DNA of 64,000 bases from an uncultured Acidobacteriota bacterium (GTDB lineage: Bacteria; Acidobacteriota; Vicinamibacteria; Vicinamibacterales; UBA8438): positions 1-64,000 of the forward strand of contig CAJWLU010000006.1 of assembly GCA_913043225.1 (NCBI GenBank). Direction: 5' to 3'. The translations under genes were made by a program, and so were the position numbers. Positions 1 through 64,000 of this stretch are shown here, one piece after another (the first letter of the stretch is position 1; each line of letters opens with the position of its first letter). The notes under the pieces were generated by a model. That model was given only the letters and a program-made list of their open reading frames with translations, ran no database searches and was not told the DNA's origin.

Positions 1-2
1 AT

Positions 3-299
3 GACTTGCTGTCGCAGGCTGTCACGTGGCAAACGCACGACATCGGTGATACGCCTGGATTTGCTGGGAACACGGAGCGTGCTCTGCGTTCCATCACGGC
101 GCGTGTGCTCTCGATGCCGTCAGAGACCGACCTGTACTTCCCGCCAGAAGACGCCATCTACGAGGCGGAGTTCATCCCGGATGTCGAACTGGTCCCGATT
201 CCGTCTATCTGGGGCCACGACGCAGGGCTAGGGATCAACCCGGATGATGTGGCCTTCTTGAACGACGAGATTGGGCGCTTCCTGCGAGGCGCCAGGTGA
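3..299 (+). CDS. alpha/beta hydrolase, homoserine O-acetyltransferase-like (C-terminal part; starts before the window)
   Basis: ALRSITARVLSMPSETDLYFPPED...IPSIWGHDAG carries the acid and His segments of MetX-like hydrolases. Confidence 0.75.
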   Translation, partial: DLLSQAVTWQTHDIGDTPGFAGNTERALRSITARVLSMPSETDLYFPPEDAIYEAEFIPDVELVPIPSIWGHDAGLGINPDDVAFLNDEIGRFLRGAR

Positions 300-569
300 G
301 AGGACATGGAGGGACACACCTGTGTGAATCCCGAGGTCGAACGAATAGTCAGAGAGAATGAGGGGGGGGAAATGTGTGCCCGGGCGCTTGCGGAGCATCG
401 CTCCACGGGCGCCCTCGAAGCCAGTCCGGCACCTGGGGCGCGCGTCGACAAGGTGTCTCGATCGGCAGTTGCGCTGATGCCCCACAGAAGGAGCGGCGCG
501 AATGAGTCCCAGCCGTTATGATCTCCCGGTTATTTACCCGTCCGGACTCGTAGAAAGGACCTCTACCCG

Positions 570-1616
570 ATGAAAGCAGTCCGTTGCCACCGCTATGCCG
601 CTCTCGATGAGGACGGGAGGCCGAAAGAGACTCCCGATCCGCTCCGTGACGTGTTGACCATCGACGAGGTCGCCGATCCCGTGTGTGGCGCCGGTGAGGT
701 GCTGGTCGAAGCCCACTTTGCCGGGGTGCAGTATCCCGATGCGTTGCAGGCGCAGGGCCTTTATCAGCACAAACCCGAGTTGCCCTATGTTCCCGGGATG
801 GACGTGTCCGGTCGGGTCGCCCAGGTGGGGGAGGAGGTTACCCATCTCGCCGTGGGCGACCGGGTGATTGCCCAGATGCAGATCGGCGGCCTGGCCGAGC
901 TGACGGTGGTGCCAGGCACCCATGCCTGGAAGGTGCCTGATGGGATCGAGTTGGCGCGGGTGGCAAATCTCGGTCGTAACTTCTTCCCGGCCTTTCATTC
1001 GCTCAAGACACTCGGGGAAGTCGGGCCGGGGAGCCTGGTGCTGGTGGATGGTGCGTCAGGCGGTGTCGGGATGGCCGCTGTCGAGTTGACTAAGGCCCTG
1101 GGAGGAAAGGTAATTGCCGCGGTCAGCACGTCAGAGAAGGCCGAGCGTGCGGCCACAGCGGGTCCGGACCGTGTGGTGTGCTACGGCCGGGATCGAGACA
1201 GTTTCAAGGCGTTCAAGAAGGCGGCTCGGGCCGCTGCGGCGGAACTGGGGCATCCCGAGGGCGTCGATGTGGTCGTCGACATGGTGCAGGGAGCTCTGTT
1301 CGAAGCGGCGTTGACTTCGGTGATCCGGCCGCTGGGCAAGATCTGCCTCGTCGGGTTCACGGCCGGGCAGAAGCCGATCCGGCCTGGCGTCATCCTGATC
1401 AAGGAGGCGTCCATCATCGGCAGCATCTGGGCGCGCTGGGCGAACGATCACCCCGAAGGGCACCAAGCGAACGTCTTGCAGATGCTGGCCTATATGGCCG
1501 ACGGCGTCGTCGCGCCTCGGGTCGACCGTCTCTTCCCGTTCGATGACGTGGTGTCCGCTTTCGAACTCTTCGAGCGGAACGAAGGCCGCGGCAATACGGT
1601 GGTCCAGATCCGCTAG
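570..1616 (+). CDS. NADPH:quinone oxidoreductase family (MDR superfamily)
   Basis: PYVPGMDVSGRV, VLVDGASGGVGMAAVELTK nucleotide-binding motif; AAGGA RBS upstream. Confidence 0.85.
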   Translation: MKAVRCHRYAALDEDGRPKETPDPLRDVLTIDEVADPVCGAGEVLVEAHFAGVQYPDALQAQGLYQHKPELPYVPGMDVSGRVAQVGEEVTHLAVGDRVIAQMQIGGLAELTVVPGTHAWKVPDGIELARVANLGRNFFPAFHSLKTLGEVGPGSLVLVDGASGGVGMAAVELTKALGGKVIAAVSTSEKAERAATAGPDRVVCYGRDRDSFKAFKKAARAAAAELGHPEGVDVVVDMVQGALFEAALTSVIRPLGKICLVGFTAGQKPIRPGVILIKEASIIGSIWARWANDHPEGHQANVLQMLAYMADGVVAPRVDRLFPFDDVVSAFELFERNEGRGNTVVQIR

Positions 1617-1711
1617 CGTGACACTGTCGGCGCCCGTTTTCGTTGAGCGCGGGTCACGGCCGAGGTATCCTTGAAGGGACATCTCGACTTAGAGCGACAT
1701 CTGGAGTCAGT

Positions 1712-3202
1712 ATGCGCTGCCAACACTCGCCTGTCGCTTGGATACTCTGTAGCACCGCGCTCGTGCTGGGAGCGTCCGCTCCGATGGTCGCCCAGTCGCC
1801 GCTCGAGGCGGCGAAGGCTGGAGCCTGGGGCCAGCTCGCCTCTGTTTTGGCGGCAGGAGCGAAGGTGGATGCCTCACAGCCTGACGGCGCGACAGCTCTG
1901 CACTGGGCCGCGTACCACGATGCGCCGGACGGCGTGAGCCTGCTCCTGCGTCACGGGGCCGCTCCCGATGTCCAAAACGATTACGGGGTGACGGCGCTCT
2001 CACTGGCCTGTGAGAACGGGTCGGCAAACGTGGTGTCTCGCCTGGTTGCGGCGGGTGCCAATCCGAATCTGGCTCGCGAGACGGGTGAAACCCCGTTGAT
2101 GACCTGTGCGCGAACAGGCGACGTACAGGCAGTCACCGCCTTGCTCGACGCGGGCGCCGATCATGCTGAAGGCGACGCTTGGTACGGCCAGACGGCTCTT
2201 ATGGCGGCTGCCGGTGAAGGTCACACGGACGTGGCCGCCGCGCTGGTCGCGCGTGGCGCCGATGTGCGGGCGCGCTCGTTTCGCGGGTTCACGGCCCTGC
2301 TGATCGCGGCTCGGCACGACGTGCCGGGCCTGGCCCAGCTCCTGATCGAGGCAGGAGCTGATGTGAACGCCGCTACCCCGGACGGGCTGACCCCCCTCCT
2401 GGTCGCGGTCGTCCGTGGCCACGTGGACGCCGCGATCGCGCTGCTGGAGCAGGGCGCCGAGCCGAATCACGCCGCGACCGGCTATACGCCGCTGCACTAC
2501 GCTGCTGGCGCATGGCACACGGAGCTGACCGGCAATCTGCAGGGGATCGAGACAGCGAGAGAAGCGGAGTGGCGTTTCCTGAACGAAGTCGGGCCGGGGC
2601 GGTTGCGATTGGTTGAGGCGTTACTCGCGCATGGAGCGGACCCCGATGCGCGCCTTGAAAAGAGTCCACCTGCCTTTGGTTTCGCCAGTGCTCGGTTCCG
2701 GGTTAGCATGCTCGGCTCCACCCCGTTTTTGCTGGCGGCGCTTGACGCCGACGTGCCGGTCATGCGCGCACTGGCTGCGGCGGGCGCCGACCTGAGTCTG
2801 ACGACCAACGAGGGGACGACCCCGTTGATGGTGGCCGCAGGTCTGGGGCAGGTCCCCGCGGAGACGAGGGTGACGCCCGGACAGTCACTGGAGGCGGTGA
2901 CATTCCTCCTGGGGCGAAACGCGCCAGTCAACGCAATCAACGATCGTGGACGGAGCGCCCTTCACGGTGCGGCCCATATCCGATCGGACCTGATCGTGCA
3001 GCTGCTCTTCGACCACGGCGCAGAGCTCGACGTCGTCGACGATCGCGGTATTACGCCATTGATGATCGCCGAAGGCGGGGGCCACATCCTGTTGCCCGGG
3101 TTGGGTGGAGGGAGCACTGCGGAGCTGCTTAAGGAGCTGGGAAGCGCTAGCTTTGATCCTGCCGCGATGATCGAGAACTACAACGAAGGGCGGATCCGCT
3201 AG
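1712..3202 (+). CDS. exported ankyrin repeat protein
   Basis: More than ten ankyrin repeats (GATALHWAA, GETPLM, GQTALM, GYTPLHYA, GRSALHGA); signal-like N-terminus; ATG 1712 after GGAG. Confidence 0.9.
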   Translation: MRCQHSPVAWILCSTALVLGASAPMVAQSPLEAAKAGAWGQLASVLAAGAKVDASQPDGATALHWAAYHDAPDGVSLLLRHGAAPDVQNDYGVTALSLACENGSANVVSRLVAAGANPNLARETGETPLMTCARTGDVQAVTALLDAGADHAEGDAWYGQTALMAAAGEGHTDVAAALVARGADVRARSFRGFTALLIAARHDVPGLAQLLIEAGADVNAATPDGLTPLLVAVVRGHVDAAIALLEQGAEPNHAATGYTPLHYAAGAWHTELTGNLQGIETAREAEWRFLNEVGPGRLRLVEALLAHGADPDARLEKSPPAFGFASARFRVSMLGSTPFLLAALDADVPVMRALAAAGADLSLTTNEGTTPLMVAAGLGQVPAETRVTPGQSLEAVTFLLGRNAPVNAINDRGRSALHGAAHIRSDLIVQLLFDHGAELDVVDDRGITPLMIAEGGGHILLPGLGGGSTAELLKELGSASFDPAAMIENYNEGRIR

Positions 3203-5565
3203 TGGGTGAAGCTTTGGAGCGCGTCCTGGCGTTGATCCTGGTCGCCGGGTTCGTCCTGTCGGGGAGCGGAGCTTCTGCGCAGAGCCCCGATACTGCCGAA
3301 TATCGCGCGGTGCTCGATCAGTATTGCATCGCGTGTCACAACTCCCGCACCATGGCGGGCGGGCTGTCGTTGGCCGAACTGGAACTCGACCTCTCCGGTT
3401 CGAACGCCCAGGTGTGGGAGAAGGTGCTGCAGAAACTGCAGACCCGGTCGATGCCTCCCGCGCGGCGTCCCCGTCCGGTGGAGGCCGTGTATGCCGGTTT
3501 CACCCGGTGGCTGGAAGTGGGGCTGGACGCCGCGGCTGCCGAGAGGCCGAACCCGGGTCGTCCCACGCTGCATCGTCTCAATCGACAGGAGTATGCCAAT
3601 GCCATTCGCGATTTGTTTGGGCTTGAGATCGCTGTCGAGACGCTGCTGCCGCCCGACGACATGGCGTTCGGTTTCGATAACAACGCCGACATCCTGACGG
3701 TGTCGCCCGGGCTGCTTGAGCGCTACATGTCGTCGGCCCGCCGTGTCGCCAGGCTCGCGGTAGAGGCGAGCGAGATCGAGCGGGATGTAGTGGTGTACGA
3801 GGTGTCCCATCTGGCGCATCAGGATAGCCGCATGAGCGAGGATCTGCCGTTCGGTTCGCGCGGTGGGACGGCGGTGCGGCACCACTTTCCTCTGGATGCC
3901 GAATACCGGTTGAAAGTGACGCTGGCCGGGCGGGTGCGAGAGCCTCAGATTGTGGATGTGCGGCTGGATGGGGTCAGGGTGGCCGCGGTGCCGGTGGGCG
4001 ACTGGCCGGATGGGCGTGCCCCAGCTACTACGGGTAGTGGCATGCTTGAGGATGGGGCGATTGTGGTCCGGTTGCCGATCGCGGCCGGGAATCATCTCGT
4101 AAGCGCTTCGTTTCTGCGGCGAACCCCGGCGAACGAAGGGGTGGCGCCAGACCGTCTTCCCCTCTGGACCTTCTCGACGGGTTCTGGCTCTCCCCTTGCG
4201 CTTGAGGCCCTCGCGGTCGAGGGGCCGTTTCAACCGGACGAAGTGCCGGCTCAGGCCGGTGTGGCTAGGTCACCAAGAGACAGGCTATTCCACTGTCGGG
4301 CGACGTCAGTGGCAGACGAGGCTACGTGCGCGGATGAGATTCTTGGCCGGCTAGCCAGGCGCGCTCTGCGGCGTTCGGTGTCCGACGACGATCTGGTCGC
4401 GCTCCGAGCGTTCTTCGCGGAAGGGCGTCAACGGGGTAGCTTCCGCGCCGGAATTCAGCGCGCTCTGGAATTGCTGCTGGTCGACCCAGAGTTTCTGTTC
4501 CGATTGGAACAGGATCCCAGCGGTCTCCCTCCCGGGACGCCGTATCAACTCAGCGACTTCGAGCTGGCCTCGCGCCTCTCGTTCTTTCTGTGGAGCAGCC
4601 TGCCCGACGATGAGCTGTTGGAGGCGGCCGAGGCGGGGCGCCTCGGGGATCCAGTCGAACTCGAGGCTCAGGTCCGACGGATGCTGGCGGACGAGCGGGC
4701 CACGACGCTCGTGAGTAGCTTCGCGTCGCAGTGGCTACAACTCCGACGGATGCAGTCGGTCGCTCCGGATGTCAATGCGTTTCCGGAGTTTGACGAGACC
4801 CTCCGAGAGGCGCTGATCCGCGAGACCGAGCTACTGTTTGCCGATCAGTTGCGTGCCGATCGCAGCGTAGTGGAGCTGCTGACCGCGGACTACAGCTTCC
4901 TGAACGAGCGTCTGGCGGGCCATTACGGCATCCCGGGAGTTTACGGCAGTCGATTCCGCCGAGTCGTCTTCGATGACGACCGGCGACGTGGATTGCTGGG
5001 ACAGGGCAGCATCCTGACGGTGACCTCTCACGCTACCCGGACGTCCCCCGTGGTGCGAGGCAAATGGGTGCTCGAGAACATCCTGGGTGCGCCGCCCCCC
5101 GCGCCGCCTCCCGATGTGCCGCCGCTTCCGGAGCGCGACGACGCCGACGAGCCGGTGTCGATGCGGGCACGTATGGAGGCGCATCGCGCCAATCCGGTCT
5201 GCTCGGCGTGTCACGCTCAGATGGATCCACTCGGCTTCGCGCTGGAGCAGTTCGATGCGGTCGGCAAGTACCGGGAAGAAGAGGGTGGCGTCCCAGTGGA
5301 TCCTTCGGGGACAATGCCTGACGGTGCTGAGTTCGATGGACTGTCTGATCTGCGCACGATCTTGTTCGAGCGGCGCGACGAGTTCGTGGCGACGGTTGCC
5401 GAGAAGCTGCTGACCTACGCGTTGGGACGCGGGGTCGAGTATTACGACCGTCCGGCCCTTCGTGACATCGTGCGCGAGGCTGAGGCCGACGATTACCGCT
5501 GGTCGTCGCTTATCGTAGCGATCACTAAGAGCCTACCGTTCCAGATGAGGAGCACGGAGTCATGA
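3202..5565 (+). CDS. DUF1592/DUF1588/DUF1587/DUF1595/DUF1585-type exported protein with c-type heme motifs
   Basis: CIACH (3325-3339), HRLNRQEYANAIRDL, ELASRLSFFLWSSLPDDEL, RTSPVVRGKWVLENILG, CSACH (5200-5214), DPLGFALEQFDAVG; GTG overlaps the upstream TAG. Confidence 0.9.
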   Translation: MGEALERVLALILVAGFVLSGSGASAQSPDTAEYRAVLDQYCIACHNSRTMAGGLSLAELELDLSGSNAQVWEKVLQKLQTRSMPPARRPRPVEAVYAGFTRWLEVGLDAAAAERPNPGRPTLHRLNRQEYANAIRDLFGLEIAVETLLPPDDMAFGFDNNADILTVSPGLLERYMSSARRVARLAVEASEIERDVVVYEVSHLAHQDSRMSEDLPFGSRGGTAVRHHFPLDAEYRLKVTLAGRVREPQIVDVRLDGVRVAAVPVGDWPDGRAPATTGSGMLEDGAIVVRLPIAAGNHLVSASFLRRTPANEGVAPDRLPLWTFSTGSGSPLALEALAVEGPFQPDEVPAQAGVARSPRDRLFHCRATSVADEATCADEILGRLARRALRRSVSDDDLVALRAFFAEGRQRGSFRAGIQRALELLLVDPEFLFRLEQDPSGLPPGTPYQLSDFELASRLSFFLWSSLPDDELLEAAEAGRLGDPVELEAQVRRMLADERATTLVSSFASQWLQLRRMQSVAPDVNAFPEFDETLREALIRETELLFADQLRADRSVVELLTADYSFLNERLAGHYGIPGVYGSRFRRVVFDDDRRRGLLGQGSILTVTSHATRTSPVVRGKWVLENILGAPPPAPPPDVPPLPERDDADEPVSMRARMEAHRANPVCSACHAQMDPLGFALEQFDAVGKYREEEGGVPVDPSGTMPDGAEFDGLSDLRTILFERRDEFVATVAEKLLTYALGRGVEYYDRPALRDIVREAEADDYRWSSLIVAITKSLPFQMRSTES

Positions 5566-6920
5566 TCATCACCAAGCGGACGTTGCCTCGACGCACCATG
5601 CTGCGGGGGCTTGGGACCGCCGTGGCGTTGCCGCTGCTCGAGAGCATGGTGCCCGCCATGACCGCGCTTGCCAAGACCGAGGCGCGCGGCAAGCCGAGGC
5701 TCGGGATGGTGTACGTCCCGCACGGTGCGGTTATGGACAAGTGGACCCCGGAAGCTGACGGGGCAGCGTTCGAATTCACGCCGATCCTGCAGCCGCTCGA
5801 GTCGTTCCGGGAGCGACTACTTGTGCTGACCGGGATGGACCACAAGCCGGCTGCTCAGATGCCGGGTGACCCGGCTGGTGGGCATGGGCGGATCACCGGC
5901 GCCTTCCTGACCGGCGTGCATGCGAAGCCGACCGAAGGGGCCGACTTCGAGGCCGGCACCTCGATGGATCAGATTGCGGCGGCGCACTTGGGGAAGCAAA
6001 CACAGCTTGCCTCGCTCGAGGTCGGCGTCTCGCTGCCAGATTTTGGGGGGGCCTGCGATGCAGGTTTCAGCTGTGCGTATGTGAGCACCCTTAGCTGGAG
6101 TTCACCCACGACACCGCTCCCGATGGAGAGCAATCCGCGCGCCCTGTTTGAGCGGTTGTTCGGCGATGGCACGAGCACGGATCCGGCGGCCCGCCAGGAG
6201 CGGAGGGCGCGCGATAGCAGCGTCCTGGATGCCGTGACCAACAAGGTGGCGCGACTGCAGCAGGGACTGGGCGCCGCCGACCGCGCTAAGCTGACCGACT
6301 ACCTGACCGCGGTTCGCGATATCGAGCGACGAATCGAGCGGGCCGAGGCGGACGCTGAGCGAGAACTGCCGGTGGTGGATCGTCCGGCGGCGGGTACCCC
6401 AGATTCGTTCGAGGAGCACGTGAAGGTGCTTTTCGACATGCAGGTACTCGCCTATCAGGCCGACCTGACGCGGGTGATCAGTTTCTTGATGACACCGGAA
6501 CTCACGCCGCAGACCTATCCGCAGATCGGGGTGCCTGATCCGCATCATGCGCTGTCGCACCACGAGAACCGACCGGAGAGTTTGGCGAAGCTCGTGAAGC
6601 TTCAGAGTTATCACACGGGCCTCTTCCGCTACTACCTCGACAAGCTCCAGCAGACGCCAGATGGCGAACAAACGCTGCTCGACCAGGTGATGGTTATGTA
6701 TGGCAGCGGCATGAGTAACAGTAACTTGCATAACATCCAGAACTTGCCGATGCTGGTCGCGGGCGGGGGTGCTGGGCGTCTCACCGGCGGGCGTCACCTG
6801 CGTTATGCGGAGGGGACGCCGCTCGCGAACCTGTTCATGGCGCTGCTGACGAAGCTCGACGTGCCGGTCGAGCAGTTCGGCGACAGCACTGGCACCTTGC
6901 AGCACTTGAACGACGTGTAG
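5562..6920 (+). CDS. DUF1552 (HXXSHH) family protein, Tat-like signal
   Basis: PRRTMLRGLGTAVALPLLESM N-terminus; HHALSHH motif; ATGA overlap with the DUF1592 gene. Confidence 0.9.
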   Translation: MIITKRTLPRRTMLRGLGTAVALPLLESMVPAMTALAKTEARGKPRLGMVYVPHGAVMDKWTPEADGAAFEFTPILQPLESFRERLLVLTGMDHKPAAQMPGDPAGGHGRITGAFLTGVHAKPTEGADFEAGTSMDQIAAAHLGKQTQLASLEVGVSLPDFGGACDAGFSCAYVSTLSWSSPTTPLPMESNPRALFERLFGDGTSTDPAARQERRARDSSVLDAVTNKVARLQQGLGAADRAKLTDYLTAVRDIERRIERAEADAERELPVVDRPAAGTPDSFEEHVKVLFDMQVLAYQADLTRVISFLMTPELTPQTYPQIGVPDPHHALSHHENRPESLAKLVKLQSYHTGLFRYYLDKLQQTPDGEQTLLDQVMVMYGSGMSNSNLHNIQNLPMLVAGGGAGRLTGGRHLRYAEGTPLANLFMALLTKLDVPVEQFGDSTGTLQHLNDV

Positions 6921-7639
6921 TGTCCGGCGACCTGGCGTTCATCGGGGACGTCCATCTCGATCAGGACGACGAGCTGCTCGGTCCGTTTCTGCGCTGGCTC
7001 GACCATCTTGAGACCACCTGCGCCGGACTCGTCTTCATCGGGGACCTCTTTAATCTCTGGCTGGGTGACCGCTCAATGGAACGCCCGCACCAGACTGCGG
7101 TCGTGGGCCGCCTTGCGCGACTGCGCGAGCGCGGGATGGCGGTCACGTATATCGAAGGCAATCGCGACTATCGGGTCGGCGACGCTTACGCCGGGCTGGC
7201 CTTCGACGAAGTGGTCGCCGAGTCGTGGACGACCAGGATTGGTGTGACCCGTGTCTGGGCCGCGCATGGCGACCTGGTCAATGTCCGGGATCATCAGTAT
7301 CAAATCTGGCGACGGTTCAGCCGCTGGGCACCCGCGTGGCGGTTGTTCACGCTACTGCCTTCAGGGTCCCGCCTGCGGTGGGCCGACCGTATAGAGCAGC
7401 GAATGCGGACGACCAACCTCGCGTACAAGGCCACGTTTCCAGAGTCGTTGGTACGCGCCTACGGGCAGAAGGCGTTGGGCCAGGGGCACGACCTGATCGT
7501 GCTCGGTCACTTTCATCTGGAGCGGGATCTGCCCGCCGATGATGGGCGGATCGTCGTCCTCCCGTCATGGCGGGAAGAGGGTCGGTTCCTCCGGGTCGAC
7601 CAGGCCGGGAACGCGAGATTCGAGATGGCTCCGGTCTGA
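6920..7639 (+). CDS. lpxH: UDP-2,3-diacylglucosamine diphosphatase-like metallophosphoesterase
   Basis: GDVH, GDLF, EGNRD, AHGD and GHFH calcineurin-like motifs; GNRD is typical of LpxH. Confidence 0.7.
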   Translation: MSGDLAFIGDVHLDQDDELLGPFLRWLDHLETTCAGLVFIGDLFNLWLGDRSMERPHQTAVVGRLARLRERGMAVTYIEGNRDYRVGDAYAGLAFDEVVAESWTTRIGVTRVWAAHGDLVNVRDHQYQIWRRFSRWAPAWRLFTLLPSGSRLRWADRIEQRMRTTNLAYKATFPESLVRAYGQKALGQGHDLIVLGHFHLERDLPADDGRIVVLPSWREEGRFLRVDQAGNARFEMAPV

Positions 7640-7660
7640 GCTACCGTACGTCTTCCCGCG

Positions 7661-7666
7661 TATAGT
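7661..7666 (+). promoter_or_regulatory. putative -10 box (TATAGT), possibly driving a leaderless transcript
   Basis: TATAGT ends 7 nt before ATG 7674; no Shine-Dalgarno visible. Confidence 0.4.
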
Positions 7667-7673
7667 TATGTCT

Positions 7674-8582
7674 ATGCTGACCCGACGATCGCTCTTGATG
7701 GTGCCGCTCGCAGCGCCGCTGGCCAGTCTGGTGAACGCACAGAGCGCGTCCCCGGGAAAGATGCTGTTGGCGATGCATCAGAACACCACTAGGGCCGCCG
7801 GGTTCCAGGCCTCGATGGAAGGCTGGGCGCGGGCAGGTATTCGGTATGTCGAGCTGGGGGCGCCGCAGCTAAATGCGTTCCTCGAGGGCAATACCTTAGC
7901 GGCGGCGCGACGGCTCCTGGCCGACCTTGATCTCATCCCGGTGTCGGCCGCAATGGTGCTGCAGGATCTCTGGTTGCCCGGACCTGCGCGAGCCGAGTCA
8001 CTTGAGGCGTGGCGACGTGGATGCGAGCAGATGGCGGAGCTCGGGCTTAGACGGGTCTACTCGCCCTCGATTACCAACCGACCGTTGACCACGGACGACT
8101 TCGTCGCCACACCGGCGGCGATTCATGAGGCGGGGGAGATCGCGGCCGAGTTTGAGCTCGATTGCATGATCGAGTTCACGCGAACGTCGACGCATCTGGC
8201 CACGTTGACTTCCGCGCTCGACAACATCAGATCGGCGGGACACCCGAGGGTGAAGCCGATGCTCGACTTCTTTCATTTCTGGTCGGGGTTAAGCAAGTTT
8301 GAGGACCTGGACCTCCTGCAGCCGGGCGAGCTCGCCCACGCTCACTTCCAGGATCTGCGCTCGGGTCCTCGGGAGCTGATCGACAACGACTCCAGACTGA
8401 TTCCCGGGGACGGGATAGCCCCGGTCGAACGCATTCTCCAGAAGCTGGCGGAGAAGGAGTACGCCGGGTCGTTGTCGGTGGAGCTGTTCCGTACCGAGTT
8501 CGTCGATGGCGATCCCTATGAGGTGGCGTCCGAGATCCGCCCGAAATGTGAAGAGGTGATGCGGGCCGCTGGAGTCCTGTAG
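7674..8582 (+). CDS. sugar phosphate isomerase/epimerase (xylose isomerase-like TIM barrel), Tat signal
   Basis: MLTRRSLL signal; IEF, LDFFH, HFQD, RLIPGDG and SVELF motifs; alternative ATG at 7668. Confidence 0.8.
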   Translation: MLTRRSLLMVPLAAPLASLVNAQSASPGKMLLAMHQNTTRAAGFQASMEGWARAGIRYVELGAPQLNAFLEGNTLAAARRLLADLDLIPVSAAMVLQDLWLPGPARAESLEAWRRGCEQMAELGLRRVYSPSITNRPLTTDDFVATPAAIHEAGEIAAEFELDCMIEFTRTSTHLATLTSALDNIRSAGHPRVKPMLDFFHFWSGLSKFEDLDLLQPGELAHAHFQDLRSGPRELIDNDSRLIPGDGIAPVERILQKLAEKEYAGSLSVELFRTEFVDGDPYEVASEIRPKCEEVMRAAGVL

Positions 8583-8603
8583 TTGATTGGAATGAGGAGT
8601 ACC

Positions 8604-9464
8604 ATGCGCATTTACATCCGACATTGCATCGCGACGGCGACCTTGCTAGTGGTGGTCGGGAGCAGCTTTGCGTCTGGCCAGAACCCGGACTGGACGCGTC
8701 CGTTCGAAGGCCACCGTGTGATCGGGAATCTCTATGCGGTCGGCACTTATGACCTGAGCGTCTTCCTGATCGCCGGGAGCGAGGGCCATATTCTCGTCAA
8801 TACTGCGCTCGAAGACTCAGTCTCCTTGCTCAGGGAGAACGTCGAGTCGCTCGGGTTTCGTCTCGAGGACATCAAGATCCTGCTGCAGATGCAGGCTCAC
8901 TGGGATCATACGGCGGCGCTGGCTGAGATCAAGGAGATCACGGGCGCTGAGATGTGGGCCACACTTCACGATGCGTCCGTGCTGGCCGATGGCGGATTCA
9001 GCGACCCGCACTTCGGCGGGCGAGAATCGTTCGCTCCGATCGAGGCCGACAAGATCATCCGTGACGGTGAGGTGATCGAGCTTGGCGATATCACGCTGAC
9101 CGTGCTGGAGACGCCAGGACATACGGCAGGGAGTTCGAGCTATCTCATGAAGGTGAGGGAGGGAGGACGGGACTATGACGTGGCGATCGCGAACATGGCC
9201 ACGATCAACCCCGGCAAGCGGCTGGTCGAGAACCCGACATACCCGGGCGTGGCCGATGACTTCGCCGAGACGTTCCGGAAGCAGAAAGCGCTCGACGTCG
9301 ACGTCTGGGTTTCGGCGCATGGGTCCCAATATGGCCTGCACGACAAATACGAGGCGGGACAGGCGTATAGCCCAGATACTTTCGTCGATCCTGAGGGGTT
9401 CCTCGCCGCCGTCGAGCGGCTGGAAGAGGCTTACCAAGAGCAGCTACGGTCGGAAGGTCGGTAG
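8604..9464 (+). CDS. subclass B3 metallo-beta-lactamase-like protein (Gln116 variant)
   Basis: Signal peptide; WTRPF, GNLYAVGT, QAHWDH, TPGHTAG, SAH; GAGGAG RBS. Confidence 0.85.
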   Translation: MRIYIRHCIATATLLVVVGSSFASGQNPDWTRPFEGHRVIGNLYAVGTYDLSVFLIAGSEGHILVNTALEDSVSLLRENVESLGFRLEDIKILLQMQAHWDHTAALAEIKEITGAEMWATLHDASVLADGGFSDPHFGGRESFAPIEADKIIRDGEVIELGDITLTVLETPGHTAGSSSYLMKVREGGRDYDVAIANMATINPGKRLVENPTYPGVADDFAETFRKQKALDVDVWVSAHGSQYGLHDKYEAGQAYSPDTFVDPEGFLAAVERLEEAYQEQLRSEGR

Positions 9465-9602
9465 CGGCAGGGCAAGGGTGGTCCGGATGCTGCACACCTC
9501 CTCCGGGGTGTGCTCCTGCACGATCTCCTGCTTCAGTACTCGGGCGACCACACTCGCCACAGCAAGGTCGTAGCTTGCGACGGATCACTCGTCGACGCGG
9601 CC

Positions 9603-10091
9603 CTAGGGGGAGACGCACCCGATGGCCGTATCGGGACCGTGAGAGATGGTGGCGTGAATCCGCCAGCCGTTAGGGGTTATTCCATAGATGTAAGTCGAGC
9701 CCATTTCCGCCATCACGCTACCGTCGGTGTGGTACCGCTCGATTCGCCCGCTGATGATGGCCGTCCCAGGGTTCGGTGAACAGATGACCGGTTCGGGAAG
9801 CTCTGAACGGTCGTAGCCCTGGGGCGAGAGCGATTCGGTTGCCTGGGCGAAACTGGTTTCAACCTCCTCGGCGCTCGACGAAACCGCGACGCCAGAGCTC
9901 CCAAACTGTAGTCGGTTCGGGTGATAGATTTCCTCGGCGATCCGCTTCGCGTTACCTTCGGCAAAGTAGCCGTAGTAGAGCTCGTGTAAGCGACGGACTT
10001 CGTCATTGGCACTCTGACGCCCGACGACGCCGCCTGTGCCGAGTCCTACCAGCAGTGCGGTAAGAGCGATGAGCATGCCACCTCTGGCCAT
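9603..10091 (-). CDS. exported NTF2/SnoaL-like protein
   Basis: Hydrophobic N-terminus, GGAGG RBS, C-terminal TYIYGITPNGWRI strand. Confidence 0.6.
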   Translation of the reverse strand: MARGGMLIALTALLVGLGTGGVVGRQSANDEVRRLHELYYGYFAEGNAKRIAEEIYHPNRLQFGSSGVAVSSSAEEVETSFAQATESLSPQGYDRSELPEPVICSPNPGTAIISGRIERYHTDGSVMAEMGSTYIYGITPNGWRIHATISHGPDTAIGCVSP

Positions 10092-10156
10092 CTTGTTTCC
10101 TCCAGTGAATCGATTCTATCCCTGACCTGGCGGTCAGAATGGGTGATCGTGCTGAG

Positions 10157-10162
10157 TATAAT
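10157..10162 (+). promoter_or_regulatory. consensus -10 box TATAAT
   Basis: Perfect TATAAT in the divergent intergenic region, 35 nt before ATG 10198. Confidence 0.55.
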
Positions 10163-10197
10163 TCTGGAGGAGAGACGGTTATGGCGAGGAGAGTCAG

Positions 10198-11241
10198 ATG
10201 AAGCGTCGAACGCGCGCTTGCGGCATCGCGATAATCCTGTTGGCGGCATCGGGGGCTGGCTCGATGAGCCAGGCACTGGCGCAGGAAGCGGCGCGCGAAC
10301 CAGCTCCGCCGCCGCTCGCGTGGGGCGACCCCGATCTGCAGGCGATCTGGAACAACTTCACGATCACGCCGCTCGAACGACCCGCCGAGCTGGGAGAGCA
10401 GGAATTCTACACGCCGGAGGAGGCCGCGGCCCTGGAACAGCGTGCCATTGAGGGCGTCGCCAGACAGAATGCGCCGAGTGAGGTGCGTAGCGAGCCATTG
10501 CCGCCGGGTGGGAACGTCGGCGCCTACAACAGCTACTGGACCGAGCAGGGGACCCGGGTCGTGGCGACGGGCCGGACGTCGATCATCGTCGACCCTCCCA
10601 ATGGACGGTTGCCGGTGCTGACCGCCGAGGCGGAGGCGCGGATCACGTCTGGCGAGTATCGTCGGCTTGCCGACGCCAAGGACGGCCGGGTGCCTGCGCG
10701 CGGGCCGGAAGAGATGGGGCTGAGCGAGCGGTGTCTGTGGTACCGGGGGATTCCGTCTTTTCCCACCGGCTACAACAACAACTACCAGTTCTTCCAGAGC
10801 GAAGGCTTTGTGGTGATCCTGCAGGAGCACATCCATGACCTGCGGGTGATTCCCCTCGACGGTCGTCCTCATCTTCCGGCGGCGATACGACAGTTCGCGG
10901 GGAGTTCGCGCGGACGGTGGGACGGTGACACGCTGGTGGTCGAAACGACCAACCTTCGGACGCCGTTCATTCGGCGCTGGAGTCGGCCGGAGCACTCCCT
11001 CTCACGCGGCGAGCTGAGTGAGGCCACCCGTGTGATCGAGCGGTTCAGACGCATCGATCGCAATCTCCTGGACTACGAGTTCACGGTGACGGATCTGGAG
11101 ACCTTTACCAGCGAGTGGAGCGGTTCGCTGCCGATGGAGCGGATCGACGGACCGATGTACGAGTTCGCCTGTCACGAAGGCAACTACGGCATGGAGAATA
11201 TGCTGGCGGGCTCGCGGGCCGACGAGCGCGCTGGGCGGTAG
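10198..11241 (+). CDS. exported uncharacterised protein, ACHEGN family paralog 1
   Basis: Signal peptide; WGDPDLQAIW, ERC, EHIH, SRGRWDGDTLVVET, EFACHEGN. Confidence 0.85.
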   Translation: MKRRTRACGIAIILLAASGAGSMSQALAQEAAREPAPPPLAWGDPDLQAIWNNFTITPLERPAELGEQEFYTPEEAAALEQRAIEGVARQNAPSEVRSEPLPPGGNVGAYNSYWTEQGTRVVATGRTSIIVDPPNGRLPVLTAEAEARITSGEYRRLADAKDGRVPARGPEEMGLSERCLWYRGIPSFPTGYNNNYQFFQSEGFVVILQEHIHDLRVIPLDGRPHLPAAIRQFAGSSRGRWDGDTLVVETTNLRTPFIRRWSRPEHSLSRGELSEATRVIERFRRIDRNLLDYEFTVTDLETFTSEWSGSLPMERIDGPMYEFACHEGNYGMENMLAGSRADERAGR

Positions 11242-11385
11242 GAAGAGGGTCGATGACCGACGTCGACAACGACGCCGAACGAGACTATTTGAATCGGCTC
11301 TCCGAGCGGCTCAGGCTGTCGGTCGAAACAGGGACGAAGCTTCCTAGCATGCTTGAACCGGGTAACGGTGAGGAGGAGGCCTGAG

Positions 11386-12051
11386 GTGCAATCATCGCCG
11401 CGTATCGGTGCGGTCCACGCACTCCTGAACGCGATTCCGACTACTCAGGAGGCGTTTGAGCGCGTCTGGCCAGACGCGGATGTGGCGCACTTACTCGACG
11501 GGTCGCTTTATCTAGACCGAAACGCGGGCACCGCCGACGACGCCGAACTGGAGCGCCGAGTGCGGGCGCTGGTGAGGCACAGCGCCGACACTGGACAGCA
11601 GGCCGTGATCGTCACCGGGTCGTTTTTCGGAGCGATGGCGGAGGCGTCGCGCCGCGATGTCGACATTCCGGTCGCGACCTCGTTCGACGGCATCATCGAG
11701 CGGGCTTTGTCACTCAACCAGCCGCTGCACGTGCTCTCGACGGCGCCCGATTCCGCCTCGCTGCTCGCAGGGGCAATCGAGGGACAGGCTCAAGCGCGCG
11801 GCCAGTCGGTCAGCCTCTCGAGCCACCCGGTGTCTGGGGCGATGGATGCGTTGCTGGGAGGAAGCCCGGAGGAGCACGACCGGCTGATTTTGGAGGCGAT
11901 CGCGGCTCTCGACCCGGAGATGGCGGTAGCCTTTGCGCAGTTCTCCATGGAGCGGATACTGCCGGCGAGTGATGATGCGCATGCGGCACCGGTTATCGGG
12001 CCAGCGAGCGAAGGTGTCGCGTGGCTCCGTCAGCTGGTTAGCGGCCGCTGA
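11386..12051 (+). CDS. Asp/Glu racemase-fold protein
   Basis: RIGAVHA, LLDGSL, AQFSM; AGGAGGAGG RBS before GTG 11386. Confidence 0.6.
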   Translation: MQSSPRIGAVHALLNAIPTTQEAFERVWPDADVAHLLDGSLYLDRNAGTADDAELERRVRALVRHSADTGQQAVIVTGSFFGAMAEASRRDVDIPVATSFDGIIERALSLNQPLHVLSTAPDSASLLAGAIEGQAQARGQSVSLSSHPVSGAMDALLGGSPEEHDRLILEAIAALDPEMAVAFAQFSMERILPASDDAHAAPVIGPASEGVAWLRQLVSGR

Positions 12052-12061
12052 GCACGAGACC

Positions 12062-12586
12062 ATGTCCAGAACCGAGCGGGTGATCTTGTGGGCCTCGGTG
12101 CTTCTCGTCGGTGTGCTCTCGACGCCTGCGCTGGGGCAGGAGCTTGGAGCGGTCGAGGACCGGCTGCTTATCGCCGATCAGTTGGCCCAGTACTCCTACC
12201 GCTGGGACGGTAAGGACGCCGAGGGCTTTGCGAACCTGTTTACCGACGACGGTGTCCTGGAGCGACGCATCAACGGTCTGCTCGTGACTGGATCGCGCGT
12301 GGAGGGACGCGACGCTATTCGCGCCTACGCGATCAAGTCACATGAGGGGCGCCTCGCGGATCGTCAAACCCGCCACCACTTCTCCGGCCTCGTGTTTCTG
12401 GAGCTCTCGGGCGACCGTGCCGTGACCGAGAACATGGCGCTAATCACTCATCAGCCGTATGGCGAGCCGACCGCGCAGATCAGCGGATCTGGCATCTACC
12501 GGAAGATCTGGCGACGGACCCCCGGGGGGTGGCGCATCGCCGAACGGGTGCTCCACAGCGACCGCGCCCCCCAGCGACCGCGCTAG
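12062..12586 (+). CDS. exported SnoaL-like (NTF2 fold) protein
   Basis: LAQYSYRWDGKDAEGFANLFTDDG, TRHH, WRRTPGGWRIAER. Confidence 0.8.
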   Translation: MSRTERVILWASVLLVGVLSTPALGQELGAVEDRLLIADQLAQYSYRWDGKDAEGFANLFTDDGVLERRINGLLVTGSRVEGRDAIRAYAIKSHEGRLADRQTRHHFSGLVFLELSGDRAVTENMALITHQPYGEPTAQISGSGIYRKIWRRTPGGWRIAERVLHSDRAPQRPR

Positions 12587-12767
12587 GCGCTTACTCGACC
12601 GCGCTTGTTCCAGAAGCTGGCGTGAACCGGGCGTTAACGGAGTGTGGTCTCCGCGGTGTCGGACTGGACCGAGTTTGAGACGGTCGTCAGATTAGCGCCG
12701 CTACCGGGAACTGATCAGCGTTCACCGCCTCTCGCTACAATGGGCGCCGTTTGTCTGAGGGCGAGTC

Positions 12768-14792
12768 ATGATGAGATATCTCGCGTTGCTGCTGAGTCTC
12801 GTTTTGGTCGCCGCCTGTACGCCGGTAGATCACGATCTTGGGACCACTGACTGGTCCGTGTACCTGGGCGACCCTGGGCGGCGCCACTATTCATCCCTGG
12901 ACCAGATCACGCGGGAAAATGTCGCACGGCTCGAGGTGGCGTGGGAGTACAACTCTGGCGAGCCCCAGGGAACGATGTACACGAGCCCTGTCGTGGTGGA
13001 TGGCGTGCTGTACGGGTTGTCACCACAGCTGGATGCGTTCGCCGTCGACGCCGCCACGGGACAGGAACTCTGGCGATACGAACCCGAAGACGTCGGGGGG
13101 GCACAGCGTGGCCTGATGTGGTGGGAGGGCGATCGTGGAGCGCGGCTCTTCTACACTGCGGGGCGGTACCTGCTCGCCGTTGATCCCCGTGACGGCACGC
13201 CGGTGACGAGTTTTGGTGACCAGGGCCGATTGGACCTGACGCCCCCTGGTGACCATGAGGGGGCGCTGTCGGTCACGGTGCCGGGTGTCGTCTTTCGGGA
13301 TCTTTTGATCATGGGCTTCTCGACTAGCGAGAGTGCCGAGGCTTTCCCGGGTTCGATCCGCGCCTTCAGCGCGGTCGACGGCTTGCTGGTGTGGCAGTTC
13401 GATACCATCCCCAAGCCGGGAGACCCTGGCTCGGAGACCTGGGCCGAGGGAAGCCTTGAGCATGCCGGCGGCGCCAACGTGTGGACCGGGATGGCGCTGG
13501 ACGCTGAGCGGGCGATCCTGTTTGCCCCGACTGGGTCGGCGACCCCTGACTTCTTCGGGGCAAAGCGGTTGGGCGATAACCTCTATGCAAATTCGATCGT
13601 CGCGTTGAATGCGCATACGGGCGAGCTCCGTTGGCATTATCAGGTCTTCAGGCACGACCTGTGGGATCGGGACAATCCCTCGCCGCCGACTCTCGTCCAG
13701 CTGGAGCGCGACGGCCGCAGGATTGACGCGGTGACCTTGACGACAAAGTCGGGGCATCTGTACGCGTTTGAGCGAGAGACGGGCGAACTGCTCTACCCGA
13801 CGGTCGAGGTGGGCACGCTGCCGAGCACGCTGCCCGGAGAGATGCCGTCGCCCACGCAGGCTGTCTCGGCCGTGGCGTTCAGTCGACAGGCTTTCGAGGT
13901 GACCAACCGGACGCCGGAGGCGAGGGCCCATGTCGAGGAGGCGATCAAGGATTGGGATCTGCGTCCCTGGGCACCCCCTCGAGTGGGGACGGTGCTGTTG
14001 CAGCCATGGTACGACGGTGGGGCAGAGTGGGGTGGGTCAGCGTTCGACCCCGCCACGAACGCATTGATTCTCAATGCGAATGATGTGCCCGGTATCCTCA
14101 CGCTCAGTGAGGTGCCGACGGGCACGAGCGATTTCGGTACCTACGCGGAACATTGCGGCAGCTGCCACGGGCTGGAGCTCGAAGGTAGCAGTGGCCCCTC
14201 CCTGTTGGGCGTGCGCGAGCGGTTGGAGATCGGGGAGATCAGAAACGTACTCGAAAGCGGGCGAGGCCGGATGCCGGGATTCTCGCATTTCGACGATGCG
14301 GAACAGCGGGCCGTCATCCGCTATATCTCTCAAGAGGAGCCGGAGCAGGATGAGCCGACCGACGAGCTGTCCTATGTTCTGGGGGGGTACGTGTATCTTC
14401 GTGACCACGAGGACCTGCCCGCCAACACACCACCGTGGGGCACGCTCAATTCGATTGACCTGGCGAGCGGCGAGATCACCTGGTCGGTGCCGTTCGGCAA
14501 CTACCTGTCCCATCCCGACCTTGGATACGGTGCGGTTAACTACGGCGGTCCTGTGGTGACCGCGTCTGGACTCATCTTCATCGCGGCCACCCCGGATAAG
14601 ATGATCCGGGCCGTCGACGCGCGGGATGGGTCGACGCTCTGGCAGGCCGACCTCGAGGCGGCTGGATTTTCGACCCCGGCGGTCTACAGCGTCGACGGAC
14701 GCCAGTTCGTCGTGATTGCTGCCGGGGGAGGGAGACAGGGGCCGCCGTCAGGTTCCACCTACGTCGCCTTTGCGTTACCGAAAGCCAATTGA
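12768..14792 (+). CDS. PQQ-dependent quinoprotein glucose dehydrogenase-family lipoprotein with internal cytochrome c domain
   Basis: LVAAC lipobox; PQQ propeller repeats; HDLWDRD; CGSCH (14154-14168) plus GRMP; PPWGTL. Confidence 0.85.
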   Translation: MMRYLALLLSLVLVAACTPVDHDLGTTDWSVYLGDPGRRHYSSLDQITRENVARLEVAWEYNSGEPQGTMYTSPVVVDGVLYGLSPQLDAFAVDAATGQELWRYEPEDVGGAQRGLMWWEGDRGARLFYTAGRYLLAVDPRDGTPVTSFGDQGRLDLTPPGDHEGALSVTVPGVVFRDLLIMGFSTSESAEAFPGSIRAFSAVDGLLVWQFDTIPKPGDPGSETWAEGSLEHAGGANVWTGMALDAERAILFAPTGSATPDFFGAKRLGDNLYANSIVALNAHTGELRWHYQVFRHDLWDRDNPSPPTLVQLERDGRRIDAVTLTTKSGHLYAFERETGELLYPTVEVGTLPSTLPGEMPSPTQAVSAVAFSRQAFEVTNRTPEARAHVEEAIKDWDLRPWAPPRVGTVLLQPWYDGGAEWGGSAFDPATNALILNANDVPGILTLSEVPTGTSDFGTYAEHCGSCHGLELEGSSGPSLLGVRERLEIGEIRNVLESGRGRMPGFSHFDDAEQRAVIRYISQEEPEQDEPTDELSYVLGGYVYLRDHEDLPANTPPWGTLNSIDLASGEITWSVPFGNYLSHPDLGYGAVNYGGPVVTASGLIFIAATPDKMIRAVDARDGSTLWQADLEAAGFSTPAVYSVDGRQFVVIAAGGGRQGPPSGSTYVAFALPKAN

Positions 14793-14940
14793 GCCGGATA
14801 GTCTCCCCTGTGGGACGACCAGCGGGGCCTATGTGGGTGAGCGTCGACGGATTGCAGGTGGCGTTGCGAAACCCGCGCCGGCGCGCGGCACCACGTAGTC
14901 CGAGGGTTGGTGTCGGCCGGGAAGCGACTCAGGGCCTGGG

Positions 14941-14946
14941 TATAAT
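14941..14946 (+). promoter_or_regulatory. consensus -10 box TATAAT
   Basis: GGTATAATCG in the intergenic region upstream of ATG 14990. Confidence 0.55.
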
Positions 14947-14989
14947 CGACACACCGACGCGGGAACTTCGACGAGATAGCGAGGGCGAC

Positions 14990-15988
14990 ATGAGGACGAG
15001 AGTGACAACTGTGGTGAGCGTGGTCGCGCTGGTGCTGACCGCCGGGGGCGTGTTCGCCCAGAGTGACGAGGTTCAGCGGACGGTCTATGGCGATCCGGAC
15101 ATTCAGGGCCTGTTCACGTTCCGCACGCTGACCCCGCTCCAGCGTCCGGTCATCGACCAGGGCGCGTCGTCGCTGTTGGCCGGTCGACAGACGCTGACGG
15201 ACGAAGAGGCGGCGGAGTACGAGGCCGAGCGTCGTCGCGAGATGAACCGCGACACGCAGAACCTCGAAGTGCGGGCACCCGGGGTTCGGTATCAATCCCG
15301 GGCCGAAGGGGGGGTCGGCGGCTACAACGAGTTCTGGTATGAGCGTGGGATCGAGTTGGTCAAGGACCATCGCACGGCGCTCATCGTCGATCCGCCGGAA
15401 GGGCGGATTCCATTTACGCAGACCTACCTGGACGGGGCAGCGAGCCGGACACTGAATCTGCGGAGCGGATTCGCCGACTCTTACACGGACCGCAGCCTTG
15501 GCGATCGGTGCTTAATGGGGTTCAATGCCGGCCCGCCGATGGTGTCGAGTGCCTACAACAACAACGTCCAGATTCTCCAGACGCCGGACCACGTCGTTAT
15601 TTACAACGAGATGGTGCACAACGCGCGCATCATTCCGATCGGGACCGATGCACGGCATGGTCTGCGTCAGTACTCGGGAGAGTCGCGGGCGCGCTGGCAG
15701 GGAGACACGCTAGTCATCGAGACCCGCGGTTTCCTGCGCGAGACCAGCCTGGGTGGCTCGAGTCGTGATACCTACGTTGTGGAGCGACTGACGAGACTGG
15801 ATCAAGAGACGGTGGCTTACGAGTTCACTGTGGAGGACCCGAACAATTTCACCCAGCCTTGGACGGCAATGATGCCGCTCAGGCAGACTGAGGGACCGCT
15901 CTTCGAGTATGCCTGCCACGAGGGCAACATCGGGATGGTTGGGATCATGGCTGGGGCGCGGAATCTCGACACCCAGAAGGTGCCGTAG
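14990..15988 (+). CDS. exported uncharacterised protein, ACHEGN family paralog 2
   Basis: Signal peptide; YGDPDIQG, DRCLMGFNAGPP, EMVH, FEYACHEGN. Confidence 0.85.
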   Translation: MRTRVTTVVSVVALVLTAGGVFAQSDEVQRTVYGDPDIQGLFTFRTLTPLQRPVIDQGASSLLAGRQTLTDEEAAEYEAERRREMNRDTQNLEVRAPGVRYQSRAEGGVGGYNEFWYERGIELVKDHRTALIVDPPEGRIPFTQTYLDGAASRTLNLRSGFADSYTDRSLGDRCLMGFNAGPPMVSSAYNNNVQILQTPDHVVIYNEMVHNARIIPIGTDARHGLRQYSGESRARWQGDTLVIETRGFLRETSLGGSSRDTYVVERLTRLDQETVAYEFTVEDPNNFTQPWTAMMPLRQTEGPLFEYACHEGNIGMVGIMAGARNLDTQKVP

Positions 15989-16601
15989 CTAGCGCTGGCG
16001 GAGCGCCTGGAAAACGCTGCTGAATCGCCATCAGCTTCCGGAGGGGCCCCAGCAGGTTGCCATCATGGTCAGGCGGGAGCCGTTCGTGGCCGTGTCTCAC
16101 GAGCTGGTTCAAGCAAGCGTCGGCCGCTTCGATCGTTGCCAAACATTCGGCGCGTGGCTGGCGCTTGATTGAGAACGCTGACGGCCCTGGAGGATCAAAG
16201 GTGATCCGAGGCAGGCTCGCCAGTCGAGGGCTGGCCCGAAGCATCGCTCGCGCGCACGGCCACGTCGCGTCTAGCAGAAAGAACACCGGTATCCGGCCAG
16301 GCATCGGCTGGTAGGCCCCGGTATTTAGGTGGGTGCCTCCAGGGTAGAGCATCCGGCAATCAAGGTGTTGGTCGCCGAGCAATGCGGTCACCCGCGGGTG
16401 GTCGTTGAAGCCGATACCCACATGCAGCTCTGACCGCCTCAGCGACAGGTGGGTCAACCGTCCGGTTCCGATCCGGACCTTCCTCGCCTCTTTGGGGTGC
16501 ATCAGCAGGACCCAGTGGGTGCGGGTGGTCACCGGACGGATCGCAGAGCAGACGCAGATGGGTGCCGGGCGGCGGCACCGATGACAGGAGGCGCGGGCCA
16601 C
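15945..16601 (-). CDS. DTW-domain tRNA-uridine aminocarboxypropyltransferase (TapT/YfiP-like)
   Basis: N-terminal CHRC...CVC, LMHPKE, TGRL, LDATW, LATIEA. Confidence 0.85.
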
Positions 16602-16628
16602 CCCGGGATTGTGTCAGACTCAATGACC

Positions 16629-17624
16629 ATGGCGGAGCTTTCGATCCTGGACTTGTCCCCGATTCCTGAAGGGAGCGACGCGGCCGCCGCGTTACGTAAC
16701 AGCGTCGATCTTGCCAGGCACGCCGAAAGGTGGGGGTATCGGCGCTACTGGGTCGCCGAGCATCACAATATGCCTGGGATCGCGAGCGCGGCTACGTCGA
16801 TCGTGATTGGCCACATCGCTGCCGGAACTTCCACGATCCGGGTCGGCGCAGGGGGCATCATGCTGCCCAATCACGCACCGCTCGTGATTGCGGAGCAATT
16901 TGGCACGCTTGCGACGCTCTACCCAGGTCGGATCGACTTAGCGCTGGGCCGTGCCCCGGGTACCGACCAGCAGACCGCCCATGCGCTCCGCCGCACATTG
17001 GCCGAAGATGTGAACGCCTTCCCGCGAGACGTCGTGGAACTACAGCAGTATTTCCGGAATCCAGGAGAGAACCAGCGGGTGTGCGCGGTCCCCGGTGCCG
17101 GGCTTGAGGTGCCGCTCTGGATCCTGGGGTCGAGTTTGTTCGGAGCGCAGTTGGCGGCGGCCATGGGACTCCCTTATGGGTTCGCGTCGCACTTCGCGCC
17201 GGCCGCACTGATGCCCGCCATTGAGACCTATCGCTCCCAGTTTACGCCGTCGGCTCAACTCGCTAAGCCGCATGTCATGGTGGGATTCAACGTTTTCGCG
17301 GCCGAGACCGAGGAGGAGGCCAGGGTTCTGCGAAGCTCGGCCCAGCAGGCGTTGCTGTGTCTGAGACGCGGGATGCCGAGCAAGCTGCCGCCGCCGGTAC
17401 AGGACTTTGAGGCCAGCCTGTCTTCGCTCGATCTCGAGTTGCTCGACCAGGCGCAGGCCTGTTCCGTCGTCGGCACGCCAGGTATGGTTCGCGATGGCAT
17501 CGAGGCGTTCGCCAGGAAGACCGGCGCCGACGAGGTCATCCTCACTGGTCACATCTACGATCACCGGGCCCGTCTTCGTTCTTACGAGCTTGTGGCCGAG
17601 CAGTTACTGGCCGCCGTGGCCTGA
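16629..17624 (+). CDS. luciferase-like monooxygenase (LLM class flavin-dependent oxidoreductase)
   Basis: [44 protein letters not shown]; alternative ATG at 16623. Confidence 0.9.
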
Positions 17625-17939
17625 CCCGCTGCTCCGCTTCTGGTGCACCAGCCGCCTAGGGCGGCCACCCGGTAGCCAGGGAACCGTCAGCCGGGTCCGC
17701 TAGTTTGCGTCCACCCTCTGACAGGTGAGGCGCGCGTGTCTGTCACCGACAGACGGGAAGATCGCTGGTCGCTCGCCGAGTGCAGGCTTAGGGATTGCGT
17801 GGAGGGCACTGAGCAGGTTGAGCGGAGCAGGCCGCTGTCTCTGAAGAATGACTCTGGAGTGTGGTGCCGGGAGAGTGATCAGGATCGCACGGGATTCCGG
17901 TGACAGGTATACTCGGTCAACCAATCGACTAGATCCGCC

Positions 17940-19064
17940 ATGTCCGTCCCTGAGTCTCCAGCGGCCTGGAGCCGTCGTCGTGTGCTGGCATCCCTGCTGG
18001 GTGTCGGTGCGCTAGCCCCGTTCGCGCGTGGGGCACGTACGGGCATCGGCGATGAGATCCTGCTTCGCTATACGGCGCACGTGCCCAGTTCCCACGGCTT
18101 GTACTCCAAAGTTTTCGTGCCCTGGTCGGCGATGGTTACGGAGGAAACCGGGGGGCGGATCCAGTGGGAGTACTACGTCGATGCCTTGCTCCACGACGCA
18201 CTGGAGGGGTTCAAGGCGATCGAGAGCGGAGTTACCGACTATACCCACGGCTACGCGACCTACCAGCCAGGCAGTTTTCACCTAACTCACGGTCTGCAGT
18301 TGCCGTTTCTCTTCGCCAACCCGGGAGTGGCGTCGCTCGTCTCTGAGGAGCTGTATCCCGAGTATCTGAAGGCCGAGTACGAGCGGATGGGGTGCTATCT
18401 GGCCCATTGCGACTCAACCACCGCCTACGACATCATCTCGCGAACCCCGGTGCGGCTCCCCGAAGATATGCGGGGCCTCAAGGTCCGCTCGACCGGTGGT
18501 CTGATGGCAGACATCCTTCGGCAGGTGGGTGCCATTCCGGTTGTGCTGGCGGCGGCTGAAACCTATACCGCCTTTCAGCGTGGTGTGATCGATGCGGTTT
18601 CGCTCGGAGCCCCCGACATGGTCGCCTATCGGTTGTATGAGACCGGCAATCACTATCTGCGGGTCGGGCTCACCCATACGGTCATCCAGTTCGCGCTAAA
18701 CCCCCGTAGCTTCGATGCTCTGCCGGATGATCTGCGGCAGCAGCTGTACAACTTGTATCGGTTGCACGGACAGGTGGCCAATCAGAACTTCTACGGCGGC
18801 CCGAATCTCGACGCGGCGATTGAAACTTTGCGTGGTGAGAACATCGAGATCGTGGAGCATACGCCAGACGAGCGGCAGGCGTGGGTCGAGGCGGTCCATC
18901 CGCTGGAAGAGCGATTCATTAAGGAGAATGAGGCGCTGGGACTACCTGCGCGCGCGTTCGTTCGTGAGGCCAAAGAGCGTGCCGCCGTCTATGTCGATTG
19001 GACAGACGAAGAGCTCTGGGACTACACCCGTCGCCATCCGCTGCAGGGAGTGATCGACCTTTGA
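17940..19064 (+). CDS. dctP: TRAP transporter substrate-binding protein, Tat-like signal
   Basis: SRRRVL signal; EETGGRI, LPFLF, DMRGLKVR, ETYTAFQRGVID; followed by dctQ and dctM. Confidence 0.85.
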   Translation: MSVPESPAAWSRRRVLASLLGVGALAPFARGARTGIGDEILLRYTAHVPSSHGLYSKVFVPWSAMVTEETGGRIQWEYYVDALLHDALEGFKAIESGVTDYTHGYATYQPGSFHLTHGLQLPFLFANPGVASLVSEELYPEYLKAEYERMGCYLAHCDSTTAYDIISRTPVRLPEDMRGLKVRSTGGLMADILRQVGAIPVVLAAAETYTAFQRGVIDAVSLGAPDMVAYRLYETGNHYLRVGLTHTVIQFALNPRSFDALPDDLRQQLYNLYRLHGQVANQNFYGGPNLDAAIETLRGENIEIVEHTPDERQAWVEAVHPLEERFIKENEALGLPARAFVREAKERAAVYVDWTDEELWDYTRRHPLQGVIDL

Positions 19065-19098
19065 AGCCCGTTTCCCATCCTTCGTAGACACCCCCAAC

Positions 19099-19623
19099 AT
19101 GCTGACCTGGATCGATGGGCTGCTGGCGGCACTCGACCGCTGGTCGAAGATCGCCGCCCGACGCCTGTTCCAACTGGGCATCTACGTCACGATGCCCTCG
19201 CTCGTGGTGCTAGTGACCGTGGACGTCATCTTGCGCTATGTGTTCAACGCTCCGCTACAGTGGGGGCGCGATGCCAACGGACTGTTGTTGCTGATGACGG
19301 TGTTTTGCGCGCTGCCGCACGCCTGGGATCGCGCCTATCACATTCGGATGGAGGTGTTTTACCTTCGATTCGGCGAGAAACGGCGTCGACAGGTCGATGT
19401 GGTGGCCGCAGTGGCGGGGATCATCGTATTCGGTCTCATGGCGGCGCAGGCCGCGCTGTTCGTGCCCTTTATGATGCAGACGGGAGAGACAGGGGAAGAC
19501 CTCGAGCTGGAGCTCTGGCCTTGGATGGGATTTCTGTCGGTTTGTGCTGCGGTCATGGTGGCCCGTATTTTCGTGAACCCGTCGGGTGAAGAGTCCGGCT
19601 CCGAGACGGGGGTCGGGCTATGA
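19099..19623 (+). CDS. dctQ: TRAP transporter small permease
   Basis: Four TM segments; DVILRYVFNAPLQW, HIRME. Confidence 0.85.
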   Translation: MLTWIDGLLAALDRWSKIAARRLFQLGIYVTMPSLVVLVTVDVILRYVFNAPLQWGRDANGLLLLMTVFCALPHAWDRAYHIRMEVFYLRFGEKRRRQVDVVAAVAGIIVFGLMAAQAALFVPFMMQTGETGEDLELELWPWMGFLSVCAAVMVARIFVNPSGEESGSETGVGL

Positions 19624-20921
19624 GCTTGACGCTCGCTGGACTGATTGGGATCGCGGCCATGATCGGCCTCCTCATCCTGGGGGTGCCGATCGCCATCGCG
19701 ATGGCGGTGACCGGTGCGGCGGGGCTGTGGATTCTCGAGGGCCCAGGTCCCGCCCTGGCCCACACGCTCTTGATTCCATGGGATGAGGGACGCAGCTTCG
19801 TCTTGGTCACGATTCCGCTGTTCGTCTTGATGGGGCAGCTTGTCTTTCAGACCGGGTTGGCCTCTGACCTGTACGCTGGCATTCGCAGCTGGATCGCGCG
19901 GGTGCCGGGTGGTATGGCCATCACGTCGGTGGTGGCGTGCGGCGCGTTCGGGGCGGTCACCGGCTCGAGTATCGCTACGGTGGCGACGATGGGCGCCATC
20001 GTGATGCCCGAAATGCGGCGGTTTAAGTATCACCCTCGCCTGGCGACCGGCTCGCTGGCCGCGTCAGGCACGCTGGGCATCCTGATCCCGCCAAGTCTCA
20101 TCTTTATTTTCTACGGGGTGATGACCGAGACGTCGATCGGCGCCCTATTCATTGCCGGCATCATTCCGGGCATTCTGACGGCCGCGATGTTCTCGGCCAT
20201 CATCCTGTTGCGCTGTCTGATCACGCCATCGTTGGGACCTCCGGGGCCCACCGCGACCTGGGCGGAACGTTGGCAGGCGACATCTGGGTTGTTGCCGATT
20301 CTTGGTCTCTTCTTCCTGGTGATCGGTGGAATCTACGGCGGGGTGTTCACTCCGACTGAAGCGGCGGGCGTTGGCTGCACCGGTGTGCTCATCACCGCGG
20401 CGCTCCGACGCCGGCTCACCAAGGAAGCGATGGCGAAGGCGCTGGAAGAGACCGCCCTGATCACGGCGATGATCTTCGCGATCATCGTTGGGGGCTATCT
20501 CGTGGCGCGCTTCCTGGCTATTACCGGCATCACCGAGAACATGGTGGCGCTGCTGGTTGGTCTGGACCTGGGACGCGTGGCCTTCCTGATCCTACTGGTA
20601 GGGCTTTACCTGGTCTTGGGCGCGATGGTGGACGTCTTTGGCATGCTGGTACTGACCATCCCGTTCGTAATGCCGGTGGTGGGCGAGCTCGGCATCGACC
20701 CGATCTGGTTCGGAGTGTTCGCCGTGATGATGGCTGAGCTGGCGCTCGTGACGCCGCCAATTGGTGCTAACGTCTTCGTGATGCGTCGCACTGCGCCAGA
20801 AGTGCCGATGGGCGATATCTTCATGGGCGTGTTGCCGTTCGTTGTCGGTCAGCTCCTGATCATCGGCCTGATCATCGCCTTTCCCGATATAGCCCTCTGG
20901 TTGCCGAACAGGATGCAGTGA
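19620..20921 (+). CDS. dctM: TRAP transporter large permease
   Basis: IPLFVLMG, FGAVTGSS, GTLGILIPPS, FTPTEAA, TPPIG. Confidence 0.92.
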   Translation: MSLTLAGLIGIAAMIGLLILGVPIAIAMAVTGAAGLWILEGPGPALAHTLLIPWDEGRSFVLVTIPLFVLMGQLVFQTGLASDLYAGIRSWIARVPGGMAITSVVACGAFGAVTGSSIATVATMGAIVMPEMRRFKYHPRLATGSLAASGTLGILIPPSLIFIFYGVMTETSIGALFIAGIIPGILTAAMFSAIILLRCLITPSLGPPGPTATWAERWQATSGLLPILGLFFLVIGGIYGGVFTPTEAAGVGCTGVLITAALRRRLTKEAMAKALEETALITAMIFAIIVGGYLVARFLAITGITENMVALLVGLDLGRVAFLILLVGLYLVLGAMVDVFGMLVLTIPFVMPVVGELGIDPIWFGVFAVMMAELALVTPPIGANVFVMRRTAPEVPMGDIFMGVLPFVVGQLLIIGLIIAFPDIALWLPNRMQ

Positions 20922-20927
20922 GGCGGG

Positions 20928-22580
20928 CTATAGCCCAGTCGTTTCTTGTTCGGGTAACCCGAACGCGAACAAGACGTTACCGGCTGCGATGGCCACATAC
21001 TGCTCGCCGTCCACGGCATATGTGATGGCGGCCGAGTGCACCAAGCGGCCGACATTCATGTGCCAGAGCTCCTTGCCGGTCTCGGCGTCGAGGGCCAGGA
21101 AATAGCCGTCGATGCTGCCGGTGAACACCAAGCCGCCGGCTGTGGCCAGCATGCCGCCCGTGGATCGCGGCTGCAGGGGATATTCCCAGCGGATCTCGCC
21201 GGTCGTCGGTTCGATGGCTCGTACCGCGCTGTGATACTCGTCGAGAGGCAACGGACGCTCGAATCCGCCGCCTGTGAACTGATCACCTTCGCTGTACTCT
21301 TCGTCGCGCTGGAAGTAGCGATCCTCGCCGTCGTAGGCCTGTACGTAGAAGAGGCCCGTGTCAGGGCTATAGGCGGGGGAAAACCAGTTGGTAGCTCCGG
21401 CCACCGGCGGGGAGACGATGACCCCTTCGGCGTTCGGCGCGGTGTTCGGTACTCGAATCGGGCGCCCGTTCGAATCGAGTCCCTCGGCCCAGGTCTGTCG
21501 TGCGAACGGGTTGCCAAGCAGGAATTCGCCGGTTTCACGGTCGATGACGTAGAAGAAGGCGTTGCGGTTGGCCCACATCATCACCTTCCTCGATTTCCCC
21601 TCCCAGTCCATGTCGGCCAGGATCGGCACCTGGATGGCGTCCCAGTCGTGAACGTCATGTGGCGTGAACTGGAAGTACCACTCGAGACCGCCGGTGCCAT
21701 GGTTGATGGCCATCGCCGCGTCTGAATAGAGGTTGTCGCCCATCCGGACATCGCCGTTCCAGTCCGGGCCAGGATTGCCGGTGCCCCAGTAGACGAGGTC
21801 GAGGTCGGGATCGTACGACCCGGTGATCCAGGTGGCCGAGCCACCCGTCCGCCAGGAATCGCCGGCCCATGTCTGATTGTCGGGATGGTCTGGTCCAGGA
21901 ATAGTGTTCGCCCGCCAGTCCAGCTCGCCGGTAGTGGCTTCGTAGGAGTCGATGAAGCCCCGGATGCCGTATTCGCCTCCGGCAATGCCGGTCACTACCT
22001 TATCCTTAACCACTAACGGTGCCGCGGTCTTGCTGTAACCGGACCGATGATCGGCCACCTCGCGGTTCCAGACCAGGTTGCCGGAGCGCGCGTCGATGGC
22101 CACCAAATGGGCGTCGAGCGTGCTCATGTAGAGGTGTTCGCCCAGGATGGCCACGCCACGGTTGTTCCGACCGCAACAGATCCGGAGGTCGTCTGGCAGA
22201 GGGTGGTCGTAGCGCCAGTACTGACGTCCGGTGGCAGCGTCAACGGCTACGACGTTGCTAGGTGCCTCGGTGATGAACATCACGCCGTCGACCACCAGCG
22301 GAACAGCTTCGGACCGGTCGAGCTGCGGAATCTGATATGCCCACTTGAGCTCAAGCTCGTCAACCGTATCGCGATTTACCTGATTGAGTCCGCTGAAGCG
22401 CTGGCTATCGAGCGTGCCGGAGTACATCAACCAGTTGTGCGGTTCGTTGGCGGCGTTCAGTAGGCGCTCCCAGGTCACTGGAGTGAAGGCGGCGGCCGCG
22501 CCGGGCGACGAGCCGGCAGGCTGGGCCGCGGTGGGAACGGCCAAGGCGAGAACAGTAAGTACGGACAGCAGGCGCGTCAT
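20928..22580 (-). CDS. PQQ-dependent dehydrogenase, methanol/ethanol family
   Basis: Signal peptide; vicinal CC (RICCGRNNRG), GGEYGIRG, WGTGNPGP, TPHDVHDWDA. Confidence 0.9.
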   Translation of the reverse strand: MTRLLSVLTVLALAVPTAAQPAGSSPGAAAAFTPVTWERLLNAANEPHNWLMYSGTLDSQRFSGLNQVNRDTVDELELKWAYQIPQLDRSEAVPLVVDGVMFITEAPSNVVAVDAATGRQYWRYDHPLPDDLRICCGRNNRGVAILGEHLYMSTLDAHLVAIDARSGNLVWNREVADHRSGYSKTAAPLVVKDKVVTGIAGGEYGIRGFIDSYEATTGELDWRANTIPGPDHPDNQTWAGDSWRTGGSATWITGSYDPDLDLVYWGTGNPGPDWNGDVRMGDNLYSDAAMAINHGTGGLEWYFQFTPHDVHDWDAIQVPILADMDWEGKSRKVMMWANRNAFFYVIDRETGEFLLGNPFARQTWAEGLDSNGRPIRVPNTAPNAEGVIVSPPVAGATNWFSPAYSPDTGLFYVQAYDGEDRYFQRDEEYSEGDQFTGGGFERPLPLDEYHSAVRAIEPTTGEIRWEYPLQPRSTGGMLATAGGLVFTGSIDGYFLALDAETGKELWHMNVGRLVHSAAITYAVDGEQYVAIAAGNVLFAFGLPEQETTGL

Positions 22581-22680
22581 GTCAGGTCCTTCCCCGGGGC
22601 TGCGTTGGCGACCGAGATACCGATGGAGTCTCTTGTCGGACGATAACATGTGTCACAGGCCCCGTTACGGTCGCCATCGT

Positions 22681-22686
22681 TATAAT
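22681..22686 (+). promoter_or_regulatory. consensus -10 box TATAAT
   Basis: Perfect TATAAT in the divergent intergenic region upstream of GTG 22731. Confidence 0.55.
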
Positions 22687-22730
22687 TCGGGCATGTGTCG
22701 TGCTGCTTTTGGAAGAGGATGGAGGTTCGA

Positions 22731-23981
22731 GTGACCCTGTCGCACAGCGTGCTCGTGCTGGCCTTCGTCGGTGTCGTGGGAGGAGGCTTCGTTCCTGAGG
22801 TTGGAGCTCAGGAACCGTCGGAGGAGACGTTCACCGCCGCCGGCATCCCGTACGTACCGCTGCCGGATCCTTCTGTCGAATTCGGAACCGCCGAGAGGCA
22901 AGGCATCCGGGTGAGCGTGGTCGCCGCCGGGCTGACCTACCCCTGGGGGTTCGCCTTCCTTCCGGACGGACGGATCCTGGTGACGGAGCGGCTGGGGGCG
23001 GTGCGCGTTATCACGGCCGGGCGACTGGAGGAGGCCGCCCTTGCAGGGATACCAGAGGTGCATACGGAGCAGGCGCTGGCTGGCTTGATGGATGTGTCCA
23101 TCCATCCGAATTTCGCGCAGAACCGCTGGGTGTATCTAACATACTCGCAGACAAGCGGGAACGGGTCGGTGGTCACACTCGCGCGCGGCCGGCTTGACGG
23201 CGGGAGCTTGACCGAGGTCCGCGAGCTCTTTGTCAGCAACACCGAGGCACAGGCAGCTGGGGCGGCTCGGATGGCCTGGGCGGCCGATGGGCACCTGTTT
23301 CTGTCGGTGGGGGGAGCCTTCGGCGGTCGACGCATGGACGCCCAAGATCTGGGTAGTCATCTAGGCAAGATGCTTCGTCTGCGGGACGACGGGACTGCGC
23401 CCCTTGACAACCCGTTCGTTGGGCAAGAAGGCGCGGCGCCAGAGGTGTACTCGCTGGGGCATCGGAACCAGATGGGAATTGCCATTCACCCCGAGACCGG
23501 GGAGGTGTGGGCCAGCGAGCACGCGCCTCAAGGGGGGGACGAGATCAACATCATCCGAGCCGGCGGGAACTACGGCTGGCCGGTGGTGTCCTATTCGCGC
23601 GAGTACACCGGGCAGCGGATCACCGAGCGACCGTGGCAAGATGGAATGGTGCAGCCCGAGATTATTTGGATTCCGTCAATCGGGCCGTCTGGACTCATGT
23701 TCTATGCCGGTGACCGTTTTCCGGCATGGCAGGGCGACCTGTTTGCCGGCTCGCTGATGACCGGACGTATCGAGCGCACGGGCCATCTGGAGCGGATCCG
23801 ATTCAACCGGCGGGGAATGGAGCAGCGGCGAGAATGGCTGTTGGCCCCGCTGCGGCGGCGGATCCGGGACGTTCAGCAGGGGCCGGATGGATTGATATAT
23901 GTCCTAACCGCTGGTCAGTTTCTCGGGATCGATCCCGTTCAGGGTGAAGGCGCGATCCTACGGATCGAGCCGGTGCCCTAG
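22731..23981 (+). CDS. PQQ-dependent soluble aldose sugar dehydrogenase (YliI/GSDH family)
   Basis: GLTYPWGFAFLPDG, SLGHRNQMG, EHAPQGGDEIN, NYGWP, RIRDVQQGPDG; GGAGG RBS. Confidence 0.9.
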   Translation: MTLSHSVLVLAFVGVVGGGFVPEVGAQEPSEETFTAAGIPYVPLPDPSVEFGTAERQGIRVSVVAAGLTYPWGFAFLPDGRILVTERLGAVRVITAGRLEEAALAGIPEVHTEQALAGLMDVSIHPNFAQNRWVYLTYSQTSGNGSVVTLARGRLDGGSLTEVRELFVSNTEAQAAGAARMAWAADGHLFLSVGGAFGGRRMDAQDLGSHLGKMLRLRDDGTAPLDNPFVGQEGAAPEVYSLGHRNQMGIAIHPETGEVWASEHAPQGGDEINIIRAGGNYGWPVVSYSREYTGQRITERPWQDGMVQPEIIWIPSIGPSGLMFYAGDRFPAWQGDLFAGSLMTGRIERTGHLERIRFNRRGMEQRREWLLAPLRRRIRDVQQGPDGLIYVLTAGQFLGIDPVQGEGAILRIEPVP

Positions 23982-24100
23982 AAGCCCAGGGCGACCGACA
24001 ACCGAAAGAAAGGGATATACTTCTCGGTTTCTCGCCCGATAACTACGGGTAGAGAGGGAACATGGTCCGCCAAGGCGGGCGTCCAAAGGACAGGAATCGC

Positions 24101-25102
24101 GTGACCAACAACGAGAGTGCGGCCGAAAAGGCCCCCTGGATTACGTACCGTCCCAATCTCAAGGTGCTGGATTGCACCGTGCGCGACGGCGGCCTGATCA
24201 ACGCCCATCAATTCGAAGACGGCTTTGTGCGGGCGGTGTACGACACCTGCATCGCGGCCGGCATCGATACGATGGAGATCGGCTACAAGAACTCAGAGCG
24301 GCTGTTTCCCCGCGACGAGTTCGGCCACTGGCGACACAGCCGAGAAGAGGACATGCGTCGGGTCGTTGGCGATCACGATGCCGAGGCTACGGGGCTGACA
24401 CTGGCCGCCATGGCCGACGCTGGCAAGTGCGACTGGAAGACCGCGATCGAGCCGGCTGGCGACAGCGTGCTCGGCATGATCAGGGTGGCGTTCTATGCGC
24501 ATCAGGTCTCTGAGGCGGTCGATATGATCCACCACGCCCATGAGCAGGGCTATCAGACGATGGCCAATCTGATGGCGGTGTCGAACATCACTGAGGAGGA
24601 AATTGACACTGTGTTGGAGGCGATCGCGCCGACTCCGGCTGGCACGATGGTGATCGTGGATAGCTTTGGCCACCTCTATCGAGAGCAGCTCGATCGGCTC
24701 TACGCCAAGTACTCCGCGGCGATGGCGGGGACCGGTAAGGAGATCGGGATTCACGCCCACAACAACATGCAGCTCGCCTTCGCGAACACCATCGAGGCGA
24801 TCATCCTCGGGTCGAATCGGGCCGACGCGACTATGGCGGGCTTGGGTCGTGGCGCCGGCAACTGTCCGATGGAGCTATTGCTGGGTTTCTTGCGGAACCC
24901 GAAGTTTAAGCAGCGCCCCGTGATCCGGCTGCTACAGGAGCACCTGCCGAAGATTCGGGAGACGGTGGAATGGGGTCCTCTGGTGCCGTATATCATCACC
25001 GGCCAGCTCAACCTGCACCCGCGGGCCGCCATGGAGTTCCGGGCAGGCGAGACCCCAGACGACTTCGTGTCGTTCTACGACGAGATCGTCAACGAGACCT
25101 AG
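24101..25102 (+). CDS. DRE-TIM metallolyase, 4-hydroxy-2-oxovalerate aldolase-like
   Basis: LDCTVRDGG, IVDSFG, GIHAHNN, GLGRGAGNCPME. Confidence 0.85.
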   Translation: MTNNESAAEKAPWITYRPNLKVLDCTVRDGGLINAHQFEDGFVRAVYDTCIAAGIDTMEIGYKNSERLFPRDEFGHWRHSREEDMRRVVGDHDAEATGLTLAAMADAGKCDWKTAIEPAGDSVLGMIRVAFYAHQVSEAVDMIHHAHEQGYQTMANLMAVSNITEEEIDTVLEAIAPTPAGTMVIVDSFGHLYREQLDRLYAKYSAAMAGTGKEIGIHAHNNMQLAFANTIEAIILGSNRADATMAGLGRGAGNCPMELLLGFLRNPKFKQRPVIRLLQEHLPKIRETVEWGPLVPYIITGQLNLHPRAAMEFRAGETPDDFVSFYDEIVNET

Positions 25103-25335
25103 AAGAGAGCAGATGTCCGTGCGTTCGACGTGGGCATCCGGTCCTGGACTGCCGGGTCACTCTAGCGTTGAGATTGGCATACCGTGGTCTAGTCGCGGTC
25201 GTTGAGACCAGGTGCGATGGAGGCGGCGCGCGCCAGGTGTCCGGACGGCGAGGACTACTTGGTGTCCAACGCGCTCAGCGGTAGGCGAGTGCTCCAGCGG
25301 GCGACGGCCCGTAGGGTCGGGTTTAGGCCCGTGAA

Positions 25336-25812
25336 TCACACGAGAAACAGCAACAGCGAGGAATAGACCAGCAACGCGGTCGTCGCGGCAATGAGGAAGC
25401 CGACGATCCGCGGCCACACGCAGTCCGGGGCGTTGAGGCGTCCGAGGACGGAGGGCGGCACGCGCCGGATGGTGCCTGCCAAATCCAGCGCGAGCAGCGT
25501 GATGCCAAGAAGCGCGAGTGTCGAGGCGCCTCCAAGCATCATGCGCCAGGACAGCGTACTCAGTGTTTCGAAGGTTCCAGGCCAGGCCGATGTGACGAGC
25601 GTCTCGGCCGTCATCGTCGGAACCAGGTAACCAAACGGGCGCCAGATGTCGAACGTCGCCGGCGACGCGGTGAGCGAATACCCGATGAAGCCAATGGCGG
25701 TGATGGCGATGGCCGGGGCGAGCGCTACGCCGGCGATGATGATCCTCGCATCACAACACGGCTCTTCGACCTCGGTCACGGCGTCTGGACTCCGCGCGTC
25801 GTGTGGTCTCAT
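25336..25812 (-). CDS. hypothetical membrane protein
   Basis: Three hydrophobic segments; fills the gap downstream of the DUF6265 gene on the same strand. Confidence 0.4.
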   Translation of the reverse strand: MRPHDARSPDAVTEVEEPCCDARIIIAGVALAPAIAITAIGFIGYSLTASPATFDIWRPFGYLVPTMTAETLVTSAWPGTFETLSTLSWRMMLGGASTLALLGITLLALDLAGTIRRVPPSVLGRLNAPDCVWPRIVGFLIAATTALLVYSSLLLFLV

Positions 25813-25902
25813 TGAAGGTTGTTCGCGACATCTTATTGTTGGACGCGACGGTTGGCAAGCGTGCGGTGCCCTGGCTAGCTGGGTGCCGCGGGCCCACAGG
25901 GA

Positions 25903-26370
25903 TTAGTTTGGGGACACGCGGGTTAATGGGATGTCGAAGTTCCCGCGGGCCGTGCCCACCGAGATGGTAAATCTGTAGCCACTCAGACTGTAGCGGAGGT
26001 TCTGGATCCCCTCCTCTCCACGGTTCTTGAAGGCGACTGTCTTGTCGCCGATGTCGACGAGGTCCATTACCTGGAAATCGGCGGAGCGCTCCTCCATGCC
26101 GGGGTTCCACTGTTTCAGCTTGAGCACGAGCGAGCCCTCAACTTCTTCCACCACAATCAGTTCGATCATGTTGTTGGCGCCGTCACCGTACCCACGTACC
26201 AGCGATGCGATCGAGCCGCCTTTAGGCTCGGTCCAGTTCTCCTCCAGCGTGTCATTGGCGTAGCTACCGGTCATCCAGCCTAGGTCGGCGACTTTGGCAG
26301 CCGGCCCCTGTGCAAGTACCGGAGCGGAGACGACGAACAGCATCGCTGCGGCGATCATGAGACGGGTCAT
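25903..26370 (-). CDS. exported DUF6265-like protein
   Basis: Signal peptide; ADLGWMTGSY, EENWTEPKGG. Confidence 0.7.
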   Translation of the reverse strand: MTRLMIAAAMLFVVSAPVLAQGPAAKVADLGWMTGSYANDTLEENWTEPKGGSIASLVRGYGDGANNMIELIVVEEVEGSLVLKLKQWNPGMEERSADFQVMDLVDIGDKTVAFKNRGEEGIQNLRYSLSGYRFTISVGTARGNFDIPLTRVSPN

Positions 26371-26675
26371 GCGAGGGCTCCCTTCATCCGTTGGGACGGT
26401 ACGCAGGTGTGCGCGGTCGATGATGCCGGTCATCGTATCAGGTGAAAAACCGGCTGAGGCTGCCGAACCTTCGTCAACAGCCGCAGGACACCCACTCGAG
26501 CACCACCCGTGCAGTCGCTCGCTATATGTGGCATTGAGCCCTCCTTCGAAGCGGTGCTCCGCATCGGCGAGGGGGTCTGTTGGAGGAGGTCTTGGGAGTA
26601 TAGTCTGGCAGCGTCACGATTGGTCGTGGTTGTGTGCGTTGAGATCGGCGGGAGACTTCGGTAAGGAGAGTAACG

Positions 26676-27047
26676 ATGAAGTGGGTATGGAGAGCTGGGG
26701 CCGCGCTGATGATCACGGTGTCGGCGGCGCAGTTCGTCCAGGTGCAGGGTCTGTTCAACCTCGTGGGGATCATGTCCCACAACTGGGGCGTTTGGGTGGA
26801 GCCGGGCCTCGAAATGGAGGACTGGATCGGCGAGGCGCGGGCCTATTGCAGCGGCGACGACATCTGCGACGTACGGATCTTCGAGGGGCCCGAACTGGCT
26901 ACCCATGAGGTTCCAGTGCCTGAGGCGAACCGTGCAGGGCTCCGATGGATCTTCCGGTACCGGTCCGACGAGACCCCGCGCATCGTCGTGGAAGAGGTGC
27001 ACGGCCGGGGCGGGGCAGAGCCGCGGCGGTGGACGTTCGAGCAATAA
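26676..27047 (+). CDS. hypothetical exported protein
   Basis: AAGGAG RBS, signal-like N-terminus, CSGDDIC pair; TATAGT at 26599-26604. Confidence 0.6.
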   Translation: MKWVWRAGAALMITVSAAQFVQVQGLFNLVGIMSHNWGVWVEPGLEMEDWIGEARAYCSGDDICDVRIFEGPELATHEVPVPEANRAGLRWIFRYRSDETPRIVVEEVHGRGGAEPRRWTFEQ

Positions 27048-27153
27048 CGGAAGGCCGTACGCATCAAGTTGCCCTCGGCTCCGTTCGGATTGCCGCGAGG
27101 ACAGGTCTTTCCTTGGAGCAGGTTTCAGCTGGGAAACCGCCGCGGGGCTTCAT

Positions 27154-28140
27154 TCACGGGGCCGTGGCGACCCACATGTCGGGTTGTGGGGTGCTCCCGG
27201 CGGCAGAGCCGCCGGCGACGTATATTTTTCCGTCGATGATGGCCACGGCAGGTGAGGAGAGTGGTATGGGCAGCACACCGACTTTCTCCCACGCGTTGGC
27301 GTCAGGATTGAGCACGATGATGTCGGCATCATGCTGTTTCGATCCGCCAGGTGCCGTGGTGTGCCCGCCCGCCATGTAGATCCGGCCGTCGTGAACGAAG
27401 GTGGCCCCCTCCGCGTGGGAATGGCCTTTCGTGAGCGGTGGACCTGCGCTCCAGCTGTCCGTGCCGGGGTCGTAGATGTCGACCCGCGGCTGGTCCAACT
27501 GGGCACTGTCGTGGTGGAACTGACCGGCGATGGCGTAGATCCTTCCCTGGAACGTCACACATGAGAATTGATTCCGTGGGGTAGGCATCGGGGCGAGCGA
27601 GGTCCACTTGGCTTGACCGGCGGCCCAATCGTCCAGGTTCAGTACCCAGTGGTCGGGCATGTCGGTGTCTCGGTCTGGACCCACCCCGCCCATGTAGTGC
27701 AGGTTCCGTCCCACTAACGCGAGGCCGCCTCCTCCGCGCGGAGCCGGGAGCAGGGGAGCCGCCGTGTATCTGTCCAGGTCTATGTCGTAGCTCCACACCT
27801 CGGCAATGGTGTGACCCTTGTAGCCGTCCTTGAAGCCGCCGGCGAACCAGACCGTACGACCGTCCAGCACCATATTCATGTGGGTGATGGCGCTAGGTAA
27901 TTGTTGGAGCGGCGTCCAGCTACCGTCAGCGGGGTCGTACACGTTGGCGATCTTGCTGGAGATCACGCCCTCGGTATAGCCACCAAAGAGATACAGCTTA
28001 CCGTCGAGCACGACTGTGCCCGGCTCCCACTTTTCGATCGGCATGTCGGGCAGCTGCTCCCAGTCCTGAGCCGTCGCGGCGATCGGCAGGGTGAGGGCAA
28101 GCGCGACGACAAGCGGTTCCAGATAGGGAGACAGGCGCAT
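27154..28140 (-). CDS. exported Kelch repeat beta-propeller protein
   Basis: About six Kelch repeats (LYLFGG..YDP..SW, IYAIAG, IYMAGG, IYVAGG); signal peptide. Confidence 0.88.
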   Translation of the reverse strand: MRLSPYLEPLVVALALTLPIAATAQDWEQLPDMPIEKWEPGTVVLDGKLYLFGGYTEGVISSKIANVYDPADGSWTPLQQLPSAITHMNMVLDGRTVWFAGGFKDGYKGHTIAEVWSYDIDLDRYTAAPLLPAPRGGGGLALVGRNLHYMGGVGPDRDTDMPDHWVLNLDDWAAGQAKWTSLAPMPTPRNQFSCVTFQGRIYAIAGQFHHDSAQLDQPRVDIYDPGTDSWSAGPPLTKGHSHAEGATFVHDGRIYMAGGHTTAPGGSKQHDADIIVLNPDANAWEKVGVLPIPLSSPAVAIIDGKIYVAGGSAAGSTPQPDMWVATAP

Positions 28141-28423
28141 CGGTCGATCCTTTCGTCCAACCAGGGGCGTGACGGGCAATCATAGTCGCAACGACGGAAG
28201 GAGGCACAGCATGAGGGCAGCCGCGATCCAAGATGGACATGAGGAGCACGACAGGCGCGGGTCTGGGTTGTAGGGCGGCGGGCGTAGCCCTGGCCTGTCC
28301 GACGCCGTGGCGATTGGGCCGGCGGTTTGGCCTGGAGCTGTTCTTCGGAAGCCTATTCCCGCTGCTGGTCCCATTTGAACTCTTCGACTGGGGAGCGGCC
28401 AGCCCTCTTTGACCGCGCGAGCG

Positions 28424-28429
28424 TATAAT
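28424..28429 (+). promoter_or_regulatory. consensus -10 box TATAAT
   Basis: TATAATCG 34 nt before ATG 28464. Confidence 0.55.
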
Positions 28430-28463
28430 CGACTAGCCTTAGAGTTGCCATTTGAGGAGTCCG

Positions 28464-29423
28464 ATGACCAGATTTAAAGCGCTGGCGTTCACCATCTTGG
28501 CCGCGTTCGCACTCGTGGTGGGCCTGTCGGCCCGCCAGTCCGGATCGAGCTACACGCCCAAGCGGATCAACAAGGCGATCGAGCTTATCGAGATGGGTGA
28601 GCCCGTCTATTATTCTCAGTTCCCTGGAGGTGGCTACGAAGAAGGGAAGTCGATGTCGCAGACGTGGGCCGACGCGATCGGCTACAACGTCGAACAGGCG
28701 CCGTTCAACGCGCTTCAGTTCAAGGATTTTATGCAGGGGCTTATCGACGGTGGGCCGACGCCGAGCGGGCATCGCACCCCGACCGTGATCGTCACGCTGC
28801 CGGTCGGCGGCATCGACGAGGCAACAGTGCGGGCAAACTACTGGATGGTGGAGCAGGTCCTCGCCGCCGGGGCGCATGGCGTTCTGATGGTCCACATGCG
28901 GGAGGAGGGTGCAGCGCGCGCGTTGGTACAGGCCTCTCGGTATCCGCTGGCCCCGAAGACCCCGGGAGTTGGTGAGGGCCTCCGCGGGAGCGGTGGGCAG
29001 GGGCTGGCGGCGCAGATGTGGGGCATCAGCTCGCAAGAGTATCTGCGGATCGCGGACCCTTGGCCTTTAAATCCGGACGGTGAGCTGCTCATCGGGTTCA
29101 AGCCGGAGGACAAGGAGGCCTTGGCGGTAATCGACAAGACGATGGCCGTGCCCGGCATCGGCATCGTCGAGTGGGGACCCGCCGACATGATGATGTCGTT
29201 CGGGCTCATTCGCGGCCCTGGGGTGCCGTACTCGCAGGAAGTCATGGACGCTCGCGAGGAGATCCTTGCCGTGGCCCGGCAGAATGACGTGGTCTTCTCC
29301 GAGGTTGGCACGAACGCAGAAAATGTTATCGAGAGAGTGGACGACGGCATCATGTTCCACTTTGCGAATGAGGAAGCTGCCAGAGTTGGGCGACAGCACA
29401 CCAATCGCGTCATGCCGTACTGA
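28464..29423 (+). CDS. HpcH/HpaI aldolase/citrate lyase family protein with signal peptide
   Basis: VEQVLAAGAHG, SRYP, GLRG, VPGIG, WGPADM; GAGGAG RBS. Confidence 0.75.
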   Translation: MTRFKALAFTILAAFALVVGLSARQSGSSYTPKRINKAIELIEMGEPVYYSQFPGGGYEEGKSMSQTWADAIGYNVEQAPFNALQFKDFMQGLIDGGPTPSGHRTPTVIVTLPVGGIDEATVRANYWMVEQVLAAGAHGVLMVHMREEGAARALVQASRYPLAPKTPGVGEGLRGSGGQGLAAQMWGISSQEYLRIADPWPLNPDGELLIGFKPEDKEALAVIDKTMAVPGIGIVEWGPADMMMSFGLIRGPGVPYSQEVMDAREEILAVARQNDVVFSEVGTNAENVIERVDDGIMFHFANEEAARVGRQHTNRVMPY

Positions 29424-29476
29424 ACGTTCGTCTCGAGCGACCGAAGCGTGTCGCCGCCGGCGAAGAGGGCGCGACT

Positions 29477-29890
29477 CTACTCAGGTGGACCGTCGTAGGG
29501 AGCGCCGGTCCCTGACGAGCCTACGAAGAACTGTGAACCGTCCGGGAAGGTGATGTCCCTGGCGTTGGCAGTGCTCGAGCCGTCCTTAGCGCCGAAGCCG
29601 TCAATTACCAGCTCGGTCCCGACCGGGATCGAGTTCTTGTTCAGCCCTCGTCGCATGAGCGAATTTGGGGCGCCACATTCGATCGCCCAGGTGACCACGT
29701 CGCCGTTCTCGTCCTCGACATCGACGTGAATCCACGAGTGGGGATTGATCCACTCCGTCCGGTTCACGGTGCCCTTGAGGGTCATCGGCCGGTTGGCATC
29801 AAACTCGGCCGAGAAGGCGTGGTGCCCGAGGGCCGGCGTGGCGCCGGAGGCCAGTAGGATCAGGGCGGAGACAAGCACGTTCGCACGCAT
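29477..29890 (-). CDS. DUF6152 family exported protein
   Basis: Signal peptide then HHAFSAEFD, LKGTV, WINPHSWI, WAIE. Confidence 0.85.
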   Translation of the reverse strand: MRANVLVSALILLASGATPALGHHAFSAEFDANRPMTLKGTVNRTEWINPHSWIHVDVEDENGDVVTWAIECGAPNSLMRRGLNKNSIPVGTELVIDGFGAKDGSSTANARDITFPDGSQFFVGSSGTGAPYDGPPE

Positions 29891-29905
29891 GAGTCGTTCC
29901 TCGCT

Positions 29906-30868
29906 CTACGGGATCGGGTGAACGCGGCCGGCCTCGACGGCGGTGCCGGTCATCAGCGACAGGTTTCGGCCGTTGCCTTCGTGACACGCATATTCGAACA
30001 GCATGTGGTCCTCGGGCGCGCGTTGTAGCGCGTTGTAGCGCAGGGTCCACGGCTGCGAGAAGACCTCCGGGTCTTCGAGGGTGGCAGTGTACTGGATGGT
30101 GTCGGCGTCGAGGAACGTGAACTCCTCGACCACACGCAGATTTCCGCTGTGGAATACACCGTGACCCGTGGTCAGCGCGCTGCCAGGGGCGCCCTCGGGT
30201 GGAGCTCCATGCCCGACCGGCCAGGTATTGTCGGTGAAGTTCCTGGTTTCCACCACGAGGGTGTTTCCGTCCCAGCGGCCGCGTGAATCACCCATGCCCA
30301 GGCGCAGTGCCGGGTCGATATGCTCGCTGCCGTCCAACGGGATGTAGCGCGAGTGGTGGTTCCACTCGTAGAGCATCAGCACGAAGCCTGGGCCCTGCTC
30401 GATCTGGTAGGTGTTGTAGCCCACGGGAAGATGCGCCCGCGGAAACGCCGCCGGCAGGCATTTGACTCGGGGGTCCAGATGCTCGAGCTGCTCCTGGCGG
30501 GCCATGATCTCGTTACGTTGCTCGGCAGCCCAGGGCTGGAAGGGCACCTGACCCGTCGGTGGGTCGATGATCATCGGTCCGTCTGGTCTGGCCGGGCGCG
30601 GGCGAGCCGGCGCGTCGGGGTCCGGCTCGAAGAAGCGCGAGAACGCGGCGCCCTGTCCGCGGTTAGTGCCTTCTGGCGGCGTCCACTCCGAGGTGGGGGT
30701 CTCGAGCGCTTGATACGGGCCAGGCAGGTAGTGCCCGCGCAGATCCGGATCCCCCCAGGGCGTCTTGGCCGGATCGAAGTCCTGCGCGGTGGCTGCGCAG
30801 GGCGAGAGCAGTAGCCCCAGCGCCACGCCGATCAGTAAGATCCGACGCTCCGCAGTCGTCTCGGTCAT
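29906..30868 (-). CDS. exported uncharacterised protein, ACHEGN family paralog 3
   Basis: PWGDPDLRG, DPRVKC, EWNH, GDSRGRWDGNTLVVET, FEYACHEGN. Confidence 0.85.
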   Translation of the reverse strand: MTETTAERRILLIGVALGLLLSPCAATAQDFDPAKTPWGDPDLRGHYLPGPYQALETPTSEWTPPEGTNRGQGAAFSRFFEPDPDAPARPRPARPDGPMIIDPPTGQVPFQPWAAEQRNEIMARQEQLEHLDPRVKCLPAAFPRAHLPVGYNTYQIEQGPGFVLMLYEWNHHSRYIPLDGSEHIDPALRLGMGDSRGRWDGNTLVVETRNFTDNTWPVGHGAPPEGAPGSALTTGHGVFHSGNLRVVEEFTFLDADTIQYTATLEDPEVFSQPWTLRYNALQRAPEDHMLFEYACHEGNGRNLSLMTGTAVEAGRVHPIP

Positions 30869-31626
30869 CGCGCCTCTCCATCCTCGACCAGCGCGTTGAG
30901 CAGGTGGTCGACACAGTCGTAGTCGAGCAGCCGCAAGCCCTCCTCCATGCGCCTGTAGATCGGCATCCGCATGGTCCAGGGGCGGGTGTAGGTTTGCGGG
31001 TCCTCGAGGGTGACCTCGTAGTTGATGTGATACGGCGTTACCGGTGTGAAGCGTTCTACAACGTGAAGTTCATTGCTGTGGTGGTTACCCGAGGCATCCA
31101 GCCAGGTCTGACCGTTGAAGTGCGTGGTGTCGATCACGAGCGCGTCGCCCTCCCAGTGGCCGCGGGAATCGCCCATCCAGAAGTCGTTCGGAAGGGGATG
31201 CGGGCTACCGTCGGTGTAGATGATGCGGAGCGAGTGTGCATATTCGTAGCTCAACACGAAGTGGTCCGGCGTCTGCACGATCCGGAAGGGCCAGGGCATG
31301 TAGGTGATCCGGGGCACGCCTGGGAGATAGCACCTCCGAACGGGGTCGTCGGTGAGTCGGTTCGCGCGGTTCCGGTCGCGCTGGTTGAGAGCATCCGCGG
31401 TATACGGGATGGTGCCGCCGTCCACCACGCTGAACCCGGCAGGGATGCCGTCCTGTGCGTTGTGGGCCTCGAGGTCCCAGGCGGCACTGCCGAGCACTTG
31501 CCAGATGCCACTGAGGTCTGGTCGGCCGTCTGGGGTCCGTGGGCCGTCGTAGGTCTGGCCGTAAGAGGGACCCGACCCCAGGGCGACCGCCGCTACCAGG
31601 AGCGCTGCCGTGCGGAGACTGATCAT
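30865..31626 (-). CDS. exported uncharacterised protein, short ACHEGN-related paralog 4
   Basis: RTPDGRPDLSGIW, DPVRRC, EYAH, GDSRGHWEGDALVIDT, LDYDC. Confidence 0.82.
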   Translation of the reverse strand: MISLRTAALLVAAVALGSGPSYGQTYDGPRTPDGRPDLSGIWQVLGSAAWDLEAHNAQDGIPAGFSVVDGGTIPYTADALNQRDRNRANRLTDDPVRRCYLPGVPRITYMPWPFRIVQTPDHFVLSYEYAHSLRIIYTDGSPHPLPNDFWMGDSRGHWEGDALVIDTTHFNGQTWLDASGNHHSNELHVVERFTPVTPYHINYEVTLEDPQTYTRPWTMRMPIYRRMEEGLRLLDYDCVDHLLNALVEDGEAR

Positions 31627-31722
31627 AATCGCGTCGAGGATGCCCCCGAAGGCGGCTGACGTCAAGGAGGAATGCGCCGGTCGACGCACTGGCCACTCAG
31701 AGGTTGTGATGGCTAGTCGCCC

Positions 31723-31728
31723 TATAAT
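31723..31728 (+). promoter_or_regulatory. consensus -10 box TATAAT
   Basis: TATAATCG in the divergent intergenic region upstream of ATG 31775. Confidence 0.55.
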
Positions 31729-31774
31729 CGAGGCGCTCGCAGCAGAAGCGCTGCGCTCGGTGGGAGCCAAGATA

Positions 31775-33553
31775 ATGCGAAGACTAAAGGCGGTTGTGAC
31801 GTTGTTCAGTGCGTTGGTCTCGTTCGGGGTCGGTTCGGCCGACGCCCAGATGGAGGACTTCATTCCGGTAACCGACGAGATGCTCGAGCGCCCCGCCGAC
31901 GAGGATTGGCTTACGTGGCGACGCACCACCAACGGATGGGGCTACAGCCCCCTTGACGAGATCAATGTCGGAAATGTGGGCGATATTCGAATGGTGTGGA
32001 CGCGCGCGATGATGCCCGGGCGAATGGAAGGCACGCCGCTGGCCTACGGGGGCGTGATGTACATGCCACAGTCCGACGACGCTATTGATGCGCTCAACGC
32101 GGTGACGGGTGACCTGATCTGGTCTTACCGGCGCGATCTGCCCGAAGACGTGTACGAGCTAGTGGGTGGTAACGCTCGCACCAACCGCAACGTGGCCATC
32201 TATGACCGGCTCATACTCAATACTACCGATGACAACTACGCGATTGGGCTCGATGCCACCAGTGGCGAGGTGGTGTGGGAGAACCAGATTTTTGACTATA
32301 GGGTGACTCCGGCTGGCCACAGCGCTGGCCCGATCATCGCCGAGGGCAAGATGATCTCGGGTCGCAGTTGTCGCCCGATGGGTGGTCCCGAAACCTGCGT
32401 GGTGATCGCTCACGATGCGCTGACCGGTGCGGAGGTGTGGCGGCGAAGTACCGTTGCTCTGCCGGGTGAGCCCGGCGACGAGACCTGGGGTGACGTTCCC
32501 TACGAGCGGCGCATTCACGTCGGTAGCTGGATGCCCGCCAGTTTCGACCCCGAGTTACGGCTCATTTTTCAGGGCACGTCGGTGACCTCGCCGGCGCCAA
32601 AATTCATGCTTGGTGGGGTAGAGAACACGCACCTGTATCACAACTCGACGCTGGCACTCGACGTCGACACGGGAGAGATCCGCTGGTTCTATCAGCACCT
32701 GAACGACCACTGGGATCTCGACCACCCGTTCGAGCGCATCCTGGTCGATACTGCGGTGGCGCCAGATGCGTCCGAGGTGAGCTGGATCAACCCTCGCATC
32801 CAGGCGGGCGAGGAGCGGAGGGTAGTAACTGGCATCCCGGGTAAGACGGGCGTTGTCTATACGCTCGATCGCGAGACTGGCGAATTCCTGTGGGCCACAC
32901 CGACTGTGACCCAGAACGTGATCAACGGTATAGATGGCGCCACTGGCGTGGTCAGCGAGAACGCTGAAGTGGTCTTTACGCAGGCCGGGCAACAGGTGTT
33001 TGCCTGTCCCACCTGGAACGGCGGCAAAGACTGGGAGGCCGGCGCCTACAGTCCCCTGACGAACACGATGTATATGCCGTTGCGACAGACCTGTGCCCGG
33101 ATGATGGCGGCTACCGAGTTTGAGGACCGTCCGAACGAACCAAACGAAAGCCGGGCGGCCATCTATGCGATCGCGTACCGACACCAGGTGGCGCCGGGCA
33201 CCGACAATGTGGGCACGGTGCGTGCTATTTCGGCAGAGACCGGCGCGACCGAGTGGCTCTACGAGCAGCGGGCGGCCACGATGTCGCTCGTGGCGACAGG
33301 TGGTGGGTTGCTGTTTGGTGGCGATACCAACGGTCGGTTCCGCGCCTTCAGTCAGCAAACCGGGGAAGTGCTCTGGGAGATCAATCTTGGCTCGCCAGTC
33401 AGCGGGTTTCCGATCAGCTTCGGAGTGGACGGGAAGCAGTACATCGCCGTGGCGACCGGTGCTGGCGGAACTTCCTCGCACTTCGGCGGTCTGACCCCGG
33501 AACTTCGGCCGAGCAACGGCAATAACCTATTTGTGTTTGCGCTACCAGAATGA
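31775..33553 (+). CDS. PQQ-binding beta-propeller dehydrogenase-like protein (paralog A)
   Basis: PVTDEML, DWLTWRRT, YSPLDEI, HLNDHWDLDHPFE, GKQYIAV. Confidence 0.88.
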   Translation: MRRLKAVVTLFSALVSFGVGSADAQMEDFIPVTDEMLERPADEDWLTWRRTTNGWGYSPLDEINVGNVGDIRMVWTRAMMPGRMEGTPLAYGGVMYMPQSDDAIDALNAVTGDLIWSYRRDLPEDVYELVGGNARTNRNVAIYDRLILNTTDDNYAIGLDATSGEVVWENQIFDYRVTPAGHSAGPIIAEGKMISGRSCRPMGGPETCVVIAHDALTGAEVWRRSTVALPGEPGDETWGDVPYERRIHVGSWMPASFDPELRLIFQGTSVTSPAPKFMLGGVENTHLYHNSTLALDVDTGEIRWFYQHLNDHWDLDHPFERILVDTAVAPDASEVSWINPRIQAGEERRVVTGIPGKTGVVYTLDRETGEFLWATPTVTQNVINGIDGATGVVSENAEVVFTQAGQQVFACPTWNGGKDWEAGAYSPLTNTMYMPLRQTCARMMAATEFEDRPNEPNESRAAIYAIAYRHQVAPGTDNVGTVRAISAETGATEWLYEQRAATMSLVATGGGLLFGGDTNGRFRAFSQQTGEVLWEINLGSPVSGFPISFGVDGKQYIAVATGAGGTSSHFGGLTPELRPSNGNNLFVFALPE

Positions 33554-33597
33554 CAAGCACGAATATGCCTTCGCCTTGCCGGACAAGAGGTGACCAT

Positions 33598-34653
33598 ATG
33601 AGATGGCTGCACCAGCGAGTTTTCCCGGGGGTCATCGCGCTGTGGGCTTTGGCCGTTCCCGTCACGGCGCAATCGACCTTCGATATCTACTGGGTCGACG
33701 TTGAGGGCGGAGCCGCGACCTTGGCAGTCGCCCCGGACGGTCAGTCATTGCTCATCGATACTGGCTTCCCCGGGCCGGACGACCGAGATGCCATGCGGAT
33801 TAAAGCAGCTCTCGATGAGGCCGGCCTCTCACGAATCGACCATCTCGTCATCACCCACTACCACACCGATCACGTCGGCGGTCTTGAGGCGCTGGCCGAG
33901 ATGGTGCCGATCGGGCACTGCTACGACCACAACACCATCACCGAGTCTGAGAATCAGCGGTGGGTTGATGCCTATCTGCGAGTGTGCGGCGACAAGCGGA
34001 CCGAGGTGCACGCTGGAGACCGGATTCCATTCGGAGCGGTCACTGTCGACGTGGTGGCGTCGAACGGCGAGCTCATCGATATGCCGATCAACGGTGGAGC
34101 GGTGAACCCGCGTTGTGTGACGGCTGAACGAAAGGAGCAGGCCAGCCCCGAGAACCAGCGGAGCGTTGGCGTGCTGTTTAGCTATGGGCGGTTCACTTTT
34201 CTCGACCTCGGCGACTTCAACTGGGCGAAGGAGATCGAGTTGGCCTGTCCGGTGAATCTAGTGGGCGAAGTCACGCTGTATCAGACCAGCCGCCACGCCG
34301 CATTCGACGACGCCGGGGCGCCGACGCATCTCTACGCCATCAAGCCTCAGGTCGTGGTGGTCAACAATGGACCCCGGAAGGGGTTGGGTGGAACCTCGCC
34401 TGGCTTCGATGAGGTGATGACCCGCCACTATCGGCGCATCGTAGCAAGTCCTGACCTCGAAGACGTGTGGCAGGGGCACCGATCGCTGTTCGCTCCTGGA
34501 GCCGTGGATAACGCGGCCGATGAGCGCATTGCTAACTTCGAAGAATCTGACACGTGCGAAGGGCACTGGCTTCGGGCATCGGTCACGGCTGGTGGTGACT
34601 TCGAGATATTCAACAGCCGCAACGGCTACGGCCGGGACTACACCGCGCGATGA
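33598..34653 (+). CDS. exported MBL-fold metallohydrolase (ComEC/Rec2-like)
   Basis: VDVEGGAATL, LIDTG, THYHTDHVGG, ENQRSV. Confidence 0.82.
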   Translation: MRWLHQRVFPGVIALWALAVPVTAQSTFDIYWVDVEGGAATLAVAPDGQSLLIDTGFPGPDDRDAMRIKAALDEAGLSRIDHLVITHYHTDHVGGLEALAEMVPIGHCYDHNTITESENQRWVDAYLRVCGDKRTEVHAGDRIPFGAVTVDVVASNGELIDMPINGGAVNPRCVTAERKEQASPENQRSVGVLFSYGRFTFLDLGDFNWAKEIELACPVNLVGEVTLYQTSRHAAFDDAGAPTHLYAIKPQVVVVNNGPRKGLGGTSPGFDEVMTRHYRRIVASPDLEDVWQGHRSLFAPGAVDNAADERIANFEESDTCEGHWLRASVTAGGDFEIFNSRNGYGRDYTAR

Positions 34654-35777
34654 GGCATTTGGCTCTCGTTCTGTTGGTTGGTCTGGGCGGCTGTGTTGCC
34701 GCGGTGCCGGAAGAGGCTCCGACCGGGTCGACCGTTTCCAGAGAGGTAAGGAAGGGTGGCGATGGCCGGTATGGAGGCTACGACCCTGTGCCTGGTTGGT
34801 GGAAGCCGGCGCCTGACCACCAGGAGCCCTGGACGTGGGGCGAGGTGTCTGGCGTCGCGGTTGACACGTCCGAGCGGATCATCGTGGCCGTGTGGGGCGA
34901 CCGAAGTGCCGACGGGCAGGAACGACCGGACGGATCGAACTACCTCGTCGTGGTCGATGGTAACGGTAACCTCCTGGAGAACTGGTCGCAGTGGGACGAC
35001 ACTCTGAATCGTCCCCATCAGGTCTACATCAGTCCGTATGACGCCGAGCGTCACATCTGGGTAGTGGAACGGGGACGTGGCCGCGGGGTCAGTATGCAGG
35101 TGTTGAAATTCACCAACGACGGTCAGGAGCTGGTAATGCGGCTGGCCGACGATGACGATCCCGCCACGCTGGACGAGGCTCGGGCCAACCCAGATCCTGG
35201 TCCCTATGACTACGGCGATCCCTCTGTGCTCGCCTTTCTACCTGACGGGACGTTCTTGCTTGGCGATGGGTACTGGAACACACGCATCGTGAAGTACGAC
35301 GCCGAGGGCAACTACCTGATGGAGTGGGGCGAGGCAGGTTCGGGTCCGGGCCAGTTCAACCTGGTGCATGGGCTGGCCGTCGACCGACAGCGCCGGGTGC
35401 TGGTGGCGGACCGACGGAACAACCGTATCCAGCTGTTTACGGAAGAGGGCGTCTTCATCGAGGAGTGGCCCGACATCACCGACCCGGTCGGCGTGTTCGT
35501 GGATGAGCGGGACGCGGTGTGGGTTGTCTCAGCCAGCATGCATCGCGTGCTTAAGTTTAGCGCCGAGGGCGAGCTGCAACACAGCTGGGGGGCCTACGGC
35601 GGACCTGGTGGCCTGGTCGGCGGGCTATTCCGGCCGCATCAGATCGATGTGGGCCGGGACGGAAGCGTCTACGTGGCGAGTTGGTCTGGGGGCTGGCTGA
35701 ACAAGTTCGTGCCTCGCGCCGAGGCCGATCCGGAGCTTCTAATAGGTACGGCCCTGGTGCTCGAGCAGCAGGACTAA
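34650..35777 (+). CDS. NHL-repeat lipoprotein, PAL-like (peptidyl-alpha-hydroxyglycine lyase family)
   Basis: LGGC lipobox; PHQ, DGY, GPGQFNLVHG, ADRRNNRIQ, PHQ. Confidence 0.8.
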   Translation: MRHLALVLLVGLGGCVAAVPEEAPTGSTVSREVRKGGDGRYGGYDPVPGWWKPAPDHQEPWTWGEVSGVAVDTSERIIVAVWGDRSADGQERPDGSNYLVVVDGNGNLLENWSQWDDTLNRPHQVYISPYDAERHIWVVERGRGRGVSMQVLKFTNDGQELVMRLADDDDPATLDEARANPDPGPYDYGDPSVLAFLPDGTFLLGDGYWNTRIVKYDAEGNYLMEWGEAGSGPGQFNLVHGLAVDRQRRVLVADRRNNRIQLFTEEGVFIEEWPDITDPVGVFVDERDAVWVVSASMHRVLKFSAEGELQHSWGAYGGPGGLVGGLFRPHQIDVGRDGSVYVASWSGGWLNKFVPRAEADPELLIGTALVLEQQD

Positions 35778-35956
35778 CGCCCTGCGGGTGGCACTCGCAG
35801 ATTCCATTCCACGTATATCTGGCTGGTGTCCGGCCGACGTGCGCCCGCCAGGGCGAGGTCGAGATCGTCACTCACGAAGAGATGAGCGTAGCCGGCGTCT
35901 ATAGCTGACACAGTAGTTTCGTCGCAGGAGGTCGCGGGGGGATCGTTCAACCGGGT

Positions 35957-36334
35957 ATGCCGAGTTCGGTTAGGAAGGCTCTGATCCTACTCATCGTCAC
36001 GATGCTCATGGAAATAGGCCGGACGCTTCTGGACCCGTCTTTTATGCCAGTGGGTCTTAATGTTCCCCTGCCGGTAGAGGTCGTCTCGATCATCGCTTTC
36101 GTGTCGCTGCTCATCGCCGGCATCGCCAACGGTCGGCGGTGGGTCGCCATTCTACTGGTCGTCGTCTTCGTGCCCGGGACTCTAGTGACAATTTGGGGGA
36201 CATTCGACGCAGTCAGGCTCGTTTTGATCATCTGGGACACGCTAGCTGCGGCCGTGAACATCGCAGTGTTGGCGCTGATTCTTGGTAGCCCGGCACGCGA
36301 GTGGCTCCGAAAGTGTAAGGCAGCTCGAAACTAG
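35957..36334 (+). CDS. hypothetical membrane protein
   Basis: Four hydrophobic segments; GRRW and AREW motifs. Confidence 0.6.
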   Translation: MPSSVRKALILLIVTMLMEIGRTLLDPSFMPVGLNVPLPVEVVSIIAFVSLLIAGIANGRRWVAILLVVVFVPGTLVTIWGTFDAVRLVLIIWDTLAAAVNIAVLALILGSPAREWLRKCKAARN

Positions 36335-36447
36335 CCCGCTACAACCTATGGCCTTACCGGTGAGGACCCTGGTCTAGGTACGGAAGCAGCGTCGTGTGGA
36401 GCGCGCCAGCACAGCAGCCGCACCTCCAGGGGGCTAGAGTGGGGCGG

Positions 36448-36453
36448 TATAAT
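36448..36453 (+). promoter_or_regulatory. consensus -10 box TATAAT
   Basis: GGTATAATCG 22 nt before GTG 36476. Confidence 0.55.
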
Positions 36454-36475
36454 CGGCCAAGCCTAGGAATCGTTT

Positions 36476-37321
36476 GTGAGCAGATACGCCGCCTTGATCG
36501 CGTTGGTTCTCGGAGGCGCCGCCATCTGGTCTGATACGAACAGAGAGAAGCGAGCGGGACTCGGCGTGGCGGCGGTGGTCTCGCGTGCTGCCGAACCGGT
36601 CGCTGCCCAGCAACGCGCCGTCATCCGGCGAGAGGAAATCATTCCCACGCTGAAGAACCCGAGCGCGGACGGACGGGAGTTCGTCTTCACTCGGGCGATC
36701 TACAGCGGGGGCGGGTGGCGTAGTAACTCCTGGGCGACCGACTTCCCGAAGGCGGACCGGCAGTTTCTGACGATTATCGACCGGCTGGTCGATCTGGACG
36801 CGTTCATGGGGGAGAACGCCGTCCGGCTCGACGATCCCGATCTGCGCCGCTTCCCGTTTCTTTACGCGCTCGAAGTCGGCTACATGTATATGACCGAGCC
36901 CGAGGTCGTAGGATTGCGGGATTACCTGCTGGCGGGCGGCTTCCTGATGCTTGACGACTTCTGGGGCTCGGGGGAGTGGGCCAACTTCGAGGCAGAGATC
37001 AAGCGTGTGCTGCCTGAGTATCCGATCGTCGATATTCCGCTCGACCACCCGATCTTCACTACCTTCTACAACATCGAAGAGATCCTTCAGGTGCCGAACC
37101 TGTACAACGCGCAGGGCGGCCCGACCTGGCAGCGAGACGGCATCACGCCCCAGGTCCGCGGCATCTTCGACGCGGCAGGGCGGTTGATGGTGTTCATTAA
37201 CTGGAATACCGATATCGGGGATGCCTGGGAGTGGGCGGAGCACCCGTACTATCCGCTGCGGTACTCCACCTACGCGATCGAGATCACAGTCAACGCGATC
37301 GTCTACGCGATGAGTCACTAA
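36476..37321 (+). CDS. DUF4159 domain protein
   Basis: WATDFPKAD, FPFLY, LRDYLLAGGFLMLDDFWG, LDHPIF, NTDIGDAWE, NAIVYAMSH. Confidence 0.85.
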   Translation: MSRYAALIALVLGGAAIWSDTNREKRAGLGVAAVVSRAAEPVAAQQRAVIRREEIIPTLKNPSADGREFVFTRAIYSGGGWRSNSWATDFPKADRQFLTIIDRLVDLDAFMGENAVRLDDPDLRRFPFLYALEVGYMYMTEPEVVGLRDYLLAGGFLMLDDFWGSGEWANFEAEIKRVLPEYPIVDIPLDHPIFTTFYNIEEILQVPNLYNAQGGPTWQRDGITPQVRGIFDAAGRLMVFINWNTDIGDAWEWAEHPYYPLRYSTYAIEITVNAIVYAMSH

Positions 37322-37372
37322 GGGAGAACCCATGGTGTGGCTTCGGGCCCACCGAGAGAAGAGGGGAAAGCG

Positions 37373-38383
37373 ATGAGTCAACGTCACGGATTTGCGGGGG
37401 CGCTCATGGTTGCCGTCGGGCTGCTGGCGGGGTTGGCGTCGGCGCAGGAGTCTCCCCGGACATCCTGGGGTGCTCCAGATCTACAGGGTATCTGGGATTT
37501 CCGTACCATTACCCCACTGCAGCGGCCGGCGGCGGCGGGCGATCAGGCAGTGTTGACTGAAGAAGAGGCGGCGGCGGTCGAGCAGGCGACTATTCAGCGG
37601 AACATCGAGCTCGCTGGTCGTGAAGCGCGGCGCACCGAGACCACGCGCAGCGTCGACGTGGGGGAGGATGGCGCTCCAGGGTTCTACAACAACTTCTGGC
37701 TCGATTCAGGGACCCGGTCGACCGGACGCACCTCGCTCATCTCCGATCCACCGAACGGCCGGATTCCGCCGTTGACCCCAGCGGCGGCGGCCGAGGTGGA
37801 GGCGCGTCGGGCATATCTGGCAACGAACCCGGCAGACTCCTACACCGAACGCAACACCTCGGACCGATGCCTGGTTGGTTTCAATGCCGGCCCACCAATC
37901 ACACCGCTTGGCTACAACCAGAACATGCAGTTGTTCCAGACCGAGCAGCACGTGGTCCTGCTGACCGAGATGGTGCACACCGCGCGCGTGGTTCCGCTCG
38001 ACGGGCGCGGCGTGATCGACAGTGACATCCGTTTGTGGGTTGGCGACTCGCGTGGCTACTGGGAAGGGGAGACGCTGGTGGTTGAGACCGCCAATTTTCG
38101 TGACGACCGGAAGTGGGTCCCGCTCGGTAGCGCGCCTCCGGGCACAGGCTCGTCTGGCAATATGACGTTGGTGGAGCGATTCACTCGGGTGGATCAGGAG
38201 ACGCTGCTCTACGAGTTCACGGTGACTGACCCGGAGGTCTGGGTTACGCCTTGGAGCGCACAGCTTCCGATGAAGCAGAACGACTTGACGCTCTTCGAAT
38301 ATGCATGCCACGAGGGCAACTACAGTATGGATGGGATCCTGGGTGGGGCCAGGGCCGACGAACGGGCCGCCGGCGAACGGTAG
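37373..38383 (+). CDS. exported uncharacterised protein, ACHEGN family paralog 5
   Basis: WGAPDLQGIW, DRCLVGFNAGPP, EMVH, FEYACHEGN. Confidence 0.85.
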   Translation: MSQRHGFAGALMVAVGLLAGLASAQESPRTSWGAPDLQGIWDFRTITPLQRPAAAGDQAVLTEEEAAAVEQATIQRNIELAGREARRTETTRSVDVGEDGAPGFYNNFWLDSGTRSTGRTSLISDPPNGRIPPLTPAAAAEVEARRAYLATNPADSYTERNTSDRCLVGFNAGPPITPLGYNQNMQLFQTEQHVVLLTEMVHTARVVPLDGRGVIDSDIRLWVGDSRGYWEGETLVVETANFRDDRKWVPLGSAPPGTGSSGNMTLVERFTRVDQETLLYEFTVTDPEVWVTPWSAQLPMKQNDLTLFEYACHEGNYSMDGILGGARADERAAGER

Positions 38384-38408
38384 GCTCACAAGAGGGCGGA
38401 GCGACGAC

Positions 38409-38705
38409 ATGGCGATTGCGCACCTGCGCACCTACACAGTTAACAAGGGGCAGATGGATAGCTGGCTCGAGCTATTTCGCGAGAGGTTGACACCGCTGCT
38501 GGCCGAGTGCGACATCACCATTGAGGGCGTGTGGGTCAATGAGGCCAGGACCCAGTTCATCTGGGTGCGCAGTTACGGCGAAACCGAAGCGGAGCTCGAA
38601 CGGAAGGAAGCGGCGTTCTACGGATCTGACTGGTGGAAAGCCAACGTGGATCTAGTGCGCGGGCATCTCGCGCACAGGCAGATCGAAGTGATTCGAACCG
38701 TGTAG
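38409..38705 (+). CDS. NIPSNAP family protein
   Basis: LRTYTVNKGQMDSW, FIWVRSY, FYGSDWW. Confidence 0.8.
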   Translation: MAIAHLRTYTVNKGQMDSWLELFRERLTPLLAECDITIEGVWVNEARTQFIWVRSYGETEAELERKEAAFYGSDWWKANVDLVRGHLAHRQIEVIRTV

Positions 38706-38709
38706 ATCG

Positions 38710-39894
38710 CTACACCCTGGGGGCGCGGCGGCCACTGATTACCGTTTCGTGGGGGAGGAGCCGTTGGGTGCCCACCCGCAGGTTCTCGTAATTATCCACA
38801 AACTCGAACCGGTCTTCGCGAAGCTCGAGCACGGCAATGTCAGCCGGAGCACCCACGTTCAGCGTGCCACGGTCGCGGAAGAACGGGTAGAGCCGAGACG
38901 CGTTGCGGGTGACGCAGGCAACCACCGCCTCTAGCGGCATCCCGAAGTTCAAGAATTTCGACATCACGTTCGGCAGGTCGATGACACTGGCGGCTTGTCG
39001 GCTGGTGGTATTGCCGTCGGTCGAGATGGTGTCGGGCCAGAACCCGGCCGCCATGATGGCGTCAAAGGTGTCCCACAGTAGGTGGTCGACGCGTCCGTTG
39101 GCCACATCGAACCAGATGCCACGCCGTCGAGCGGATAGCACTGCCGGCCAGATGTGACCCGCATCGTTCACGATTGCGTTGGGCGGCGGTGCATACATGT
39201 GGGTCACGATGTCACCAGGTTTCAGTAGCGCCAGCAGTGTCGACATCGGCGTGGCCGACTGCCCCATGTGGATCATGACAGGCAGGCTGAAGCTGGTGGC
39301 TACCTCCTGTGCCCGGCGGAGCACCTCGACGTCGTCCGCCGTCACACCTTCGGTCAGGCGCGCCTTGACCCCGATCACGTAGTCTCGATGTCTGGCGATC
39401 GCCGCCTTGGCGACGTCAACGTCGGCCAGCTCGAGCCGATGGGTGTCTCCGTCAGGCAGGATGCCCTCGCGGCCGATGTTGAGAAGTACCCGCGCCGGTT
39501 GCGGGGCCGCGCGAGCAATCGCCACCATTTCGTCAATTTGGTCCGCCCCCTCCGACCCCGCATCGACCCAGCCGGTGACGCCATCTGACAGACAGAGTGC
39601 TGGGCCCTGAGGGTCACGCGCGTAGTGGGTATGCACATCGAGGAGGCCTGGTAAGACCAGGAAGCCAGACGCGTCGATGTCCTCGGCGCTAGCGCTTGGC
39701 AAGGACGGGCCGACGGCTGTGATGAGGCCGTCGCTCACTGCGACATCGGCTACCCGATCGAGGTGCAGCGAGGGGTCGATCACACGGCCACCCCGAATCA
39801 CGAGGTCGTGGTCGGCCTGGAAGGCGTGCAGGCCCCGCGTGAGGGTGGCCGCGCCAATGGCGGCGTCCCTGACAAACTCGCGTCGATTCAGCAT
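38710..39894 (-). CDS. amidohydrolase (dihydroorotase/deacetylase-like), Tat signal
   Basis: MLNRREFV signal; PGLLDVHTH, GVKAR, MIH, DIVTH, TISTD. Confidence 0.85.
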   Translation of the reverse strand: MLNRREFVRDAAIGAATLTRGLHAFQADHDLVIRGGRVIDPSLHLDRVADVAVSDGLITAVGPSLPSASAEDIDASGFLVLPGLLDVHTHYARDPQGPALCLSDGVTGWVDAGSEGADQIDEMVAIARAAPQPARVLLNIGREGILPDGDTHRLELADVDVAKAAIARHRDYVIGVKARLTEGVTADDVEVLRRAQEVATSFSLPVMIHMGQSATPMSTLLALLKPGDIVTHMYAPPPNAIVNDAGHIWPAVLSARRRGIWFDVANGRVDHLLWDTFDAIMAAGFWPDTISTDGNTTSRQAASVIDLPNVMSKFLNFGMPLEAVVACVTRNASRLYPFFRDRGTLNVGAPADIAVLELREDRFEFVDNYENLRVGTQRLLPHETVISGRRAPRV

Positions 39895-39988
39895 CTGCAG
39901 GCTTCCGGCCCGAGGCTGATGCTGGGCTCTGGAGGCGCCGATGTCAACCATCGTTGCCTCGAGACTGGCAAGGGTCGGGGCAGATCGG

Positions 39989-39994
39989 TATAAT
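39989..39994 (+). promoter_or_regulatory. consensus -10 box TATAAT
   Basis: GGTATAATCG in the divergent intergenic region upstream of ATG 40060. Confidence 0.55.
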
Positions 39995-40059
39995 CGCCCC
40001 ACTGACAGACACTTAGGGCCGGAGCCCGAGGTGGGTCGACAAGCTGGAGGAGATCGGTC

Positions 40060-41019
40060 ATGAAGAGAGGCATCTCACTGCGGATGTTCCTATTACTCTC
40101 GGCGGTAGCGATCGCCGGATGCGCGGAGCCCCCCACCGACATCATCGAGGCCGCCCGGGCCAGCGTGGCTGCGGTCGAATCCGAGGGTTCGCAGTATGCC
40201 GCGAGCGCCTTGGCTGATGCGCAGGCGGCCGTGGGCCGGATGGATGCCGAGATGGCGACTCAGGAGCAGGCGTTCGCGCTGTCGCGCGATTACGCGCGCG
40301 CGACCGAGTTGGCGGGTGAGGCGGAGGCGTCGGCTACCGCGGTGACGGCGGCGGCGTCCGCTGAGATGGATCGGCTCCGTGGTGAGGCCACTGGCATGAT
40401 TGGCGACGCTGAGGGCACTATTGCCGAGGCGCGTGGCGGGATCGCAGGCCTGGATGAAGAGGCCGCTGCGCCGCTACTGGAGAGCGTGGCTGGGGCGGAG
40501 GCGTCGGTGTCGGCCGCCAACGCGGCTCTCGGCGCCAATGATCTTCAGGACGCGCATCGAGAGGCGAGCGATGCGGTGCGCGCCGCCAACGGTGTGACGT
40601 CCGACTTGGCCGCCACAATTGCGGCGATAGCGGCCGCGGAACTGGCGGCGGCGGAAGAGCTCGTGACCCGTGCGATGAATGGCAGCATCGACATTCCGCG
40701 GTCGGTCTATGTAAACGGGCAGATGCTCGCGGCGGGCGCGTACACGGTTCGGGTGAGTAGCCAGACCGCAGCCCCGGCGCCCGGTCTCGAGCCGGGGTCG
40801 TCGGCGTGGCTCGAGTTCGTCAGTGACGGGGACGGTTCAGTCGCAGGGCGAGGCATGGCGGCGTCGGTGCCCGACGCTGAGATGGACGAGGTCACCGACG
40901 GGTGGTATCCGCGTAACCAGGCCCATGTCGATCAGCTGCAGGGTGGTGATTACGTGCGTGTATGGCTCAACCGCAGTGGGGTGAGCTATCTGGTGCACGC
41001 GCCGACGTCCGCGCCGTAG
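40060..41019 (+). CDS. Ala-rich helical lipoprotein with C-terminal beta domain
   Basis: IAGC lipobox; long Ala/Glu helical region; GGAGG RBS. Confidence 0.7.
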   Translation: MKRGISLRMFLLLSAVAIAGCAEPPTDIIEAARASVAAVESEGSQYAASALADAQAAVGRMDAEMATQEQAFALSRDYARATELAGEAEASATAVTAAASAEMDRLRGEATGMIGDAEGTIAEARGGIAGLDEEAAAPLLESVAGAEASVSAANAALGANDLQDAHREASDAVRAANGVTSDLAATIAAIAAAELAAAEELVTRAMNGSIDIPRSVYVNGQMLAAGAYTVRVSSQTAAPAPGLEPGSSAWLEFVSDGDGSVAGRGMAASVPDAEMDEVTDGWYPRNQAHVDQLQGGDYVRVWLNRSGVSYLVHAPTSAP

Positions 41020-41049
41020 GCCGGTGGGTCGCAGTCGGGGAGAGTCTTC

Positions 41050-41949
41050 ATGTTGAGAGCGTCCGTTCTAACCGGCCTGTTGGCCGCAGGCGCCCTGTGC
41101 ACGGTGGTTGCCGCGCGTCCACAGGCTCCGCCGATGCAGCTCGATCAGCTCGACGACAAGCTCTATGTTTTGAACGGTGGCTGCATGTGCGGGAATACTC
41201 TGTTCTACATCGCCGATGGCGGTGTCGTCATGGTCGACACGAAGGTCGCCGGTCAGGGCGAGGCCATCCTTGAACAGCTCCGCACGGTGACCGACAAACC
41301 GGTCGCCATGATCATCAACACTCACACCCACTTCGACCATACGGGGAGTAACGGCGAGTTCGGGGCGGTCGAGCGAATCGTTACCCACGAGAACGCCCGT
41401 CGCAGCCTCACGAAGGACAGCTGTGCGCCCGTGACTAACTGCGAAGCGTTTCGGGGCGCCGACGCGCAATACCTGCCGAACGTCACCTTCAGCGACACGG
41501 AGAACCTGATGGTGGGGAACGATCGGATCGACCTGTACTACTTCGGTCCTGGGCACACCGACGGTGACGCTTGGATCGTCTTCCCGGATATCCAGGTGGC
41601 GATGGGAGGCGACCTCTTCGGCGCGAAAGGGGTCCCCTTTATCGACATTGAGAATGGCGGCAGCGCGATCGAGTACGACGAGACGATTGCCCGCGCCGTG
41701 GCCGGCCTAGAGAATGTCGACACAGTGATCTCTGGTCACGTGCAGGCCTATCCCTGGAACGACCTCGTGCGCTACGCCGAGTTCCATGCCCGACTCGAGG
41801 AGCACATCCTGGCGGGCCGCGAGGCGGGGAAGACCCCGGAAGAGGTGACCGCCGAGTTCGCCCTACCGGAACATCTCAACGACTTCGGCTTCGCCGAACC
41901 ATTCGCGACCAACTTCGTGCGCCTGATGTTCGAAGAAGCGGCGCGCTGA
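41050..41949 (+). CDS. exported MBL-fold metallohydrolase (cyclase-like)
   Basis: INTHTHFDHTGSN, GHTDGD, GDLF, SGH. Confidence 0.85.
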   Translation: MLRASVLTGLLAAGALCTVVAARPQAPPMQLDQLDDKLYVLNGGCMCGNTLFYIADGGVVMVDTKVAGQGEAILEQLRTVTDKPVAMIINTHTHFDHTGSNGEFGAVERIVTHENARRSLTKDSCAPVTNCEAFRGADAQYLPNVTFSDTENLMVGNDRIDLYYFGPGHTDGDAWIVFPDIQVAMGGDLFGAKGVPFIDIENGGSAIEYDETIARAVAGLENVDTVISGHVQAYPWNDLVRYAEFHARLEEHILAGREAGKTPEEVTAEFALPEHLNDFGFAEPFATNFVRLMFEEAAR

Positions 41950-41977
41950 CACCGGGCAACGCCCGGAGGGAGCTGGC

Positions 41978-43708
41978 ATGCTGCACATGATGCGGGCGCT
42001 GGGTGTGCTGGCCGGGCTTTGCTGCACCAGTCTAGCCGTCGCCCAATCAGAGCCACGTCCACCGGTAACCGACGCCATGCTACAGGCGCCGTCGCCAGAC
42101 GATTGGTTGATGTGGCGGCGCACGCTGGACGGGTGGGGGTTCAGTCCGCTCGACCAGATCGACGCTGACAACGTAGCCGACCTCCGGTTGGTGTGGTCTC
42201 GGGGGATGACCGCGGGGCGCCAGCAGGGCACGCCCTTGGTGTATGACGGCGTGATGTACATGCCGAACCCGGCCGACGTCATTCAGGCCATCGACGCCGT
42301 CTCCGGCGACCTGCTCTGGGAGTATCGGCGGGAGGTGCCGGACGACATCGGCGACTACGTCTTCAATTCCCTCTGGGAGAACAACCGCAATCTTGCCATC
42401 TACGAGCACCTGATCATCGATACGAGTGCCGACGACCATGTTTTCGCTCTTGACGCGGCCACCGGGGAGCTGGTCTGGGAAACCGAGGTGCTCGATTATC
42501 AGACGCACCCGGCGACGCAGAGCTCGGGGCCGATCATCGCTAACGGCAAGGTGATTTCTGGGCGCAGTTGCATGCCGGCCGGTGGGCCGGACGCGTGTGT
42601 GATCACGGCACATGACGCCTTGACCGGGGAAGAACTCTGGCGGCGGCGCACCATCCCCCGACCCGGGGAGCCTGGCGATGAGACTTGGGGTGGGGTGCCC
42701 GATGAAGAGCGCAAGCACGTCGGCACCTGGATGGTGCCGAGCTTCGACCCCGAGTTGAATCTCATCCTCATCGGGACGTCGGTGACCTCGCCCGCGCCAA
42801 AGTTCCTTCTCGGTGGCGTAAACAACGCGCACCTCTATCACAACTCCACGCTGGCGCTCGATGCAGATACAGGGGAGATCATCTGGTATTACCAGCATCT
42901 GAACGACCATTGGGATCTGGATCACCCGTTCGAACGGCTCCTGGTCGAGACCGCGATTAATCCGGATCCGAGCGCAGTGGATTGGATTAATCCGCGCCTG
43001 CAGCCTGGCGAGCGCCGACGGGTCGTGACGGGCATCCCGGGCAAGACGGGCGTGGTCTATACGCTGGACCTGGAGACGGGTGAATTTCTCTGGGCGACCC
43101 CCACCATCGTGCAGAACGTCATCAGCGACATCGATGGCGCGACTGGCGACGTGACCGAAAACTCGGAACTCGTCTTCAGCAGTGAGGGGCAGGCAGTTTT
43201 GACCTGTCCGCACGCGAGCGGGGGCAAGGATTGGGAGGCGGGCGCCTACAGTCCGCTGACCAACACGATGTACTTCCCGCTGCGTAATGTCTGTGCTCGG
43301 ATGGTGGCGGAAGGGCCAGACAGCACGCATATTTATGCTCTGGCCTGGCGACCGGAGATCGCGCCGGGAACTGAGAATGTCGGCATGGTGCAGGCGATCT
43401 CGGTCGAGACTGGGGTGACGCGATGGACCTACGAGCAGCGAGCGGCCACGATGTCGCTCGTCGCAACGGGAGGGGGGCTGGTGTTCGGCGGCGACACGAA
43501 TGGGCGGTTTCGCGCGCTGGATCACATCACCGGCGCCGTACTGTGGGAGATCAACCTGGGGTCGTCCGTCAGTGGTTATCCGATCACCTACGGGGTCGAC
43601 GGTGTGCAGTATGTGGCCGTCAGCACCGGGACGGCCCGATTCAATAACCTGACGCCGGAGATCCGTCCCAGCACAAACAACAGCTTGTTCGTATTTGCCT
43701 TGCCGTAG
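41978..43708 (+). CDS. PQQ-binding beta-propeller dehydrogenase-like protein (paralog B)
   Basis: PVTDAML, DWLMWRRT, HLNDHWDLDHPFE; collinear with 31775-33553. Confidence 0.88.
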   Translation: MLHMMRALGVLAGLCCTSLAVAQSEPRPPVTDAMLQAPSPDDWLMWRRTLDGWGFSPLDQIDADNVADLRLVWSRGMTAGRQQGTPLVYDGVMYMPNPADVIQAIDAVSGDLLWEYRREVPDDIGDYVFNSLWENNRNLAIYEHLIIDTSADDHVFALDAATGELVWETEVLDYQTHPATQSSGPIIANGKVISGRSCMPAGGPDACVITAHDALTGEELWRRRTIPRPGEPGDETWGGVPDEERKHVGTWMVPSFDPELNLILIGTSVTSPAPKFLLGGVNNAHLYHNSTLALDADTGEIIWYYQHLNDHWDLDHPFERLLVETAINPDPSAVDWINPRLQPGERRRVVTGIPGKTGVVYTLDLETGEFLWATPTIVQNVISDIDGATGDVTENSELVFSSEGQAVLTCPHASGGKDWEAGAYSPLTNTMYFPLRNVCARMVAEGPDSTHIYALAWRPEIAPGTENVGMVQAISVETGVTRWTYEQRAATMSLVATGGGLVFGGDTNGRFRALDHITGAVLWEINLGSSVSGYPITYGVDGVQYVAVSTGTARFNNLTPEIRPSTNNSLFVFALP

Positions 43709-43725
43709 TCGACAGGAGGAGAGTG

Positions 43726-44226
43726 ATGTCGAAGATGAAGACGCTGGGGGCCGTGGCTATCCTCATGACGACCGGAGTGGCCTGGCTGTGGGGTGCACAG
43801 GGGAGCAGCATCGCGCCGCTGACCGGCACCGACTATGCCGAGATCATGAATCTCTACGCGCGCTACAACCAGGGCAGTGATTTTCAGGATCCGGCGCTAT
43901 TTCTCTCTGCCTTCTCGGATGACGCGACGATCGTGCGGGCCGACGGTAGCAGCATTACGGGCATGGCTGCGCTCCGGAAGGAACGTGAAGATCGGTATCG
44001 GGATGGTCGGACGGGAGATTCCGGCCTCCGGCATCGGACGGGGAGTCAGTTGATTACGCCGACAGCGCAAGGCGCCACGGGTGTGGCGTACTACGTGTTG
44101 CTCGATGTCACCACTGGACCCGCCACGATCCGGTTCACGGGCAACTACGCCGATGACTTCGTGAAGACTGCCGACGGCTGGAAGATTCAGAAGCGGACGA
44201 TCAACCGTGACGCGCCCCGCGACTAG
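43726..44226 (+). CDS. exported SnoaL-like (NTF2 fold) protein
   Basis: DYAEIMNLYARY, GNYADDFVKTADGWKIQKR; AGGAGG RBS. Confidence 0.8.
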   Translation: MSKMKTLGAVAILMTTGVAWLWGAQGSSIAPLTGTDYAEIMNLYARYNQGSDFQDPALFLSAFSDDATIVRADGSSITGMAALRKEREDRYRDGRTGDSGLRHRTGSQLITPTAQGATGVAYYVLLDVTTGPATIRFTGNYADDFVKTADGWKIQKRTINRDAPRD

Positions 44227-44229
44227 CGG

Positions 44230-45453
44230 ATGATCGACACACCGACTGCTCCGGCCCCGGTCGCAACCGGGGAACGCATCCAGTCCCTGGATGTCCTGCG
44301 CGGGTTCGCGCTGCTGGGCATTCTGCTGCTCAACATCACGGGCTTCGGTCTCCACAGCGCAGGCTACTTCAATCCATTGGTGCCGCTGGGAGAGAGCCCG
44401 ACCGATGAGTGGTTGAATCGAGGCACCTGGGGAGCGATCAGTGTCCTGTTCGAGGGCGCCATGCGCTGTCTGTTCTCGATGCTGTTTGGCGCGGGAATGG
44501 TGCTGTTCACGACGGGGCGTGAGCGGGCGGGCATCCTGCACTACCGGCGCACGTTCTGGCTGTTCATGTTCGGCGCCGTTAACGCCCTTATTCTCCTGTG
44601 GACCGGGGACATCCTCATGGTCTACGCGGTGGCGGCGACGACTCTGTTCTTCATGCGGAATTGGAGACCCAGCCGGCTGGTCGGGCTCTCGGCGGGTGCC
44701 ATTTTGTTGATGGCCTCTATGTTCATGGGGATGCAGGCCGCCATTCAGGCAGTGCCTGACAATCCTGAGTTTGCGGCGGTCGAGGCCGAGTTCTCTCCGA
44801 GTCCTGAGGCCTACGAGGACGAATTAGCCGCTCGCAGTGGGACCTACGCGAGCGCATTTGACTGGACAGCGGCCTACGTGCGGAAGACGTTCCTGGGCTT
44901 CGGCGGCGCACTGTTTGTTATCGACGCCTGGGCGATGATGTTGCTCGGCATGGCCCTGTTCAAGATTGGGGCGATGCAGGGGCAGATGTCTCGCGCGTGG
45001 TACGTGCGCACCGCCGCGATCGGGTTTTCGGTAGGCCTAGCGGTCAACCTTGGTGAACTCTGGTACTCGCTTAGCAACGACTACAGCGTGCTCTCAACGA
45101 TCGCCATCTTTGTGCCGACCTATCAGTTGGGTCGACTGGGAATGGGCTTGGGCTATCTGTCGGTCGTGATGCTGGTGTGTCAGTCTGAGATGCTTCCGCG
45201 GCTCCGAAGGGCGCTGGCCGCCGTAGGGCGGATGGCACTCACGAACTACCTCATGCACTCGTTTATCTGCATGGTGGTCTTCACCGGAGCGGGCCTGGGC
45301 CTGGTGGGGCAGCTCGAGCGCTGGGAGCTCTATCCGGTGGTTGTGGCGATCTGGCTGTTCCAGCTCTGGCTCAGTCCCAGGTGGCTGGCCCGCTACCGGT
45401 ACGGTCCGGTGGAATGGTTGTGGCGTACATTGACCTACGGGCGTATGCCGTAG
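44230..45453 (+). CDS. DUF418 (YeiB-like) membrane protein
   Basis: ERIQSLDVLRGFALLGILLLNI, LFSMLFG, GDIL, GRMALTNY, GPVEWLWRTLTY. Confidence 0.9.
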   Translation: MIDTPTAPAPVATGERIQSLDVLRGFALLGILLLNITGFGLHSAGYFNPLVPLGESPTDEWLNRGTWGAISVLFEGAMRCLFSMLFGAGMVLFTTGRERAGILHYRRTFWLFMFGAVNALILLWTGDILMVYAVAATTLFFMRNWRPSRLVGLSAGAILLMASMFMGMQAAIQAVPDNPEFAAVEAEFSPSPEAYEDELAARSGTYASAFDWTAAYVRKTFLGFGGALFVIDAWAMMLLGMALFKIGAMQGQMSRAWYVRTAAIGFSVGLAVNLGELWYSLSNDYSVLSTIAIFVPTYQLGRLGMGLGYLSVVMLVCQSEMLPRLRRALAAVGRMALTNYLMHSFICMVVFTGAGLGLVGQLERWELYPVVVAIWLFQLWLSPRWLARYRYGPVEWLWRTLTYGRMP

Positions 45454-45468
45454 ACAGGAGAGGGCAAT

Positions 45469-46512
45469 ATGGCAATGAGTGGACGGCACATGAGATGGAG
45501 CCTCGGCGCGATGGTGCTCGGCCTCGCGCTGGCGGCGGAGCCGGTCGCGGCGCAGATAGAGGGGTATGCGGCGCCCCGGACGGCCTGGGGGACACCCGAT
45601 ATCGGGGGGGTGTGGAACAGTTCCACCGTGACTCCGTTGCAGCGACCCGAGGAGCAGGCCGACAAGGAGTACCTTACCGAGGAGGAAGCGGCTGCGGTTG
45701 AGCAGCGTGTCGTCGAGGCCAACGCGCGTGCGAACGCCCCGAGCGAGGTCCGGACCGAGCCGTTGCCGGTAGGTGGTAACGTCGGCGGCTATAACAGCTT
45801 CTGGCTCGATCGGGGTACCACCGTGGTGCCGACCCGCCGGACATCGCTGGTGGTCGATCCGCCGAACGGGCGGTTGCCGGCGTTGACCCCAGCGTACGAG
45901 CGCCACGTGACGTCGCGGGAGCGGCAGCGGATTAAGGACATTCGCGAGGGTGCCGTGCCGGCCGAGTCCTACGCCCAGTTCGATTATGGCGACCGGTGCA
46001 TCTGGTACCGCGGGGTGCCATCGTTGCCTACGGCCTACAACAACAACTACCAGCTTGTGCAGACCGAGGACGTCATCGCCATTGTGCAGGAGCACATCCA
46101 CGATGTGCGGTTCATCTTTTTGGACGATCGGCCGCGGGTCCACGGCATTGATCAGTTCGGCGGACATTCGCGCGGACACTGGGAAGGCGACACCCTCGTG
46201 GTGAAGACTTCCGGGTTCGGGGATCGAGCCTACCTGTTCAGTCCGGGGGGCGGGCCGCAGGGCGGGACAAATTGGGATCTAAGCGGCCAGCACACGGTGG
46301 TGGAGCGGTTCACCCGCGTTGCACCGGATGTGCTGGATTACCAGTTCACTGTGGCCGACCCGCATACGTGGATCACGCCGTGGACCGGATCTTCTCCGTG
46401 GGCGAAGGGCGATCTCCCACTCTACGAGTACGCCTGTCATGAGGGTAACTACGGTATGGAGAACATCCTGGCCGGGTCGCGGATGGAGGAACTGGCCCAG
46501 GGTGGTCAGTAG
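45469..46512 (+). CDS. exported uncharacterised protein, ACHEGN family paralog 6
   Basis: WGTPDIGGVW, DRCIWYRGVP, EHIH, YEYACHEGN. Confidence 0.85.
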   Translation: MAMSGRHMRWSLGAMVLGLALAAEPVAAQIEGYAAPRTAWGTPDIGGVWNSSTVTPLQRPEEQADKEYLTEEEAAAVEQRVVEANARANAPSEVRTEPLPVGGNVGGYNSFWLDRGTTVVPTRRTSLVVDPPNGRLPALTPAYERHVTSRERQRIKDIREGAVPAESYAQFDYGDRCIWYRGVPSLPTAYNNNYQLVQTEDVIAIVQEHIHDVRFIFLDDRPRVHGIDQFGGHSRGHWEGDTLVVKTSGFGDRAYLFSPGGGPQGGTNWDLSGQHTVVERFTRVAPDVLDYQFTVADPHTWITPWTGSSPWAKGDLPLYEYACHEGNYGMENILAGSRMEELAQGGQ

Positions 46513-48181
46513 AACGCTCAGCCTGCTTGTCGCGGCGGCCGTTTTAGCGCCGGCGTGTGTTCCGTCCAACGAGGGCGAGGTGCAGCCGGCGGGCCTGCCG
46601 TTCGATGTGGTCGAGGCCACCGTCCCTGCTATGCAGCGGGCGATGGAGGAGGGGCGGGTGACTTCCCGCCGGCTGGTCGAGCTGCACCTCCAGCGAATCG
46701 CTCTCTATGAGGAAGAGATCAACGCGCTCATTTCGGTGAACTCGCAGGCACTCGAGGAGGCCGACGGGTTGGACGCTGAGCGGGCGGCGGGACACGTGCG
46801 TGGTCCGCTCCACGGCATCCCGGTTGCGCTCAAAGATAACGTCCATACCACCCATCTCCCGACAACGGGAGGCACGCGCGCCTTTGCGGGATTCGTCCCG
46901 CCATATGAAGCGACGCTGACCAGCCATCTGCGGGAGGCGGGCGCGATCATCCTTGCCAAGACGGTGATGACCGAGCTGGCTAACTTCACCGCACCGGGTA
47001 TGCCAGGGAACTACAGCGCGGTGGGTGGGTTCGGCCTCAATCCGTACGATGCCAGGCGGGATCCCCGGTCGGGGCGAGACGATGGTCGACCAGTGATGGG
47101 GACCGGAGGATCGAGCTCGGGGATCGGGACGGCGACGAGCTTCTGGGCTGCGAATGTTGGGACCGAGACGTCTGGCTCCATCCTTTCGCCGTCGAACGCC
47201 AACATGCTGGTCGGGGTGAAGCCGACCGTTGGTCGGATTAGCCGCTGGGGCGTTATCCCGATTACGGCGGATCAGGACACGGCCGGGCCGATGGCGCGGA
47301 CGGTTACCGATGCCGCCATTTTGCTTGGGGTGTTGGAGGGAGCCGCACCGGATCCACAGGACGACGCGACGAAGCGTTGTGAACGTCCGCCAGACAACGA
47401 CTACACGGCATTCCTGAGTGCGGACGTCTTGACGGGTGCGCGAGTTGGGATCCCGCGGGCGCTGTATTACGACGGGGTGTTGGTGCCGGGGCGGCAGGAG
47501 CGGCGCCGCGGGCGGCTCTCGAGCGCGGGGCGGGCACTGATGGCTGACGCTATCGAGGTGCTGGAGTCGGCAGGCGCGACGGTTGTTGACCCGGCCGACA
47601 TTCCAAGCGTGATCGACCCCGATCCGTCGACCAATCTGCTTGTGTCTGGCCGGTCGAGCAGTGTGCTGTCCTATGGGATGAAGCGGGACTTCAATGCCTG
47701 GCTTGACTCGCTCGGGGACACCGCGCCGGTGAAGACGTTGACGGAGCTACGGGAATGGAATCTGACCCATGAGGCATCCGGTACCCTGAGGTACGGACAG
47801 GGTCGCTTGGACGGGGCTGACAAACTCGACCTGGAGGCCGACCTTGCCGCATACGAAAGGGACCGGGCTCGGGACCTGTATTTGAATGGTGAGCACGGTA
47901 TCGACGAGGTCATGCAGGAGTTGGATCTCGACGCGTTGCTGTTCCCAGGGTCTAGCGGAGCCAGTATTTCCGCGCGCGCTGGCTATCCGACGGTGATCGT
48001 GCCGTTCGGTTTCTTGGCCGACCCTCCGGAGCCACGCATGCCGGACGGTTTTCAGGCCAAGCCACGACCGTTCGGGGTGAGCTTCGCCGGCATGGCGTGC
48101 AGCGAGCCGACGCTTTTGGGGCTAGCTTACGCTTTTGAACAGGTGACCCGGAGACGGGTGCCACCGCCGGAGTTTCCGTAG
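46502..48181 (+). CDS. amidase signature family lipoprotein
   Basis: LAPAC lipobox-like; [27 protein letters not shown]. Confidence 0.88.
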
Positions 48182-48198
48182 CTGATCGGAGAGACGTC

Positions 48199-49917
48199 AT
48201 GAAGCATCGCAGGGTCCGTTACAGGGCACCGCTGGGCGCCGCTATGGTCTTGGTGATGACAGGCCTTGCGACACAGGCGACCGGGCAGGCCGTGGGAGTG
48301 TCGACCGAGTTGCTCCGGAGCGCGCCCTCCGGAGAGTGGCTGACCACCGGTCGCGACCAAGCCGAAACCCGGTTCAGCCCGCTGGATCAGGTCAACCTCG
48401 AGACCATCGACCGCCTCGGTCTTGGCTGGAGCTGGGTGATCCCGAAGGCAGGTGCTCGGCTCGAAGCGACCCCAGTGATCTCAGACGGGGTGATGTACGC
48501 GACCGGGCCCAAGAGCTACGTCTTTGCTCTCGATGCCCGTACGGGTGAGCTGCGCTGGCAGTGGGATCCTGGCGTTCCGGACGAATCAGAAGGCGGTCCG
48601 AGCGTCTGCTGCGGTGACGTCAACCGAGGGGTGGCCCTCTTCGAAGACAAGGTCTACGTCGGTCTGCTCGACGGTCGGCTGGTGGCGCTCGAACGGGAGA
48701 CCGGGCTAGTGGCCTGGGCGGTGCAAACCACGCCCCCGGGCGACTACAGCATCACCGGCGCCCCGCGTATCGTGAAGGGCAACGTGGTGATTGGCAACGG
48801 CGGCGCTGAGTATGGTGTTCGTGGCTATGTCACCGCCTACAACGCCGAGACGGGCGAGGAGGTGTGGCGTTCCTATACCGTGCCTGGCAATCCTGCGGAC
48901 GGCTTCGAAAACGAGGCGATGCGTGCGGCGGCCGAGACCTGGACGGGCGAGTGGTGGGTGGTTGGCGGTGGCGGCACGGTCTGGGACGGTATGGCTTGGG
49001 ACCCGCAGGCGGACCTGCTCTACATCGGCACCGGGAACGGTGCACCGTGGAACCGCGATCATCGGAGTCCGGGCGGTGGGGACAACCTCTATCTCTCGTC
49101 GATCCTCGCGTTGAACCCTGACACCGGGGAGCCAGTGTGGCACTACCAGACAACGCCGGGCGACGACTGGGACTACACGGCGACTCAGCCGATGATGTTG
49201 CTGGATCTCACCATCGCGGGCCAGGAGCGGAAAGTGATCATCCAAGCGCCAAAGAATGGCTTCTTCTATGTGGTTGATCGGCTGACGGGGGACCTCATTT
49301 CGGCCTCGGCCTTCGGCGATGACGTGACTTGGGCGGTGGGTGTAGATGTCGACACGGGCCGTCCCATTGAGACCCCCGAGGCACGTTATGGGCGTACCGG
49401 CGTCGGTGTCTTCCTGTCGCCCGGCCCGGGCGGGGCACACAACTGGCCGCCGATGTCATGGAATCCAGGCACCGGCCTCGTCTATCTTCCGGCTCAAAAC
49501 AGCACCTCCTACTACCAGATGACCGACGACTTCGACTATCAGCCTGGCCGATGGAATACCGGGTTGGCGCGCACGCGTCGTGCGGAACGTCCAGAGCGTC
49601 CGGAGCTGACCGGGCCACGCACCATGCTGGTGGCGGTCGAGCCGGTGACCAATACCGAAGCCTGGCGGGTGGAGACGAGCGGCGCGCATGGAGGCACGAT
49701 GTCGACCGCCGGGAACCTCGTGTTTCACGGCTCGGGCGAGCGCCTGGTGGCCTACAACGCTGAAACCGGGGATGAGGTGTGGGCGGCGACGGTAGGTGCG
49801 GGAACCGCGACGCCGGTGACCTACGAGCTCGACGGGATGCAGTATGTAACTATCGCCGCCGGGCGCCGCACGCCCAGGGTCTACACGTTTGTGTTGGACG
49901 GCGTGCCGGTGCGGTGA
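48199..49917 (+). CDS. PQQ-dependent alcohol dehydrogenase (quinohemoprotein-like catalytic domain, no cytochrome c domain)
   Basis: [57 protein letters not shown]. Confidence 0.9.
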
Positions 49918-49924
49918 GGACCGG

Positions 49925-51184
49925 ATGGGGATGAGGATGCAGGCGGGCGAGATCGACCGACGAACGGCGCTTGCGATCATGGGCGCGACCGGGGCGGGGC
50001 TGATCGCGGGGCAGGGTTCAGCCTGGGCCCGGCAGGTGGGAATCGAACCGTTCGAGATCCAGGTGAGCGACCAGGCCCTGGACGACCTTCGGCAACGTCT
50101 GTCGGTGGCCCGCTGGCCGCCAGAGACGCCCGGGGCGCCGTGGCACTACGGAACCGACCGCGCTTACCTGGAAGAACTCGTCGCGTACTGGCGTGACGAG
50201 TACGACTGGCGCGGCCACGAGCGAGCGCTCAATGAGTTCGACCACTACATAACCGCCGTGGAAGGGCAGCGGCTGCACTTCGTGCATCAGCGTGCCGCCG
50301 ACCCCGACAGCCTGCCGCTGCTAATGACTCACGGATGGCCCGGTACGGTCTGGGAGATGCTTCCGTCGGTGATGGCGTTGAACGAGCCGACGCAGCACGG
50401 CGGCGAAGCGACGGACGCCTTCCATGTCGTGGTGCCGTCGATCCCGGGGTTCGGCTTCTCTGGTGAGCCGGCTGAGGGGACGGACGTGGCGCGGACGGCT
50501 GAGCTGTGGATCGGGCTGATGGACTCGCTCGGCTACGCGCGGTTCGCCGCCTATGGCAGCGACTGGGGGGCCGGGGTGACCCGCTATCTCGGGGCACAGT
50601 TTCCCGACCGGCTGGTCGGTATCCACACGCCGGGTACGCCCGGCCGACAGCAGCGGGACCCGGCCACTGACGAGGAGCGTGACTACCTCCGTCGGAGCGA
50701 ACTCTGGTCGGTTGACGAGACCGGATATCAGCGCATTCAGGGCACGAAACCGCAGACGCTGGCCTACGGGTTGACCGACTCACCGATCGGGTTGGCGGCG
50801 TGGATCACCGAGAAGCTCCGCAGCTGGAGCGACTGTGACGGTGCCGTCGAGCGCCGGTTCAGCAAGGATCAGATCCTGACGCTTGTCTCGATTTACTGGC
50901 ACACGAATACGATCGGCACGAGCGTGCGCTACTACCATGCGAATGGACTGGGGAGCTCACGAGCGGGCAGCCGGCGTCGCGGTGGTCCGGTGCGGGTGCC
51001 CCAGGGGCTCGCGCAGTTCGAGGGTAATCCCTTCCGCAACCGAATGCCTCGGTCGTACACACGGGAGGTGAGTGACTCGATTCGGCACTACTCAATCTTC
51101 GATCGCGGCGGGCATTTTCCCGCCATAGAAGAGCCAGAACTGCTCGTGGGCGATCTACGTACCTTCTTCCGCCCGTTGCGTTAG
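49925..51184 (+). CDS. epoxide hydrolase (EHN + alpha/beta hydrolase), Tat-like signal
   Basis: DRRTAL signal; HGWPG, VPSIPGFGFS, GSDWGA, DSPIGLAAWI, GGHF; start could be 49925, 49931 or 49937. Confidence 0.88.
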   Translation: MGMRMQAGEIDRRTALAIMGATGAGLIAGQGSAWARQVGIEPFEIQVSDQALDDLRQRLSVARWPPETPGAPWHYGTDRAYLEELVAYWRDEYDWRGHERALNEFDHYITAVEGQRLHFVHQRAADPDSLPLLMTHGWPGTVWEMLPSVMALNEPTQHGGEATDAFHVVVPSIPGFGFSGEPAEGTDVARTAELWIGLMDSLGYARFAAYGSDWGAGVTRYLGAQFPDRLVGIHTPGTPGRQQRDPATDEERDYLRRSELWSVDETGYQRIQGTKPQTLAYGLTDSPIGLAAWITEKLRSWSDCDGAVERRFSKDQILTLVSIYWHTNTIGTSVRYYHANGLGSSRAGSRRRGGPVRVPQGLAQFEGNPFRNRMPRSYTREVSDSIRHYSIFDRGGHFPAIEEPELLVGDLRTFFRPLR

Positions 51185-51438
51185 GGCTGTGTGGTGGATA
51201 TTTCGCCGGCGGTCAGCGCCGGAATCAGTAGAAGGGGATCACGCTGGCTGGCAGCAGCTGGGCACGGCGCAGGTAGGCGGCATCGGCAGCACGCTGATCA
51301 GTGCATCTCCCTGACGCATCACGAGTCGACGGTTCAGTCGGTCGTAGTCGGCCTCCTTCCTTGTTTTGCATCAGTTCCTACCTGCTGAGCCGGGCGGTCT
51401 GACCCGCCCGGCAGTCCAGACGATCCTCTCGTGACCGG

Positions 51439-51444
51439 TATAAT
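51439..51444 (+). promoter_or_regulatory. consensus -10 box TATAAT
   Basis: GGTATAATC 23 nt before ATG 51468. Confidence 0.55.
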
Positions 51445-51467
51445 CACGCTCTCAGCTGGAGCTTGAT

Positions 51468-52514
51468 ATGTTTCGATGCCTGGTCGTGGCCTCGCTCGTT
51501 GTCGGTCTGTGCGGCGTCGCCGTGGCACAGCCGCGGGATTCCTATGAGTTGATCGAACCGTGGCCGCATCTGCCGGTGGAGATGAACGGTGGGGAATGGG
51601 GCGAGACCATCGGGGTCGATCGCGATGCCGACGGGAACATCTGGGTGTTTCACCGATGCTTCAACGACGAGCCGTTCGGACTGGCCACGTGTGTCGGCCA
51701 GGAGGACAAGCCTCCGATTCTCAAGTTCAGCCCGAAGGGCGAACTTCTCGCTAGTTGGGGCGAAGGGATCTTCGCAGCTCCGCACGGTTTTCACATCGAT
51801 CCTGAAGGGAACATTTGGGCCACTGAGGCGAACCAGCACGAGGAGGTGCTTGGCATCCCAGTGGGCAACCGGGGCCATCAAGTCTTCAAGTTCAGCCCGC
51901 GCGGCGAACTCCTGATGACGCTGGGCGAGGCTGGGGTCGCCGGGAACGGCCCGTACACGTTCAACCGGCCGACCGACGTTGCGGTGGCGGCGAACGGCGA
52001 TATCTTTGTCACCGACGGACACGGTCCGAATAACCGGGTTGTGAAGTACGACCGGACGGGGCATTTCCTGATGAGTTGGGGCGGGCCTGGCGACAGCCCT
52101 GGTGAATTCGATCAGCCTCACACCCTTACACTTGATTCCCGTGGTCGGGTTTTTGTGGGCGATCGGTCGAACGGTCGGTTGCAGATCTTTGAGCCGGATG
52201 GCACGTTCGTGGCCGCGTGGTCGCAGTTTGGGCGGCCGAGCGGCATGTTTATCGACGAGAACGATGTGCTTTATGTGACAGACTCCACCACGAACTCACG
52301 TAACAATCCGGGACGGAAGCGCGGTATCTACATCGGCAGTGCCGTGAGCGGAGAGGTAACTGCGTTCATTGCGGATCCGGATCTTGAAGCCCAGGACCGT
52401 AATGGCATTTCTGGCGCGTCGGGTATCACAGCCGATCTCGACGGGAACGTCTATGCGGCTGATGTTGGCCCGAAGCGCATCCGCAAGTATCAGCGAGAGG
52501 GACACGAACAATGA
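51468..52514 (+). CDS. exported NHL-repeat PAL-like protein
   Basis: PHG, FNRPTDV, TDGH, GEFDQPH, GDRSNGR. Confidence 0.8.
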   Translation: MFRCLVVASLVVGLCGVAVAQPRDSYELIEPWPHLPVEMNGGEWGETIGVDRDADGNIWVFHRCFNDEPFGLATCVGQEDKPPILKFSPKGELLASWGEGIFAAPHGFHIDPEGNIWATEANQHEEVLGIPVGNRGHQVFKFSPRGELLMTLGEAGVAGNGPYTFNRPTDVAVAANGDIFVTDGHGPNNRVVKYDRTGHFLMSWGGPGDSPGEFDQPHTLTLDSRGRVFVGDRSNGRLQIFEPDGTFVAAWSQFGRPSGMFIDENDVLYVTDSTTNSRNNPGRKRGIYIGSAVSGEVTAFIADPDLEAQDRNGISGASGITADLDGNVYAADVGPKRIRKYQREGHEQ

Positions 52515-54124
52515 TGAGACGCACCTTTATTAGCGTCGTGCTCATCGCCCTGACCGCCGGGTCGGCCACGGCGCAGGAATTTCCTCCTGGGTTCGTCGAT
52601 CCCGCGCCGCTGTTGGCGGCCGCCGAGGTCGAGATCAATGCGGCCGCCCTTCGTTGTATCAGCTTTTCGGGAAATGGCTACAACGGGGCTGTAGGGCAAA
52701 CGTTCGAGAACGCGGTGAACATCGATTGGCCACGCATCGGGTCACTGAGCAACTACACCCGCGTGATCAACTGGAACACCGAGACCAGTATCGAAACGTT
52801 TGAGCGTGAGCCCGGCTTGAATCCAGCCTCGTGGAAGTACGGGCTGGGCTGGATCGGCGGTACCCCGACGCAGCAGGCGCGCCAGCAGACACACATCACG
52901 GTGGGCGGGCAGTCGTGGCACATTGACGGCGACGGCGAGCCGGTGGCGATTCCTCCAGAAATTGCGGAGGTCTACCGTCTCGATATGTGGCTGAACCCGC
53001 ATGGTTTCCTTAAGGCAGCGCGGCTCCCGGGGGCCGATCCGGTGGCCTTCTGGCGCTGGGAGCAGATTGAGAAGGGCCGTGATGGCAATGTGGTGGCGCC
53101 GGTGAAGATGCACGTGGTGGCGATCACCATGTTCGGCAAGTACCGGGTCGACGCCACGATCAACCCGGACAATCAGATCCAGCGGCTGAAGACCACGGTC
53201 AACGATCCCACGCTGGGCGATTTCAACATCGAGCACGAGTCGACCAATCAGGTCACGGTGAACGGCATCAAATGGCCGACCAACTGGCACTCGCACCAAG
53301 GGTGGGACGACAACTGGCAGTTCTTTCGGCAGAGCACTGGCCACAATGCGTATGGCGGTAGTTTCCCGGACATCGTGGCCAACACCTGCCCTGACCCGGT
53401 GACGGTGCCGCAGGCGGTTCGCGACGCAAGCTTCCCTGCGCCGGTGACGGTCGATGAGATGGCCGACGGGGTCTATCGGCTAGGTGGCGGTCCGGCCAAC
53501 AGCTATATGGTCGAGTTCTCGGACTTCGTAGCGGTGTTTGAAGCGCCGGGCGACGAGCGACGCAGCCTGACCGTCATCGAGGAGGTCGTCAAGCTGGCGC
53601 CAGGCAAGCCTATCCGCTGGTTGATTTCGTCCCATCCGCACTTTGATCACATCGGTGGACTGCGCAGCTATTTGCACATCGGGTCGACCATCGTGACCCA
53701 TATGTCGAATCTGGAATTCCTGAACACCGATGTCTTGACCTATGAGTCGAGGACGGTCGAGCCCGACATCGTCTCGCTATGGCCGCCAACCGAGCTATCG
53801 GAAGGCTACAACTACGAGGCGATTCAGGAGCGCTACACCATCACCGATGACGAGCGATTGCTGCACGTCTACTATGTGCAGCCGTTGCAGCATGTAAGTG
53901 GAATGCTCATGGCATTCCTGCCCGAGGAAGGAATTGCATTCCAGGCTGACCTGTTCGATACGCATGAGCCACCGAAGGCGGCCCAGCTGCCGGCGATGCG
54001 CAGCTTGAATACCCAGGTCGCACGGATGGGGCTCGACGTGGGGACTCTGGCCCCGGTGCATGGCGCACCGGTGCCGTGGAGTGAGTTTGTATCTGCACTA
54101 CGGACGCTCGAGGCACAGAACTGA
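52511..54124 (+). CDS. exported protein with C-terminal MBL-fold domain
   Basis: Signal peptide; VFEAP, ISSHPHFDHIGG, FQADLF, PVHG. Confidence 0.8.
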   Translation: MMRRTFISVVLIALTAGSATAQEFPPGFVDPAPLLAAAEVEINAAALRCISFSGNGYNGAVGQTFENAVNIDWPRIGSLSNYTRVINWNTETSIETFEREPGLNPASWKYGLGWIGGTPTQQARQQTHITVGGQSWHIDGDGEPVAIPPEIAEVYRLDMWLNPHGFLKAARLPGADPVAFWRWEQIEKGRDGNVVAPVKMHVVAITMFGKYRVDATINPDNQIQRLKTTVNDPTLGDFNIEHESTNQVTVNGIKWPTNWHSHQGWDDNWQFFRQSTGHNAYGGSFPDIVANTCPDPVTVPQAVRDASFPAPVTVDEMADGVYRLGGGPANSYMVEFSDFVAVFEAPGDERRSLTVIEEVVKLAPGKPIRWLISSHPHFDHIGGLRSYLHIGSTIVTHMSNLEFLNTDVLTYESRTVEPDIVSLWPPTELSEGYNYEAIQERYTITDDERLLHVYYVQPLQHVSGMLMAFLPEEGIAFQADLFDTHEPPKAAQLPAMRSLNTQVARMGLDVGTLAPVHGAPVPWSEFVSALRTLEAQN

Positions 54125-54148
54125 TTGAATTGGAAGGGGAGGTCTCTA

Positions 54149-55246
54149 ATGAAGAAGCTGATAGCGCTGATTCCCGGGCTTGCGTTGGCTGCGTGCTCGT
54201 CGTCGCCCGAGGCCACCACGGCGCCCGATGAGGGCGCTGCTGGCGTGGTGATGCGGCCGGCGCCCGGCGTCGACATCGATCGGAGCGCTGCGCCAGGACA
54301 GGTGGTCGACCAGGATGGACGACCTGGTTGGTATCCGCATGAGGGTGCGCTGATGGAGTACAGCGTGGACATTCGGTTCGGGCAGGAGCCGCACACGATG
54401 CCTGACGGCTGGAGTTTTGGCAGGGTGTCGGCGGTAGCGACGGACTCGGGCGGTGACGTCTACGTATTCCATCGGGGTGATGTGGCAGATCCGATCGTGG
54501 TGTTCAACGCCGCGGGCACCTACCAGCGGTCATTTGGTGCGGACATGGACTTTGGCAACGAGCATGGTCTTCGGATCGATCGGCACGACAACGTGTGGGT
54601 GACCGACAACGGGAACCACCGTGTGATGAAGCTCTCGAAAGAGGGCGAGGTGCTGATGAGCCTTGGCATCAAGGGCGAAGCTGGCACTACCGATGAGACA
54701 TTCGACCGCCCGGCGGATATCGCCTTCGGACCGAACGACGAACTCTACGTGGCTGACGGTTACGGCAACAGTCGCGTCGTGAAGTACGACGCCGAAGGCA
54801 ACTTTGTGACCACCTGGGGTACCCCTGGCTCTGGCCCCGGCGAGTTCGATCTCGTTCACTCCGTCGCGGTGGATTCGACTGGACGCGTGTATGCCAGCGA
54901 CCGCGAAAACAATCGCATACAGATCTTTGATGCTGATGGCACGTTGCTCGACACTTGGAACCACCTGGGCGCTACTCAGAACATCTTCATCACCCCGGAC
55001 GATCAGGTATGGGTGATTACCCATCGCGACAACGTCGAGAACATCACTTACGACACCCTGGCCGGGCGCATCATGCACGTAGACATCAATACCGGTGAGA
55101 TTATCGGAGCGATGGAAAGTCCGGGGCACTGGATTGACGTGGCCGAGACCGGCGACATCTTCATCGGCAGCCTCACCGGCAATGTGTTCCGGTGGTACGA
55201 GGACTGGATGGAGACGGAGGAGGCGGCACAGGCTGAGCGACCGTAG
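54149..55246 (+). CDS. NHL-repeat PAL-like lipoprotein
   Basis: LAAC lipobox; EHG, ADGYGNSR, FDLVHS, SDRENNRIQ, GHW. Confidence 0.82.
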   Translation: MKKLIALIPGLALAACSSSPEATTAPDEGAAGVVMRPAPGVDIDRSAAPGQVVDQDGRPGWYPHEGALMEYSVDIRFGQEPHTMPDGWSFGRVSAVATDSGGDVYVFHRGDVADPIVVFNAAGTYQRSFGADMDFGNEHGLRIDRHDNVWVTDNGNHRVMKLSKEGEVLMSLGIKGEAGTTDETFDRPADIAFGPNDELYVADGYGNSRVVKYDAEGNFVTTWGTPGSGPGEFDLVHSVAVDSTGRVYASDRENNRIQIFDADGTLLDTWNHLGATQNIFITPDDQVWVITHRDNVENITYDTLAGRIMHVDINTGEIIGAMESPGHWIDVAETGDIFIGSLTGNVFRWYEDWMETEEAAQAERP

Positions 55247-55439
55247 TGGACAATGGGAAGAGGCGCACTCGCGCTAGGCCGCCACGTGCGGGGACAGACC
55301 TGAGTTGGAGTTCGCTCTTTGGGCCGTTGGCGTAGTGGTGCTGCCCATGGGGCGCTTGTGGAGGGTTGGAGGATGACATGTTCAGGAACCTGCGTAGAGT
55401 TGAACTAACCCATCTATGCGATGGTGGAAAGGGGGCACG

Positions 55440-56057
55440 ATGAGGATTCGCGCACTTGCGGTGATGCTGGTTATGACGGCTTGTGGCACGTCTGCTGCAC
55501 ACATGGCGCTGGCGCAAAACGCGATGGCCGAAGGTCTCCTCACAGACACGTGGGGTAATCCCCTTCAGGGTGTTGAGATAGAAGCCCGGCGGGCGGATGG
55601 CGGCGGCGCTCCGCGGACGGCTGAGACCGACGACGACGGCGAGTTCCGGATGATGGGTATGGACTCTGCTACCTACGAGTTCACGTACCGGATCTTCGGG
55701 TATATTGGCGCCCGCCAGATCCGAGACGTCAGCCCAGGACGGAGGAGGGGGCGCCTGACTGCTATCGAGCTCGAGCTTGACGGCAGTGGTCTATACCTTC
55801 AGGAAGAGCTCTCATTCGAAGCGGAGGGCGGAACGCCCAGCGTCACGCTCAAATCTGACGGCATGTTCGAATTCGAAGACGCGGAAGGCGAGGGGGAAGG
55901 GAACTACTCTATCGAGGATCTGAGTGCCATTCTGATCGTGCGTGACTACGATGGCCCGGACGACAAGTACTCGATCGCCGAGCCGGTCGTCGTAACGACC
56001 CCGGACAATTCGTTTTCGAGTCTTGCCTGGGGCGAGACGAGTCTCGCGAGGAACTAG
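55440..56057 (+). CDS. exported carboxypeptidase-regulatory-like (beta-sandwich) domain protein
   Basis: GLLTDTWGNPLQGVEI, TDDDGEF, TYEFT. Confidence 0.65.
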   Translation: MRIRALAVMLVMTACGTSAAHMALAQNAMAEGLLTDTWGNPLQGVEIEARRADGGGAPRTAETDDDGEFRMMGMDSATYEFTYRIFGYIGARQIRDVSPGRRRGRLTAIELELDGSGLYLQEELSFEAEGGTPSVTLKSDGMFEFEDAEGEGEGNYSIEDLSAILIVRDYDGPDDKYSIAEPVVVTTPDNSFSSLAWGETSLARN

Positions 56058-56246
56058 GAGGCGCCAGCGCGCTGCACGATGGTGACAGGGTGTGCTGGGT
56101 AAGACGAAGTGACGGGCGCGTAGGCCGTGGCGCGGTTACTCGGGTGGCCCTATAACGAGGCCGACCCCGAACGCCCACCTGTGTCGGCGAGAGTCGGAAA
56201 GATGGCCGATCTGTCTGGTGAAGCCTAGCTGTGGCGAGGGAGCAGC

Positions 56247-56705
56247 GTGAGCATCAAGAACGAGTTGCAGAACGAACTGGTGGATTCCCTGCGGGCGCAG
56301 GACCGCAATCGGGCCGACGTCGTGCGGCAGATCACAACCGAGGTGGCGCGGGCCATGAAGGCGCCCGGTTTCGAGGGAGACGAAGACGACGCCCTCTACC
56401 AGAAGACCATCGGGAGCTACGCCAAGAAGATGACTAAGGCGCTGGCCGACTATGACCGACTGGGTCAGTCAGATTCGGACCCCGCCGCGAAGCTGCGCTT
56501 CGAGGTGGACTATCTCGGGCGGTGGCTCCCGAAGGCGCTATCCGAGGAGGAGATTGTGGCGCTGGTGGACGAAGCTGTTCAGGCGGTCGGTGCCATGGAT
56601 ATGAAGGGCATGGGACAGGTCATGGGACACCTGAAGAAGGGCCATCCCGACCTGGACGGTGCGATCGCCAGCCGGCTTGTCAAAGCCCGTCTGAGCGGCG
56701 GCTAG
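56247..56705 (+). CDS. GatB/YqeY domain protein
   Basis: LGRWLPKALSEEEI, MKGMGQVMG, DGAIASRLVKARL. Confidence 0.85.
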   Translation: MSIKNELQNELVDSLRAQDRNRADVVRQITTEVARAMKAPGFEGDEDDALYQKTIGSYAKKMTKALADYDRLGQSDSDPAAKLRFEVDYLGRWLPKALSEEEIVALVDEAVQAVGAMDMKGMGQVMGHLKKGHPDLDGAIASRLVKARLSGG

Positions 56706-57109
56706 TCGACGGAGAAGTGCTCCTTCGCCCGATAGAGCGCCACGGTTGGTACTAGGAAGACCGCGAAGGGGATAAGTCCCCCGAGTAACGATCCCTGCCG
56801 CGCTCCGAAGACCCCCATCGCGATGGCTACCTGCGCCGCGTACACCGCAGCCCAGGGCCACATCCACCGCTTCATCCTCCAGAAGCCGTAGGCGCCGGCC
56901 CCGTAGATGGCCCAGTGCAGTGGTTCGGTCGCCTTGGCCGCCCAGCCGGTGAGCATGAAGCCGAACCATACCTCCTGGTCCTCGGCCACTGGTTTCAGAA
57001 AGATGTCGAAGGGCATGTAGACCAGCGTCATGAAGAGGCAGAAGGCAAAGAGCGGTTGCATCCACCAGGGGCGCCGGCGCCACTGTGCCGCCAGATCCAG
57101 GGCTGCCAT
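56702..57109 (-). CDS. hypothetical membrane protein
   Basis: AAGGAG RBS; four hydrophobic segments; EVWFGF, EPLHW. Confidence 0.65.
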   Translation of the reverse strand: MAALDLAAQWRRRPWWMQPLFAFCLFMTLVYMPFDIFLKPVAEDQEVWFGFMLTGWAAKATEPLHWAIYGAGAYGFWRMKRWMWPWAAVYAAQVAIAMGVFGARQGSLLGGLIPFAVFLVPTVALYRAKEHFSVD

Positions 57110-57169
57110 CGATTGGCTCCTTTCTTCGCCAGCGTAGCCTACGGGCACCGAAGAGCGCCAGTCGACGAC

Positions 57170-57175
57170 TATAAT
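57170..57175 (+). promoter_or_regulatory. consensus -10 box TATAAT
   Basis: TATAATCG in the divergent intergenic region upstream of ATG 57220. Confidence 0.55.
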
Positions 57176-57219
57176 CGGCTCGTTCTCTCGTAGCAGCAAG
57201 ATCGAAGGAGGTCGTCCGA

Positions 57220-58230
57220 ATGGGTCCCAAATTCTTCTCTCGAAGAGTCGCCCCACTGGTGCTGGCCGCGACATTTGGAGTGACGGTCTCCGCCTGGGTC
57301 CAACCGTCGGCCCAGGGGACGCTTCTGGTGTTACTGCGCGATTCGAGCCAGTTAGCCATCGTCGACCCGACAACGGGTGAGACTCTGGCGAAGGTTCCGA
57401 CTGGTCGCGACCCGCATGAGGTGACGGCGTCCGACGATGGACGACTGGCGTTTGTGGCCAGCATGGTCGACGGGATCTCGGTGATCGATCTGGAGACCCG
57501 TGAGGAGGTCCGCCGAGTTGACCCTGGTCCCGGGAGCGAGACCCACGATCTGTTGTATCTCGACGGTAAGGTCTATTTCACCATCGAGGGCTACAAGTCG
57601 ATCGGGCGTTACGACCCGACGGAGGACACGATCGATTGGACCATCGGGATCGGCGAAGAGGGGGTGCACATGCTGGTGCACGACCCCAGAACAGGTAACC
57701 TGTTCACGCCAAACACTGGGTCGAATACGGTGACTATGATCGAGAATGCGACATCTGGACCGGCCGAGGCCAGAACCATCCATATCGATATTCCCGGGGA
57801 GACGCCGGAGGCGCTTGATCTGTCTCCGGATGGGAGCGAACTGTGGACCGCCACACGGGCGGACGGCGGCGTCTCGGTAATCGATGTGGCTCGCCGCGAG
57901 GTGGTTGCCGATATGGACTTGGGGATGATTGACGCCAATCGGCTGCGCTTCACGCCAGACGGTCGGGTGCTGATCATTGACGGCGAGGCGGCCCAACTGC
58001 TGGTGATGGACTCGCGCTCGCGCGAGGTTGTCGAACGGGTCAGTCTGGGAGAGGTCGATACGGGTGACGGCGCCCTCCTGGTGGGACCCGACGGGCGCTA
58101 TGCCTATGTCGGCCTTCGCGCGATCGATATGGTTGCGATTGTGAACCTTGAGACCTTGGAAGTCACGATGGAACTGAGCTTCAGCGCTGGCGATGGTCCC
58201 GGTTGTATGTATTGGGTCAGACCGAGCTAG
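57220..58230 (+). CDS. YncE/YVTN-type beta-propeller protein
   Basis: PTGRDPHEV, SPDGSELW, TPDGR, GPDGRYAYV repeats; signal peptide. Confidence 0.8.
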   Translation: MGPKFFSRRVAPLVLAATFGVTVSAWVQPSAQGTLLVLLRDSSQLAIVDPTTGETLAKVPTGRDPHEVTASDDGRLAFVASMVDGISVIDLETREEVRRVDPGPGSETHDLLYLDGKVYFTIEGYKSIGRYDPTEDTIDWTIGIGEEGVHMLVHDPRTGNLFTPNTGSNTVTMIENATSGPAEARTIHIDIPGETPEALDLSPDGSELWTATRADGGVSVIDVARREVVADMDLGMIDANRLRFTPDGRVLIIDGEAAQLLVMDSRSREVVERVSLGEVDTGDGALLVGPDGRYAYVGLRAIDMVAIVNLETLEVTMELSFSAGDGPGCMYWVRPS

Positions 58231-58242
58231 GTGGGGAGCGCG

Positions 58243-59802
58243 ATGGCAAGGTTGAGGCGGGTGGGCCTAGCCTTCGCCACGGTCATCGCCTCGCTTGGTG
58301 GCTGCACGTCCCCGGAACGGCCATTGGTGCCGGTGGAGCCTCTTGAAGTCACCGAAGCCTCTATCGCCGAATTGGGTGAGGCGATGGCGATGGGGCGGGT
58401 CACCTCTGAGGAACTGGTCGAGCGCTATCTTGCCCGAATCGGGGCTTACGACCAGCAAGGCCCGGCGCTGAATACCATCATCGCGTTGAATCCGGATGCG
58501 TCGGATGCGGCGCGTTCGTTGGATGAAGAACGGGCGGCGGGTAATGTCCGGGGCCCCCTACACGGCGTCCCCATCCTGATTAAAGACAACTACGACTTGG
58601 CAGGGATGCCCACGACGAACGGTTCAGTCGCATTGGCGGAACTGATGCCGCCAGATGACGGCTTCCAGGTGCGTCGGCTCAAGGAAGCCGGCGCAGTTAT
58701 CCTGGGCAAGACGAATCTGCACGAGTTCGCGCGCGGCATCACGACGGTTGGCTCGAGAGCAGGGCAGACGCGGAACCCGTACGATACGGAGCGGAATCCC
58801 GGGGGGTCGAGCGGCGGAACGGGCGCGGCTGTAGCCGCCAGCTTTGCTGCAGTGGGCATGGGTAGCGATACCTGTGGGTCGATCCGGATTCCGTCCGCAC
58901 ACAACAACTTGACTGGCCTGCGCGGCACGCAGGGTCTATCTAGCCGAGACGGCGTGTTCCCACTGTCTCATACTCAGGATATCGCTGGACCTATGGCGCG
59001 GTCGGTCACGGACCTGGCCCTAGTGCTCGACGCGACAGTGGGGTCCGATCCAGCCGATCCGGCAACGGCTGACGCTGACGCGAACATCCCAATTAGCTAC
59101 GTGACCGGGCTCGACGCCGGAGCCTTGGCGTCGGCGCGGGTGGGGGTGCTTCGGGGCTACGTTCGCCAGGGCCCGGAAGATGATGCGGTGGGGGCGGTGT
59201 TTGATGGAGCTATGGAGGACCTGGCTCGTCTTGGTGCGGAGGTTGAAGTGGTCGCGATCGACGGCCTGGCGCAGTTGCTCGACAGCTATGTTGTTTTGAG
59301 CAGCGAGTTCAAATTCAGTGTGGAGGGGTATCTGGCCGCCGTCGAGGACGCTCCAGTTTCGACACTGGACGCAATCATCGCGGATGGACGCTACGACGCC
59401 AGCATAGATGAGCGTCTGAACACCTCCAATGCCGTCACGACGCTTGACACGGCGGAGTATCTCGAGGCGTTTGCGCGTCGCGCGGAAACGGCCGCCCGGA
59501 TCATTGCGGTGATGGATGAACGCGATCTGGATGCGTTGCTGTACCCGACCATGCGACAGGTGGCAGCGGAGATCGGTCGCCCGCAAGGCGGCGATAACTG
59601 TCGGATTAGCGCGAATACGGGTCTGCCAGCGCTAACCGTGCAGGCCGGGTTTACCGACGAAGGGATGCCGGTCGGCCTGGAATGGCTGGGTCGTCCATGG
59701 TCGGAGTCCCGGTTGCTGGCCTTGGGCTATGCCTATGAGCAGGGTACTCGCCATAGGAGAGCGCCGGCGAGCACTCCTGTGCTGGGAGAGCGGGCGCAGT
59801 GA
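58243..59802 (+). CDS. amidase signature family lipoprotein
   Basis: LGGC lipobox; GPLHGVPILIKDN, PGGSSGG, GSDTCGSIRIPS. Confidence 0.9.
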   Translation: MARLRRVGLAFATVIASLGGCTSPERPLVPVEPLEVTEASIAELGEAMAMGRVTSEELVERYLARIGAYDQQGPALNTIIALNPDASDAARSLDEERAAGNVRGPLHGVPILIKDNYDLAGMPTTNGSVALAELMPPDDGFQVRRLKEAGAVILGKTNLHEFARGITTVGSRAGQTRNPYDTERNPGGSSGGTGAAVAASFAAVGMGSDTCGSIRIPSAHNNLTGLRGTQGLSSRDGVFPLSHTQDIAGPMARSVTDLALVLDATVGSDPADPATADADANIPISYVTGLDAGALASARVGVLRGYVRQGPEDDAVGAVFDGAMEDLARLGAEVEVVAIDGLAQLLDSYVVLSSEFKFSVEGYLAAVEDAPVSTLDAIIADGRYDASIDERLNTSNAVTTLDTAEYLEAFARRAETAARIIAVMDERDLDALLYPTMRQVAAEIGRPQGGDNCRISANTGLPALTVQAGFTDEGMPVGLEWLGRPWSESRLLALGYAYEQGTRHRRAPASTPVLGERAQ

Positions 59803-60710
59803 CGTCCCGGGTCTCAAAAGAGCGTGGCTGGAGCCGGGATGTTGCTGTCTGGAGTGGCATTGCCCTGCTGGTGGCCTGTGTTGTCGCCGTGGCACTCCCG
59901 GCCTCGACTGAGGCGCAGTCGAGGCCAGGAGACCTCGAAAGCCTCCTGACCCGTGCAGGAGCCCAACTCGAAGAGCACTATCAACGTGCCCAGCGGATCG
60001 TCTCGACCGAGAAGGTGTGGGTGCGGTCCTTCCACCGCAACATGCGGTCGAACGGGTCGCCCCGGCACATGGAGTTCGAGCATCGTGTGGAGTGGGACGC
60101 CGCGGGTGCCGGGCTACCGCCTACCGTGACGGTCTTCCGGGACCTTCTGCAGGTGGATGGGCGTTCGCCTACGGCGGATGATCGGGACGCTTGCCTGATG
60201 CCGGTGGAGGTCGACCAAGATCCCCTGGCGATGCTTCTTCCATATCGACAAAAGGAGTTTTCGTTTCGATTGGTCGGTGATGAACGGGTCGACGACCGCC
60301 AGACGACCCGGGTCGCCTACGAACCGCTCGAACAGGGGGACCCGAAGATTACTTGGGAGGACGACTGTGTCTCGTTGGAACTCCCCGGACACTCGGCGGG
60401 CGAGCTCTGGATCGACCCCGAGACAGGCGACGTGGTCCGGTTGGACGAGCATCTGATGGGCCGTTTTGAGTTCAGAGAGCCGCCCGAGCGGGCCAGGGAC
60501 ATTCCCGCTCGTCTGACGCTCGAAAGGTCCGAACTCAGCATCCGATACAACCGGGTACGCTTTGAGGACCCACCAGAGACGCTCATGCTGCCGGAGGCGG
60601 TCGAGAGCAGTTGGACGTTGGTCGGGCCGAGCTTCGTGCCACGTTATGTGCGGCGGCAAGAGTTTTCGGACCATCGCCGGTTCGTGGGTGACGGTCGTAT
60701 TGTGCGATAG
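59799..60710 (+). CDS. hypothetical exported protein
   Basis: GTGA overlap with the amidase; hydrophobic N-terminus; GELWIDPETGDVVRL beta-rich body. Confidence 0.7.
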   Translation: MTSRVSKERGWSRDVAVWSGIALLVACVVAVALPASTEAQSRPGDLESLLTRAGAQLEEHYQRAQRIVSTEKVWVRSFHRNMRSNGSPRHMEFEHRVEWDAAGAGLPPTVTVFRDLLQVDGRSPTADDRDACLMPVEVDQDPLAMLLPYRQKEFSFRLVGDERVDDRQTTRVAYEPLEQGDPKITWEDDCVSLELPGHSAGELWIDPETGDVVRLDEHLMGRFEFREPPERARDIPARLTLERSELSIRYNRVRFEDPPETLMLPEAVESSWTLVGPSFVPRYVRRQEFSDHRRFVGDGRIVR

Positions 60711-60769
60711 GCGTTCGAGACTGATACCATCTGACGGTTGAAAGTCGTGTGGTCACAGGGAGATACGCG

Positions 60770-61957
60770 ATGAAACGAGTGTTCATAGCCCTCGCCGCGG
60801 GGGTGTTGTTCTTCGTGGCAGGCGATGCACGGGCGCAGACCCAGCAGCCTGTCGAACCGGCGCACGGTGTGCTCGATCCGGACGCCACCACTGACGATCT
60901 CGGGATCGACATCCCGATTCCGGTGTCATACCCCGCTCGGCGCTATCCCGCGTCGCACGATTTCCCAAGTGGACCCGGTATCGGCGAACGCCTACCTGAA
61001 TTCTCGCTACCGAACCAACATGGGGAGTTGGTGGATTTCCACGCCGACCGTGGCGAATCAAAGTCGGTCGTGGTGTTCTACCGCTCGGCCGTATGGTGAC
61101 CGTACTGCCGTACGCAGCTGGTCGAGCTGCAGGACAACTTGGAATTGTTTCAAGCGGAAGGCATCAAGGTCTACGGCATCAGCTACGACACCTCCGAGCA
61201 GCTGCTCGCATTCGCGAGTGACTACGACGTGACCTACGACCTGTTGGCTGATGTCGACTCCGAGGTCATCAAGACATTCGGGATTCTAAATACCCTAATT
61301 GAACCGGATGACCCTGAGCAGAGTAGTGCGGGACGAGGCTTCTACGGCATGCCCTTCCCGGGTGTGTATGTCACAGACGGCAACGGCGTGGTGACCGAGA
61401 AGTTTTTTCATCGTCACTATGGCACCCGTGAGTCCGCCGGCGCGATCCGCGACTCGGCGCTCGGCGAGATCCTTGTTCGGCACGAAGTGCCCGTAGTGGA
61501 GCTAGCTAACGAGCAGGTCAAGATTTCGGCGTTCACGTCAGATCCGTCATTACAATTCGAGACGCAGACCATGGTCTACGTTCGATTCGAGCTGGAGGAT
61601 GGATTGCACATGTACGGGCGTCCGCTTCCTGACGGCTACATTGCGTCGGAAGCGACCATCCCCGATATTTCGGGCCTCCGGGTGGGCGAGGCGCGGTATC
61701 CACCCACGCATGAGCAAGAGTTTCCGCTCCTGGGCGTCACGTTGAATGTCTATGAGGGCGTTGTCGATGTGGCCATTCCGGTAACGCCGAACGCGGAGCG
61801 GTTCACGTCTCGGTTGTCGCAGGAGGTGGATATTCCGATTGAGGTGCTGTTCCAGGCCTGTAGCGACACCATCTGCTACACGCCGCGGACGGAAACATTG
61901 TCGGTGACCCTGCCGATCGAGCCTTTGCTGCGTTCGGGAGAATCAAGGAACCGGTGA
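60770..61957 (+). CDS. putative exported selenoprotein: AhpC/TSA peroxiredoxin-like domain (UxxC, Sec110) fused to a DsbD-N-like domain
   Basis: Reading through TGA 61097-61099 gives FYRSAVW-U-PYCRTQLVELQ, in frame with ORF 61139-61957; SECIS-like hairpin follows; C-terminal FQACSDTICYTP; 395 aa. Confidence 0.85.
61114..61130 (+). promoter_or_regulatory. putative bacterial SECIS hairpin
   Basis: Stem GCAGCT (61114-61119) / AGCTGC (61125-61130), loop GGTCG; 20 nt lie between the UGA and the loop, which starts with G. Confidence 0.7.
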
Positions 61958-62541
61958 TGGTCGAGGACACGCTCGCACCGTATGTCATCGAGGAGGCCCG
62001 GTCGAGCCGTTCGCGATGTCGGACTTGCCGGAAGAAGATCGAGAAGGGAAAGCTGCGCCTCGGTATTTTGCTGGAGGGCCCTTATGGCACCGGGTATCTC
62101 TGGCACCACCTGACCTGCGCGGCGAGACGAAGACTCGAGGACGTGGAGGCGGCCTACGCCCAGCCTGCGTTCGAGAAGGGCCTGAAGGTCCCGGCGCTTG
62201 AGAAGCTGCAGGCGCTACAGGAGAAGGCTGAGAAGGAGCGCGCCGACCGAAAGGAGTTGCCCTACGTTGAGAAGGCGCCTACCGGACGGTCGAAGTGCAA
62301 GCGTTGCGGTGCAGGTATCGAGCAGGACAGTTTCCGCGTGGTGCTCGCCCGTGAGGTGGCCTTCGGTAGCCAGGTCCGGAGTGGCCCCATTAACGTGCAT
62401 CCGAAATGTGTGGCCGAGGAACTCGACACCGAAGACTGTATGACCGAGGTAGAGGGCTTCGGCGAGGCGCTCCACGCGCACAGCGGCCTTGACGCCGCCA
62501 CGGTCGACGCGGCTCTGGCCGAGATAGGTTCCCTGGGCTAG
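61957..62541 (+). CDS. protein with two tandem PARP-type zinc fingers
   Basis: IEEARSSRSRCRTC-x26-HLTC and VEKAPTGRSKCKRC-x30-HPKC; TGATG overlap with the upstream gene. Confidence 0.8.
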   Translation: MVEDTLAPYVIEEARSSRSRCRTCRKKIEKGKLRLGILLEGPYGTGYLWHHLTCAARRRLEDVEAAYAQPAFEKGLKVPALEKLQALQEKAEKERADRKELPYVEKAPTGRSKCKRCGAGIEQDSFRVVLAREVAFGSQVRSGPINVHPKCVAEELDTEDCMTEVEGFGEALHAHSGLDAATVDAALAEIGSLG

Positions 62542-62642
62542 ACGCTAGAATTTTAGGTGCCTTCGGCAAGGGATGGGTTTATCCGGCGGTAACCAAGAGT
62601 TGTCTCGATCGAGTGCCGACTAAGAAGCAAGGAGAGGATTCG

Positions 62643-63674
62643 ATGAGCAAGTGGCGCACGTCGACCAGTGTCGTGGTCTTTACGTTGGCAATCGTGGTCG
62701 CGGGTCCGGTTCTCGCGCAGGAGGCATGGACTCTGCCGCGCACGGCAGACGGCGATCCCGAGATCGGTGGGGTCTGGGACTTCCGTACGCTTACCCCGCT
62801 GCAGCGTCCTGGAGATGCGGCTGAGCAGCTGACTGATGAAGAGGCGGCGGCCATCGAGGAGCGTTCCCGCCAGGCGGCGATTGAGGCCGACCGGCCCAGC
62901 GAAATACGCACCGAACCACTGCCGGTCGGTGCGCCGGTGGGCGGCTATAACAACTTCTGGTTCGACCGTGGTGCGGGTGTCGTCGATGACAACCGTACGT
63001 CGCTTATCGTTTCCCCGGCCAGCGGGCGCGTGCCGGCTCTGCAGCCGGGCGTCGAAATGGTACGGCTCTCGCTAGGCGAGGACATTCCGGGCGGACAGCC
63101 GGTGCGCGTCCGTGCGGCCGGCATCGGGGCCTCTCACTGGAAAGACCGCGGCCTGGCTGAGCGGTGCTTGCTGGGCTTTAATTCAGGGCCTCCCATCGTG
63201 CCGGCCGGTTACAACCAGAACTTTCAGGTGTTTCAGACCAAGGACCACGTGGTCATTCTGCACGAGATGGTGCACGACTCGCGGATCGTGCCGCTCGACC
63301 GGAGGCCGCACCTGCCCGAGAGCATTCGGCAGTGGATGGGTGATTCCCGGGGCTACTGGGACGGCGATACGCTGGTGGTGGAGTCGAAGAATTTTACGGA
63401 CCAAACCTCGAGCTTCAGCCCGTCGGTGACCATGGCGGCCGGCGACGGTACCACGCTGAACCTGACTGAACGGTTTACGCGGGTGGCAGACGATACGCTG
63501 CTGTATGAGTTTACCGTCGACGACCCACAGACGTTTACTGAGCCGATCGTGGCCCAGATTCCTGTGAAACGCGGCGATATGATGTTCGAGTACGCGTGTC
63601 ACGAAGGCAATTATGGGCTGGATAACATCCTGCGCGGCGCCCGCGAAGCCGAGCTCGCGGCTGCCGGCCAGTAG
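62643..63674 (+). CDS. exported uncharacterised protein, ACHEGN family paralog 7
   Basis: RTADGDPEIGGVW, ERCLLGFNSGPP, EMVH, FEYACHEGN; TAGAAT at 62546-62551. Confidence 0.85.
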   Translation: MSKWRTSTSVVVFTLAIVVAGPVLAQEAWTLPRTADGDPEIGGVWDFRTLTPLQRPGDAAEQLTDEEAAAIEERSRQAAIEADRPSEIRTEPLPVGAPVGGYNNFWFDRGAGVVDDNRTSLIVSPASGRVPALQPGVEMVRLSLGEDIPGGQPVRVRAAGIGASHWKDRGLAERCLLGFNSGPPIVPAGYNQNFQVFQTKDHVVILHEMVHDSRIVPLDRRPHLPESIRQWMGDSRGYWDGDTLVVESKNFTDQTSSFSPSVTMAAGDGTTLNLTERFTRVADDTLLYEFTVDDPQTFTEPIVAQIPVKRGDMMFEYACHEGNYGLDNILRGAREAELAAAGQ

Positions 63675-63744
63675 GGAACGATTCAGCAGCTTGGGTGCCG
63701 CCAGACCGCCTTGGGGCGCGGCGGCGGCCACGTCTTCAGAAACC

Positions 63745-64000
63745 ATGGCTGGTGTCACACGTCGGAGCTTTGTGGGGCGAATGGGCGCGGGGGCGGTTGG
63801 TGCCGCAGCCGCAGGCCTCTTGCCAATGGCGAGACAGGTGCGTGTGCGGGCGCAGCCGCGACAGAACTGGCTCGACCTGACTCCAGAGCCGGCGCTCGAG
63901 CCGGCTCTGCCTATCATCGACCCACATCACCATCTGTGGGACCGCCCCGGCAACCGGTACATGCTTGAGGAGTTACTCGAGGATACTGGAACGCACAACG
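63745..64000 (+). CDS. amidohydrolase_2 family protein with Tat signal (5' part; runs off the window, absent from the ORF track)
   Basis: My translation: MAGVTRRSFVGRMGAGAVGAAAAG...LEPALPIIDPHHHLWDRPGNRYMLEELLED. Confidence 0.8.
   Translation, partial: MAGVTRRSFVGRMGAGAVGAAAAGLLPMARQVRVRAQPRQNWLDLTPEPALEPALPIIDPHHHLWDRPGNRYMLEELLEDTGTHN

What the first reader, a model, noticed from the sequence alone, without database searches (positions are those of the whole stretch)
61957..62541. Stand-alone bacterial protein with two PARP1-type zinc fingers, coupled to the selenoprotein gene
Seen: two repeats, C-x2-C-x26-H-x2-C and C-x2-C-x30-H-x2-C, each preceded by E-x-A-x-(S/T)-x-R-S-x-C and followed by I-x4-(L/F)-R. 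A charged helical linker separates them, and there is no catalytic domain. The ATG overlaps the upstream stop (TGATG at 61955-61959). Established: zf-PARP fingers sense DNA breaks in eukaryotic PARP1 and DNA ligase III, and PARP1 has a tandem pair. Inference: a bacterial nick sensor. If translational coupling is real, its expression could depend on UGA readthrough, linking selenium supply to an oxidative/DNA-damage module.
Basis: partly seen in the sequence, partly recalled or inferred. Interest (0 to 1): 0.75.

Follow-up and report, generated by a model that had tools for sequence, protein, structure and literature searches.

The report
Bacterial stand-alone tandem PARP-type zinc fingers
This gene encodes a small bacterial protein made of two PARP1-type zinc fingers and nothing else; it probably binds breaks in DNA, and its position next to a selenoprotein gene looks like a recent accident rather than a functional link.

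Summary
ORF 61957-62541 encodes a 194-aa protein with two CCHC fingers, spaced x26 and x30. It matches Pfam zf-PARP at 74.7 bits against a cut-off of 39.3. An AlphaFold model (pLDDT 96) matches human PARP1 Zn1 and Zn2 at Z 9.1-9.4. The Zn ligands and the PARP1 R18-type arginine are kept in 189-198 of 199 stand-alone relatives.

The protein belongs to an uncharacterised family, patchily spread in marine Acidobacteriota, Planctomycetota and one Myxococcales MAG. There were 487 hits, and 29 of 401 sampled genomes of the phylum carry the domain.

The selenium-module idea fails. The upstream selenoprotein appears next to the gene in 2 of 74 related loci, both the same species or genus. The stop/start overlap occurs only in the species. 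Other lineages have different upstream genes. The selenoprotein looks exported. Overlapping genes are common in the window, 11 of 42 pairs.

Most likely this is a non-catalytic binder of DNA nicks, gaps or ends; this is inferred from homology and not tested. Its second finger is a divergent type not matched well by eukaryotic fingers. The genome shows no Ku, ATP-dependent ligase, PARP or WGR.

The parts
61957..62541 (+). CDS of the 194-aa stand-alone tandem zf-PARP protein (stop included). A GTG at 61954 is an alternative in-frame start.
   Evidence: 487 homologues at E<=1e-3
61972..62214 (+). Finger 1, a complete zf-PARP fold (residues 6-86). Zn ligands are C21, C24, H51, C54. R18 and R34 are near-invariant, and residue 43 in the loop is aromatic (Y or F).
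   Evidence: Pfam stretch 12-88. Model 6-86 aligned to PARP1 Zn1 residues 6-91, Z 9.1, rmsd 2.2 A, 79 aligned. Conservation.
62197..62247 (+). Charged helix (residues 81-97) that joins the two fingers.
   Evidence: DSSP of the model, H81-97
62254..62538 (+). Finger 2, a complete but divergent zf-PARP fold (residues 100-194). Zn ligands are C114, C117, H148, C151. R111 and R127 are conserved.
   Evidence: Genome-level Pfam match at 62269-62448. Model 100-192 aligned to PARP1 Zn2 residues 111-200, Z 9.4, rmsd 3.4 A, 87 aligned. Separate HMM test.
62413..62538 (+). Acidic C-terminal helices (residues 153-194, net charge -11). They are the helical half of finger 2.
   Evidence: Charge count; helices H168-175 and H180-190
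61945..61959 (+). Translation start region: AAGGA (61945-61949) lies 7 nt before the ATG, and the upstream stop TGA (61955-61957) overlaps the ATG (61957-61959).
   Evidence: Read. The junction is identical in L045 but replaced by TAG plus about 18 nt of spacer in L046.
60749..61957 (+). Upstream neighbour, not a functional part. It is an AhpC/TSA + DsbD_N protein with an in-frame TGA at 61097-61099 (W-U-P-Y-C) and a signal-peptide-like N-terminus.
   Evidence: The TGA is conserved in L045 and L046. SelA and SelB are present in the genome.

Best explanation
The gene encodes a cytoplasmic, non-catalytic protein built of two complete PARP-type (CCHC) zinc-finger domains. By homology, each finger should hold one zinc. 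Each should bind DNA without sequence preference at discontinuities (nicks, gaps, ends). Binding would use a conserved arginine that grips the backbone (R18 and R111, equivalent to PARP1 R18 and R122) and a hydrophobic loop that stacks on exposed bases (Y/F43 in finger 1). Because it has no enzyme domain, the protein would mark, cap or shield breaks, or recruit an unidentified partner. The identity and the fold prediction are shown; DNA-break binding and any role in the cell are inferred. The gene belongs to a family that is widespread but patchy and has moved between phyla. Its position directly behind the selenoprotein gene is a genus-level accident of gene order, not a regulatory module.
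For: Domain identity: PF00645 at 74.7 bits against a cut-off of 39.3, 2 stretches. The family profile hits PARP1 F1F2 2n8a at 1.5e-23 and DNA ligase III 1uw0 at 3.4e-13. Fold: AF2 pLDDT 96.0, pTM 0.78. In Foldseek all hits through rank 28 are PARP1 or ligase III fingers. VIA-align gives Z 9.1-9.4 for each finger, against Z 4.7 or less for the first unrelated chain. Functional residues, counted among 199 stand-alone relatives with both fingers aligned (of 207 aligned): C21 196, C24 196, H51 198, C54 197, C114 196, C117 193, H148 189, C151 191, R18 198, R34 198, R111 193, R127 194, Y/F43 188. R18 aligns with PARP1 R18, which together with R122 forms the 'phosphate backbone grip' (PMC8150716 passages). 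Charge: the finger regions are +4, +2 and +4, and the tail is -11. Against the module idea: the selenoprotein is upstream in 0 of 33 loci and 2 of 41 loci. The junction is not conserved in the congener. Other lineages carry different upstream genes: deoxyhypusine-synthase-like in 17 loci and a PHP-domain lipoprotein in 19 loci, out of 74. Spread: 29 of 401 genomes and 24 of 228 genera of the phylum carry the domain (one of the 29, G187, is unpublished). In the tree the window's clade groups with Planctomycetota at 98/97 support. Fragments of a close relative occur in RNA libraries, and one contig bridges the junction.
Against: No binding data exist for any bacterial member. No DNA-repair gene is consistently adjacent, and fusions are to metabolic-looking enzymes: a uridine-kinase/PRK domain, an M20 peptidase and 5-FTHF cyclo-ligase. 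This gives no support for a repair role. The second finger is divergent: eukaryotic fingers score only 18-33 bits against its HMM, compared with 38-54 bits against the finger-1 HMM. Its ligand could therefore differ. The model predicts a fixed two-finger arrangement (pTM 0.78) that does not superpose on DNA-bound PARP1 F1F2 (rmsd 11-12 A). The genome shows no Ku, ATP-dependent ligase, PARP or WGR partner (96% complete). The RNA-library contigs do not prove transcription, because DNA can be present in such libraries.
Confidence: 0.6

Rival explanations
1. It is a general nucleic-acid binder, such as a nucleoid-associated or regulatory protein or an RNA or tRNA-end binder, with no preference for DNA breaks. 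On this view the PARP-type fold serves only as a basic zinc-stabilised binding surface.
For: No repair genes are consistently adjacent. A CCA-adding / poly(A)-polymerase-family gene lies downstream in 8 of 74 loci. The second finger is divergent. The predicted rigid geometry is unlike DNA-bound PARP1.
Against: The arginine and the aromatic loop that contact DNA breaks in PARP1 are nearly invariant. The characterised zf-PARP fingers named in the PMC3094755 passages (PARP1, ligase III, ZDP) belong to DNA-break proteins.
Confidence: 0.22
2. The first reader's module: the finger protein is translationally coupled to the selenoprotein, so its level follows selenium supply, and the two form an oxidative / DNA-damage unit.
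For: The TGATG overlap is present in the window and in a 98%-identical contig. The gene order is kept in an 85%-identical congener. No sigma-70-like promoter was found in 60500-62800. One RNA-library contig bridges the junction.
Against: The linkage is found in 2 of 74 related loci, and only within the genus. The overlap is lost in the congener. The selenoprotein looks periplasmic (signal-like N-terminus, DsbD_N). An AAGGA lies 7 nt before the ATG. Overlaps are common here. The promoter scan covers only sigma-70 consensus, and its expected count was already 0.5.
Confidence: 0.04
3. It is a sensor subunit of a larger system that is encoded elsewhere. The same two-finger module is fused to large uncharacterised C-terminal regions in other proteins, so the stand-alone form may work in trans with such an effector, for example against foreign DNA ends.
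For: The same N+C finger pair occurs at the N-terminus of 865-1052 aa proteins with no other Pfam domain, and in 533-568 aa proteins with weak LRR-like matches.
Against: PADLOC gave 0 hits for the window protein and for 11 of the 13 fused forms tested. The other two gave only repeat-type matches, HEAT-ARM and PDC-M72A. No such effector lies next to the gene in any locus. The atlas search on one long form gave only scores of 0.77 or less.
Confidence: 0.1

Closest known systems
Human PARP1 DNA-binding domain (zinc fingers Zn1/F1 + Zn2/F2)
   Same: It has a tandem pair of CCHC zf-PARP fingers. Finger 1 is numbered identically up to residue 45 (R18, C21, C24, R34). The best structural matches are finger 1 to Zn1 (Z 9.1) and finger 2 to Zn2 (Z 9.4).
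   Different: There is no Zn3, BRCT, WGR or catalytic domain in the protein or in the genome. By sequence the second finger is not Zn2-like (PARP1 Zn2 scores 18 bits on the finger-2 HMM). The fingers are predicted as one rigid body (pTM 0.78), whereas PARP1 F1 and F2 are structurally independent without DNA (PMC3094755 passages).
[quoted passage not shown]
   Same: It is a small zf-PARP protein with no PARP activity and an acidic C-terminal region (PMC3435320 abstract and section 5). The bacterial protein also ends in an acidic stretch (-11).
   Different: Hpz1 is described with a single PARP-type Zn-finger domain; it is eukaryotic and nuclear, and it is linked to Rad3/ATR. The bacterial protein has two fingers, and its acidic part lies inside the second finger's fold.
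DNA ligase III-alpha zinc finger and plant ZDP (3'-phosphatase with several zf-PARP fingers)
   Same: The finger type is the same. The profile hits 1uw0 at 3.4e-13, and a Brachypodium ZDP isoform and a PNK3P fusion appear among the phmmer hits.
   Different: Those fingers are tethered to an enzyme, a ligase or a phosphatase. Here no enzyme is attached, and no ATP-dependent ligase was found in the genome.
Bacterial PARP homologues (WGR + PARP domain)
   Same: They are bacterial proteins related to the eukaryotic PARP system and are thought to have been acquired sporadically by horizontal transfer (PMC4245714 passages).
   Different: Those proteins carry WGR and catalytic domains and, as described, no zf-PARP fingers. 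This protein is the reverse: fingers only.

Membership tests
zf-PARP (PF00645) zinc-finger domain family | Score above Pfam's gathering threshold | tested here: met
   74.7 bits against 39.3, E 9.9e-21, 2 stretches. At genome level finger 1 scores 49 bits (over the cut-off) and finger 2 scores 28.5 bits (under it on its own).
zf-PARP (PF00645) zinc-finger domain family | [quoted passage not shown] | tested here: met
   C-x2-C-x26-H-x2-C and C-x2-C-x30-H-x2-C. The ligands are kept in 189-198 of 199 relatives.
zf-PARP (PF00645) zinc-finger domain family | Fold: a three-stranded antiparallel sheet followed by two helices | tested here: met
   This rests on a predicted model only. The elements are E9-13, E33-41, E44-51, H52-58, H60-68 and E103-106, E126-136, E139-147, H149-156 plus later helices. 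Z is 9.1 to Zn1 and 9.4 to Zn2.
zf-PARP (PF00645) zinc-finger domain family | DNA-contact residues: the backbone-grip arginine (PARP1 R18/R122) and a hydrophobic base-stacking loop (F44 in Zn1) | tested here: met
   R18 aligns with PARP1 R18. R18 is kept in 198 of 199 and R111 in 193 of 199. Y/F43 (188 of 199) sits one alignment position from F44, so the stacking residue is probable but not exact.
zf-PARP (PF00645) zinc-finger domain family | Binds zinc, and binds DNA nicks, gaps or ends in preference to intact DNA | not testable with these tools
   Needs purified protein (metal analysis, EMSA).
PARP1-type enzymes (poly(ADP-ribose) polymerases) | PARP catalytic domain, with WGR | tested here: not met
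   There is no PARP or WGR match in the protein or in the 96%-complete genome. The PF00644 control rang in none of the 14 control genomes, so absence from the genome is only weakly shown.
   0 of 33 genome loci and 2 of 41 metagenome loci, both within the genus. The overlap is lost in the congener.
Known anti-phage defence systems (PADLOC) | Match to a PADLOC model | tested here: inconclusive
   0 families for the window protein at E<=0.01. The library dates from 2023.

The most novel reading that the evidence does not exclude
Bacteria have their own portable DNA-break sensor. It is a rigid two-finger PARP-type module whose second finger is a type not matched well by eukaryotic fingers. The module exists stand-alone (as here) and fused to large uncharacterised effectors, and it has spread between marine phyla. 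In organisms with no detected Ku, ATP-dependent ligase or PARP it would be a previously unrecognised way of recognising or capping nicks and ends. The acidic C-terminal helices could act as a built-in DNA mimic or a partner dock.
Probability: 0.3. Interest if true: 0.6.

Novelty: new variant of a known kind. Interest (0 to 1): 0.4.

Why it matters
PARP-type fingers are the best-studied DNA-break sensors of eukaryotes, and in the literature they appear as parts of PARP1, ligase III and plant ZDP. A large bacterial family consisting only of two such fingers would be a minimal, enzyme-free system for asking how this fold reads DNA damage. It could also show what break recognition does in bacteria in which no Ku, ATP-dependent ligase or PARP was found. 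In addition, it bears on where the eukaryotic fingers came from. The attractive link to selenium does not survive comparison with relatives, so that line of work need not be followed.

Tried and rejected
- Conserved-neighbour clustering of stop-to-stop ORFs was too noisy in these GC-rich loci. It was replaced by a crude GC3-based gene caller, Pfam and tblastn. Gene starts from that caller are the first start codon and may be over-extended.
- Rfam on 60600-62800 gave no match.
- The fold of the 64 nt after the Sec UGA has a 6-bp hairpin in the centroid structure, but the energy is not unusual (z -0.69).
- The promoter/terminator scan found 0 promoter-like sites (0.5 expected) and 2 terminator-like sites (1.5 expected), none directly after the gene. 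This is uninformative.
- NCBIfam gave no family for the finger protein. PADLOC gave none.
- The ESM Atlas search on the C-terminal 800 aa of one long fused form scored 0.77 or less, so it gave no lead.
- The homodimer prediction returned no verdict. It counts neither for nor against dimerisation.
- The RNA-library contigs cover only parts of the stretch. Uncovered parts mean nothing.
- I asked whether the tandem pair is simply PARP1 F1+F2 transferred into bacteria. Structure ranks finger 1 with Zn1 and finger 2 with Zn2, but within a Z difference of 1, while the sequence HMMs say finger 2 is not Zn2-like. The question is left open.
- Literature: searches for zf-PARP + bacteria, PARP-type zinc finger + bacterial, PARP-like zinc finger + prokaryot, PF00645, and IPR001510/zf-PARP/Znf_PARP variants found no study of a bacterial zf-PARP protein. 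The only mention was a remark that the motif occurs 'even in bacteria' (PMC3435320, section 5).

Full report
**The observation**

The + strand ORF 61957-62541 translates to a 194-aa protein. It contains C21-x2-C24-x26-H51-x2-C54 and C114-x2-C117-x30-H148-x2-C151.

Pfam gives zf-PARP (PF00645) at E 9.9e-21 and 74.7 bits against a curated cut-off of 39.3, with two stretches. Nothing else passes a cut-off. NCBIfam has no family for the protein. The upstream stop TGA at 61955-61957 overlaps the ATG at 61957-61959.

**What the protein is**

A profile of 48 relatives (alignment A1) hits human PARP1 F1F2 (2n8a, E 1.5e-23; 4av1, 3.5e-23) and the DNA ligase III finger (1uw0, 3.4e-13).

AlphaFold2 on A1 gives mean pLDDT 96.0 and pTM 0.78. 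In Foldseek against the PDB, all hits through rank 28 are PARP1 or ligase III zf-PARP structures. In VIA-align:
- Model residues 6-86 align to PARP1 Zn1 residues 6-91 (Z 9.1, rmsd 2.2 A, 79 aligned).
- Model residues 100-192 align to Zn2 residues 111-200 (Z 9.4, rmsd 3.4 A, 87 aligned).
- The first unrelated chain scores Z 4.7.

The protein is therefore two complete zf-PARP domains joined by a charged helix (H81-97). The acidic C-terminal helices are the helical half of finger 2, not an extra domain.

[quoted passage not shown] This definition is met.

**Functional residues**

| Residues | Kept, of 199 |
|---|---|
| Eight Zn ligands | 189-198 |
| R18 | 198 |
| R34 | 198 |
| R111 | 193 |
| R127 | 194 |
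| Y or F at position 43 | 188 |

R18 aligns with PARP1 R18. According to passages of PMC8150716, R18 in Zn1 and R122 in Zn2 form the 'phosphate backbone grip', and F44 lies in the 'base stacking loop'. The bacterial aromatic residue sits one alignment position from F44.

Net charge is +4, +2 and +4 over residues 1-56, 57-99 and 100-152, and -11 over residues 153-194. These features fit DNA-break binding, but none of this is a measurement.

**How it differs from PARP1**

I built separate HMMs of the bacterial finger 1 and finger 2 and scored other proteins against them.
- Every eukaryote-type finger tested scored better on the finger-1 HMM (38-54 bits) than on the finger-2 HMM (18-33 bits). The proteins tested were one protein with full PARP1 architecture, a Brachypodium ZDP, a PNK3P fusion, a WGR fusion and a multi-finger plant protein.
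- PARP1 Zn2 itself scored 38.4 bits on the finger-1 HMM and 18.0 bits on the finger-2 HMM.
- The finger-2 type scored 57-123 bits only in other proteins that carry the bacterial-type finger pair (one of them has a third finger).

The pair is therefore a distinct unit with a divergent second finger.

The model's fixed inter-finger geometry (pTM 0.78) does not superpose on DNA-bound F1F2 (rmsd 11-12 A over 160-170 residues). [quoted passage not shown] The rigid arrangement is a prediction only.

**Distribution**

- The word-indexed search found 487 proteins at E<=1e-3 among proteins of 106-340 aa. The named ones are MAGs of Vicinamibacterales/Acidobacteriota and Planctomycetota, nearly all labelled 'hypothetical protein'.
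- phmmer against 1.84 billion cluster representatives found 583 hits at E<=1e-3 and 22 at E<=1e-30.
- The window's own genome (3.85 Mb, 96% complete) has this one gene only.
- With the protein as query, 4 of 24 other genomes of the same family and 0 of 16 from other families of the order have it.
- With PF00645 as query, 29 of 401 sampled genomes and 24 of 228 genera of the phylum match. One of the 29, G187, is unpublished. None of 14 control model genomes matches.
- In a maximum-likelihood tree of 33 sequences, the window and six other Vicinamibacterales sit with 13 Planctomycetota. They are separated by a 98/97 branch from 12 other Acidobacteriota plus one Myxococcales. One locus, L042, was left out because its gene is cut by the contig end. 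This argues for transfer between phyla. The direction is unknown because the tree is unrooted.

**The selenoprotein link**

The upstream ORF 60749-61957 is an AhpC/TSA domain (E 7.9e-29) plus a DsbD_N domain (4.8e-13), with an in-frame TGA at 61097-61099 in a W-U-P-Y-C motif. The TGA is conserved in two related contigs, and the genome has SelA and SelB. A selenoprotein is therefore plausible. It has a signal-peptide-like N-terminus (read) and a periplasmic-type domain.

I searched both halves of this protein by tblastn against all related loci.

| Collection | Loci with the selenoprotein | Loci with at least 1200 nt upstream |
|---|---|---|
| genome contigs | 0 of 33 | 29 |
| metagenome contigs | 2 of 41 | 23 |

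Several loci are the same contig held in both collections. The two positives are L045 and L046. In L045 the finger protein is 98% identical and the junction is identical. In L046 it is 85% identical. There the selenoprotein ends in TAG, and the finger gene starts about 18 nt later with a longer N-terminus.

Other lineages have other upstream genes on the same strand:
- A deoxyhypusine-synthase-like gene in 17 of 74 loci (Planctomycetota). The called starts overlap its stop in L019, L030 and L031.
- A PHP-domain protein with a lipoprotein-type signal in 19 of 74 loci (the other acidobacterial clade).
- In the nearest Vicinamibacterales loci outside the window's genus (L013-L017), the upstream gene is on the opposite strand.

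In the window itself, 11 of 42 same-strand gene pairs overlap and 23 of 42 lie within 30 nt of each other (crude caller). An AAGGA lies 7 nt before the ATG.

One 318-nt contig from an RNA library bridges the junction at about 95% identity. This is compatible with co-transcription but does not prove it. The module idea is therefore not supported.

**Partners**

No Ku, ATP-dependent ligase, PARP catalytic or WGR domain was found in the genome. The PARP search rang in no control genome, so that absence is only weakly shown.

Fused forms exist:
- A uridine-kinase/PRK domain in front of the finger pair, in 5 clusters of 427-493 aa.
- An M20 peptidase fusion.
- 5-FTHF cyclo-ligase and HEAT fusions.
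- Proteins of 865-1052 aa with the pair at the N-terminus and no other Pfam domain.
- Proteins of 533-568 aa; two of the four scanned have weak LRR-like matches.

None of these points clearly to repair or defence. PADLOC gave no hit for the window protein or for 11 of the 13 fused forms tested. The other two gave only HEAT-ARM and PDC-M72A repeat-type matches.

**Literature**

Five searches found no study of a bacterial zf-PARP protein.
- PMC4245714 (passages) describes bacterial PARPs as mostly WGR+PARP.
- PMC3435320 (abstract and section 5) characterises Hpz1 of S. pombe. Hpz1 is a stand-alone PARP-type finger with an acidic C-terminus and no PARP activity. The paper remarks that the motif occurs 'even in bacteria'.

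Subscription journals are not covered by the library.

**Verdict**

This is a real, well-conserved, uncharacterised bacterial variant of a known DNA-break-sensing domain. The headline link to selenium is a local accident of gene order. Interest is moderate.

Noticed in passing
window 60749-61957 (+); UGA at 61097-61099: AhpC/TSA + DsbD_N protein with an in-frame TGA in a W-U-P-Y-C motif and a signal-peptide-like N-terminus. The TGA and the following 6-bp hairpin are conserved in L045 and L046. SelA and SelB are present in the genome. It is a probable exported selenoprotein that an ORF list splits in two.
   Followed up: partly
L018, L019, L021, L022, L029, L030, L031, L037, L038, L044, L056, L058, L067, L078, L082, L083, L085: In Planctomycetota a deoxyhypusine-synthase-like gene (PF01916) lies directly upstream of the finger gene on the same strand (17 of 74 loci). 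The called starts overlap its stop in three loci, and NadA lies a few kb further upstream in several. [quoted passage not shown]
   Followed up: partly
L023, L026, L027, L028, L033, L040, L043, L060, L062, L063, L065, L066, L068, L069, L072, L073, L075, L076, L081: In the other acidobacterial clade a PHP-domain protein of about 430 aa, with a lipoprotein-type signal, precedes the finger gene (19 of 74 loci). A CCA-adding / poly(A)-polymerase-family gene with an HD domain follows it in 8 loci.
   Followed up: partly
proteins P0284-P0287, P0289; P0153, P0175, P0198, P0212, P0220, P0243, P0258; P0160, P0172, P0177, P0191: The same two-finger module is fused behind a uridine-kinase/PRK domain (5 clusters). 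It also sits at the N-terminus of 865-1052 aa proteins whose remainder has no Pfam or PADLOC match, and of 533-568 aa proteins, two of which have weak LRR-like matches.
   Followed up: partly
window 62643-63674 (+): The downstream gene encodes a 343-aa protein with a signal-like N-terminus and no Pfam family. It is conserved (58% identity) in L014, L015, L048 and L050, but upstream of the finger gene there. In the congener (L012, L046) about 2.2 kb, including a Ser/Thr-kinase fragment, is inserted between the two genes.
   Followed up: no
window 57220-63674 (+): A run of seven same-strand genes is tightly packed, with abutting or 1-4 nt stop/start overlaps at 58230/58231, 59799-59802 and 61955-61959. 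Most of the products look exported or hydrolytic (beta-propeller, amidase, unknown).
   Followed up: no
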